Part shown: positions 1 through 64,000 of the stretch, in pieces
Position numbering within the stretch: position 1 is the first letter of the stretch
Layout of the letters: every line of letters begins with the position of its first letter
Assembly: GCF_018977255.1 (NCBI RefSeq)
Contig: NW_024705156.1
Location: 1-64,000, forward strand
DNA: 64,000 nt
Direction: 5' to 3'
Source: Callorhinchus milii
Taxonomy: Eukaryota
Program-made: the position numbers and the translations under genes
The notes under the pieces: model-generated
Told to the model about the DNA's origin: nothing
The model's input: only the letters and a program-made list of their open reading frames with translations
The model's database searches: none

Positions 1-190
1 TCGAACGAGACGTCTGACCAGAATGTAAGAGTAGGCCAAATACCCTCAAGGAAAGCGGCTCTGCAGTGCTTCCTCTGGGCAGGGCATTCTGCTGACAGTC
101 ACTTGAGTAAGTCATTGCAGGGCTGCGCCTTCACCTTCTCACAAATGTAAGGCACGTCGCCACACTTGTTATTGGCTATTGAAGACCGTC

Positions 191-330
191 CGTAATGAAA
201 GTTTGTGTTTGGGTTGGATCGCGTGAATGTAACGCGTCGTTAAACCCGCCACCGCCCGACACAGGTGGTGGCGGGTTCAACGACACATTATATCTACGCA
301 AAATAATCCACCCAAAAACCCTTTATTTCG
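191..330. repeat. Degenerate inverted repeat / hairpin (MITE-like or structured RNA-like)
   Basis: Core arms 236-256 gtcgttaaacccgccaccgcc and 264-284 ggtggtggcgggttcaacgac are reverse complements at 19/21 around a 7-nt loop (cgacaca). Weaker pairing continues outward (tttgggttggat vs atccacccaaa; cgtaatgaaag vs ctttatttcg). Confidence 0.7.
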
Positions 331-1221
331 CATAATATTACTTACTACGTATTACACTGATTTCGACAATGCAGCACGGACACCTGTCGTGAGCACTCTA
401 CGCTGAGCTGTGGACAAATTAACGCCTGAAAAGAAAATGTACGCAGTAATTGCAGGAAACAGAGCAGCCTGCCCGTAAATAGGAATCGAGTAGAGGGTGT
501 GCGAAGAAATCACGAGGAAAGCATTCGCACGACGCCATAGGAGAAAAATAAACTTTTTTTTAGTGCGCAGTTGTGTTGTGATATCCATTCAAGACTTTGG
601 GAGATGCGCGGTGGAAATTTCAGAATGTGCCGGGAATGAGACAGTTAAACAACGCAACCCGCTATAAGGCGAACGTAATGTGCGTGTTTAGGGACATGCA
701 TCAAGTGTAACTAGCGCGACTGGCGTCTTTGGTGCAGGATTTGTTTTGTGAGTTAGTGTATGAGCTTGTAGGTAATGGTTAGTGGAACTATAAGCCATTT
801 TTCTTTATCGACAAAAATAATTACTTTGACAGCAGCAGTTATTTACCATAACATATATATTTTTAACATTATTCAACATTTTCCCAGCCCAAAATTTCCA
901 TTCCAACACATTCGATGGCTGCGTTATGTTTTTTTTCTTTGGCGATGGCAATAAACAAAAAAAATATGCTGCTTAAGAATGATAAATATGCATTTTTTTT
1001 TCTTTGCTTTGCAAGCTTAAAAATTATAGGTGTATGTTTTCAGAAAATAAAAACTACAGAATTCACACGTTTACATTTTACCAGTACGTACCTGAAATTA
1101 TTAGATGCTCCAATGGCAAAACGGTTATCGCAGTGAACTTGCAATCCGGAGGCGACTGGTTCAGTCTCCTGGCGTGGCAGTTGAAGCATTGGGCACGTCT
1201 CTTCTTTAACACCCCTGCCTC

Positions 1222-1251
1222 NNNNNNNNNNNNNNNNNNNNNNNNNNNNNN
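1222..1251. other. Assembly gap (30 N)
   Basis: Run of 30 n characters. Confidence 1.
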
Positions 1252-4200
1252 CAACAAAAATTTCTGCTACTCTAGATCAAGAATTTTGTGTTAGCGATTA
1301 CGCTTCATCAACCTAGCTAACTCATGGATAACTCAGTGAAGGCGCTGAAAAAGGATTAAACTTCAATATAATTCCATGCGGCGAATCCTCATGCGCTCTT
1401 GCGCAGAACACGGGGGAAGATTGTCAGAAGTGGAATCTTGGATGCATCTAGCCCCGCCGGGACGAGTTCGCGCGGGGGCGAAAAGCAGTGTAGAAAAACA
1501 TCGCAGTGGACACTAGTTTGGCGAAATTGCGTCACGTACAAAGTCTTCTTTATACGTATATGCCGTCTCCTCTCAGTGTACGGCCTGCCTCACCGGGCAG
1601 CGTTGATAATTCATACTATTTGGTCATTGATGGATCTAGAACTAAAATTTGTGTCCTTAGCATGGTGTAGTCTACGGACCTCCTCAATCCGTTACTAGTC
1701 GAAAACCTACCATTTTTGACTGTCGGGCCATGATTATAAGAGACACGGACACACGGAATTTGTAGGCCGTCGATGTCTCAATCAAATCACGCCTACTAAT
1801 GGCGCCATGACGCTCCTTTTCAGTAACATCGTGGCTTAGACAGCCGGATAAAGCTAACAGCAAATAACTGAAACTTTACGGCATAACGCTTATAACGAGC
1901 GCCCTGAATTAGTAAGAGCAGGGTCTCGTTCTAGGGTCAGGCCCAAACAACGGTATCAACGACCGCTTCGTCGACGCAGGAGCGATTGACACCCACCTAT
2001 TGGGGGAACCTTCTAAGGCGTTGAGGTGGGCTAAACAAAAGCTCCCAAATCCATGTTACCACCGAATAATCCCTTCCCATGCGGCTACGTAGACCATCCT
2101 ACTAATCTTATGCCCCCAAGGGGTCCTGAAGTAGTGTCGATCCGCGACGGGAAATTAAATTAGAGATCTAGGGAGCGAGATGGGTGCATTCTTGTAAGCT
2201 CTCGCTTGTAACGCAAGGGGACCGTTCCCTTCGGCTGTATTAAATCATCCCGGAGTGGATCTAGCTTGCACACGTCAATAAGGCGCAGCACTGTGCTGGT
2301 CTGCACACACAATGTGGGGACCACTAGTTCTGAGGATCGAGTGCTCCTAGGTATTCTGTGATTTGTAAGTGATAGTACATCGTTTGGCAGTGGGGACTAT
2401 GATGAAATTTAGTCAGGGCCCTTTTCCGGGACCGGACAATTATTTGCAATCATCCTCTACCGTAGAACATTGTGTTAGAATGTAGCCGCACTGCTAAGCG
2501 TACTTTTATCGTATCAAAACAAACACCGCTTGGCATTCAGACCCAAATACGGGCTGTAGTTTCATATGAGCGTACATGGTTAGGGGATGTGGGACCGATA
2601 ATACAAGAAGAACTGTAGACTGGATCATTAATGCATAAAGCGTGTAAGATTTGTTACGGCCAGACTAGAATAATGAGGATTGTCCCCAGCACCTCGCTTA
2701 CGTTACTACTCGCAAGGGTAAGGCAGCGAAAGGGTTATGGGTTAGAACCGGGCGGGAGATGTGCGTAGTGAAAATGTGTGAACAATGCAGCTTCGTTTTA
2801 CAAATTGAGCAATCTCGGTAAGGATCCTATAGCCGTACCAGGAGGACGGCCTACGCCAAGATGCTCGAAGTTCAAGCGATACGACTGCATGTTCGTAGTG
2901 GGACCGACCTGGGGCCGAATTCCCGATACTCTCCACGTAGGTACAAGGCGGCATACCCTGCTACATTCTCCGGTCCAGAACCTGGACCATGCTCACCGAG
3001 GCAGGGCACGTTCAACGGGGCCACCTGCATTCGTCGACGTCGCGTACACATTATAAGCTTAACCGTATGACTTGGAGATGGTTTTTAACACGAACTGCAA
3101 GTGGCAGACCCAGATCAGAGATGGAGAGCCCGTAGCTCGGCATGGCGCCACGGTATACGTTGTCGTATTGGGCCCGCGGTATCTGCGACGTGCATCTGTT
3201 TTAAGCTTATGTATATGATCTCTAAGCCTGTCACACATCTTCCTTATGTCGGTAAAAGCCGCTTCCTAGGGAGGAAATGGGGAAGTATGGCCTGACGTGT
3301 GTTCAATGGGATACGGAGAGGGACGAGCTGGGCTCATAACAGCGCGAGACAGGTCGTTAAGTCAGGCCTTAAGACATCCCCTAACCGTCGCTGTTAACCC
3401 TTGTATCGGTTCAGATAGTTCTGATTAGTCGAGCAGTTAACCTGTTAGTCGGGCAATGGCGCAGACTGCGAAGTATTTTCATGAGCCGACTGATAAAGCC
3501 CCTTTAGATCGTGGATGTTCTTCGCAGGTATCTCCGAGGAGTTTGGGCCCGGGATGCAACGTTGTGGCGAGACCGGCTGTTGTGGTAAGGGCGAGGTTTT
3601 GTATGAGCGCCGATATTATCATGTACCACCGTGATGCGAGTGTAATCCTTTCAGGTGCTTGGCGGTAGAAATCGTATCGTTGTGGCGTAGGTGTCCCTGT
3701 GAGCGAACAAGTACCCACAGGAAGTATTTTTTCTTATGACAGCCGACTAAGGATCAGCGTGTCTAAATTTTTATACGATAACGTCAAGACTATTTACCTG
3801 GAATACGTAACGAGGACGAGTTTAATTAATGTCTACCCTGAACCTGCACGGCGCGCGAGTTCGTCCCGGATCCTTGTCTACTAGGTTGGTGCTACGAACT
3901 ACTGCGGTCAGTACCCAGATTCCTCCTTCTGTTAAAAATCAGGGAGAGCTGGAGTATTTGGTTTCTATTTGACTCACGGTTAACCCTGTTCCATGGATGT
4001 TCACATTACAAAGGACGACCATGGATTTTTAATTAACTGGCTGCTGCCACGCTGTGAGAAGATAAAATCAGGGATAGATATCTTGCAGGGCTGTGCCTGA
4101 AGACGGTATCTTAAGGGTTAAATCCGGCTGGGAGGTCCATTCCGCGTTTCAGTGCTATCATCGAACAGCTTTAAGCAGCCCTGGTACAGCAGTCCGCCGG

Positions 4201-7200
4201 GAAACATACGCCATTTGTTCTGCCCGGCTAATTACCTGGAAGGCCGGAGCGAGATACAATGGACAGCTCTCGGTTTAACAGCGCGACTGATTGTAGACAC
4301 TAATCCACGTTTTTAGTCGATATAATGAGTCTTCGCGTAAGGAAGCACACCATCATAAGACCAAGTCAGTGTGTATTATGGTATTCGGATCAGCTGTAGG
4401 ACACTGATCTTTCGAAGAGTTTTACCAAACAGTTCATCACCGAACTTCTGAAAATGCACCGAATTAACACCTAAATGCGGGTGGAAATTTAAGTTAGAAC
4501 GTCGCATAGTTTTGTGTAAATGTTATTCGCTAAGCAGTCTGGCTAATTCGTAGGTAAAGCTCTCAGCGCGAGAGGCTTCTATTGTTCATCATCGGCGATG
4601 TAGGATTAGTGGGTATTGTCCGCCGTAAAAATATGCAGATCGCTACAAAAACAACGTGCTTTAGCTGACTGCAATGAGATCCGCCCAAGATGGTAGGGAA
4701 ATAGTGTTGAACCGCGCAACTAGGGGCTTATATTCAAGTGTCTACAAAGGCTCGCACGAATATCTCGATAGTTAACCCTTTAAGAGAGCTCACATTTACC
4801 TATCAACGCGTTCTGCAGAGTGTCGGGTCGAACCACGGTTCTGTTGAGCCCTGGGTTACAGAACTACATGTGGCCGCGCGGTATCGTGACTGTGAGTTGA
4901 CCTTCAGAACATATATAGCGCCAGCTGTGGAGGAACGGCGAGGAGGGTCGTTACTTGGAGGGCGCTTAATAAAGCAGGGGAAGCCGACACAGATGGCCCT
5001 CTATTGAGCAGGCCCGTGCGATTAATGTTCAGTTTATACGAATTTTGACGTGCTCGAAATTGTTGATATCGGTTCGATCTTGCAGGTTCGGAACCCTACC
5101 AACATCAGGAAATTATGGGATGGTATTACAATCGGTCAACATAAGTCGTGGGGTCCTCCTATCAGGATTATCTTTGAATGAGAGGAGGAGGTCCGTTCGT
5201 GTACTCGGTTTCAGGTCCCAGCAAGACCCCTACCCAAATCCGCCGTACACTGCTTAAGAGCACAGATCACGAGAAAGGCGTATAAGCTCTTCAACTAATT
5301 CAGCTCTTGCTTGCACTATGTTTTTTCGACAACGCGGGCTGAGAGTGTTCTAAATAAGACGGGGAGTGACGTTTGTCCTCGTACGGGAGATGGTCGACAT
5401 GACGAGAGGACGTAGACGTGCAATAAAGCCGAATGAACCATACGTTAGTCTGTTGGGGACGCCTTACTAAGACGTTCCGCCTATTGCACTGCGAAATCAC
5501 TTACAGGAAACGAATACCAACTGTCTTGCACAACCAGAATACACTGCTATGAGCCTAGTGACGAGAGCCGTCACTCTAACCAGCTTTCACTACTGAAAAC
5601 GTGGCAGTCAGTCTAGACGGGCTGACTTCACGACCCTTAGGCGAAACCAGGTCGCGAGGGCACATGAAATACTCCGGGCTTATTATACAAACTTAGAATA
5701 GGTCGTGAGCTAGTAAGTATGGCCAACGTACGCTGGTTACATGTAGAGACTGTAGCTGGACATATATCTCCCTATTCGGTGTCTACATGAGAGGTTAAGG
5801 GTAGGCCTCCCGTGTGCTAGCCGGATGAAAGCGCCTGAGCGAAAGGTACCAATGGCGCCGTTGGAGTGTTATACGGGATAGGCGGCACATTCCCGCACTA
5901 AATCTACCACTGGATTCGGGGGGAGACGAGCGCACAATAGGTAGTTAATCCGAGAGGACGAACGTCCCGCTAATGGCCAGGAGGTTCACACAGATTAATT
6001 CCGCCATGAATTAAAAGTTAACAAGATATAGACAGTGTATTAGTGGGATCAATTATCATTCATTGATTGTCGTAGTGCTGCGACGTCTCATCTAAGCGTG
6101 CCCCTATAGAAAAAGCATTGTTAGGAGTCAAAAGATTCTGGCCATGCAGGACCTGTAGTGGGACCGACGCCATGTACGAGCTGTACTCCAATTTTTGTGG
6201 AGTTAACAGACTGCAGGCGACTGAAATGCATGGGTCCTACTTGTATCGAAGCCCCGATGTCCCGCAGATAAAGAACTGCTGCAGCTCCTGAATTGAAATC
6301 GAGATAGGTTTCTAATCACGTGTAGACACTACCATGGGCTTGAACCTGGAGTGTAATGCATTAGTTGTAACTACGTCCCAATGGTATGGATGGGAAAACC
6401 CGCCTACGGATGCCCCCACTGCCGGTCTTAGAAGCCTCCCTCCAAACCTGGCTCGATATTAATGTCTGTCAGAAGGAGGCCGACGTTCATAGGTAGTCAG
6501 TGGTCCATGTAGCGGAAGCGAAGCAGTTACAATGGCGTAGGCTTTTCCTACCTTTCTGACGCAGACGACGTGGATCCGGGCGCAGCTCTGCGTCTATAAA
6601 CAGTATAAAAGCAAAAGCATATGACACGTTCGACAGTGTTGCACTATGTGGGGGAGTCTATTTGTCTAATCCTCTTGTAACCAGTGTCGGTTCGAATCCG
6701 GCCTTCACCAGCGACCGACGGCATTACCTCACGGACAAGACAACATACGTTCACACTACTCAGGCGACTCGTGATTTAAAGCCTACAATGTGTCGCATTT
6801 GCGCTGGTCGGGTAACGAAAAAGCTGGGATTAGGCGTGCCAGTGATAGAGACGGTCAGAGTTTAGAAGGCTAGTATGATCTAGCCATTCAAGCTAACTTG
6901 GCTGCGTTTACGGCCGCGGGGTTGCGCTATAGCCACCTGCTAGACGGCGTACCGAGATCAGTGTGCAAGCACGTCCGCTTTATTTATACGCATTAATACA
7001 CGACAACAACCAAAGAGTAACGGGCAGCTTGTGTTACGTTCCCGGTAAAAGCCGTAGGAAGTTCATGAAGAGCTTTCAAGAGGAGCAGGTATTGCCTCGC
7101 TTCGTGTGAACCTTCTTAGTCTCTAAGGACGCCCCTTTGGCCGGATTCCAGAAGAGCCAGAACGGATCCGGAGGTGGCGTACGGACGTGCGTTTCACTGT

Positions 7201-10200
7201 TCGTATACAAACTCAGCTTTGATTCCGCTGAAATCCACAAGGTGACACACGACTACTGTCAAGCGACCTAAAGTAACTCAAGTAAACTAACGCTCTCTAA
7301 CTCTCACAAGCTTGAAGGTCATTGTGTGGGGTACATATTTCACGGTATACATTAGTTTGCTTCGCGAGTCTTTAGGACAGAGCCGGGTCGCTCAAAAGAT
7401 ACGGGAGCACCACCGTGCTTATCATAATACCGAGCATGAGACACGGTTTTACGCAAACCTTCTCTAGATCCCGACCAGAAAGTCAGTCGGGGACACTTTT
7501 AATTAACCAGAACTATAAGGTCGAGATTCCTACAGCAGATCTCGCGTTCCTCTTGCTAGTCAGAATATTTCCGACTGCGCGTTAGATTAGTCGCTAACGG
7601 GACCCGAAGGCGTTAGCGAGTTTCGCGTAAGTCCGTTTGTACATTTCAACTCGGAAGCTGAGACATCCCAACTAAATATGTTTAACTGGGCGTCAGATAT
7701 CATACTATGGAGTACGTCTGTCGGCTGACACACACAAACCGCGAGCATCTCTGTGGAGGATTAAGCTCCGACCTACGTTGAGTGTTCGGTCTTCCGTTTG
7801 GCTTTGTAGTCTTAAGCCAACAGTGACGACGCAATGTTTTGACCCTTGGGTGACCGAAAACCTGAAAAAGCCGACCAACCTGCTGCCACAAAAGGTTATC
7901 GCCCGCTCGCGGACGGCAATCTTTATTATAGTGGCAAGTGCGACGCGAACCGGCTTTCCACAGTAACCAGACTCACTTCAGGCCTAACCGGCTATATGGA
8001 GCGGGGCTTCAAAGCTCCCGTTGCGGACAAATTGTCGCGTAGTCTACCAGTAGCTGAGAGAACTCATTACTGTTTCTTGGAGACAGGTGTGTGGTTTCTA
8101 CTACTTGGGGTAGTGGCCATGCGGGATCCTTGTTGCTTTTGACCGGAGATCTGGTGAGCGGGTCCAGGGTCTTGTTAGAGGCACATACTTCGTCTGATGC
8201 GCGGGAGAGCTGGTATCCGAACATGCGGGCGCCCTACTTCACGGACCAGACACGGGGGGCCCGCCCTAGCTAATATCTATGTGGTGGTGCGTTAAATTGT
8301 GGCCCATCCCCCAGTGGAAGCGTGAGGCTTACCTTCCGTGGTAGGCGATGGCTTCCAGCACGCTCCATCCATAAAAGTACGTCGCGACCGCCCGTGAAAG
8401 ACCAGACGCACGGGTGTCAATAACTGCATGAATCGTTCCTGCTACCCCGGATATAAGCTTACCTAGACGGATGAAATTTCGCACAAGATCATGGCCACGG
8501 CTTTTCGTTGGTACAGGATCCGATCGCAGGATAACCGGGGAAAACTTTTTGTATAACCTTTCATGATGACCTTGTTAGGTCCGTAAGAGATCTGGTCATC
8601 TCTTGATGATTTGATTTAGAGGTGAGACAATATCAATGCAAGGAATTTATGTCTACGGGGGCGTTTTACACGACCGTGGAGACACCCGCGTTGTCCAGTG
8701 CTAAGGATCGACATTAAATGTACAGAAAGGCGTGACCACTCTGTGTAGTCAGCATTGATAATAGGACAGTTATAGTTTTCTGTCATTCGCGCAAATGACG
8801 CGGCCTGAGATCCCAGTAGAAGGGACAAGTAAAGTTACTAGACTGAAGGACACCCGATCTCGGGCCGTACAATCTCGGTGTTCTGTTCCAGTCTGCTTTT
8901 GTACGAATTGAGTATCACTCCGGTGACATGAAACGCATCCTTTGGAATTTGATGAGCTTCGACGATCTGCCTGGGAGACTGTAACGCGAGCCATATAGCG
9001 TTAGGCAAAAAGAGGGTCCAGGCGAGGATCTGTTCGCATCACGCTGCACAACACACGGCTCAAGTGACCCATCGGAATCACAGGCCACACATGGGAGAAA
9101 AATCATTCATACATAGCAGAAATCGGATCTGAATGCAAGCTCGTCGGTTCACATATCCGGTGCGAACGCATGTAAGGAAGTGGCCGCCGATAACCAATCG
9201 GTGCAGAATCATAGAAACAGCATGTCTCGACGACGTGTTCTTCAAAAATGGCAGCGTACGCCTGGAGTCCATCTTGATCATGCCTCCCTCTGCTTAATGA
9301 CTGGCGCGACAATGTTTCTACTAATTGCGCGAGAACAAGCTTATCCTTAGGACAAGTCCTTCGTCATAGGAGCGAGATTTGCCTCTACGACGTAAGTGTT
9401 CCATAGGAACAAAAAGAACATAATCCGAATACTTGGCCGAGGACGGCCAGCCCCTGCGTGTTTGCAACGATCGGCCAGTAACTGCAAGACACTCTAGGTA
9501 TTAAGTCCAACGATGACAGAGATAATGTTTGTCCAAACAATTAGTCCAACTACTAGTTCCTCGCGGCCTTGGTCTGATACGCGAGTGCGTCCTACACGAG
9601 ACTAAAATCGGTGGCGAGCTGCACAATCCAGTCATCTTTAAACGGTTGGGTAAGTACGTGTAGCACCAATTTCCGTGTACCTAGGCCCCGAATTTATCTC
9701 CCGTCGTCGTAGAAGGGGCTTCCCAGCGGGGCTAATCCGTTGAAGCGCAAACGCCACATATCGGACGCTAACGGTGTTGTATAACTGTGACATCGGTACA
9801 ACCGAGTAATTTAATGGGTTGGAACGTCAGCTCATTTAGTTTGTAACCCGGGCTTATGACAGTCAGTGAGTCCCTAAGTCGGTGCAGATCTGTCCAAGCG
9901 GTACAGGCCCCAGACAAACACCCCAGGGCATCATCGTGGCAAGAGCTGGCTTTCTTCCATAAGCCCAGAAAACTCGAGCCTTTTGATGGACATGGCTGAC
10001 GGAAATGGTATATCAGTTCGACAGAACATTCTTGCTAAGCTTTCTTACCCAAAAATCACTCCGGGAGGTGTCTCACCTCCGGAGTCCGACGTACGGCCGC
10101 CTCAAGCGAATGAGGAAAGTGGGGAGGGACCCATCAGTGAACTGGCATCTGCAGTGAACTTGGTGACAAAAATTGAATACCGAGGAGTGCACTCGGGTGG

Positions 10201-13200
10201 CCATAAATAGACCCAGTTAATTCTATCGACACGTTATGACAAGGGCCAACATCTCATGTGGTTTTTAACTGAGACTTATTAATCCAAGGGCTGCCTTGAT
10301 AAAACTAGCAGGTCGCTTCACGTTCCAACGCTGCTAGTGTGTGCCGCCTGGCGAGCGGTTAACTGTTAAGGCGAGACTAAAATAGCTTCTACGTTTCCGT
10401 GCCACGAACACCTACTAAAAGCAGGCGCTGCCCCTTCTCATGCTCAAGTAGCAGCCTATTATCTCTAGTTCCCGAGGACAGGCCCCGTTAATATTGAACA
10501 TTTGGGGAAGTGTAGAGGTGGTAAATTCGCCCTCCTCGCGCCAAGAGCACAGCAACCGTAGGGCCAACACGAGCCAGAATAAAACTTCATTTGCCAAACT
10601 ACAAATACGTCCGTTTCACCGTACGACCCACTGTGAACACTCTCCGATTTTTGGATCATCGCTACCACGGGAGGGATGACTATGGCACGCGTCAGACGAC
10701 CACACTCCGCTCAAGCACTCTTGTGCACCGTGGAAACGTGCCATATCGCATCTGCAATCCAACAAATGTAAGCTTATAACATTCAAGACATGTTGCGCGT
10801 ATTCAAATTAATATATCAATGACACGGACGGATTAGTTAGAAGGCCCGCATCGAGGCACAATCCAGAAAGGTGCACCTCCTCTCCCTGGAGAGTCGTGCA
10901 TTCAGGAAATACTTGAACTGTCACGCCTTGCTGAGACCTGTGGCGGTAATTTAGCTCCGCGCATCGTTTGCACTCAGTCGCCCGCAACACTATTTTGCAT
11001 CACACGGACGTCTCGTCGGGGAAGCAGCAATGCTTAGCCTAGTGGTGGTATTCTTCAAACCAACCGGAGCTTTAGAACCCTTGTTTAATTCATAACTGTG
11101 CATCGATCGAGTGATAGATCTGTTGCTCGCGCGAAATGAACAATAGGTAGAGATCAATAGGTGTATATTGCTCAGATCGAGTAGGAACTGAGGTGCTAAG
11201 GTAGAACCTCTACAGTGTAATGGAGAGCCATATAGGCGACGCGTCGTCCCGACACTCGTTCATACGGGAAGATTTGTTGTCCGTTTTTAGCACTACCTTA
11301 AGGAACCTGAATCTTCGCTTGCTAGAAAATTAGTTGGCTAAATGCGTTGCCTGAATGCAGAAAGTAACGACCGGAAGAGTACATCGTATAGTTGGCAACG
11401 CCATCTTGACCAAAGAGGCTAACCGCGCTGACAGAACGATTTAACCCCAGAAGGTAGGAAGCCGCATGATTAAATAGCCGGCGTACTCCTTAGGAGTATG
11501 ATCGATCCGCCGTAATCCATCCGTAGCAAAGTAAAATTAGACCCGAGGATTGCGTGCGTGCTCAGCCGTAATATGCCGATGGGCTAACCATGTAGTTTCG
11601 CGCTGCAACCGGCAGACTGATAAGGTCGCGAATACTGATCAAAGTCGTCTAAATGAGGCCAGGTCTCCTGTAATGAAGTAGGCACCCTTCCTTGGCAAAA
11701 ATTATCGCCTAAGTTGAATAGCTTTAATTACGCACAATAGGATTTCTCTTGACTAACACCCAGAGCAATAACTAACGTGCCTCAGCGGGTCTGCCCGCCT
11801 TCCCCAGGATGGATCACGGAGCGAGGTAACGCTTATCAGTTGTACGTCTAGCATGCTTTTCGAACATATCGCAACGAGGCCACATGTATGAGCCGCTGCT
11901 GCTAACGCTATGATTCGTTACACTCTAGAAGGGTAGTAATCAGAGCTGATCATAAGATAGACTAGTTCGGGCCGCCCAGACCAAGTACCTGCCCATCCTC
12001 ACATCTAAACCCCTAACGTTGCTACCTAGTCCTGGTTGTATGACGCCATGCAAATTGATAGCGAAAGTTATCCCTCGGCATCGCTTCTGGGCAACGCGAA
12101 AAGGTTGACGGCGTAAAGTATAGGTGCGTGCCTGCGTTTAGTAGAGCCGTTCTCAGTACAGGTTTACACGGTGGAATTGTAAGCTCAGCTCATACGATAT
12201 TAAGTCGACGAGCTAGCAATCGACCGCCTTCTGATTACGTCAGGACCCGTACTAGCACAAAGGAGTGAAGGAGTCTGTCTCCGCACTTAAAGCCGACATC
12301 CAGTCCCTGTCGTGGTTCCTGGGCGAGGCGAAAAAATTGAGAATTACTATATGAACTCCCGTGGCTCACGTCTCTAAGCCCCGTATTCCTAGTGACTGCA
12401 AGAGCCAGCCTAATTAGGATGTTAAGAAGGCATGACGAAACATGACAAGTACCTAACTTTTCGTGTCTCAGCTCTGAGTCTTCCTCAAGTACAGTGATCT
12501 AAGCCCTAATATATAATTGCACGCCCATCTAAACCCTACATAGACTAGAGCGGCGTGATACCATCGTGTAGTCAACCATTGACGCGCGTGGAGCGTCGCG
12601 TGTGGGACTCAAGTGGCGAAACGCCTAGAGAGTAGACGGAAGAGGTAGACCCCTTTAGAAATGGTAAAACGATAGGCTTTCCTTAGATGTGATCTAAACA
12701 TCGTACATGGTGAGGCCATCTGGAGTCAAGTCAGACTGGTCAGCAACTGCTGCATGACAGTGTTAATCCTTCCCGCAAGGCTCTTCTCGGAATGTTGTGA
12801 TCATTATTAGCTTTGACTACTAGCTAATTCAGTGCGAAGCGCAAGCTGGCGGCTTACCGTGGTGAGTGCATGGCCTCTCCTGTATCGGACCCACGCCACG
12901 CGGGAATCTGAAATGTAACCGTGTTCCACATTAAAAGGTTCGATACGTTGAGGATCAGCCACGGGATTTTGACCAGCAAACCGAGCATGGTCCTTCCTCC
13001 TGAACGCAGGAGTCCTATGATCAGTACCTTAGCTTTTTGATTAAATACCTAGGCCTATTTGCTTTGCAACAACCCTGAATCTCATATCTGAGTCCAAGCT
13101 AAACACGACATGGATATGCTTAGCTCCCGGAACTCAACTAGGTAGACACGGGATATACGGTTTAGCCACCGACAATTACGACCCGAAACCAAGAACCACC

Positions 13201-16200
13201 TATTCAACTTGGGAGTTGTCGACCGCAGCGATTTTGACATTGGTGGGTAGTGAGTTCCCCTGAGCCCAGACTCATCTATATGGAGATAATGTAATTGCAC
13301 TTCCAGAGCTCGATTGTCTGTTGGCTCAGGCAGTGACCGCCATAATATTATCGGGAAATCTCGGTCATGGCTCGTTAAGTGATAGCGATGCAGAGCGTTC
13401 AACTAGAGGATGTATACATGTGAGCACCGACAGAACAGCCGACGCCCGACCAACCCCCCGCTGAATCTCACCGCTGAAGTCCCTATCCCTCGCGTTAGTT
13501 ACGAGGCGCGCACGAGCGCCACCTATTATCTTTTTTCTTAAGAATAAAGCTCTTCGTGACGGCAGCCACATGCCTTTACATACGAATGGGAGAATTCCCA
13601 CGTAAGTTTTTCTTGGCTCAAGGTTCTTGGGCTATTTGCATGCGAAGACGCATTGGCCGTCGTCCCAATATTGAGACAGAAGCCCCAAGTTCCCCGCCAC
13701 AAGTCAAACGTAGTTTCACAAGATTCGCGATAGCGCTGTATTTAAATTAGAACTCTTCTCTTCGGCTTCAATCCCAAGCGAAGTGATGGGTTGCCACGAC
13801 TGAGCTGCGAACTTGCATGGAGAGGCCACTGCCTCCCCAGGTCCATCTAACAATACGCTAGGGCGCGGGGCCGAACGATTTGCTTACACGTTTAATAGCA
13901 CGATAGGACTGTAATAGACGTCCCACAAGTCTGAAATAGGGTACAGTGGCCGTGTTAGGCACGCCTAAAAGGTCATGGCAGAACAACGGTCGTTCGCGTC
14001 GTGAGAACTGTACCCGCGGACGTAAGGTTCTTATTTTCAGAGCATGCCAAATTTTCCCAGAGTGGAGGACTAATGGCGCGGCGGGAGATAACAAATTCTG
14101 ATTTGGCAATGCATAAGAGTTCTTGTAACATCGATATAAAAAAAGAACCTCGCTTTTTACGAGTACGGAGCACGAGAAGTTCGGGTATACAGCAAATGTC
14201 TTCGATCGTACGTGCCCTTACAATTAATGCGTACTTTCGTACATAGGTGGTTCGGCAATTACACGGAGCTCCGCACTATTGGGAAGCCGATCAGCCAGAT
14301 GGCCGATACGTCGGAGCGTGGTGACTTTTTACTCCACGATTGGGCTCTACTGTAAGATCTCGGCGGATTACTCCGTAGTGGTCGAAGCGCCTAGGTATAT
14401 CACACCAAGTTCGTGTAGAACACGCACGCAGGGGCTTTATCATGTTCACTGGTGTCGTTTAATTTTAGCGCGAACTTGAGACCGTGGACGCGAAGGCGGA
14501 TTCAATCCTAGTGTCATGGGTATGGTCAGAAATAACATAGCCGCGCGCTTGTTCATGCACAAAATCAGGTTAGACAACTTGACGTTGATGGTGACCTGGT
14601 CCTTCATTTGGCCCTCACGCCCTTACAGTTAGCCCAGAGCTGCCCGTAGAACCATCGCGTTATGAAATATGTAACCGGCGTAACATCAAATATCTATTTT
14701 CAGGTGATGGAACAGCATCAGGTCAACAACCTCTACCAGATATTTGAGAGGACCGAGAGCTGAGTGGCGATGGTGCTTCCCACAGGATGGGTCGCAGTTC
14801 TCTATTCTAGCCACACCGAAACGTCAGGATTGCATAACTCAACTATGGCAGTGGATACAAGCAGGAGTGATGTGGGCAACCGCCAAGGTATATCGACTCC
14901 GCGATGAGGTCTGGTTGACAGGACAACCTCGTCTTGATTATAGAGCGGGGACTCTTTTGCAACGCTAGACCTCACCCACTATGGAGGCTCTATCAAATGC
15001 AGCAGCGTACTATCATCGCTCGGTCTAAGATGGAAATTTCAAGGATAATGCGGACGACTTTGACCTTCACCGACTGGCCTTAAAGACCCGCTTGCTTTAT
15101 CCGATCAAACTTCCGGTGTAGGCCTTAAATTGGTCGGGGGACTTTGCCGGCGGCGCTCGCGCGCTGCGTGGTTTGCGTTCGACCAAGAGTTGTTTGTTGT
15201 CACAGCTGAGGGGCGTACTCCGATGTTGACTCGGTTATACAACAAATCCTACCACCTAACGTCTAGTCAGCGTTTACAAACGGCAATCTTGGGTGATTGA
15301 AATGCCTAGGGGTTTATCCAGTAAAGGAGAGCGGTAAGACTAGGGAAAAACGCCCGAAGTAGCGCATTGCTGCGTATTCTGGTCGGGCCCTCGAATTGTC
15401 GGTGCGTCCAATGTCTGAGCTAAAGACCAGGTCACGGCCTCATAATAACCTCGAATGTCTTAAATTACCTTTGTGTTACACATAGATCCCTCATCGGGTT
15501 TCCTACAATTTTGGGCCCCAGACAATCTCTCTTTCTAGGGACATCGCACGTGATAAGTCCGAGGTACACTAATTAAGATGTTCAGTGTTTCGTCACACAT
15601 ACATGTGCCATCTCGCGACGGAGGTAGAGATGTTGCGCGGAAAGTCTCTTGCTGTCTTGTAGTAGTCTTACGGAACCGAGAAATACACTCGCGACGTCAT
15701 GCGCCCAAAGTAGGGCGGTGGAAGGACACGTCTCATTAATTGATTCCCCTATCGTTTCACTTTCACAAAATGAGGTACAGTAATTGGGGTTAGGCTGGCA
15801 TATTCTAGCTCTAACTAACTTGCGGCGGCTAAGTGACGCCGTGAACCGTCACTGATATCGCTCCGGGTGTCCGCAGTATGGGTAGGGGGATTTTATAAGT
15901 TAAGAAAGAGAATCAGGGTGATACCTACGCTCAGCATCTCACGCTGGATGAAGCTTGCAAATCCACTGGGAGATACTTGGTGTAGGAGAAGAGGAGAAGA
16001 TACGCGGCCAAGAATAAACGTCGCTCAGCAAGCAGGTATCCAACAGTCGTATCCCATTAACCGCTTTCTATGATAGTTGGGGATCCTTTCGGCACCTTCC
16101 AGGTTTCGATGTTCGCGACTCGCCAAGCCGACATCGATTACCGTTAAGTGTTTTATTGTCATCGCACCTGGTACACAGTTACGGCACCTAAATCCTGTCA

Positions 16201-19200
16201 TCACCCCACAACGGTCTTGCAGTATAATGATAGGAGGAATGGATAGACTATTGCACATAGGTTCCCCCTGGGAGAGTCAGGAAGGACCTTGGGTCCAATT
16301 CACCGGCCAATTGATCATTGTGCTTATCCGTCGAGTATTTTGCCCTGTATTGAAAATTGGCCCTCATTCACGAGGCTGCGATCGACACAATTGCATGCTA
16401 ACGATCATCGATTGTATGAGGAATTTCTGATCCGGCACGTGAATAGGCATGATGACTTGACTGTAGCGGTATCCTGCGCATAAGCATGCAGACTCGTGTA
16501 GACAGCCAACGAGGGGAACAGCTTATGTCCGTGATGCTATAACGGCTAGCAGATCTAAGCACTTGTGCCAGCTGGAAAGACAAGAAGACTGCCGATCTTG
16601 GCCGAAAGAGTCCCTGAGGCTTAGAGAGCACCATAGAACGGGCATGCAAGCGACGGGGGGGTAATGGCGCCGAACGACAGTCGATTCCTCTTTAGGTAGA
16701 GAGTCTTGCATTGGAGACTTTATTTTCTGCGACGGACGTTGTCCAAAGGTAATGTACACTGTCCGCTGGGAGAATCACTTCGAACGTTACCTCTCTGCAA
16801 AAGGGTACAGCCTTAGCCTTCTGCTTGTGCCGGGTGCAACTACAGGGAGCATTCAAACACTTAGAATTAGTGGACAAGTTGTTGCCCCTTCTGCCCCAGT
16901 CCCGAAAGTATCCTGCTGAATGTATTATTCAGTTTACTAACAGATACCCGATCCTTGGGGATATCTAAAGGCTGCGGTGATTTTTAGCCGTTTTGTCTCG
17001 AGGTGTACTTGTAGCGTCAACTTCGATCTAGTCATAGCTCTCGAAGCCGTGGCTTGTAACCGCAAACCGGTTATTCCCAGTTCTGACACTCGCCACTACA
17101 CAAGACGGAGCCACCTTATCGAGGCTAGAAGGTCTCTTCCCGCATGTACAAGGGACGATAGCGACGCCTCTGGCGGACAAGCTGCTTCCGAACGTAATGG
17201 CGTCCATAGGATAAAGAAAGGCTTCCTTGGGTTCAGGGAACGCAATTGACGCCGCGATAAACATGATCAAATGCCCACCGCATTGGTTTCAGCTAGCTAT
17301 GGACACATCGACAGGATTGGCATACTGACAAGCGTCCAGCGCAGTCGCAGTGGCGAGCACAATAGAATACGTAAGCGTACTCGCAGCGGAGGGGCGCCGA
17401 CGAGCGACTTGATACGCTCTCTTATGGGCATCACAGCTAGGCTATCTGGCCGAAACGGAGAGCTTTTAGCCGTTCACTATCCGGAATATGTTGCATGCCA
17501 AAAGGAATGCGACAACTACGATAAGAGAGATTGGTATTTTGGGAGGTTAGAGATTCCATGCCGCGGCTTTGGTCTCCTGATTTCAAAGTCAATATTTAAA
17601 CCAGGGGATACTAAAATACAGTGCCATAAGCTGTACCCTCTAGATCTCTGAGTCTTCTTACATAACTTATGAACTGTTATGGCGCCACGGGAATGGATGT
17701 GGCAAATGCCGCATTGTAGAGCCGTAAAGCCATCTCCCGAGTAAGACTTGAATGGCAGACATATGAAGCTTACACTGTAGTATTGCCATGTGTAAGGCAC
17801 TGCTCTTTCAACACCGGTGTCTCGTCAAGAAGGGTAGGTTATTTGTTGATCATGACGTACAACTAGGCTCCAGTTTCAAATCTAAAGAGGTTCTGCGGTC
17901 AAGTCTTTAGAATCGTGAACTATATTGGGCCCGGTTCTATCATGCGTACCATCTAAGATTGATTAACCGCAACTCTCGTGGTGACCCTTCCAATAGTTGG
18001 GAGTGTCGTAACAATCTCGAAAGGGGTCTTCGAGTAGAGCAAGCTCTCTCCGCCGTGGAAATGGACGGCCAGTTCATTCCGCGACATAGTGGAGCCATGA
18101 CGGTCAAAGGCAACCACAGAGCATATAATAAAAACAAAAAGCGCAGACAACACTCGATCCATCAAGTATTGAGTCCGTATTTATTCCATGATGACGGAGA
18201 AAAAGGCACCATCCCTACGTGCACCTGATCGTCTCCTGGGTAGGGGACGCGCATCATTTCTTTCCACCTGTCACTCAACGACGGACGTGGCGATGTAGCT
18301 TACACGGCCCTACGTCGAGATGCTTGACAGCGGCGAAGTATTCTTTAGTCAATAACACCTAGGGGATAGCGTCTATTTACACCGCAGAAGTTCCCTAGCC
18401 TGGGACTTCGCTCTTCATCTGACAAGGATGCTGTGGCCTTACACTGAGACAGCGGAAGCTGCTAACTGATAGTATATTGTAAAGCCACGAGTACATCCAT
18501 AGTTATGGCGAGAGAGATCTTGGAAGCATACTGCATATTGCGCAAGTGGACCTAATACGTCGCGGAGAATCCGTTATCGAGCCTCGCTCGACATCTACTA
18601 AACAGACCATCCGATACAGCAAGGCCTACATGAATAGCCGGTGCGCTGTTCTGGATTGACTGAAGTACACCAGAGATCAATAGGTAGTAATCTTTCATCC
18701 GCGGATTCGCCCGGGAAATGCGTTGTACATGTCTAGAAGACCTCCCCATGGACGTAGACATCGGTATGAGGAGCCCATTAACAGACACATGGGCTAGGAC
18801 TAGTAAATACCATACTCATAGCGTTATTAATCTGAGACAGTAGCTCACCGTGAAGCTCGAATGAATAGGTCACCTGAAATATGGTGGGAATTCAGAGTAT
18901 TGGCGTTGACAGTGCATCACCCCAAAAAATTTTAACGCATGCTCAATATGCGGTAACCGCCCCTAGTATGAGCTTCCTGACGGAAGGTCGTGTGTAATCG
19001 AGCGCTTGAGGAAGCATGCAGGGCTCAAATATCTACACGTGCGCGTTCTGTCTATCCGCGAAAAGTCATGTTTTGAATTTTCACCAGCGCATTCTCATTG
19101 AAATCTGACGCAGTGGGCAACTTCTACTTCTTGTCTTCATGATGAGGTGTGTCCTGGGTTTGCCCCGGAAGTCGCATTACCTCTCACCGGCCATGTTGCA

Positions 19201-22200
19201 ACGGGTCTCGCACAAAACACCCTAGCGGCAAACATAACGTATACATCGTTTCATGTAATCTACGACGGTCTGCTAGTAGGATAGAAACTATTACGTGTGT
19301 AATTGTGCCTTGCGAACATGCAACTGGTACACAAAATCATAGAAGTAAGCCCAATTCGAAGCTGGCCATGAGCTGGCACAGGGATTCTTTTATGTTTACC
19401 TAGCCGTGCAGTTGTAGTGGCTGCAACAACTCGTGGAGGCGTTAGCCCGCTTGCAGAGAGTTTGGGTGGACTGTATTGCAGCCGTTACTGGGCCTCGGCA
19501 GCCATTGTCGGCCGCCTGTTACCCTCTCCTAGGCACCGCTGAGCCTAAGTCAATGTAAGTATAGCCACACCGGGCAGATGATAATGCCACTGCCTTCTAT
19601 TTGACACTGTGTTCGTCCTATTTACCGGCCCATATAACGATGGGCACACGACATGATTTTGCTATTCCCTAAAATCGAGGCAATGAAGGGCCACCAGGTA
19701 TTGGAAAAATACTAGCCAGCCTAGATTGTTCCCTATCGCAGTAACTTCCGACTATAGGAACAGCATACGAATGCATAGGTTCGGACTAGACCGTCGTCCA
19801 GCTATTCGTTTCTCTAAGCATCAGTGCGTCAAGGCCCTATGCTTAAATATTACCGCCAGACCACTTCCAAGTATATCATATGGGGTGTCGATCTTCCGGA
19901 GTTAGGCGCATTAACCGATGATTGAAGTAGCGTCTAGTGGACGTCCCGTACGCCTGATGTCTGAACGGAGGGATCTGTATGAGGACATTGAAGATCCTAC
20001 GTTCAACAATGCAACCTTCCGCAAAATGGAACCTGTTATAACAGCATTGGGATACCATCACAATATATAGCGAATATTCTCGAGAGGAGGCACTCGTTAG
20101 TCAGAATGCCTATCATACCCTACATATCCAGCGCTCGTCGACGGCTCCAAGTTGAGCGAACTGGAATAAGCTTGCAAGAGCTACGCCAGTACGTGCGCCA
20201 TATTGATCTCCGATCAGTGATCGGTTTTCGTACAGGTGGCTTGGTCCATGGAATAAAAACCCCCTAACTGAGTTGCTATAGACAGACATGAGACGACATC
20301 AGAGGCGCTCTGCCGGTTTATTAATGACACACCCTTAACGGAGAGAACTATACCGTAAGTCAAAAAAGTTTTTAACCTAAACGGTTGTCAAGTCTACTAA
20401 GTTTGACTGGCCTTACGTGTAAATTTCTAACTTCGTGCAGACCCGCATCCCGACTTAGTAGCGAATTTTCGCCACGTTTACTAAATTTTACTCGTAGGCC
20501 AACAGTGGCTCTGTCTGTTCGAGCTCCGGTCAAAGGCGACGTGCCGCATGCACCTCCCATTCATTTGATTTTGCTTTCCCTCAGGACGTTGGAGTGGTGA
20601 TAGTCTGAAGATCCGAGATATGTATCGGGTGATCACCAGGATTGCATTTTATAGTCTCGAGTAGGAGACGGCGCGTAGTCAACTGGTCTATTGGGCGCAC
20701 TAGGAAATGAATCCGGGAAGTGCGTGGAACCAGATCAACAACAGGATAAGTGCATCGTTGTATACCCCATGGATCGCTGGTTCACGGATCAATGAAGTCG
20801 ATGGGGAGAAATTATTTAGCAATCTAAAGTGGCATGTTCGAGGGGCGGCAAACGTCCATCTCAGAGGGCGGATTTTGCAGCGCAGCGATGCACCTCTTCG
20901 ACGGCATCCTACTCGTTCTGCGGAAATGAGAATCCCACGAATCTGAATTATTCACATCCTTAACAGCATCTTCGTCACTTCACTGGCTCTACGCCGCATG
21001 TCTACTTTGTTCACGCAGCTCATAGTGATATTTTTTGAAGGACTCCGGTAAGATTCGTACATCGACGGTGTGCGTAGAATGTAATGTGCACACTCTCAAA
21101 ATTTCGTCACCGTACGATAATCGATTATATTTATCTTACCGCCTCCCCTCCGAAACACTAACGACCAGTCAGTAGGAGGGTGCCAACAGGAAGCTTAGGG
21201 AATAACCACACCTGGCAAGGTCGGCATTTCTCACTATATCGCTGGTACTTGTCGCCCTTCTTTCATCCCCCTGGTGGGGTGTACGATCCGCAGTACCCGC
21301 CTCTTAAAGCCGTGTTTACTGTGGTCTCGATGAATTCCCAGATTTACATGCGGCAGACCAGGGCCGGGCTCGACGTAAGAGGATAGGTGGCATCAGGATC
21401 GTGAATAATTTGCTTCTTTAGGCCAAGAAGCTATAGGGGGATTAACTATAGGCACGACCGGTGTCAGGTACCGTGCTTCATAGAACAATCTAATTGCGAT
21501 CGGCTACCCTTGCTCACTGATCACTTGAGCTCGAACATCCAGATCAGCCGTGTCTTTCAGGATCTGCTTGCTGCACGCTTCCGCTTCGAGAGAGGACTAC
21601 AACGGTTTCCAATCAGCGACACGTTGGTTGAGAATACTACTAATCAGAAAGGGTCCGTCCTCCTTAGAGACCCAACTATCCCTGGTGGGTCTCTATCCGT
21701 CTGAGATGTATGTTGTGAAGAACGACATGTCCCTACGCGTCGTTATATCGGTCGTGAGTTTCGGGTTTACCCCGGTGCGCCTATATGGCGGAGGGACTCC
21801 CTATTATGAAGCGTAACTACTCTGCAGTTCGCAGTAGAGTACATGGCTAGCCAGCTTTGACCGTAGCTTCTGTCGACGCATAGAAATTGAGACCGATTTA
21901 CATGGAAGTAGAATGTTTCATGGAACTTGCAGGAGCGGGTAAACCTGCGCTTTCTCACGGGGTTGCTACTGGTTATTCATCGTTCACCAGCATGAAGTTA
22001 AAATGCTACAAAAGAGGTCACCGAAAGCTCAGCTAACGTTTCGGCCACAATCGAATAAAGGGATCCCCAAATGGTGTGTTCGCAAGCTTCCTACTTGTGA
22101 GAGGGTTTAGCGTGGTAGATGTGGCAGAATTAAGATGTTAGGGTCCAGCCTGATGGCTTTGAAGCGGTAAAGGCTACCCCTCTCTAAATGCCTACACCGG

Positions 22201-25200
22201 GATAGATTTTATATGCGTCATCTCCTGGTTGTGGTATATAACGTCATCGTTCGCCCACACCACGAATTAAGAGAAGTACACGATTGGTCATCGCGGGACG
22301 TCAAAGATTTTCCGCTCAAGATTTACTGGGACCTCTGCATAGCTCTATTTTCGCACACACAACCAAGCAGGATATGAGCGGGACCGCTGAATTTGTCACG
22401 CTCAACAAAGTTCGGCGTCGAGGTGTGACCCCACATCTACAATAAGACCAAGTCACTGGGATGTAGTTCGCGAATTCGGCATTCGGCTCCGAAATTTTCA
22501 CGCCAAATAGAACGCGAACATTTAGCCCTGCCCACACTAAAGAGGGGAAGATTTACCAGTTTTCCAATAGCTTCTCGGGCAACCAAACTACACGGCTATC
22601 GACTGGGACAGAAATTTGCGTCGGTATCTTCAATGTTGCATAAAGGATGTTAGTCGCGGGCTCCATGGCACTATTCAAGATGTTCCTCCCGTTTCCGTTC
22701 CGACGCGGTTCAGAAACACTGGATCGGGCTGGTTTTCTCATCAGCCACGTAGAGAGATATTCGTATCGTGCCGAGAATACGGGTCACGCAACGATCACGC
22801 CTACGAAACAAGTTGTGTAGTTTGAAGAGCGCTAGTAGTGCGGAATCCAATGACGATCAAATAATTGGGGTCTACAGTCTCTTGGATTCTAGATTATAAC
22901 AACGATCTCTGCAATTTGAGCGAGTAAAGGAAGGAACCGCCTAGTGTGGGCCCTACAAGGAGCTACGCGTGAAAGAAAGACGCTTACCATGGAGCATGAC
23001 ATCTTCCGGCCTGCTCAGCTATGTCCGAAAGCGGGGTTAAGCATCATATGTCAAGTTACCAGGCCCATGCAGATTCACGGCGTGCAGCACAACTGTTCAT
23101 CACGCAGTGTCCGTTAGAGATCGTTATTCGACTAGGTTCAGGATAGCCTGTCAGCGGAAAAAGCCGGCACCACTAGCTAAAGTGTGCTCGACACTCTAGT
23201 TATGAATGTACAGGCGCCTTCAGCTGTTGCTATTAGCGATAATTTATAAAGGGGCTGACCCTGCTTGACGACCTATAAATTTCGGTTGTACTGTGGCCCC
23301 CCATCCGGTCACCGATAATAGAAAACCCTGCAACCTTTATCCCCTGCTAAGCCGGCCCGTCCGCATAGCGCAGGACACTAGAAGAGTCAGAGCGTGGATG
23401 TGAGCGCCTGCGGCATCCGCTACTCGTGTCTACATGTCAAATTTGTATCATTGTGCAGCAGTTATGACCTTAGCAGGGTCTCGAAATACACACAGCGTCG
23501 CGATGCGACATGCTCGCTTATGGGCGAATCGCGGCAGTTTGAGGATGCACTGACAGGGTTTAAATCTACCTTTTAAGAGGTCCCAGTCCAGGACCCACTT
23601 ATCTTGAACAGTCGTCCCAGCAAATCTCGCAATGTAGTACACTGACCTGGATTAACGGATATTTGGCGCACAAATGTGGCGGCTTTGCGGACCGCCCGCG
23701 ATCGTCGGTGGACCGTAATCATCACGGCCGGGTGATGAGGGGATGCGTACCTTCCTAGTGATCTGGCCGTATATTACGACTGCAGTAATGCAAATAGGTC
23801 CCTTCGTTTGTCACTATTGTACCTGTGAATGGAATCGCAACGATGTAAATCTCGTGGCCACGTGCGGTCAGACCGCGCAGCGTCGCGGCGGGGGGAGTGT
23901 CCGTCAAGCCCAATCTAAGCTACCCACAGGCCGAATATTCCCCAGAAATTTGCGTAGACCGATTTAGTTGTATGACCATTACGTACGTATTAATGTATAA
24001 TGCCTCCAGGAACCAAGTTTCATCTTTCGGTTGACATCCTTAGGGCTTTGTCCCCCCTCACATGCCGAAAAGGATCCGGCTCATATGGCCCGAACAATTG
24101 GGGCCCAGATACCTAGCCGCGTTTCGTCTTGGATTTATAAACTTTGTCTAGGCATAAATCAACTACGCACGATGCCGTGTGCGCACACCAACCTCTCCGT
24201 ATGCGTCTACAGACTGCAAGGTTATTTTGAGCTGAACGCGGTTATACACTCCGTAATAAGGAAACGATAAGGCACGCTAGGACGCACGTTATTCAAGCAT
24301 CCGATCAATAAATAATAGAAACTAGGAGGTCGTCAAGGGGAATGACAGGTTAAGGTGTCTATGCCTGTGGAAGAGTACGGGGTAAAACAGCCGTAGCACG
24401 CAATGGCAAATAGTTCATAAAACACATGACCTATAGTATTAAAGTATGAAAGGGGCTGCACAGTATTCGGAAAGCCTTTATAAGAACTATCCCCCCGCCT
24501 TAAAGGACGGTCAGCCTACCATATAAGACGTCGTTCCCCCCAGCGCTGGCCCGAGAAGGGCAAGCCCATTAGGGGGGCGCATCTGTCGTCACTGCGGCAC
24601 TAGACAACTTGACCCTGGGTCTACGCCGTGTGTCTTCAACAAGGATTTGTTTGGTATTATTTTCGGGCCCACTCACGTACAGTGTCTCCCTGAGTGAACT
24701 CACCACGCACAGGGCAAGCGACTCTTTCAATAAATTTTCCTTAACACCACCATGGCCCGGGGTATTACAACAGAGATTGTCCACCTACGAGCTAGGTCAG
24801 CACATTAGCCTACGATTTGTCTCCCTTTGCATCACGGATTGGGTGTTATGGAACTCACCCCGGTAGCATCTCTGATTTTACCGAGCTGAATGTTCTAATT
24901 TAAGTCTGAGGCTGTCAAAGCTGGCCATACTCGGATCGAACTAACGCAATTTTATTCGCTGGTAACATTGGAAATACATTTCTTGGCCCATTACTACACA
25001 GCCCGTCTGGCAGCAATGGATCACTGCTTCGCTGAGCGAACCTACGCAAATCGCGACTGCCGCAAACAGGACCAATACGGCTTCATCTCGGATGACGCGG
25101 AGGCTCATAGTAGTACGTATGTTAGCTATCAACTGGGTGCGGTTACATAGGCTAAATAGTTTTAACGATAAATAAGGTGTTCAGGCGTATCGATTAGCGA

Positions 25201-28200
25201 CCCTACGAAAGAATTGTTATCCAAGACAGTCGGCTATTATATGGGCTGTTCTTATTCTAGAAGGTCTATCCCTGCAGGACGAGATTCAGCCTTTCTGCTC
25301 TTCGCCTTGCGCTGAGGAGGAACCGAACGCATGAGCAACAAAGCAATATATCAGCGGGATGAGTAGCTGCGTGTCTTTGACGGCGACCTTACGCCTCAAG
25401 TCAGTATGCCGTACTCAAATTGGACATATGTCGGTGCTTCCTCGGACTGACTGGTATGTTAATATTGAGAATCATATGGGTTAATGCCTGAGTAATCGAC
25501 TGAACGGGGGCAATGCACAGGCCGTAATCAGAACGTCTTGTGGCGGCCCGTCGAACAGATCCAATCCGTACCTAACGGTAGCTGGTATTTGGACCGAGGC
25601 AGGGCTTTATCGAGAGAACCAACATGGTAAACCCTTAGATCCACCAGCATCACGTAGATCAAGTCATGTGAGTTTGTAACCGTCTCTAGGATCGCCTGCT
25701 TGTAGTGACGGCATGTTCGGACGCCGGGTAGCGCTCTCAGCACCAAGATCTGACGAGTGCACAGTGGTGTAGCACGGGGGGCTATTCTCAATACGTGACG
25801 CTTCATCCGGCAAGATCGGTTCGGAGTCCCGCGGGAGATTAAGATAGCGTATTGAGGACGTATCGTAGGCCATCATGGCTTAGCCAATGGGAAATTGCCG
25901 TATCTGAGAGCCTAAGGAGTATATAATTCCGACATGTTGAGGCGGAACAGTGACGAACCTACAAGCTGCGGGCGCAATGAGAGGATTCACCGCGTGAACA
26001 TTCCGCCTCGTAGAGTAAAAAGACAAACATTCTTCAGCGGTGATCATAGCACGTATTGCGCCCGTCACGAGAGGGAATCGCATCCAAACTATGGGGATGC
26101 AGCCCAATCGAAAGGAGCTATATTCCAGTGACGGTCTTTGGTAATTGGTCGGTAGGAACCACAATGAAGGGGGGTGTACCTCGCCGATACCGTCTTGACT
26201 CACATTGGTTATTCGCCCTCGACCCGCGCGGCAAGCCATAGAATATTCAACAGCGAATAAAAACATTCATCTCGCGTAAAAGAAATAACTGCATTGCACA
26301 CGGATCGGCAATAGACGACAAGAGTCCGCGGCGCATCAGGTCACGCTATATGTGGGACTTAAGGTTGCGCGCGGTCTCGGCAACGGGAAGGGGAGTCAAG
26401 AAGGAACTCGACGTTTTCCTTGTAATCGGGCTAAGTAAAGAGCAGTTGGAAGATGACAAGTTTATTTCGGATACGCCACCATATACCCCTTTCGAACTAG
26501 GCATCGAAAAGTCGATGCCAAGTCAGTCACGCCACCCTCCAGCTCTCGAGTTAAAAAAAGATCTTAGGCATAGGCGGTTTGTAGAGTTGAAATTGAGTAA
26601 GGGCGCTAGGAAGACGTGCAACAGCTGCCAGCTTACGCACCTAGATGTGCTGTATCTCACTTAACTAGCGAACGGATATTCCAGATTCTGGGAGCGTGGG
26701 GTAGGAATCTGCAGAGGTCGAGCCAACATGTGCCGCCGTCGGAGGACACCCGCTACCGTAATCAGCAGTTAGATAAAATTGATATCCAAAGACTTGACGC
26801 TCTTTTCGCGCTGATCTCATCGCTTCTTCCCTCAAACTATGAAGCTGGGGTATGCATCATATCTTAGCTAGGATAAATTAGCAAGGTTAGACAGAGGATT
26901 GCATCCTCTCGAGCTTCTACATCTTCGTAGAGGGTGCATTTGCTCAAGCTTAGAAGGAACACCGACTATTAGAATACTCCACGGCTTATGGGCACACCAC
27001 ATTAATAAATCAACTATTCGGATTAGAATTTACTGATCAGGAAAAAGCGCTACACGGTTAGTTAGAATAAAAAAGAGATAAATTAGAGCCCAGTTAGGGT
27101 CCGACAAGGTTTTTAATTGGAGCTGTCGCGCATCCATGACTGTCTCGGGTAGTGATGACCAGTGCCTGACCGTCAATCTGAGGGGATTGAGTCGATCCCT
27201 ACCGAAGAGGTGGTAACCGTTTTAAGCGCTGGATTTACGAGGTCCGGCATCATGGGCTCGATATGGCCGGTACAATATCGCCTCCTATCCTAACCACACG
27301 CTACTATACCGTGGACAATGCATAGAAGCATCCATACCACAATCCGAATGATCAAGTTCTACGTCCTTCCCTTGAAGGTTGAGAGGGATTGGGGTCGAAG
27401 TCATCTGATATAGTGTTGACGGGTTCCGTCCTATGAGAGCATGTGCTCCATACGTATTCGCTGCCTACCAAATTTCTATAGCTGGCACTTTTCAGCAGGG
27501 GACCGCACCTGAGCATATATCAACCAGGAACCTCCAGTCCTTCAATTTAGTCCCCATCGGCAGGTGGGTTATCATGGCGATCCCTCCCGATCAAGGAGCT
27601 GCGCACTTGCACTGTCGGAGGCGTTGTAAAACGACCTGCGGTCAAGGACAGTCTGGGAGTCGCAAGGCGTATGGCCCACGTGTGTCCTAAGGCATCCCCT
27701 CTAAGCTCCAAAAGATTGAGTGAAGGAATTGTACGCCCTACGACGGAGTCCCACGGTTCCGCCAGGTAATCACGTTGTCCATTCGACTTAGTAGAGTCAG
27801 GGATAGTAGCGCCTAAATGAAGTATACCGTTCAGGGGCTATACAATCTTATAAACAGGGGCACATTTAGCAACACCCTATCGCGTTACTAACTTAGATAG
27901 CAAGCACTGGCTATAGCATGATCACGCCAATGCTGGTTCACATTTCAGCTAGTCGCAATCGTTGCGTTCCGTTGAGGCCCGTTTCGGAATACGGTGTGGG
28001 TTTTGAAATGCGGTCTGCGTTTAGACAAACTGAGTTAGGTAGCCGTCGCTTGTGTGCGGCGCAGGGGCTGCAGAAGCTGATTTCCCCTAAAAACCCCTCT
28101 CCCACATTTTAAACAAAGCTTTTAAACGCGAAACTTATAGATGGGTTGAGAAAGGGCGCCCCAGACAATGGCAATCAAGAAGTTGGTCATTACCGGTCGT

Positions 28201-31200
28201 CCACTAGGCTGACCGACTTTTATAAACCAACTCCAGAGAAGGATCTGTCATAGCTAATCGGAATATGTAACGGAAACCTGCCAATTAGGAAAGTCAGTAT
28301 AGTAAGAAGTCGGGTATCTACCGCCCAGGAGCACAGTCTGTTTAAACGTTAGGGGAGATCTAAACGAATGATCAGTCCTCTCCTCCCTCCCGGAGACTTT
28401 CACTTCTCAGAGGTATTCTCGTGATCCTTGACTGCAATCATCGGCAATAATAACTTCACGGACTTTATGGGTTATCTCCCCATGTAGCCTATCCGAAGAA
28501 CCCCTTATATGAGTTCACCAGCTTTTTGGAGTCACATCTTGGTCCATGCCGGCGTGACGCGCGGCAAATCCTGATCGCTCACAGGAGAAAGTATCTCGGT
28601 ATGGAGAATATGCGCCACGAGCGATTAGCCTAATTAAGGCCGGTGTTAAAGTAATATAATCACCAGAGTGCCCGTTTACTCTGAACTGTGGACATGAGTT
28701 TGCGTTCAGGTATAAGTTCCATAGCTTAAGTCAACATTATTAGGAGGACTTGTCATCTGCTCGGAAGAGAGCCGTGGATTGACTTGTGTCCATAACTCCT
28801 CTGGGCTGCCTTAGAGATGCCACCAGTATACAGGAGCCTCGTCACCTCGGAGACACAACTTTTCACGGTACGATATTAGTGATGCGTACTGTGACGACAC
28901 GGCTGCCTTCTCGTACATAAGCAGGCCGTCGGGAGACTCGTACCTTCAGCGAAGTGGGTCGTGGCTTCGTGCGTCGACCTTAGGCTCCAGAAGGTATTTC
29001 GAAAGCAGATAGAACTGAGTGATCGAAAAATGGTGAACGATTCTGCAGTTCAGATTCGTCGTCATGCGTAGACCTACGGTCGATCGACCTCCGTGCTACT
29101 CCAACCTGAATGGCTTAGTCACAAGGGGCATTGTGGAATACACCGGACGTCTACAAGAGGCTAAATGCAACTCGCACGAGCGTTACGAGAGCAGGTTGTG
29201 CACGACGCTGGAAAAGAACCTTTAGACATGTTGGCTATGCCATGTCTCTTCGTCATCACGCATCACGATAGTAAGCTACGATGCGCGCAAATTTATAAAT
29301 AACCGAGTAATGCCACGAATTTGCCTAGACAGTAGACCGAGGGACGTTAAAGCAAGTGGCACATGGGATTACTGACAACAGTCAAGGTGGTGGACTCTAA
29401 CTGTATTAGTCCCAGACATCGTTCTATTCGAGTCCTAAGTGGTATAATGGCCACAACAGGTAAACAAGGATCCCCTGATATAAGTTTCATAAGGAGCCAA
29501 ATTCGCCGTTGGATTCCACGGAAAATTGGCCCTGCTAGCCACTCAGATAAGTGTCTGGAGAAAAAACCGATATCTTCTTATAATAAGCAGGTGCGAGTTA
29601 CATTGAATTTAGATAGCGTGATAGATCTCGAGAGTGGGATTCGTTGTGAGATTCAGATGACGCACGGGGCCTACACGATTGATTTATCTAGACCAAGGGA
29701 GAACCGGATCCATGACTTCTGTGGTCTTATTTAAGGAATTAACCGGGTGTCAGACCGTGAGGTAATTGCTCGTGGGCCTTCGTTGTTTATATCGCGCCAT
29801 TCCCAACGACGAATCAACGAGCACTCCAACACCCATAGATAGTGCCCGCACACTATCAGTGAGGACTATGCACATTTGTGCAGCTTTAAGAGAACGGTCT
29901 TGTACTTAGCCAAATATGTCACAGGCGCCGACGAGCTTGCTCTCGAAACCCTGGGACTCGGACAGATGCAGTAACAACATACCGTAGTAAATGGAGTGTG
30001 CTCCTATCCTGGCGCGAACTTTCCGCTTTTTACCCGTCGAGGGGCGGGTTGGAGTTTGCACTACCCGCGGTGTCTCGAAGCCAGAGAGTGACTTTCGCGT
30101 CCAGAAGCAGAGCCACTATGGAGTGGTCTATGAGATACAAGATTTGAATGAAGCTTTTTCTCTTGCAGCCCCTTTTGGTCTTGTGTATAAGTTTAGAATC
30201 GCGAATCTGAGGGGATTCTGCCCACTGGGACCGGCTGACAACATTGAAAGGCCCACAGACTAACGTTTGCATAACGTCTTCGGTGTGACCCTTGGCGTGC
30301 GGTGCAACATGTTTTAGCCGAATGCATTGTGCGTGACTATTCCTTTAGGATAGATGCTAGAGCATAAAATGACGAGTATGTCCTTGTGTTCTCGTTGGCG
30401 ACTCAACTTGTACGCACTAAGGTGCGAAGTCAATTGAATCATCATGGTGTGTATGCCTTAACCATCAGCGAGACAGCCATGGGTAACTCGGCCGTAGCTC
30501 AGAGTAACAGCACGGAAACCGGCTGAATTAGCAGGGTATGCAAGTGCCATTTGGAGACCTATGCCCGGACCTTCCTCATGATTTGGGGAGACACCGTAGC
30601 AGTTACGCTTAATAACGCGCGTCACGGTTTGCGGGCAGTTACCCAATAGAAAGCGCTCATCGGGGAGTCGCCTGGTAGGCAAATACCGTGCTCTTCATTT
30701 GTTACGATTAGGTATCCTCCAGTGGTAAACTCAGAACCGGCACAGCGTGTTCCTGAACGCCTTGGCACCATCATGGATCACTACTGATTTAATGGTGTGA
30801 GAAGGTCCCAGGGCTCGGTCCCGACGAGATGTTCTCGGCTCACTTTAAACAAGCATGGACGGCCGTAGATCCTGTGGTATTCAGCATGGGTGCTGTTTGA
30901 CAAACCAGCGCTTTTACCAAGTCCCAGTTCTGCTTAGTGTTAGGATACCTTAACGTAGATCTAAGAGGGCCGGTATCACATGACGCGTCATTTATCACGA
31001 AAGGGTTGACACTTATCAAATGCGGGAACTCAAGAGCTACTATAACTTGGCACAACTGCCTGTCATCTTAACTTCTGGCGGGGACCCGGAAAGACCATGG
31101 GCAGAACTAATCCGTCGGCGGCTACCACAAAAACGCCATGAGGTAAATAGAGTCCGGAAGTCAGTATAGAGTAACAGTGCCGCCCTGTGTGTCAGAGGCT

Positions 31201-34200
31201 AGAGCAGACGTACTGTAGATGTGGCTTACTAAAAATCCCTAGACGTTACTACTCCGTTCCATCCATCTAAGGGATTGGGACCCGTAGGTGGGGCGAAGAA
31301 CTTCCCGCCAATTTTCCTGAAAACAAATTTAGCCGAGGCACCAGGTGTCACTACAAATCACCGGCTGAAGACAACTACTTCTGCTGGATTCGTATCGCTT
31401 CGTCCACCGTGTCAAAAACCCGTACATTAGAGGGGAAGCATAGGCTACTTCGTCACTGGCAGCTTGTGTCCATGGGGTCACGAACTGGCTGCAGCCAGTG
31501 CGTATGTGATCGTATGTTATCTACCCAGTAATGCGCTTCGGGGTACCCGCTATCTCAGAGACATAGGCCAGCCAACAAACATTGTACGTATGTATGACCC
31601 CTTTCGAATCTGGTCTCAGCTCCTCAACTTATCCGGCAAACTCAATAAAAGCCGAGTGATTCGTCGAGGCTAGGCTAATAAAAGGCATCGAGCTCTGGAT
31701 CCAGCTCAATTTGAAGAAGCTGTCACATGAAGAGTAGAAGGGTTACCAATACGAAGGATCGTTCCGTATCATGTGTTTCGCAGCGCAGGGCACTACAATT
31801 TCCAGATATGCTCTAGCTTAACAGCTGAACTGTAGAACTATTATGCGCGCTGGCATGCATGTTGCCGGTGCTCAGTACCCGGAAAGCTCATCACGATGTT
31901 AAGAGAGTCTCCAGTTGATTATTACTACTGCGTATCCAATAGGCTAAACAAAGTGTACATCGTGGGAGTCCATGGTCACAAGAGACCCTCAAACGCCCGA
32001 TTGAATTAATAGGCTGACTTTATCTAACCCAGTTCCCAGCTACATCGAATCTTAGGATATCTGAAGAAAGGTCTAATTAGTCGAAGAGGAGATACTTCCT
32101 TGGTACCACGTTGCTATTGCCCTTTGATTGAGGCAAACGGTTCTGGCCCGCAGTCCGGACACCACAAATCTTGAGGCCATTTAATCGGAAGAGGTATAGG
32201 TCGAATGTAAATATTCTCATGAGAGCAGGAGAATCTTCGAGCGTGCAGAAGGACGGAGTATTAGTTGAAGAGGTAGCTCCTCCTCCGTAGCAATTTGAGG
32301 GAACTCTCAATCATAAACACTTTTATCTCAACCCATCGTGCTCACACCTCGTAGCGCTACTGAGTGGTATGCATTGGAGCATGGGTTCGGTTGTAATATC
32401 CGCTTGTAGCACAGGTCGCCAACACATTGAATGCCCAGCTCGGACAAACGGTAGCTGTATCATGTCTAGACTTAAATATTTTAACATCCCACTGAATCGC
32501 ACAATACACAGCTGAACTCGAGCTGAAAGTTGTTGTCACCCATGGTGCGGGCACATTAAATTCTTTGAGCCGACAGTAAATCGGTCCGACTCAAGACTGA
32601 CTTGTCCCTTCACAGGGCTGTGTGCCTCGTTTTGAGTATCTAACCAATCTGCACGCCCGAGGGAGGGTGGTTCCTCTGCGGCACATGTCTTCGCTTTCAG
32701 GCTGTGGTTGCAAATAGCTTTGAAGGAATCCACTACCAACCTTAGTAGTTCATGAGTGGACGATTGATCACCGATACCATGGGACGCCGCCTTTCCCAAC
32801 CCTGAAATCACGACTTATAGATTTTAGTCACGTAGTGCTAGTGAACCAGGTGGAAGAACACAACTACAATGTGCTGAAGAATAGACTATAATGACGGACG
32901 TGTCCCGCCATTGTTCACCCGCTAAACCTCTCCCATTGACTAGGGGGATCTAGTGTAAGGCACAGGAGTTACACTAGTCCCCATCGACCTTAATTTACAT
33001 TAGTTAGCAGGAAAACAGGAGGATTATGAAACGGTGTTGTAAAATCATGCTTGGGCGAATCCATGTATGATGCCTTTAACAGAGAACATCAAGAGGTGGT
33101 ACTAGTGCACAGGCGTATTTACAACTCGACTCTGACAGCGAACAAGATGCCGGGGGCCGTGCCTGCGTACCTTATTATAAGTTGCTGCCGAGACTCCAAA
33201 ACGCCACAATTTTCAGGTTCGTGACACCATAGCGTCTTTACGTGGTCCAACTCCGTCGCGACCACCCGCGGTGATACTACTGGACATTTTTTCGCGGTGT
33301 CGTGAGCGGTTCAGATTAAGTTTAGTGGCACCAGAACGCCAGACGGGTGCGTCGGTATACTTTGATCACGCCCGCGGCTGCCATCCAGGCACAAACGTGA
33401 AGGCCAGGTACCAGGATTTAGAATCAGCGCGCTCTTGAAACTGTTTAGCCCTGTGCGGTCAGTGCCGTCAGGTGTGCGATGTAATGCGGTACGTACGTTT
33501 GCTGTCATGTTAACAATTTCATCATTGCAGGAACGTGGACGTAGTCGCTTTTGCTTTGGAGAGAGCGCTTAGTCGTTCTCACGCGAGTTGAGCCTTATCT
33601 AGACCGGGTGTCACCGGGATTCACAGGCGCTCGTCAGTGGTACGTGGACGTCGAAGGAGATTTAATTGGACGCCCACCCAACCGGCGTGTTTGGGACTAT
33701 ACTACTTATTGTCAGACATTCTCTTAACGTGTCCTCGGTATCGGACGGCGTATATGTCGATCTGGACAGGTATATATTGAATCGTGTGCGCCCCAAGGTT
33801 CGCAAGACTTTGTCACGGGTTGTCGACGCTACACTTTGCTAGGCGGCGGTCTGGACGTCCTTCGATATAAGTTTCATAACCTGGTAAACATCGTCTCGCA
33901 CAGATGCGGGTCGTTATCCAGTCATATCAGCTCCTATTGCAACACAGGCCAGTGAATTCAGGCTACGTGGTCGCCAAGACTATCAGTTAAGGTTTGGCGA
34001 TATCGCTCGAATGTTCTCACTAGGCCGGGTCGATCTAAAGAAAAGGCGTTTCCATACCCGTGGGTAAGAGATCTCGGTGTGGAGGACGCCGTTAGCGTGC
34101 GGCCACAGTCCTGCGGTTAGGAATGGGTTCTAATCTCCAGAGTGGATGGAAGCCCAAGACAGCATCGCAAGCTCCGAGTTTGTTGTGGTGCCAGAGCATT

Positions 34201-37200
34201 GGCCGCGCAGATGTAAGGTGAAATCGTCGGCCCACTGTGGGAGAGAAGCTCTGGAGTAGCAAAGGCATTGGGCGGTTTAAGTGTCAGCGTAGACGGGAGT
34301 GCGGAGACTCAACAAATGATGAGTACTCCACGGTCGCTCCGGATGTACCTATAAATAATCTCGATTCGTCACTGCGGTTGAGTATGCCAAGCCCTATTCA
34401 TAACGCAACGTAGTCGTTTCACTACATGCTACAACTCTGTACAGAGAAATCTGCGGAGAAGACACTTATAGAGATTCTAGACGTGAGCGCCAGAGATGAG
34501 TCACGTCTCGTCTGGATAACTATTACTATAACCTCCTGGCATGGTAAAGCTCCTCGGCATCAAGTGTGACCATGGTGATTTTAGTACCGAAAGCTCAGTG
34601 AGGAGGCCTCCGATAGAGTTAGAAGAGTGCGGGAGAGAGTAGAGGTGTACGCTGTACCCGGAATTGAACCTTCTTACCGTCTTAGACAAGCGCGATAAAG
34701 CACCATCTGGAACTCTAAATGTTTGCCCGCACGGCGGGATTGACGGCCAACGCGAGCGCATGTTGTGCGACTGTTTGCGAGATTGGGCTAGACGCAGTTC
34801 GAAGAAGACCCCACGGCTCGGCTCGTACGAATACAGTGGCAGGGCTCGCCTGATTTCTCTTGTACTGAATAGATCAATGTCCGCTGAGTGGGAGTGGTCT
34901 AGATATTTAGAAGGACGTGTCGCAATCGTGGAGCTATGAACCAAATCTCTTGTTGTAGTTCCGGGACCGTGCTGTTCGTATGGAACGTACCAACGGACAT
35001 CCCAAATGTGACTTACTGTGACGTCATCTCGGTAATGGCCCATCAAGTCGCGCCGTGTGGTTATGGAAGACGGTGCTCTGATATGCTATTGGGATCGTCA
35101 TCGCTGCTGGGCCAACCGGAGCGTTCCACCCGAATGGCCGAATTCCTATTTGTCCGAGTCTTAGGTACCAGAGGCGTACACCATCCAGAAGATCTGTTTA
35201 GGCCATGCTGATTCTCGGGCACTGCCGACCTCCTCTATAGCGTAAAGAGGGCAGGCCCGCGAGCCGATGATTGATCATTTTGAGGCTGTGCGGTGTTAAA
35301 TTATTACTTCTCCGAAAGGTGATCGTAGCCCGTCCCGGAGCCGAAAAACACTGCGCGTAGTCCCTTTGCCAGCTTACTGAGCTAGAAAGGTCGACTCCAC
35401 ATATGCGGGATTCAATCATCGGAAACGAGCCATATTCCCAGGTAGTCCCTTCATGACCTATTAGAGGAGTCAACCATACAAAAGAGAACACAGTGACCAA
35501 GATGTCTGACTATCTCTCCTAGCAGTACCTGGGCCGGCTTCGTGAACGAATGCGGGGCTCATTAATACTATTGGAGTACGAGTCGTGATTTATCAAAAAT
35601 GGGAACGGGCAAGTTTCCAAGTGTAACTTTTCTCCAACATTGAAACAGCATCGCTGCTAGTCGGCATATCGGCCCCATGGTGAATTTGAACCGGGTTGCG
35701 ATATTCGCAGATGGAAAGATTATCTCACGCGGTAGTGGGGTGCCGCAGTAGCGATGTAACGGTAGTAGGCTTTTAGTAAACAATCAGCAGCCTAACTTCT
35801 TTCCGTGGAAATAAATTTAATACAGGTGCGGTATTAAGCGCACTATGTAACGAACCTTATTTCATTGGTGTACTCATAACGACTTACCAACTCCCTTCTA
35901 CGACTAGATATTAAGCTGAGAGCAGTTGCCGAGGTAAACAACGCCAAACTCGGGTGCCTTCTACCATTGTACTAGCGTCTCATAATCAGCGTAGTCAATC
36001 GTTTCGGACGACCGGAAATTGTCGGTATTCCGATTTTAGCTATACTGCCTATCGGTCTCGTACTCGAAATTACGGGATGTGCGTGCTATCCTTGAGACTG
36101 TTGCTCCTGACGTCAGTCTCGGGTTGGAGTATGGTCCCGTATCATCGACACACCTCTATGTAAACGGATCTGGCACCGTGTTTCTGTAGACAAAGCTGGA
36201 AGGCGAGGACCTTTCTGACGAGAGGTATGAGCCTTAGTCAGCGGACGACGAAGCGCAGCCATTCTAGTTAGGGATGTTTACGTAAGATCCCGTGGCGAAG
36301 CGATGCTCGCGAGTTCGAGTGAATCGAGCCGATTTTGATACCCCTGTACTACAATCCTTCAACTTTTAATGCGAAGACACGCAAGCGGGCGGGGTTCCGG
36401 CACTTAGAAAATAGCTGGGTTCAGGCTAGGGGATCGACGCGGCAGGAGCGTTGACTGCTCATTAAAGGAGTTAACAAGTCCGAATGGGTTCTCCGTACTC
36501 AAACAACGTTGCTCTTAACCGGCGGTTTTAGATCAACGGGTGAGAGGGTTCAGCGAGAGATGCTTCAGGATAGTCCTCGGCAGAGGTTCCTCCAGACGAA
36601 TTACCTTCATACAGTCCAGCACTGGTCGACCGTATCAACTGGTTTCTATTGAGACGTGCAGCGTATTTGCAAGATGAGCAAGCTCGTGATTGTCTCGGCA
36701 TACTATGCTCCGGAGGGCCCGCTACGACTAAATAAAAACGGTTCCAAAAAATAACATAGAAGTTGAACACAGCAGCTTGACGAGTTTGAACCGGCCGCTG
36801 AATCAGCGGAGGTATTCAACTACAGACTCCCCATTAACTATCCAGGTTTCTAACGGATAGCTCAAAATCGCCGGCCCCATCGTTCGCTAGATGGTTAGCA
36901 TTTCAGTAGAGTATCACAAAGAATGTTGTATACCCTCGGACAGCACACTATTCTGGGGCATTCCGTTCAGCTTTGCGTTAGGACACTGGTAATTCAGGAG
37001 TACACAGTTGAGCAATGTATAATAGTCATTCTTCAAACCGAACGGTGCAACTCCTGCCCAATACCATCCGCACACTACTAACATTGGCTTCGTTCTTCGG
37101 GAATACGAGAGTAACAACATAAAAAATATGTTACTGGATAAATCCCTACGTTCCTTTAATGGATGACCAAAGTTTGAGCGCCTATATGTAAACATCATCG

Positions 37201-40200
37201 GAACATAGACTGTAAGAGGGAATGGCGCATAAAACACATGAAAGGTGAAGGTGATGAGCCGCCCCCCAGTCAACAGGTGCGGCGATCGCAAGATAACAAA
37301 CCACAGACTATGGTGAAAGGATGCTGACAACAAGCTAGAGCCATGGAGTGTACGCACAAGTCCCAGAGTATATTTGGCAAAGCTCTTGCCGCGTCAGTAG
37401 GCGAAATGGCAGACCCAAGTCAATCTAGCCGACTTCTTAAGTGGCACAAGAACTGACACTTTCCGCCTTTGAGTAACTTCAGTGGGTGCCATAGAAAACG
37501 GGAGTCTTATGCTAAAGGTCCTACCTGCCTTGTGTAGAAATCCTGCGTTATAATGACTAACCGGCCTGTTGTACATATTCCCCCTAGAAGTTCAAACTCC
37601 CCTGGGCTGGTTTTACAGGCGCCCCTCAGACCTAAGCTAACTAAAGCGGCCCATGAACAGGCTGAGGGACAGAGGGGAACAAGGGACCCCGGAGATGGCA
37701 TCGTGCTTCCCCAGTTCGGGAAGATAAAGCACCCTCTAGCTGCCCATCTGCCACAAGGGAGCGCGTGACTCATGATACGGCTCGTAATCTGCCAGTAAAG
37801 GATAGAAAACCGGGGTCCGGCCAGGCCATTCCGGTAACCATTGTTAGGCGCTTTGCGACCACTGAGAGCAACTGTGGATATAAAAGCAACTTTCTGTAAG
37901 TCTGATCTGCCCCGATTTCATACCCATAACGGGCATGCGCCGAGAGATTGAGTTATGGAAAAAGGTGTCGCAGCCTTTTACCACGTTTCCATTAAGGGAG
38001 ACTGATCACGCAGTTCTTCCAAATATCAGAATCGTGCGTCCACAAAGTGATAACTTAACAGAATATGGGACGGGATCCAGAGGCGCGACGCATCATACGC
38101 GACCCCGGGAAAACGTTACGCCATTGGGAAGAAGACAGTTCGGGTCAAGTTGGTAGATGGCACAGTCTTATTGATGGCCTTGTAAGTAGCAGCGCATGGA
38201 GCTGTTCACTCTAGGATGATCTTCTGTAGGTAAAAGACTAGCTTTGGTCACTTAAGAAAACAATGTCACGAAACCGACAAAGGCGCGGCGACGGAGGGTT
38301 TCGGAACCAATTTATGGAAGAATAGAGATGTCAACACGCCAGCCTTCACGATACTGTAGTCAAAGCGAGGGCGACTGTCACATATGCATTTTCTATGAGA
38401 GCTAGATTTGCAGGTAAATTCCGGCACTCTGCGTACACATTATTTGCTACGTGAACTTTACTCCGTTCCATGACTGGAGTCGACGAGATCCGCCACAACG
38501 CTCTTGATATGTAGTGTATGTGGTGTTTGACTGTAGCTCTTAATCCTTTCACCTGTCGCATGATCTTGTGTTTAAGCGCATTTGGGGAAACGTATGGACT
38601 CTCCGGCTCGGCATTCATCTGAATTCCTGGACCAATTCTCATACTCAGATCGAATTGATGAGAGGCGGTAGAGTTGCTTCCCTCCCGCGTTGGATTCGTG
38701 CTCTGACAGATCTAACATAACAACGGGTAGATAGATCTTCACTTTTAGCGTAATATGGCTGCTGTGACCTGCCCCTGTTTGACCACCTCTCCACCAAACC
38801 GAGGGGGTTGGGCATCTCTAGTCCGGTGCCTTTTTTGTCACCTTTTTCTTAGTACCATGGTCTCTTACGGCCAGTATCGGACATATCTGTCTCATTAAGA
38901 CGCAGATACCGGCAGGCGGCTAGTCACTAGTCAAGTCCATATTGCGAAATTTTCCTGTACGCTTTATAACCCGTGTGGGCCTTTGGGTCCAGCGCTAAGA
39001 TATGTTCCAACTCATTAAAAATATCCTCAGCGGTCTCACCGGTGCTGGCGCGGCGAACCACTCGATGGTCACTTCTAGTCAATCGTCCCTCAAGCTATCA
39101 CAGAAGTAAGAGCTCGGAAACAATTTGGGGTGGCTTCAACCTGGGACTATATTCCATGACGAAAGGAAAATACGACGATGGATAGGGTATGACTTTGGAA
39201 CATTATAAACCCGGAACACATCCTTACCCATGCGACACGCGCACTTCCAACGTCGGGACTCATAGCTTCGCTAAGAGTCTATCGTAATTACTTACGGGTA
39301 ACGGCGTGAATAGTGTACGGGCGAATTTGGCGCTGTAAGGTGGTAGTCCTACGGTACTAGATGAAGCGTAACTGTATCTGGGTCCGAATTTTTTGCTTGA
39401 ATCCGACCCTAAAATAGGATGTACGGCTGCTGCGGGACGGACTTAGGCTTCATCTGGGGGGCACGCTAAAAGCTTGATTAGGACTGTATTCACTTGGTTA
39501 ACCCTCAAGCCCGTCTAATAAGGCAACCGCATCAATACGCTACCCACCCCGCATATGAGTTTAACTGGCTTGGCATCAGACGCTAATCCTTCTAGCGCAC
39601 GTCCCTCCCTTACTGAGAGGTGGGATCCACTTCACATGCAGAGAACAGCAACGACTGGACATTCACGAAACAGTGAAAAAAGGACCTGCGTCCAATTAAA
39701 AACGTACCCTTGTCTCCACGTAAGGGGGCATCACGCGTACATACGTTAGGTCCCTACGCGGTTTGCACAGGCTAGCTGATGACGGACATATGCGAACCAC
39801 AAGCGTAAATCGCGTTAGGACGCTTTGGTGTTAGCCCTATTGCATAACCAACTATATATGCGTTGGTGATTCGGGCGAAATGTGGATCGAGCACACCTGG
39901 TCCTACACCTTTGCCGCGGGATTCGATCATGCTCTACCATAAAGGGTTTTCAGCACCTGAGGATTCTTGATACACCCTAAGTGACCGGCGCTCCGTGAGC
40001 GCTTAATGGCCTCGAATGGCGGAATGAACGATGGGCCGTCCTCGTATCCAGAAAATTCTTCCAAGGTAAAACGGTCTGTAGCTGGATACTTCGCTGTAGC
40101 TCGTCGGTCTAGGTGTTGTGTCGTTAGGAGCACCTGTTTATGTCTGGGTTCTATAGCCCGACAGCCCACAACTATGCTAAAGAGTGTTAGAGGTCAAATG

Positions 40201-43200
40201 TCTGAGCTTGCACGAGGACCGGCGGGCATTCGAATGATCTTGTGCCGTGGCCCGTCTCAGAATATACAAATGGTCGGGATTTTGTGGCCCTAAAAGGAGT
40301 TTGAGGTACACGGATTGTACCTTATTGGACGGCAGATGTTTACCCACTAAATACTCTGAAGAAGCGGTCAAGAAAGTGTTCTTCCAAAGGGTAAAGGATT
40401 GACAAGTGGGAGGCTACGACTGCTCTTAAGACGATGATCTCTGGAGGCCGGAATGACCGGAGAGGTCCGTGTTTGGAGAGTTGATCTAGCCTGCGCAGGT
40501 TAGAGCCTGCACTGTAAGGGTGTGCGTCTGCGGAACCCTTTGGTTCTGTTAGCAGCCTCCAAGATACTTTCTCGGGCGAACCGCTCGCAGCCCCTCACTG
40601 TTTAGCGATGCCTAGAGAAGTACACCCAGGGTCTTAGAGTAGGCAAAGAGGGGGGTTGCGGCATGAGGGTTCATCGCTTCCTGAGTGCGAGCAGAGAGAA
40701 GTCTACTCGATATACGGACGACTGCCCATACAATTTATAAGGCGATATTCGACCTGTTACTTCCAGACTAGACATGATAGGCTCACTTTGGGTTCCTCTG
40801 GGAGAAGTCCTCGTGCGCTAACCACTGTCTCTCATCTATGAATCGACTTGACCGATAAAATCGGCTAGAAATTGGCCTATATCGGAATCAGGCCGAAGTC
40901 AAATCGGCATTAGGCTGCGCGTCCTCCAATTTCGGTACGAGGCCATATCTGAGCACGTGTGAGGTCCGCTCGTTCCTCACCCAGGAATGAGCGCTGTTCT
41001 CGGTCTCCGAAAAAAACCGTTCAAATCGTTGGAGGTTTTTCCTTTGTCAACATCAATTGGTGATCAATGTCCCATGTCTGTTATTAACGTTGACCCGTTT
41101 TTCCCAAGTATACGCGGAAGTCTAGTTCTGCTCAAGCAAAGGCCCTTATGGCATCTCGAACGAAAAGAGCGTCCACAATAGTATAGGATGCACATTGGCG
41201 ATAGCGTGGGGAACGTAATGACCAGTAGGGTGATTAGGAACAAAGAACTCGACGACGGGCGTTTATAAGTCGCTAGCTCGGGCGACTGATTACTATGCTT
41301 AGAGTCAAACATTCTAGCACCCACAAACTCGGACGAACGGCAATAAATTTATACCAAAGTCGTTTTTCGATGTGATTGCCGTGATACAGCCTGTAACATC
41401 CACCACCTCGAGCAGGCTAACGACCCTCAGTTGTTCTCGTGTGGTGTCACACGATATACTTGGATGGCAAATGCGGTATGTTTCCGAACCCACTACCCAT
41501 CTAGAAAACTTATATACCTGTAGTCAGTTTTAACGAGTCCGGGGGCACGGAGTAGATTCCCGCGTGTCTTTTCGTCCAGGGTAGGACTAGTCGAAGATGC
41601 GTGAAGTGCTATCTGCGTACTGTATAAAACGCGGCTACCGGACATGAGGCATATGCCGGGCAGCAGTACGAAGTCCGTACCGCGCACGTATAACTGGCTC
41701 ATACCGACATCCACTAATGGCTCTACCATGAGCATAGGCACGTTTCACGCTGTTAGCACTCAAACGTTATGGGTGTCCCGGAGACCTTGGGACTATGATA
41801 ATCCCTCCTCATGGTGAGATAATGGAGCTTAACCGAATCGACTTGGTTGATACTTAGGACAACCGGCCCGCGGGCTCATCATCGAGACGTGAATCGCAAC
41901 CCCGCTTTATGAACTCGGATCAATCTTAACGAATATTAACGTCCCTAATGCTGTGAGTCGCGAGAACGAGGCGAAACTCAACGCCCGCCGGTACGTATGT
42001 CTTGGCACCTACATACCGGCGAGCCCATATTCGCTCCAGCTCGAGGTTTCTGAGGGCTGCTATGTCTTCGCTGGTCAGTAGTCATATCGACTTCAGACTT
42101 TCCGATGTCGCAAACCGTAGCATAGACGGTGGAAGTTCGAAGATTCATCGCCTAGTGCTCAGGACCAATTCGACTCTCCGAAACAAAAGTTCGACGCCCC
42201 GACACCGGGCTGCGCACCCCCGGAAGAGGTTACATAATTCCAACTTGTGACGCTTATTTCGTTACGATCACTGAATCCCCTGCTAACTCGGTAATGGCTA
42301 GCCGAAGATGCTGCTGTGGCGGTAGCCCACATTAGGATTGCTCGAAGTAGGATGTATGGCATACCCACAGATTGCTAACTGGTGGCCGCTTGTGGACGGG
42401 ATATAAGCCGTTGAATCAGCGGTTGCGCAACGACACCCCCAAGGTATATTAATTACTACCCGCAGATTCAGAGCTACAATTGACTGATCCAACATACTTT
42501 AGGCACGCTCAAACTACAATTGTGTGTCCGGAGGGACTGGTATGTACCGGTACGTAACGAAATCTAAATGTTCCAATACTCAAAGCACCGGGGCGTACCG
42601 ACGATGGTTGTCGACGAAGGGCCCCTAGTTGATGAGATTTCGCGTATTCGCGTTCGTATGTTCGAGCTCGCTTGAGTTAAAAACATTGTCGAAGCAACTA
42701 GTCAAAACTGTTCTATGATAAACGGCTAGAGTTTCTGACCGCCTCCGCTCCTCTGTCCAGCTTAGAAAAAACGGAGGTAGAGTCCAAGACAAAATTTAGC
42801 ATGTATCGAATCGCTTAATGCAAGACAAGTTCCTAATCAAGCCGAGTAAGGTTTCAAAAAGTGCAGACCGATGGCAACTGAATTAACCCGGATTTTGCAG
42901 TGCTCTTGCACCACTAAAAAGCCATCCTTAAGCAGGTTACTACCCGGTCTCCTTAGTGAGGGATGACGCGAATGTTGAGTTACCTATGGGATATCTGAAG
43001 CTCGCCCTCGGGCAGACCATAATGGTGATGTAGCACTTCTTGATAGACCCGTGTAACATACTGCAAACCTATGCACCCTCCACATGTCGCAAGCGACGTC
43101 ATTCCCTTTCAACGAAGTGGAGTCTGCATTAAGGATATTTGAATACCACTAAGACTGTACGGACGTCTAAGGATGACGCATTTGGGGGCACAGGTGCAGA

Positions 43201-44030
43201 GAGAGGACCTATGTCCTATCGAGTTCTGGCGTGTCGCCAGTCCTGATTGGACCTACCCGGACTGCAAGAATAAATTATACTCGGTGCGGTCATGCAAGCG
43301 ACATCTGCATCTCTCGGGGACCGGTACATGAACGGTCATAAAAGCTTTCTTCCAGATAAACGATCATTGGACTGCAGTATTCCCTAACTATTCGATTTAA
43401 TCTTTGTATTGGCACCTGCCGATCTGGTTAGAGGGCTGCATCTCAGCTTGCCGGACACCAGTTCTATAACACAGATATAGATCGAACTACTGAAGCGGTA
43501 GTGGGCTAGGCTGAAGTGCGCGCTTGAAATAAAACTCACGCAGCCGTTCCAAATTGTAAGTACAGACGAGTACGTGTGATTTTAGCGCAAGTCGTCGCCG
43601 GTCCGAGGCTTTGAAGGCGGGCATGGTATTATAATCATTTCTGTCTCTCGTCTTTGAGTTCTGTCGTGATATGGTAATGTCGTAGCAGGGGCAAGTCATA
43701 ATTGGTTGCACATTAACTGCACACCTGACTTTTACCCTGGCAGTGAAGTAAATAAGAATTACCTGTCAGTCTATCCGCTCTGCGGCTGACAGGCCTGCAG
43801 CCTTCGGAGCCGAGCGCACGACCAGGTATGTTATGGACTCGCGCTTTCTCATCGTTCGGAGTGTACCGTAGTCTCTGGGCGAATAATTCTTGCCAATAGT
43901 ATCTACGGGATCCGTATCGCGATCTTAGACACCCGCAAGGGCTCGTAATTTTGGGCATTAACGGTGGCTCACAGATCGCTTGCATGTCTTCGACTTACAC
44001 TATGAGATCTCTTTTACCAGTGGCAAAATA
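1252..44030. other. Statistically random-looking block; no supportable genes (probable synthetic filler, shuffled sequence or randomised gap)
   Basis: About 50% GC in spot-counted lines; TpA, CpG and CTAG are common; no microsatellites, SINEs or long A/T tracts, unlike both flanks. Longest ORF is 181 aa, close to the ~170 codons expected for random sequence of this length. No ORF has a recognisable motif. Starts at the N gap and ends where the palindrome arm begins. Confidence 0.85.
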
Positions 44031-44294
44031 TAATAGTAGGTTTTTACCCTTTTAACTGTACAAAACTGACACCTTTATTCAAGGCATCATGTTTGCAATG
44101 ACCACAACACAAGTAGTCAAAAAAGCAAACAAAAAGAAGCAACTCTGATAGATGATAATATGCATGTCTTATATCTTATCAGAGTTGCTTCTTTTTGTTT
44201 GCTTTTTGACTACTTGTGTTGTGGTATTGCAAACATGATGCCTTGAATAAAGGTGTCAGTTTTGTACCAGTTAAAGGGTAAAAACCTACTATTA
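44031..44294. repeat. Long spacer-less palindrome (~130 bp arms) centred on atgcat at 44160-44165
   Basis: taatagtaggtttttaccc...aactctgata is the reverse complement of tatcagagtt...gggtaaaaacctactatta. Differences are mostly 1-nt indels. Confidence 0.95.
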
Positions 44295-44620
44295 CGTTAA
44301 CATTCTTAATAAGATTCATTCTCAAGCACGCAAGCATGCATGTTTATTAAGATATGTGTTTCTTTAGGTGAACCTGCAAACATTAGATCGTTGAAAATAC
44401 CCTCGAAGCTTTAATTTGATGCGAAATCTGTCAGTGTGGAGCTTGTGGGTGACAAGGAGATGAGGATTCAGAGGGGAAAAACACATATACATAAATGAAT
44501 GTGCAACTGCAATTAGTAAGGGAGGAACTAAAAAAACTTAACAACGAGGAATAGGATGATGGACTTTCACAATGCGTTTGCTTCTTTAGAAACGTACATT
44601 GAGATTATTTATATTATGTT

Positions 44621-44722
44621 GGTGATATTGATGTCCAAATGATGGGTCACTTTGTTGAGCGATCATTTGTGGCCAGGTCGCTTCTGAAAATAAGTTGATA
44701 CCTAAGTGGGCTTTGCCTGGTA
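44621..44722 (+). mobile_element. 3' tail fragment of the V-SINE-like family
   Basis: cactttgttgagcgatcatttgtggccaggtcgcttctgaaaa...agtgggctttgcctgg closely matches the tails at ~50557-50630 and ~61374-61446. Confidence 0.75.
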
Positions 44723-47497
44723 GGATGGGGTTTGTTTAATTTTATTTGTATGTGTTTGGGTGGTTTGTTTACATTTATTGTACTTTGCACTGCTATCATG
44801 TGTCTGTACTGTTTGTTGTTGAAACGTTCTTACCCACCCCTACTGGACATCTGTGAAAAAATTGCTTTTTAGCTCATCGGATTCCTCCAGTATAAATCAA
44901 TATTCTGTTTCTGACTTGCAAAATGGGCTTCTCAATCGTTCTCGGCGACTGTTTTGCAAGCTCTCCAAACTGGGCTTGGCTGTAATCGGATGTCAAACGT
45001 TTGATGATGGTTTTCTCGATAAAAAATGGCTACTCGGACGTACGTAGGGGCTTCCCAGGTTTACTGGTAGGGCCAGCTTGAGTGCTCGGCTTAATTTGGT
45101 GCAGAGGAAGTTTTGCTAATTTATCTGAAGTGATCAAATCTGTAAGTGACAAGAAAAAACCCCATCATCATGGTAGGAAGACCAATCGACACAGGCCAGG
45201 AAAAAACCCCCACAAGCTTCAGACAAACACACCGCAGAAATGTACAAAAAGCACGTGAGCTTTGCACATTCCACTAAGTGTATTGCTTTTAGTTTAATCT
45301 GGTCGCCTCTTCAGAGAAAAAAACCCATCAGCGGCTGGCCATACAACTGTGTGCCATTGAAAGCTGGCCGGGGCGAAGTGGGTGGCAGAGAAGATATGTT
45401 ACAGGTAATCTGTACGTCCTTGATGTTTAATATATATACACACACACGCGTGTTCACTGGGGGAGGGGGGGGGGAAGAGACAAATGAGGCTGGTGGCTGG
45501 GGTTGTGCTAGAAACGTGCCGACAGGGGACAGCGGGTGTGGGGGAATGGGGGGTACATATGAGGAGGCACGTGGCGATTGAGAAAGATGCTCAAGCCTCA
45601 TTAACCTTAACAATACAATCTTTTTAAGGACTTGTGGCAGTCGGCATTGGCTTCTCACTCGAGTGGGAGGCGCACCCCGGCTGATACTGACAGACCTACC
45701 CACTGACCTCAATGACCCTCACCACCAGCACACTTTGCCTCGTTTAACCACACACTCATGCTTGCTCTGCTGTTTGCTCCACTGTTATCTTTCACTGCCG
45801 TACACACGCATCCTTGCCGAAATGTATCGGCTGTATAACCCAAGTGTAATGGTTCATTCAGTACTGCAACATGAGCAACCATTAGTCGAAATTGTCCAAA
45901 TTTAGTTTTTTAAAATAATTATATTATTCTGGAGACATGCTCTGGCAGACCTCTTAACGTATATTATTTTTAACTGATAGTCACACGTGCTATTTTTTAC
46001 TGACAGTTTCTCTTGGCTTCTGTTTTCGTCATGTTCTGGAATTAGGGTTCATCTCACGTGTACATTTTGTTAAGATCTTTGATAAATATTGATGAGCGTT
46101 GCTACTTACCAACGTACACATTTTAACATTAAAAACACTTTTAGTTTACATCATAAATATGTAACAATATGAATATAGAAGTTTACCATATGCTGAAATG
46201 TTAACTGATTATTAATGATTCATATGAATGTAAGGTTTTTTTCTGTATTGATTAACATCCTGGCCCTGCATGATGCTGTTTTGACCTTTATCACATGTGT
46301 ACTAACATCGCCTTTGTGGCCCAGACGTTTAGGGTCAAAAGCCTCTCATATGACGTTGAAATAAAGCCCATTGAACATTATCATAATTGTGTTAAATTTG
46401 AACATAACATCAAAGTGCAACATTTTTCAAACTTACTTAACGGTAAAAAATGCATTTAAATTAAGTAATGTATTTAAAGTGATATGGTTAACCTTAAGTA
46501 CTGTGCTATCATACTCTACGACGTTTGCCTTTAAACGTCACGAAATGAGAAATTCGCAGAGTGCCTTTTTATTCTGAAAACCAATTAATTTTAATAAAGC
46601 GCTACGTGCTGCCGCCATCTATACCAAACTCAGTTTGCGTTAAAAAAAAAAACATCGTAAATCTCTCCATTGTTTTGAAGTGCAGCAGGGCTTTTGTAAC
46701 TTCTAGAGAAGCTGCGAGACGCGCACAAGCAATCTGCGCACATCACGCTCGCATCAAACGGCTGGGCCACATCTCCAACGATTCCATGTATCGGTGGTCG
46801 CATCAGTGAGCTGTAATTGATTTCGTATGTAGTGAGTTGCTCGTTGGGGTTTCGCTGCATTCGTCTAAAAGTTTGAACTAAAGACTGCCAGCATCTATGG
46901 ATGAACATATATATATATATTTTAAAACAGCCCACGCATTAAAATCCCCCTCGGGGCGAAACAACGGTGGCAGAGAGAACACCCACCGTCTCTGGTTTAC
47001 ACAGCAACAACAAGGAAATCACCCCAGAGCAGTTCCATAATAACATCCACGCTGAAGGCAGTGACTATGAAATGTTTCATATAAAATAAATCGTGGGGGG
47101 GGGGGAGAAGACAGATACATATTTTCTTAAGCTCAGCCCTGAACAACTCCATCTGAAAATAAGCCTGCAAATAACAATGGAGTGGAGTGTTTCACAAAAG
47201 TGATGGAAACTAAGTTTTGCTCTTTGAAAATTGGAGGAAAAAACTCAATAAATCTGAATGTGAGCCCAAATAATGGACACGTACATGAAATGTTTACTGT
47301 ATTGGTCATGGTCTGTACAAGGGCTGCATGTCATTCCAGATAAGACAGACATGTAGTAGATTATGTAAGGCATATAATGCACTATGGCAGACAGTAGCAT
47401 TCTGAATGGGCTTATTTTGGAGGACACCACCTTGTGTGAGACTCATTATCATCACCTGGCTCCGCCAAGGAGCGGGTCTGGCTGTGACATCCATGTG

Positions 47498-47661
47498 TTC
47501 TTAACCCATTCTTAACCCATTCTTAACCCATTCTTAACCCATTCTTAACCCATTCTTAACCATTCTTAACCCATTCTTAACCCATTCTTAACCCATTGTT
47601 AACTCATTCTTAACCATTCTTAACCCATTCTTAACCCATTCTTAACCCATTCTTAACCCAT
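47498..47661 (+). repeat. Minisatellite, 11-bp unit CTTAACCCATT, ~15 copies
   Basis: Directly visible tandem array with a few variant units (cttaaccatt, gttaactcatt). Confidence 0.97.
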
Positions 47662-47963
47662 GAAATATCTGCGTTGCGCGTTACTCGAGAGAGGATTAAG
47701 AGTGCTCCATCGGTGTTGCGTTGCCTGCGAGCTAATAACTAAGTAGACAGTCAAGCAGGTGCATTAAGTAACGATCGTTTTCCTACAAGGACACAGTAAA
47801 CGCAATTGTTAATTATTCATAATTGGTTTCTGTTCAGTTGAGTCGCGTAAAAATGTGTGGTAACGCTGCTTCACCCAACGCACATTTTGACGTGACATAA
47901 TCCCCCCAAAAACAATTATGAATTATAATATAGGACGTGAAAGCCTAATGATGTAATTAAAAT

Positions 47964-48181
47964 TGGTGGCGCAGTGGTTTGCACGCTGCGCCATGAACCC
48001 GGAAACACGAGTTCGATTCCCGACCACAGATAGCATCAGTGGGGGAGGGACATCTGAACTTAGTGGTCCTAGATCACCCCCCCCCACCCCCTTCATCATC
48101 CAATACCGAGAAGCTTGGTGAAGTATGGTTCAAAAGCCTCCACAAGCGACACAGCACGTGGAAGCCTTCATCTGGCGGTGG
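47964..48181 (+). mobile_element. tRNA-derived SINE (family 2) with RTE-like 3' tail
   Basis: A-box-like ggtggcgcagtggtt and B-box gagttcgattcc. Head shared with 48733-48868. Body and tail (catcagt...tggtcct...gaagtatggt...gccttcatc..gc.gtgg) shared with 50681-50830. The tail resembles the gaggccttc.tccagcagtgg 3' end of RTE-clade LINEs (recalled, not searched). Confidence 0.7.
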
Positions 48182-48670
48182 CGGTGCAGTGCACGCCTGT
48201 AATCCAGCACTATGATGGCAGCAAGGGTTGGCGGATCACACCACACATGTTGTGAACCTCGTGGGAGTCGAGGTGCCACATACCCTAGCTTGTCAGAAGG
48301 ATCGAGTGTTGAACCCCTCACCCACGTGAGATTTTTCTGGGCGCTCTGGCTTCCTCCCACATGCAAACACTCATACTGGTAGGAACCTCCTGGTTACACC
48401 AGCCCACAGGGGATTATTGTGTCCGTCGTGCAAGGGATGGGCTGGGTGGGGAGGGTGGGAGTGGGGGTGGAGGGGTGGGGCTGGGTGGGGAGGGGCTGGT
48501 CACCCCGTGGTGCCCTTATAAAACTCTACTCACGCCGGCTTGTGCCCGCCCTCACAGTCGGGCATATTTGCGGAATACACCACGCCGCGGTTGACTCTGG
48601 CCATTGACCGAGTAACCCAACGTTCCGACCAGCTCCCTCCGCAGGAATGTGCTTAATTGGTCAATAAAAC
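48181..48670 (+). mobile_element. Candidate 7SL-derived SINE with V-domain-like core
   Basis: 48181-48276 resembles the 7SL/Alu 5' domain (cacgcctgtaatcc-agcact...ggcggatcac...tgaacc..gggagtcgaggtgc). 48324-48365 cgtgagatttttctgggcgctctggcttcctcccacat resembles the V-SINE core. The 3' end at caataaaac (~48670) is a guess. Confidence 0.5.
48434..48496 (+). other. G-quadruplex-forming G-rich tract
   Basis: At least 11 closely spaced runs of GGG or longer (gggatgggctgggtggggagggtgggagtggggg...). Confidence 0.7.
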
Positions 48671-48732
48671 CTTGATATGTGGAGGATCACGTAACATTAA
48701 ATGTGTTAATATTCATAGCGAACTGGATATTT

Positions 48733-48868
48733 GGGTGAAATAGTGGTGCAGTGGTTTGCCCGCTGCGCCGCGAACCTGGCAATGTGAGTATGATTCCCAG
48801 CCAGGGATATCATCAGCGGGGGAGATAAATCTGAATGATTGTGAAAGGGCTATAAATGAATATTATTT
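48733..48868 (+). mobile_element. tRNA-derived SINE (family 2 head) with short AT-rich tail
   Basis: tggtgcagtggtttgcccgctgcgccgcgaacctgg...gattccc...catcagcgggggagataaatctgaa aligns with 47964-48058, then diverges into tgtgaaagggctataaatgaatattatt. Confidence 0.7.
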
Positions 48869-50364
48869 AAAAAAATCGGATTGTGTGCACCTCTTGCCCT
48901 GTGTGTGTGTATCCGAGTACAAGTAGTACGCACGTGATTTTTGGAACTCTCACCATTCAGTACACATCTTTCTATGCAGAAAATACGCTTGTCTCATTGA
49001 TCCTCCGTTATACAACAGTTTCATGCCGTGCTGAAAACGAACTTGACTCTACACACTTATTCTGAGCAGACGTGTTACAATTTATCCCAACGTTCCTATT
49101 TATTTATTTTCCCGCTCGGTACTCTGGAGGGCATTTGGAGTCATGTAATCGAGATGTAACATTAGGTTTAACATTGGACCGTGACCAAACTTAAAAGTCT
49201 ACAGTTATGGACATAAATGCTTTTCAATTTCTTGTCGTGGGCATTAGAAAATGCATTGAGCTGCCAAGGTTTTGAAGGCAGTGGTGACGTGGTTACGCTC
49301 AGCTTCATCTCAATCCGTGCATATATTCCCCCACCGTAGTAAATTTCTTGGCATTTTCTCCCATAAAGGGCTTTTTAACAAAGGTGTTATTGGCCGTCGT
49401 TGCCTATCTGGTGGCTTTCAATCGTGTGTTACACCCAGGGATTTCAATTTTTACAGGAAGCATCTGTGGAGGCAGACCTAATTTTTGGAAGGGCAAAAAT
49501 AAATAAATCTGTTTCTAGAATAGTAAACAGGTCATTTGTGGGTATAATGAGGAGAGAGAAATATATTATTTTCTCAAGGGAGAAAAAGGTTCTGCTGACC
49601 TGGATCTGCACCACTGCTCTCACTTACGCTACAAAAGCAATGCCACCAACACCTCAAACTGGGTTTTCAGTTCACAATTTTGTTCGAACAAAGTGTCATT
49701 TATCCAATCAATACATTGTTCAGAAAATCTACAGTCCTCAGAAGTCAAAAAACGATTTCACAGACTTAAAAATTGCGTCGAATAAATGCAATCAGGATGC
49801 AGCAGATAAGTCGAAATAATCCACGCACGACGCATTTTATCCAAACACAGATGGATATATCCAGGGCACTTTTGTAAAAACAGTGCATTAATAGCAGCAC
49901 CATGGTATCAGTAGTGGTTGTTAAAAAAAAAGCAATCCCATTTATGTAACTGGTAAATAACTCAACTTGCACACATCTTGCAAAAAAAACGTTTCTATTT
50001 CTCATAATTGTTTCCTGTTTTGATTTTTTTCCCTGTTTTTATATCTCCTACTTTTTTTTCTCCTGAAAATCCAGTGCCGACCTCGCTGCCTGAAAAAATG
50101 ACCCCCTGACCTGCGCTGGATGAGCTGCTGACCACAGTGCATTTGACTTAAAAGTTAAGATCTTTTAAAAATTACGGAAGACACCCCTTGGAATATACCG
50201 TGGTTAAATGCGGCTGGAGGAGGTTGAACCCCAAGGGGCAAACTGTGTGTTATTTTTCAACTCAGAAAGAGAATTTTATTTTATTTTATTAGGGAGAGGA
50301 GAGGTGTTGCACAGTGATTATCTTGTGCTATGAACCTGACAGCCTGAGTTATATCCGTGACCAC

Positions 50365-50642
50365 GGCACCATGGTGGTGATATGTTAACGACCTCGCCTG
50401 GTCTACAGGAGATCGTGCGTTCGATCCCGATCCTGACACCTGTATTTTGAATGTTCTCCCCGTGAGCACGTGGGTTTTTCTCTGGGTCCTCCGATTTTTC
50501 CCTCCACATTTAGAATCATGCATTTGGCTGCTATAAATGTCCACACGATCATTAGCCACTTTGTTGAGCTATCATTTTTGGCCAGATCGCTTCTGAAAAG
50601 ATCTGAATAGCTCAGTGGGCCTTACCTGGTCAGTTAAAAAAA
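50365..50642 (+). mobile_element. V-SINE-like tRNA-derived SINE
   Basis: tRNA-like head with B-box gcgttcgatcc; V-domain-like core atgttctccccgtgagcacgtgggtttttctctgggtcctccgatttttccctccacat; tail shared with the 44621 and 61158 copies, ending in an A-rich run. Confidence 0.8.
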
Positions 50643-50680
50643 TAGTTTAGTTTGAGTTTAAACAGTTTATTTTTAATTAA

Positions 50681-50830
50681 CGTCAGTGACGAGAGATATC
50701 CAAAGGGGTCAATGGTCCTTCCATTCTCCATCAAGCGCATACATATCCGCAAAGCGAAGTATGGTCAAACAACCTCCATGACTGACATGTGGGGGAGGCC
50801 TTCATCCAGCAGTGGATGAGCAAACAGCCG
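50681..50830 (+). mobile_element. 5'-truncated family 2 SINE with RTE-like tail
   Basis: cgtcagtgacgagagatatcc...atggtcct...gaagtatggtcaaacaacctcca...gggggaggccttcatccagcagtgg aligns with 48035-48181. Confidence 0.65.
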
Positions 50831-52809
50831 GACAAGAATTCCAAACCAATCCTTGCCATCGTGTTCCGCAAACAGCGTCTGGGATTGTGTTAGTTTTAGC
50901 TGCGTAATAATTCACCCCCTGGTGATATGAATTGTCATGACGTTCAGGGTCTATTTTGGTTTTCCCACATCATCCTCTTGTTGAAGTAGCCGTTTTCCCT
51001 GAAGATTCAAAATCCTAGTTTTTGTCAGTTGCATAATAATAATATGCCACTGAAGACAATGCATCTCGTGTACAGTAGTTATCCTCTCTTCTGGTATTGT
51101 GAGGCATTCTTCTTTGCGTTATTTGTCCCATTTTTTTTTATACCTCAGGGGTGGTGACCCTAGTCACGAAATGATTTAAGAATGGATTCTTTTCCCCCCA
51201 TTATGGTGCATTTACAACCTCTAATAGCTGCAGGGGTCACGTGAACCTATTACAACGTATAGGAATACAAACATACGCAATTCTAACACGCAAATGTCAA
51301 TGCGTGCGTTGTGAGCCTTTCAAATCAATTATTATTATTGGGGAATAGATGTATGCTAACATTCCAAACGGTCACGTAAAAAAACGATAGCACCATAACT
51401 GCAAGATAACTGACAGATATGCATAAAATGGATTTTTTTATGCTCATTAACTATTAAACGAGCGAATACATTTTACATTAAAACTGCAATAAAGTTACGA
51501 CGAAACAAGTGAAAGGGGTTAACTCCGTGAAGACAAAAAGGGGTTAAGGCCTGTAAAAATATAATCTAGCGTGACGTAAGGGAGCATATGTGTGGTTGGT
51601 GTTGGCTTGAGTTAAGTCCAACGCAAGCCGTGCTATCGATTTGGCGAGTAAAACACCGGCGGAACACCACTCAAAAGGGATAGGTGGGACAACACGGCGA
51701 TCCGGCGTAAATCAACATAAATCTATCCCCCTTTCACAGAAAAGGAAAGTCCTTTTAGGCTCGCTGTAAATCCAGGAGCTTAGAGTAACAGTGTCCTTAC
51801 AGATTCAGCATTCTCCGTAGGTCAGCGAAGACACGTTTTTCAAAGCAAATATATGGAGAAAATGTCAGTAACTCAAGCTGAGTAATAACTGCTTGCATTA
51901 ATGAGAACGTTTAAATAAAGGAGAGACTCGTAAGCTCTCGCTTGCTTTCCAGCAGCGTCTGCGTTCATCTTTCATTGTTTTTTTCTACATACAACATTTT
52001 CATTAGCTTCTAATGTGGTTTAATTATAGGATTGTCTACTCATATTAAATATAAGGCCTAATTATCCCGGGAGGTTTATGTATATTATGAACACAATGCA
52101 CTCATCATTCACGGTCTCGTAGCATTCATTAACTGGGCATGACATTTATCGTCGGGGCTGGAGTCACGGACCCACAGAGGACCCAAAGTCACTCTGTGCG
52201 CTTCAGCAGACACTGTGGTTCGGAAACCACAGACGGGCGGTGTTTAACAGACACACGCAACCAGGGAACGCGAGGGAGAATCTGTCAGGCCGCCGCTCCG
52301 CATTTCACCTCGCTCATGAACACACAAACGACGAAACAATACACCGCAGAGCCGTGTAGACTGTTGGGGCAAGTGCTCCAGTGAGCATCTATTGAGCCCA
52401 GAAAAATGCATCACTGATTTTGTCTCCTCGGTACGGATGATGAAATACCCCATGAGGCACTCAATGCTGAGTTGACCTACACTGGATGCCCAGAAGGACA
52501 TGCTCCAATCCTACTTCGCCACTGATGTTATCCATTGGCCAGGAATTGAACTCAACTTTACAGAGCAGCGCTGTGCGGGAAGCACTGCAACACTGCTCCA
52601 CACTGCATCGCAAATGAATTACATGAAAGGCAAATATTGTAGCCTACATAGACTGTTGGGGCAAATGCTGTTGACGCGTACCTTTGAAAGCCGGCACAGT
52701 GTATGGAGGAGTGGTATGGCTAGCACAATGCCCGGCCCCCTTTGTCTCCCACCGCTGACGTTTAAAACACTGCAGCAATTACTAATTTGATGCTGAGTCA
52801 ATCGAGATG

Positions 52810-52883
52810 AAGCCCAGGACCAGTTCAGATATTTTCAAATGAAGTTGGCCGCGTTCGGAGCGCAGTTCGCTAACCACTAGACT
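52810..52883 (-). mobile_element. Decayed family 2 SINE fragment
   Basis: Minus strand reads tagtggttagcgaactgcgctccgaacgcgg...atatctgaactggtcct, resembling the head and body of 47964-48070 with an internal deletion. Confidence 0.45.
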
Positions 52884-52893
52884 CCCCCCCCTC

Positions 52894-52932
52894 CACACAC
52901 ACACACAGACACACACACACAGACACACACAC
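52894..52932 (+). repeat. (CA)n microsatellite with CAGA interruptions
   Basis: cacacacacacacagacacacacacacagacacacacac. Confidence 0.95.
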
Positions 52933-53327
52933 GCGTCGTTTGCTTGATTGGCGGGATGTGATTGTGTGTGTGCAGTTGGTGTGCTTCCGGGTTGCTAAGC
53001 TACATCATGTCCACATAACAGAATGTCAATTTGGTTACATTGTGGATACAAGACGACAAAAAGATGTAGGTGGACTCTTGACTGCAAACAATCCTATTGC
53101 AGGATGCCTTCATATCACGTTACTATTTGCGTATTCATGCATGCAATGTCAATGTTGTTTTTTGTGTGTGTAGCCATGTGGCATGAAATCTGCCTTCATG
53201 TTCAGCTGCGAGAAGCTTAGAGGGTTTGATTTCGATCGTATGACAACGAAAATAACCTTTGAAGTGTTAACGCATTTAAATTGGATTGTGGTACAGTACA
53301 TTCAGTGACAAACATTTTTTTAAAATG

Positions 53328-53783
53328 TGTAATAAAGGACTCGGACGCTTCTCTCTGACTCCGTGTCCTTTATTTGGGTTCTTCGTAATTACCCTCACGG
53401 CACTCTCCTAGAGATACTCTGCTTGCAGCCCCGGCTGCTATCACTATTGTAGCCTCCTTCCTCTCCTTGCAGACTCGCTGCTAACTCCGTGTGCAGACTC
53501 CCGCTGCCAACTCCGTGTGCAGACCCCCGCTGCCACCTGCAGCCTCCTCGCTGCTCCGGGTCGGTCACCGTTGGCCGACGGTGCCGAACCTCGTTCCCCG
53601 CATACGTGGTGATCTCGCCACTCTCCCGCTCTCGCCCTACGTGGCCTACCTCGTTCTTAGTCTCCCGTCACTCCCCCTCCTCTTCCGGTTTCTCTCCCTA
53701 TAGACCTGACCCCTCTCCCCCACGTGACCTAACTCCTCCCCTCATGACGTCACCTCCGGGAGGTCGTTCACGCCCGCATTACA
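53328..53783 (-). repeat. 3' LTR (456 bp)
   Basis: Matches 59352-59832 except 3 substitutions, 3 single-base indels and one fewer 26-bp tandem unit (manual comparison). Confidence 0.96.
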
Positions 53784-53796
53784 TCACCCTCCCCCG
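53784..53796 (-). other. Polypurine tract
   Basis: Minus strand cgggggagggtga immediately before the 3' LTR TGTAAT. Confidence 0.85.
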
Positions 53797-54073
53797 TAGA
53801 GAAAATCCAGCCGACCTCGGCTGAACAACAACCTAACAAGTAATGCGAGCGTAAAAGACCAATACATTAAAGGACACGAAGCATACAACAACAATATAAC
53901 AAGAACACAACACAAGTTAACGAAATGTGAGGGATTTCGAGCGAGTACGGGTAGCCGGACCGTCCCGGACGGTCGGCGGCCCTCCCGCCGAGCGGGAGCG
54001 TGGCAGGGTTTTAAGGGCGACAGGAGCAAGTTCGTCCGTCGCCATTGGAGGCCTGCCACCGTCCCGGTCCCGT

Positions 54074-55081
54074 TCAGAGGCGTCCCGTAATCTCGTCCGT
54101 GGCGGGGCAGGAAGGGCTGCAGGTCCCGGAGATTCCGCGGCCCGGTCGGCACCCGCGAGCGGAGCGTCCTCCCTCCTGCGGCGTCACGGCCGGCTTGTCT
54201 GTAAGGGGTACGACAGGCGCTCTTGCAAGGTCAGCAGGCACAGGCAAGGGCGAGTCGGCAGCAACAGACCCCGGCAAGGCAACCTCAGGAGATGACGCAT
54301 CAGGTCGCGGGGCAATGTACGGCTTCAACCGAGATGTATGTACGAACCAGCGCCGCGAACCAACCCGAACACGCGCCGACTGTGGGTTGGGAACCTCGAT
54401 GAGGCGGACCGGTCCTTGCCATGGTTTATGTAATTTAGGAGAGGTACCTGGCCGCACCTGTGGGCAATGAAGCCAGGCCAGGTCCCCCGTTTTCCAGGGG
54501 CACTCCCCCTTTGAACGTCGAGCACACCGCTCGTTCCGGGCCTGGGCTTTGGCCGTAGCCATGCGGGCTCCTTCCCTCGCCTCAGTGACACGGCGAACGT
54601 TGTCCTGAATATAATCAGGAAGAGGTTTAACAGGTCCCCTCGCTCCGGTTCCCAACTGCTCATTGATCGGCGGCACGTTTTCACGGCCGTACATAAGAAA
54701 GAACGGCGAATATCCAGTAGCCGCGTGCGGCGTCATGCGATACGCCGAAAGCACCCCAGGGATATGCAAATCCCAATCTGATTGTTTTTCACTGACCGTA
54801 TGACACAGCATGGCGGACAGGGTCCGATTTAACCGTTCCACCATACCATCCGTTTGTGGGTGGTAGGGGGATGTCCGTATCTTTTTAGTTCCAAGAGCCG
54901 CACACACCTCCCCCAACAATTTAGACGAAAAATTCCGGCCTTGGTCTGTAAGGAGCCTCTCCGGCGCCCCCTTGTCCATAACATACCCAAATAGAAAGGC
55001 GTCTGTGATAGACGCCGCTGACTGGTCAGGCAAAGGCCAGGCCATCGGCCAGCGGGAGAGGTACTCCACCCCCACTAGCAA
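54074..55081 (-). CDS. pol: Integrase catalytic core and C-terminal region (pol fragment)
   Basis: LLTDQGRNF and YHPQTDGMVER supply D and E of DDE; H.ATGYSPF and KLHKPWQGP..VHTSRLKPY are GPY/F-like. Joined to the upstream fragment by a frameshift near 55093. Confidence 0.95.
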   Translation of the reverse strand: MLVGVEYLSRWPMAWPLPDQSAASITDAFLFGYVMDKGAPERLLTDQGRNFSSKLLGEVCAALGTKKIRTSPYHPQTDGMVERLNRTLSAMLCHTVSEKQSDWDLHIPGVLSAYRMTPHAATGYSPFFLMYGRENVPPINEQLGTGARGPVKPLPDYIQDNVRRVTEAREGARMATAKAQARNERCARRSKGECPWKTGDLAWLHCPQVRPGTSPKLHKPWQGPVRLIEVPNPQSARVRVGSRRWFVHTSRLKPYIAPRPDASSPEVALPGSVAADSPLPVPADLARAPVVPLTDKPAVTPQEGGRSARGCRPGRGISGTCSPSCPATDEITGRL

Positions 55082-55413
55082 ATACTTATTTCCCTAGCGG
55101 ATGGCGGAAAGGGTCCCAAAATATCTAACGCCACCAATTCATTAACCCGAGATACCTGAATAGATTGTATCGGCGGCACATATGGATGTTTAGGTGGCTT
55201 CCGGCGGGCACAATCGGGACACGCGCGAACGTGACCGACGACATCTGTCGTCATGCCGTGCCAATAATAGTCTCGCTGCAGCGTCAATAGGGTCTTCTGC
55301 ACCCCCAGATGTAAAAGTGTGTCACAATGCAGAGTCCTAATCAATTCGTACCGCAATGATGCCGGTACAACCAGACGCCAGCGTTCCTGTATCCCTTCCC
55401 TCCACATCAGCAA
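55075..55413 (-). CDS. pol: Integrase N-terminal HHCC zinc-binding domain (pol fragment)
   Basis: LVVP...LHCDTLLHLG...YYW..M..DV...VRACPDC and the first catalytic D in ALDILGP. Confidence 0.93.
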   Translation of the reverse strand: MLMWREGIQERWRLVVPASLRYELIRTLHCDTLLHLGVQKTLLTLQRDYYWHGMTTDVVGHVRACPDCARRKPPKHPYVPPIQSIQVSRVNELVALDILGPFPPSAREISIC

Positions 55414-57116
55414 CCCATCTCGGAGAGCGGTTTCCGGCGCACCACCCGCACCGAGTCCCCTACTCGCCTTTCCGATCGCTTTCGTAACGTTACCAAGGAA
55501 TCATCCAACATTTGCTCCCGAATCCACACAGACCTCGGGAGACGCAAAATCCCATCAGCCGGTCCCCCATCAACCGGTCCCGGCTTAAGCGGAGCTTCAG
55601 GCACATCAACCGCCAGCGCGACAGGCTGAGGGGGGTGCTGAATCGGTCCACACCTATGCGTCCCCGACGCACACGCGCAAGGGGATCGCTGCGGCAACCT
55701 GGAAAGCGCGTCCGCATTAGCGTGACGCACACCCTTCCGATGGTGAATTTGGAAGGAAAATTCTTGCAGCGTGTCCAGCCACCTTGCCAATTGGCCGGAT
55801 GGCTGGTCCATCTTAAGAGCATACTGCAAGGCCGCATGGTCCGTGCGGACAATAAACGACCGACCGTACAGATACGGTCGAAATTGGCGGAGAAAAAAAA
55901 CAATAGCCAAAAGTTCCCTGCGAGTGACGCAGTAGCGGGTTTCCGCGGGAGACAAAACCCGACTACCATACGCCACTACGCGTTCAACTCCACCTTTTGA
56001 CTGAGACAACACCGCCCCAATGCCAGTGTCACTCGCATCCGTATCCAGAATGAAGGGATGTTCAAAATCCGGATAATCCAACGTCGGTGCCGTAGCCAAT
56101 AGATCGCGCAGGCTTCGAAACGCCGCCTCCTCCGGCGGTCCCCAAACAAATTTGTGTCCTTTCCCCGTAAGGAGATGCAAAGGCCTCGCGATCGTAGCAA
56201 AATTTGGAACAAACCTCCGATAATAAGAGGCGAACCCCAAAAACCGACGCACATCACCCACCGTGGCCGGGGTTGGCCAATCACGGACACACGCAGTTTT
56301 CTCCGGATCTGTGGCCACCCCGTCCGCACTAACAATATGCCCCAAGTATCGAACGGAGTGTTGCAGTAGGTGACATTTTTTTGGCTTGAATTTCAAATTA
56401 GCAGAACGCATCCTGGTGAATACAGCCTCCAACCGCAGTAAATGCTCATCAAATGTGCGGCTGAAGACGATAATATCGTCTAAATATATCAGACATGTCT
56501 CCCACTGCAACCCCGTTAATACCAACTCCATCAACCTCTGAAAAGTGGCAGGGGCCGCATTCAACCCCATCGGAAGACAGTTAAATTGGAATAACCCCTG
56601 CGGCGTACGGAAAGCAGTCTTTTCTCTCGAGGGCTCGTCAAGGGGGAGCTGCCAGAAGCCCGAAGAGAGATCTAGCGTTGAAAAGAACTTGGCCCCCGAC
56701 AAGGCGTCGAGAGAATCGTCCATACGCGGCAGGGGGTACGCATCTGCTACCGACACTTTATTCAACTTACGAAAATCGACACAAAATCGCAATTTGCCAT
56801 CCTTCTTTTTAACCAACACAACAGGCGCGCCCCATGGGCTGTTAGACGGAGATATTATGTCCGCTTTCAACATGTCATCCACTGCCCCTCGAACATGCTC
56901 TCGCTCAGCCGGACTCATCCGACGCGAGTTTAAGCGAATAGGGGCAGCGTCCCCTGTGTCGATATGATGATAAAGCAGCGAGGTGCGTCCCAAGTCCAAA
57001 TCGTCGGAGCTAAACACATCCGAATAACTCGATAATAATTTATGAATCGCACAACGTTGTTCGCCGGAAAGGGCTGAATTCTCCCCACACAATTCAGCGA
57101 TCCAACGATCATCCAC
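55407..57116 (-). CDS. pol: Reverse transcriptase and RNase H (pol fragment)
   Basis: RT motifs SPWGAPVVLVKKKDGKLRFCVDFRKLN, LDLSSGFWQ, LPMGLNAAPATFQR, YLDD; RNase H motifs LDTDASDTGIGAVL, RRELLAI, RTDHAAL, NADALSR. Confidence 0.98.
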   Translation of the reverse strand: MDDRWIAELCGENSALSGEQRCAIHKLLSSYSDVFSSDDLDLGRTSLLYHHIDTGDAAPIRLNSRRMSPAEREHVRGAVDDMLKADIISPSNSPWGAPVVLVKKKDGKLRFCVDFRKLNKVSVADAYPLPRMDDSLDALSGAKFFSTLDLSSGFWQLPLDEPSREKTAFRTPQGLFQFNCLPMGLNAAPATFQRLMELVLTGLQWETCLIYLDDIIVFSRTFDEHLLRLEAVFTRMRSANLKFKPKKCHLLQHSVRYLGHIVSADGVATDPEKTACVRDWPTPATVGDVRRFLGFASYYRRFVPNFATIARPLHLLTGKGHKFVWGPPEEAAFRSLRDLLATAPTLDYPDFEHPFILDTDASDTGIGAVLSQSKGGVERVVAYGSRVLSPAETRYCVTRRELLAIVFFLRQFRPYLYGRSFIVRTDHAALQYALKMDQPSGQLARWLDTLQEFSFQIHHRKGVRHANADALSRLPQRSPCACASGTHRCGPIQHPPQPVALAVDVPEAPLKPGPVDGGPADGILRLPRSVWIREQMLDDSLVTLRKRSERRVGDSVRVVRRKPLSEMGC

Positions 57117-57655
57117 CGCTCCATCGTGTGAAACACCCCCAACCAGCCCCCCGCTGGCAGATCACTCTGAGCCGTAAACGCCGTAGTGGCATGTGCCACA
57201 ACGGTACCAGCCGGCACACACACGCTTTCAGTACTCGCGTTAAGCACCTGCAAAAACGGCCGCTGATCTGGCCGGACAATAGTTTGCGCCCCCACCAGCG
57301 CCGATCCGCCCGTAATAGCGGCGGACGGCGACAGCAAAACCCCAAAAGCTCCCTGCCGACCAGGCACCGGCTTCCGATATCGTAAGGGAATGAGCATCTG
57401 TGAGCCAGGTGGAATATCAACAGAAACTTCCGATAACGCCTGCACCTGGGCGACAGGAGCAGGTCGCCCCCAGGCGGACGGTAAAAATGCCATTTTACGG
57501 CCCCCCGGTAATTCAATGCAGTTTTCATTGATTCGAATTAGAATGGGCATTTTAGCCAGAAAATCAGTACCCAACAGGCAAGGAACCGCAAGGGACCTCG
57601 AAATTAACACAATTCCCGAGGCCGACACACCCCCGATAGATATGTTAGCGTCCAC
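56930..57655 (-). CDS. pol: Protease C-terminal half and PR-RT linker (pol fragment)
   Basis: CLLGTDFL is the aspartic-protease C-terminal motif. It is followed by a linker with IPPG and VLN..V..P.GT.VA patterns. The true frame probably switches near 57150. Confidence 0.85.
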   Translation of the reverse strand: MDANISIGGVSASGIVLISRSLAVPCLLGTDFLAKMPILIRINENCIELPGGRKMAFLPSAWGRPAPVAQVQALSEVSVDIPPGSQMLIPLRYRKPVPGRQGAFGVLLSPSAAITGGSALVGAQTIVRPDQRPFLQVLNASTESVCVPAGTVVAHATTAFTAQSDLPAGGWLGVFHTMERWMIVGSLNCVGRIQPFPANNVVRFINYYRVIRMCLAPTIWTWDAPRCFIIISTQGTLPLFA

Positions 57656-58323
57656 CTGCCCACGATGCCCATGCTACCCCCGTTCGCAGCGACGCAAGAA
57701 GCGTAAGCCGGCCTCACGGCCCCTGGTGGGATGTTCAAAAGGTGGAATATCACGTCCGAAATGATGGTCGCGGACGCACCGGAATCCACCAAAATACGTA
57801 CGTCCACCCCTTGGATCGACCCGGGTACAGTGGACGAACCGGTAGCGGCCGCGACAACCCGCCGAGCCAACTTGCGCCACTGCGTTACCGAGCGACAAGG
57901 CGCAGATAATGGCCTCCCGTATTTAACAACATCCGCCTCGCACGACAACGGCGATGAGTGAGGTGTCAAGCCTTGCCGGGTGTCTGGTGCGCACCGACTT
58001 GCCTGTGCTGTAGAATCTTTCTTGGGAGCGTCCGCTGTCGAGGCCTCCTGCTGGGGCGGACCCGGAACGCGGGCCCAGCAGTCCCTGGCATAATGGCCCC
58101 GACGGCCGCAGCGGAAGCACTCGATGTCGTTGCGGCGCGCAGCGGGCACCCCGTCCCGACGCGGCCGTATCGGCGGCGCAGCCCGCGGCCCCGGCCCACC
58201 CCGGGCCGGCCACGGAGCGGAGGCGGCTGACAGCTCCTGCTGGCTGCTCCCATCCGGCACGTACACGGCCTTTTTAGGGTCCCACCCTAAGGCACCCCCT
58301 CGACGACAGGACCACCTGTCCAC
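57604..58323 (-). CDS. gag: Gag C-terminal CCHC zinc knuckle plus protease active site
   Basis: CFRCGRRGHYARDC (CX2CX4HX4C, ~58078-58119) and ILVDSGASATII (DSG at ~57778-57786) lie in the same frame. Confidence 0.93.
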   Translation of the reverse strand: MDRWSCRRGGALGWDPKKAVYVPDGSSQQELSAASAPWPARGGPGPRAAPPIRPRRDGVPAARRNDIECFRCGRRGHYARDCWARVPGPPQQEASTADAPKKDSTAQASRCAPDTRQGLTPHSSPLSCEADVVKYGRPLSAPCRSVTQWRKLARRVVAAATGSSTVPGSIQGVDVRILVDSGASATIISDVIFHLLNIPPGAVRPAYASCVAANGGSMGIVGRWTLTYLSGVCRPRELC

Positions 58324-59329
58324 GCCGTAACTTGTTTCCAGCGGCGGAGGTTAAACTGGGCGTCCAGACACTTGCCGCAGCCCGGGACGTGAGTTTTTCA
58401 TGACCGCACACCGGCATAGGAATGCCGAGATCCCGGGACAACTCCAACATCTTCCCCAGGATGAGAGGTTCCAGCAGGTCAGGCTCCGTCTCCGGGTAAG
58501 CGGCCATAGCTAGCTCCAACACCGCGCCCCTATACGCAACCGGTGACTCCTCGGGTGCGCGTTGTCGTTGCACAAACCGGCGATGGGCATCATCCGGCGG
58601 CTCGTACGCGTCCGCCATTTCGTCGAACACCCCTCGCAGAGTCTTCTTCTTCGCGGCTTTTATAGAGCGAAAAAAACGAACGGACTCATCATCGAGAAGG
58701 GTCGGAAGAACCTCCAGTGCCTCGGCGTCCGTCCACCTCGCTGAGCGTACCGCTGCCAGAAATCTACAGGCGAACGCACTCCAATCGCCCCCGATGGAGA
58801 ATTCCTTGACAGTTGTTAAGTGACGACTGCGACTCCTTGGCTTGCTCCCTCCGCCGCTGGCTCCTCCGGTGGCAAATTTAACATGGCGTCGCAACGCGGT
58901 GTCGACAAGATGGCGGCTGGCAATCGTGGAGGTCCCAAAATGGCGGCTTCCCGCTTTTCGTCGTGCGCCACGCCCAAGATGGCGTCGTCGTGCCGCGTGG
59001 CCGATGGCGGCGACATCGAAGACAACCCGGACTCCTGCGGACCACCAACATCTCCATCCGACGCCGCCCTCGGCGTGACAAGCTCACACAACTGAGTAAT
59101 GACATTCTTGAGAGTTACAAGTTGCTCCGCCATCTGGCTCCATCTTGAATCCGCGTCCTTTGGAGCAGACGGGTCCGCCGACACGACGACATCTTGGACC
59201 CCCGGACCCGCACTCATCCCAGCACGGATCTCTTCTTCTGCCAGAGTCAGGCCGACTTCAGGAGGAAGATCTTCGTCGTCGGAAGATGAAGCCGGACGGA
59301 ATATTCTTTTTTCTGAGTTGTTTCGCCAT
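58274..59329 (-). CDS. gag: Gag N-terminal/capsid region, split across frames
   Basis: ATG at 59329 just after the PBS; ORF pieces 58816-59421 and 58274-58894. The latter has Gypsy capsid-like features (F..GGDWSAF...W.D.EAL..LP.LL...A...F..R.R.PEES...Y). Confidence 0.75.
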
Positions 59330-59336
59330 GCCGTTT

Positions 59337-59350
59337 CACTTCTGACTCCA
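59337..59350 (-). other. Primer binding site, tRNA-Leu type
   Basis: Minus strand TGGAGTCAGAAGTG lies 1 nt inside the 5' LTR boundary. It matches TGGTGTCAGAAGTG, the complement of a vertebrate tRNA-Leu 3' end, at 13/14. Confidence 0.8.
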
Positions 59351-59351
59351 G

Positions 59352-59832
59352 TGTAATAAAGGACTCGGACGCTTCTCTCTGACTCCGTGTCCTTTATTTG
59401 GGTTCTTCGTATTACCCTCACGGCACTCTCTTAGAGATACTCTGCTTGCAGCCCCCGGCTGCTATCACTATTGTAGCCTCCTTCCTCTCCTTGCAGACTC
59501 GCTGCTAACTCCGTGTGCAGACCCCCGCTGCCAACTCCGTGTGCAGACTCCCGCTGCCAACTCCGTGTGCAGACCCCCGCTGCCACCTGCAGCCTCCTCG
59601 CTGCTCCGGGTCGGTCACCGTTGGCCGACGGTGCCGAACCTCGTTCCCCGCATACGTGGCGATCTCGCCACTCTCCCGCTCTCGCCCTACGTGGCCTACC
59701 TCGTTCTTAGTCTCCCGTCACTCCCCCTCCTCTTCCGGTTTCTCTCCCTATAGACCTGACCCCTCTCCCCACGTGACCTAACACCTCCCCTCATGACGTC
59801 ACCTCCGGGAGGTCGTTCACGCCCGCATTACA
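59352..59832 (-). repeat. 5' LTR (481 bp)
   Basis: TGTAAT...ATTACA; adjacent to the PBS; contains CRE TGACGTCA (59794-59801), E-box CACGTG (59770-59775) and a minus-strand AATAAA near 59393-59398. Confidence 0.96.
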
Positions 59833-60357
59833 AATGTAACAAATAAAAAGTTTACAAAATACATCTCTTTTCTTGGAGCCATTCATGGAGTGAAACTGAA
59901 ACCATCTATGGAGTGAAACTGAAAATGTCACCTGACCTCCCCCCCTATACAAAACATATTGAATCATCGATTTGTCTATCCTGAAACGTCTGGCAAACAA
60001 AGCTACGGTCTAAACACTTAATTTATCTCTCCATTTAAAGTATCAACTCTTGCAGCAATAAAATCGCGCAAAATAATTGTACAGCTCATGACAACCTTGT
60101 CTCTTTTGATTCGTCGCCATTTTACGCAGAGCATTAAATCCCGTGTATCTCAGACCCTGAGTGCGTTGGCGAATAAACAATTTAATTGCAAGACACATTC
60201 AGAGGGGGCCCCACTAAATGTCGGGGTGGACCGTTCACGGCGGTGTGCTGAGCCTCACACGGGCCCTCTCGGTTGGCACGGCAAGCGACCGCAGTCGCTG
60301 CAGTGGTTCGCCATGCGCACTCGCTTGCGGTGGCAGTGCTCAAGAGGACTCACCGGC

Positions 60358-60458
60358 CGCGTGTCACTTGTATGCACGTGCGCGTGTCACTTGTATGCAC
60401 GCGCGCGTGTCACTTGTATGCACGTGCGCGTGTCACTTGTATGCACGTGCGCGCGTCA
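60358..60458 (+). repeat. Minisatellite, 23-bp unit CGCGTGTCACTTGTATGCACGTG, ~4.4 copies
   Basis: Four near-perfect tandem copies are directly visible. Confidence 0.95.
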
Positions 60459-61157
60459 TAAATCAGCGGGGCGTAATTGCGAGCGTGCGTGTGCGCAATA
60501 CTTGCGACCTGCTCGTTAGTGTGCCGGTCTGCGCGTATTGTGATAGATGGACAAATCGTTTTGTGAACGAGTTACTCAAGAGTACGCGTGACATTTAAAT
60601 GTTTTTTTCTTCTACTACATTTCTATGTAGCCCCGAACACAAGTTCACTTATTCTTTCACGTAATGAAGCCTTTAAATATCCGCTTACCATTGAACTGGT
60701 TTTACCTTTTAAATAACCAGTTGAAGTCTTTTAACTCCTGCTCATACACACAAGAATACTTTTCAATTAAGCGCAACACCAATAATAAAATAATATATCC
60801 TTTCACCCTTCTGCCTTCTGTGTTCTCCCTGCCTGTGTGTAAGATGTACGATGGCTGGCTGTGTCACTGCAAGGCAGCCCGCGCAGCTTCCCCTCAGCTG
60901 GGAGATGAAGGGAGCGAGCGTCTTTGAACCCGTGGAAAGAGCCGGCTGTGAAGAGGGGCTATGATATCGCTCACGACGAGGTGCGCATCGGACGAGGCCG
61001 TCTCATGAGGCTGGAGTGGTGCAAGTGTCTTTGAGAACCTCAGTGTGGCACTGACAGTTGTCCACACATCTGGAAATGGAGGTAGTGCTTCGCTATATAT
61101 GTAGTATATACAGTATATATATAAATTTGATCCGTAGCTGCAACCCACTTGAGATAC

Positions 61158-61456
61158 GGGGTGACGTGGTGACGAGATGTTAACTACCTCGCCTGGTATG
61201 CAGGAAACCGTGGGTTCAATCCCGACCCTAACGCCTGTATATTTTTGGAGTTTGCATGTTCTTCCTGTGGTCGATTGGATTTTCTCTGTGTCCTCTGGGT
61301 TTTCCTTCCACATTTCGAATCAATAGGCGTTTAGAGTATTTGGCTGCTATAAATTTACACATGATGATAAGTTACTTCGTTGAGCTATCATTTGTGGCCA
61401 TGTCACTTCTTAAAAAGGATGTATAGCTCAGCGGGCCTTACTTGGTAACATAAAAA
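61158..61456 (+). mobile_element. V-SINE-like tRNA-derived SINE
   Basis: Head with B-box gggttcaatcc; V-core ggagtttgcatgttcttcctgtg...ttttctctgtgtcctctgggttttccttccacat; colinear with 50365-50642 including the tail. Confidence 0.82.
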
Positions 61457-64000
61457 GAGTTGATAGTTTTTTTTAGATTATAACTTTTTTATTTTCTGGT
61501 TTTGTTTTCTTCCAGTTATATTGTTGCAATGGCATCATTCAATTTGTGTCCTGAGACCTATATTTCATTGGGAATTCTTGCAGTTTAGCTTTGTTTTCTG
61601 CATTCATCGTTTCCTGAGCTGAGACCGTGAATGTACTCTACGTGAGAACCTGGTTTGTTCAAGATTTGGAAAAGACTAGGCCATGTGTGCCGGTGTCATG
61701 GTAACAAAAATCTAAATTAAATAACACATTTACGTGCAAACGAATTAATGGGGAATCACATTGTGATCATTGTCCCATAACTGTGAAAAAGCTGGACCCT
61801 CCTGAAAACGAGTGCTGAGACTCAGTGAGGCTTTCCCGGGTAATCTAATGTAATAATTGTGTGTGGCTGACCATGTTTGGACCTCAGCAGTGATGGCTCG
61901 TTTCTCTGACGACATCTTAGCTACTAAGCCCCACAGCCTCCTCCCCACCGGAGAATTGAGCTGCAGCGCATCTCATGATAAAGTGGGCCTCGCTCCATGG
62001 CCGCTGAACACAGCACACGGAGTTCCAGTCTCTCCACTGAAACGCATTCCTGTATAGGCTAATACGTCCGATTGTCATGAATTCACAATGTGCCCACGTT
62101 GTACAGAGTCCCCAGTGGGACGACCAAATGGCACTAAGTCAACACTCAGTGATAACGTTTATTGACAGATATTATAAGACGTCAATGTAAAAAAAAATCT
62201 TGAGATTCATGTTTCCCGGGAGCTTGTACCTTCCACAGTATTGCTTTGGCCTGGCCGTAAGAGGTCAAATCCATACAAATTAAATATAACAGTAATGTTT
62301 GTACACACACATAAATCACAGCATTTGCGAACACTGCCATTCAATAAAAGTCCGTTGTCTGTAAACTGTTTATACAACGGAGTGATGCATAGGCACGCAC
62401 GCCTGGGCGCCTGTCTTCGGGAGCCTGCGTCTCTGTGGGAAGATTACACACCTCAGCCAAAGTCGATTCCTCACATAGGGACAATGCACATCTGTGGAAC
62501 AGCAGCCCATATTTAATAAAAGGGTATGGCTTTGGAGTATAATTAAGTTCCACAGGATAATGGAATGCAATTTAATGTTATACTTTTCACCACCCACAAC
62601 CTCATCATTATTTAACTCTAATTGCTAGTGCGTAAAATATTAGAATTAACTTTATTTTTCGGGGGGGGGGGGGGGGGGGAGTTACGTTTGTTAGAATGAG
62701 GTTATGTTTGTTCGAAAAAAAAGAAAAGTAGACTAAAAATCAGCATTGATCATTTGTACGAGTGCATCAACAGCCCTTTTCTCCAATGGTGGATGAGACG
62801 ATCCTCGTGTCGTGCACGTTCTTCGACCACCATGCTGGTCAGTGCGGCTTGCTGAAGGCCTGCTGAAGGCGTAGCACATAGACGCACAGTACAGGTATCC
62901 CTCGATTTTTACGAAAAGGGGATGCGTCCTTCAAAGAAACACGCCTAAAACAACATTTAGTGAATCGGATGGCTCTTTCCATGAACTTAATACGAAAAAC
63001 ATTAGGGATTTGTGTTTCGGATGTGCGCCATTCTTAATCTACTCCTAACTTAAACATACACCTATATCACTTTTTTCCAATACAAAAATTATAATAAAGA
63101 ACGTACATTTTTAAACGGTTGAATAATGATTGAAAATAAATATAATTAATCTTTGCAGTGAAATCACCAAAAGATCTGCTGCATGTTGGAATGACTGGAC
63201 AGGTCATGTGGAGGCATTATCGTTGCACTGCAGTGACACCGTGAGGCTGTCGCAGATGGATGATGACGCTGCCACCCGGGTGATTCTTGTTTGATGATCT
63301 CATGGTGCATGCTGTGTAAAATTTGTTCATGCAGAAATTATATTTCATTAACCAAAAAGTGTCCAAAATTGATCAATGGCGATAATGTGAAATTTCTCAA
63401 ACCGAACGTTCGGAATTCCAAAGATTCCTGCTCAATGTTAGATTGTTTTCCCACAGAGGAGACATCTGCACTTCCCTCTACTGCCCACTATAGATCCCCA
63501 CAGCGTATGACACCTGTTATGCAATGTGGTCACCCATCTAAGCACCAAACCATGTGTAGTGACATCGGGGATGTGACTGTATGGTGCCGACCCGGGAGGG
63601 CCGTAGAGTGCGATGTACTTACCTCGTGGACAGCACCGTGTGGGTTGCTGTGGGAGGCCGGCTCTAGCACAGCACGGCGTGCGATGCATCGTCATCGCGT
63701 ATATCCCGTAGGTGGTTGTAGTACTAGCCCTAGCGGGGCTTGGTGAACGCTGGGATAGCGCGGGCACAACGCATAGCTCGTGCGGGCTCCCACAAGGGGG
63801 AGCGGGAGGGTGTCAGCCCAGGGGCAGCGTTGCCCCGGGCCATGGCACTCTGGTTGACCCCGTAGACACGTGATCCGGAGTGTCCACAGAGAGGGCCCAG
63901 GTGGGGGGGGGCTAGGGGGTGATCACGTGTCCAGGGAGAGCTCTCGAGAGGGATCGAGAGGGAGCTAGAACACTCGAGAAGGCGGACGGGGCCAAGGGCA

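Follow-up and report, generated by a model that had tools for sequence, protein, structure and literature searches.

The element described here lies in a 64,000-nucleotide stretch of DNA (in the following, the window) and is probably a member of a repeat family about 420 bases in length, in which nucleotides 1-61 of 7SL RNA are combined with the Vhc block of V-SINEs; this copy has decayed and is truncated at its 3' end. The family would likely be a lamprey SINE, now extinct, with an origin separate from those of Alu, Urop and the hagfish SINE1. It is dispersed, multi-copy and uniform in structure, and distinct from plain 7SL retrocopies. A sequence-only reading of the window had already proposed a 7SL-derived head joined to a V-type core. 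This proposal holds for a multi-copy family: a profile of the head matches 67 places, none of 2000 shuffled sequences matched 7SL as well as the head consensus, and 38 of 46 positions are identical in the V block (details below).

In the window, the element extends on the plus strand from about position 48170 to about 48690, where the similarity fades. It is interrupted by another repeat at 48374-48652 and resumes at 48653. The interval 48181..48670 outlined in the sequence-only reading does contain a real element, but 279 of its 490 bases belong to the other one, and both true ends lie further out. The stretches quoted in that reading are present, one from 48181 onwards and the other at 48253-48276. 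Another 48 bases on, at 48324, the V-like block begins. The 7SL-derived head occupies 48170..48239, as delimited by alignment to the host 7SL gene (L013) with shuffled controls, and its 5' boundary corresponds to 7SL nt 1. It appears homologous to 7SL nt 1-61, i.e. the closing stem, helices 3 and 4, the 5' strand of helix 5 and the box A region. Next, at 48240..48259, come a loop and what is probably the 3' strand of helix 5 in shortened form, which likely derives from the 7SL 3' end, as indicated by pairing in the consensus folds and by pair counts. Compared to the family consensus, 7 bases are deleted at the end of this part. A third block, formerly read as FLAM/FRAM-like, is an artefact of this 7-nt deletion; the restored stretch no longer aligns with the box-B region of Alu.

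The spacer (48260..48323, assigned from the family alignment) measures 111 nt in the consensus and has lost 48 bases after 48298 in the window copy. Vhc, the highly conserved block of the V domain, spans 48324..48361; it was recognised by comparing the family and tRNA-V SINE consensus sequences and by the Vhc motif, and is identical to the family consensus at 30 of 38 positions (by eye). The body behind the V block is split into 48362..48373 on the left of the insertion (family alignment) and 48653..48690 on its right, the latter including the first bases of tail A, at the start of which the copy is truncated. The right part was recovered by a family profile match (48653-48694, E 0.0075) and by pairwise alignment.

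The interrupting sequence (48374..48652, no strand assigned) is an unrelated, very high-copy repeat of about 279 nt and not part of the SINE. It stands out by a depth of about 1e5-1e6, compared to 14-16 on the single-copy flank, by loose ends at 48373/4 and 48651, and by two more full copies elsewhere (L026, L067), which sit at unrelated sites and have identical ends. All three full copies are located after an A and before TT, and neither a target duplication nor terminal inverted repeats were detected in them. This repeat is possibly a non-autonomous rolling-circle element. A contig of the coded organism label D spans 47706-48394 with 41 differences from the window, and the insertion is therefore old.

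Two other elements of the window carry the same V block behind a tRNA head (at 50372, D7, and at 61167, D3), as the sequence-only reading had stated. They represent an abundant tRNA-headed V-SINE (50372-50650 and 61167-61470, with a tail fragment at 44613-44744) with 1628 candidates in the assembly, which is possibly Lam1. V-SINEs are said to have been described originally by Ogiwara 2002. ARAGORN reported no tRNA gene in the window. On either side of the window copy there are two related tRNA-like short elements, 78% alike (47961-48058 and 48738-48835).

Past nt 61, a short helix in which the 7SL 3' end supplies the closing strand probably completes the head of the family, box B being absent. 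Such a head would be a minimal Alu domain from which about 215 nt of 7SL, including box B, have been deleted, which is likely but unproven. Alternatively, the head might stop at nt 61 and its sequel be unrelated to 7SL, in which case the element retained no more of 7SL than the 5' Alu domain and a portion of helix 5; we regard this variant as rather unlikely. It is favoured by the 3' piece, which matches the 3' end of the host 7SL no better than shuffles do (24 and 49 of 300 shuffles, not significant). It is disfavoured by a 7-nt motif common to this piece and to the 3' ends of both the host 7SL and the hagfish SINE1 head, which lies in a register that pairs with nt 57-61, and by a helix 5-like stem formed in both consensus folds.

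In the consensus, the stretch after nt 61 folds onto nt 46-61, with the two strands in the same register as in 7SL helix 5; standard pairs are found at all tested positions of the four Alu helices and the closing stem. Pairing was observed in 81% of 296 cells compared to 43-57% for slid controls, a control biased in favour of the structure, which had itself been derived from the consensus. Pairing at helix positions is maintained by double changes, two of which, relative to the host gene, fall on CpG sites and could reflect CpG decay. For the short head form, the best fold departs from Alu in the 5' half; the folding z-scores of the consensus heads were -1.26 and 0.01. RNAalifold yielded no consensus structure for 18 heads, and covariation was not above that of shuffles (26 of 500). 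The S domain of 7SL is absent from the family. The box A region is kept in the head; a motif scan for box B found the 7SL box B (nt 76-86) to be absent, and weak box-B-like motifs at consensus positions 65 and 105.

A search of the assembly with positions 48170-48300 gave 12 matches, with similarity running on into a common body, and a fuller family copy as query gave 53. After all searches, the head profile matched 67 places, distributed over 53 contigs. Removal of rows with shared flanks or near-identical bodies left 42 non-redundant copies, of which 31 have the whole head. The family is larger than the one diverged copy visible to the sequence-only reading. The median identity of the 42 copies to the consensus is 78% (range 57-89%, the lowest rows being truncated or rearranged), i.e. 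a divergence of about 22%. The copies have unrelated flanks and follow a fixed order of head (about 90-100 nt), spacer, Vhc, about 40 nt and tail A or B. Among the 32 rows classified by shared indels of the head, a short (n=10) and a long form (n=19) can be distinguished.

In a head-blind search with tail A as query, 40 matches were obtained; 30 loci were returned, and 10 were set aside as identical to the query or as belonging to a single duplicated block. A head was present within 900 nt upstream in 17 of the 20 loci examined. None of the 20 tail-A loci has a tRNA head in place of the 7SL head (by eye). The insertion L067 with its flank is present in runs of labels A, D and E, with 4, 4 and 16 differences per 209 bases. 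Depth ratios over the head (roughly 470-920 in run X1 and 640-1270 in run X14), which are not copy numbers, suggest hundreds to about a thousand copies. The 186 poly(A) reads come from both strands and have no common start; a poly(A) library is unsuited to Pol III transcripts.

A real 7SL-headed repeat need not be a SINE with an autonomous partner: one chimeric 7SL retrocopy could have spread at the DNA level, by segmental duplication or as transposon cargo. This might explain why target-site duplications, box B and a partner LINE were all not found, and 23 of the first 53 head matches are indeed redundant copies of duplicated blocks. The recommended check for target-site duplications revealed none that was convincing in 30 copies of about 22% divergence. 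However, 42 copies are left once shared flanks are removed, the similarity stops sharply at 7SL nt 1 and in simple-repeat tails, of which there are two, and the heads have subfamily-like indels in common. Moreover, old copies mobilised by L2/CR1 elements are often without visible duplications. Spread at the DNA level is thus improbable, and a SINE remains our preferred reading. As a separate observation, a head-to-tail pair, consisting of a copy with tail A and, directly behind it, a second family copy, is contained in a block duplicated on at least 10 contigs at 95-100% (L062, L005 and relatives on C292, C1065, C919, C958, C879, C809, C696, C545, C75 and C1507).

Comparison of the family consensus with that of the tRNA-V SINE from the same DNA revealed 38 of 46 identical positions (E 8e-08), and the similarity is confined to this 46-nt V block. 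A 14-nt motif of the family Vhc is present in two published Vhc SINE sequences (PMC4758252). By these alignments, the family carries the conserved Vhc block (37-40 bp) of V-SINEs. It is without the whole 80-bp vertebrate V domain behind a tRNA head, and its own head is not tRNA-like. The spacer was rejected as a 7SL S domain on the sense strand (980 of 1000 shuffles as high) and also as a tRNA head, as it is unlike the local tRNA heads. On the reverse strand of 7SL it gave a weak match (43 of 1000, one of four tests), which was not relied on.

Tail A is present in 18 of 42 rows and tail B in about 8 copies (by eye); both end in AT-rich simple repeats. The two tails may be L2/CR1-like. In 2 of 42 bodies, tail B has a weak similarity to the tRNA-V SINE tail, with E values of 0.002 and 0.032. 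The head swapping onto a V-core body suggested by the sequence-only reading gains some ground from the common V block and, weakly, from this one tail. It is not supported by the 110-nt spacer and the main tail, which the family and the tRNA-V SINE do not have in common, so that the donor body was not that SINE. A partner LINE was not found in the small lamprey fraction of the assembly. Tail B as query retrieved only itself from the assembly, a 3'-end pattern for a LINE retrieved nothing, and another pattern retrieved four copies or fragments of the family.

Judging from alignments, the 5' end of the family is homologous to 7SL RNA. The head was compared only with the 7SL gene of the host: full 7SL genes are located on C17 (244 bits), and the search of the assembly for a lamprey 7SL gene yielded only three places on C17. 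The 5' boundary of the family coincides with the first base of 7SL. The window copy scores 37 against the host gene, a value reached by 0 of 2000 dinucleotide shuffles (maximum 36). Three versions of the consensus score 52, 60 and 48 against 7SL nt 1-61, each with 0 of 2000 shuffles as high; for the first of them, the highest shuffle reached 40. The head was thus confirmed against the host gene as the sequence-only reading had suggested, aligning from base 1 to nt 61. In the control, the two tRNA-type heads of the window reached scores of only 18 and 17 against 7SL (1032 and 1623 of 2000 shuffles as high), and the family head, when aligned to the local tRNA heads, was not similar to them (872 and 1858 of 2000). 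Furthermore, the Rfam SRP consensus has the same TAATCCAG motif as the family head.

A GC-rich or tRNA-derived head with a chance likeness to 7SL would be in line with the negative or weak results of the Rfam and HMM tests. Scoring with the Rfam SRP model, another check proposed earlier, returned nothing for the window copy, whether the whole window (E<=1) or positions 48100-48400 (E<=10) were scanned. The model matched none of 15 of the 16 loci and one weakly (Metazoa_SRP, model 1-299 in 129 nt, 18.6 bits, E 0.94). A search with the head as a profile HMM missed the host 7SL gene, which pairwise alignment does detect. Among 19 single copies, 12 were at 0 of 300 shuffles and the other 7 were reached by 2 to 194 of 300. 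Against chance speak the consensus match over 61 nt from base 1 of both sequences, the dissimilar local tRNA heads and the helices that keep pairing through double changes, and we consider an origin other than 7SL very improbable. Elsewhere in the assembly, C111, C38 and C274 (L016, L017, L018, L020) carry 7SL-like genes of almost full length, which are divergent, have internal deletions and are flanked by similar AT-rich sequence. They reach 37-57 bits to Metazoa_SRP and contain the host-type TTATCC motif; they may represent a 7SL gene or a repeat family of their own.

The closest known element is SINE1-1_EBu of the hagfish Eptatretus burgeri. According to the available part of its description (Kojima 2020, PMC7245038), it is 282 bp long and contains the 5' 96 nt of 7SL with box B plus a 44-nt 3' part, a bipartite RTE tail, AAC repeats and duplications of about 17 bp, with an identity peak at 95-96% and no V domain. 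Both families share a cyclostome source (likely a lamprey here), a 7SL-derived head on a non-7SL body, a LINE-type tail (putative here) and the absence of the S domain. Unlike SINE1-1_EBu, the family described here is about 420 bp long, comprises 61 nt of the 5' part without box B, and contains a spacer and Vhc; it has two non-RTE tails, an identity of 78% and no duplications seen. An alignment by eye of the published consensus with the family revealed nothing in common beyond the head.

Within the head, the short consensus agrees with the published hagfish head in 51 of 63 columns (by eye), and three features are common to both where the host 7SL differs. This likeness could point to a single origin in the cyclostome ancestor. 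However, the host 7SL is matched about equally (52 of 64 by eye), and the letters shared with the hagfish may therefore stem from the cyclostome 7SL gene itself. In addition, the hagfish family is young and retains box B, its RTE tail and its duplications, and has no V block. A common origin is accordingly hardly credible to us. The element differs from the hagfish family in body, tail and box B; the likeness is that of the heads. The sequence-only reading was correct in that this is not a human Alu, most of the body being non-7SL and the tails different.

Alu, FLAM, FRAM and B1 of Euarchontoglires and Urop of the shrew mole also carry the 5' Alu domain of 7SL at their 5' end. They are composed of 7SL sequence plus an A tail, have retained box B, have a deletion of about 183 nt in common and use L1 (PMC13023118). 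In contrast, the element described here is not made only of 7SL with an A-rich tail; most of it is not 7SL, and its deletion would be about 215 nt and remove box B. With V-SINEs and Vhc SINEs, including Lam1 of lampreys, the family has Vhc in the body and tail exchange 3' of Vhc in common. In those described, as far as the available parts of PMC4758252 and PMC4824008 go, the head is tRNA-derived and the V domain follows close behind, whereas here the Vhc part alone lies 110 nt behind a 7SL head.

According to the available text of PMC13023118, a paper of 2026, no groups other than supraprimates and hagfish were known to have 7SL-derived SINEs until the family of the shrew mole was described, and the mammalian ones have nearly the same deletion; lampreys are unmentioned in that part. 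Much of the lamprey repeat DNA is unclassified (PMC4350176, PMC5381603). A search of the open-access literature returned no report of a 7SL-derived SINE from lampreys. The family would add one more independent origin of an Alu-like element, likely in lampreys.

The assignment to lampreys is based on the distribution of the family. All of its matches are on contigs with numbers from 75 upwards, as are 40 of 40 matches of the neighbouring tRNA-V SINE; none is on the multi-megabase scaffolds. These small contigs measure 12-132 kb where the size is known, and C75 more than 181 kb. Exact 15-mers were located on small contigs in 18 of 21 cases; the other three (C1, C4, C8) are without a profile match. 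The assembly contains two mitogenomes, 74-80% alike. That on C1762 has the usual gene order; on C800, cytochrome b is followed by Pro and Phe, Asn and Cys are adjacent, and cytochrome b is 100% identical to Lethenteron records. C800 (L048, L049) is a concatemer of a lamprey mitochondrial genome.

Beside one family copy we detected a third laminin alpha-3/5 exon with a GC3 of 0.83, compared to 0.50 and 0.48 for those on large scaffolds; a search with this exon named no lamprey record. The window DNA is found in runs of five coded organism labels, with shares of 0.80, 0.73, 0.34, 0.32 and 0.05-0.08; no RNA run is listed among them. Because the second mitogenome bears a Lethenteron cytochrome b and the family occurs only on small contigs, the DNA is likely of lamprey origin. 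For the contig of the window (C415) we infer such an origin as almost certain, by an indirect link between nuclear contig and lamprey. That the family belongs instead to the jawed host, in a compartment not joined to the large scaffolds, would agree with the filing of the contigs in the host assembly, but is most improbable in view of the lack of matches on large scaffolds, the missing profile matches for the 15-mers on C1, C4 and C8, the lamprey mitogenome and the different codon bias of the extra laminin exon. With lamprey contigs inside a jawed-vertebrate assembly, annotations on the small contigs would go to the wrong animal.

For a lamprey SINE, we propose the following course of events. 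The head of the master RNA would fold into a minimal Alu domain resembling that of the SA86 construct, with helices 3 and 4 and a short helix 5 to which the 7SL 3' end contributes the closing strand. It may bind SRP9/14, and the bound RNA may dock on ribosomes, where the reverse transcriptase of an L2/CR1-type LINE would recognise the tail and copy the RNA. The partner would have changed at least once through tail exchange 3' of the V block. As box B is missing, transcription would likely have started from box A and the upstream sequence of a few master loci, or by read-through; such dependence would fit the modest copy number. The family would have died out long ago. Experiments with human constructs showed that a 5' Alu domain of 46 nt binds SRP9/14 and that it supports retrotransposition in HeLa cells (10.1101/2024.12.16.628748). 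The predicted family head of about 90 nt, which would include this 46-nt binding part, would be a natural counterpart of the 86-nt SA86. SA86 and SA46 are artificial human constructs tested with L1.

Tentatively, and with slightly more doubt than confidence, we propose that lampreys house a fourth independent vertebrate lineage of 7SL SINEs, the first with a V core and probably moved by L2/CR1, whose head is a natural minimal Alu domain of about 90 nt without box B. If old and of lamprey origin, a family that differs in its breakpoint, lacks box B, contains a V core and has tails of neither L1 nor RTE type would provide an independent test of whether the 5' Alu domain aids retrotransposition via SRP9/14. 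If true, the 7SL head would have been selected as an SRP9/14 ribosome hook and not as a promoter, and the 183-nt deletion of Alu, B1 and Urop would not be the sole route to such elements. Insertions common to lampreys could serve as phylogenetic markers.

Elsewhere in the window, positions from about 1500 to 44000 comprise 42.5 kb of random-like DNA with a GC content of 49%, in which eight tested dinucleotide ratios, including CpG, amount to 0.96-1.02. This block contains no stop-to-stop frame of 200 aa and no long repeats, unlike the rest of the contig. It comes after a run of N at about 1222-1251, ends at a palindrome and is possibly synthetic or filler sequence, or an unusual element. The palindrome at its border (44031-44294, 264 nt) is near-perfect, and the microRNA matches reported by Rfam in the window reflect only its hairpin. 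On the minus strand, a Gypsy-type LTR retrotransposon occupies 53327-59832, with LTR pieces 97-100% alike and pol frames in pieces.
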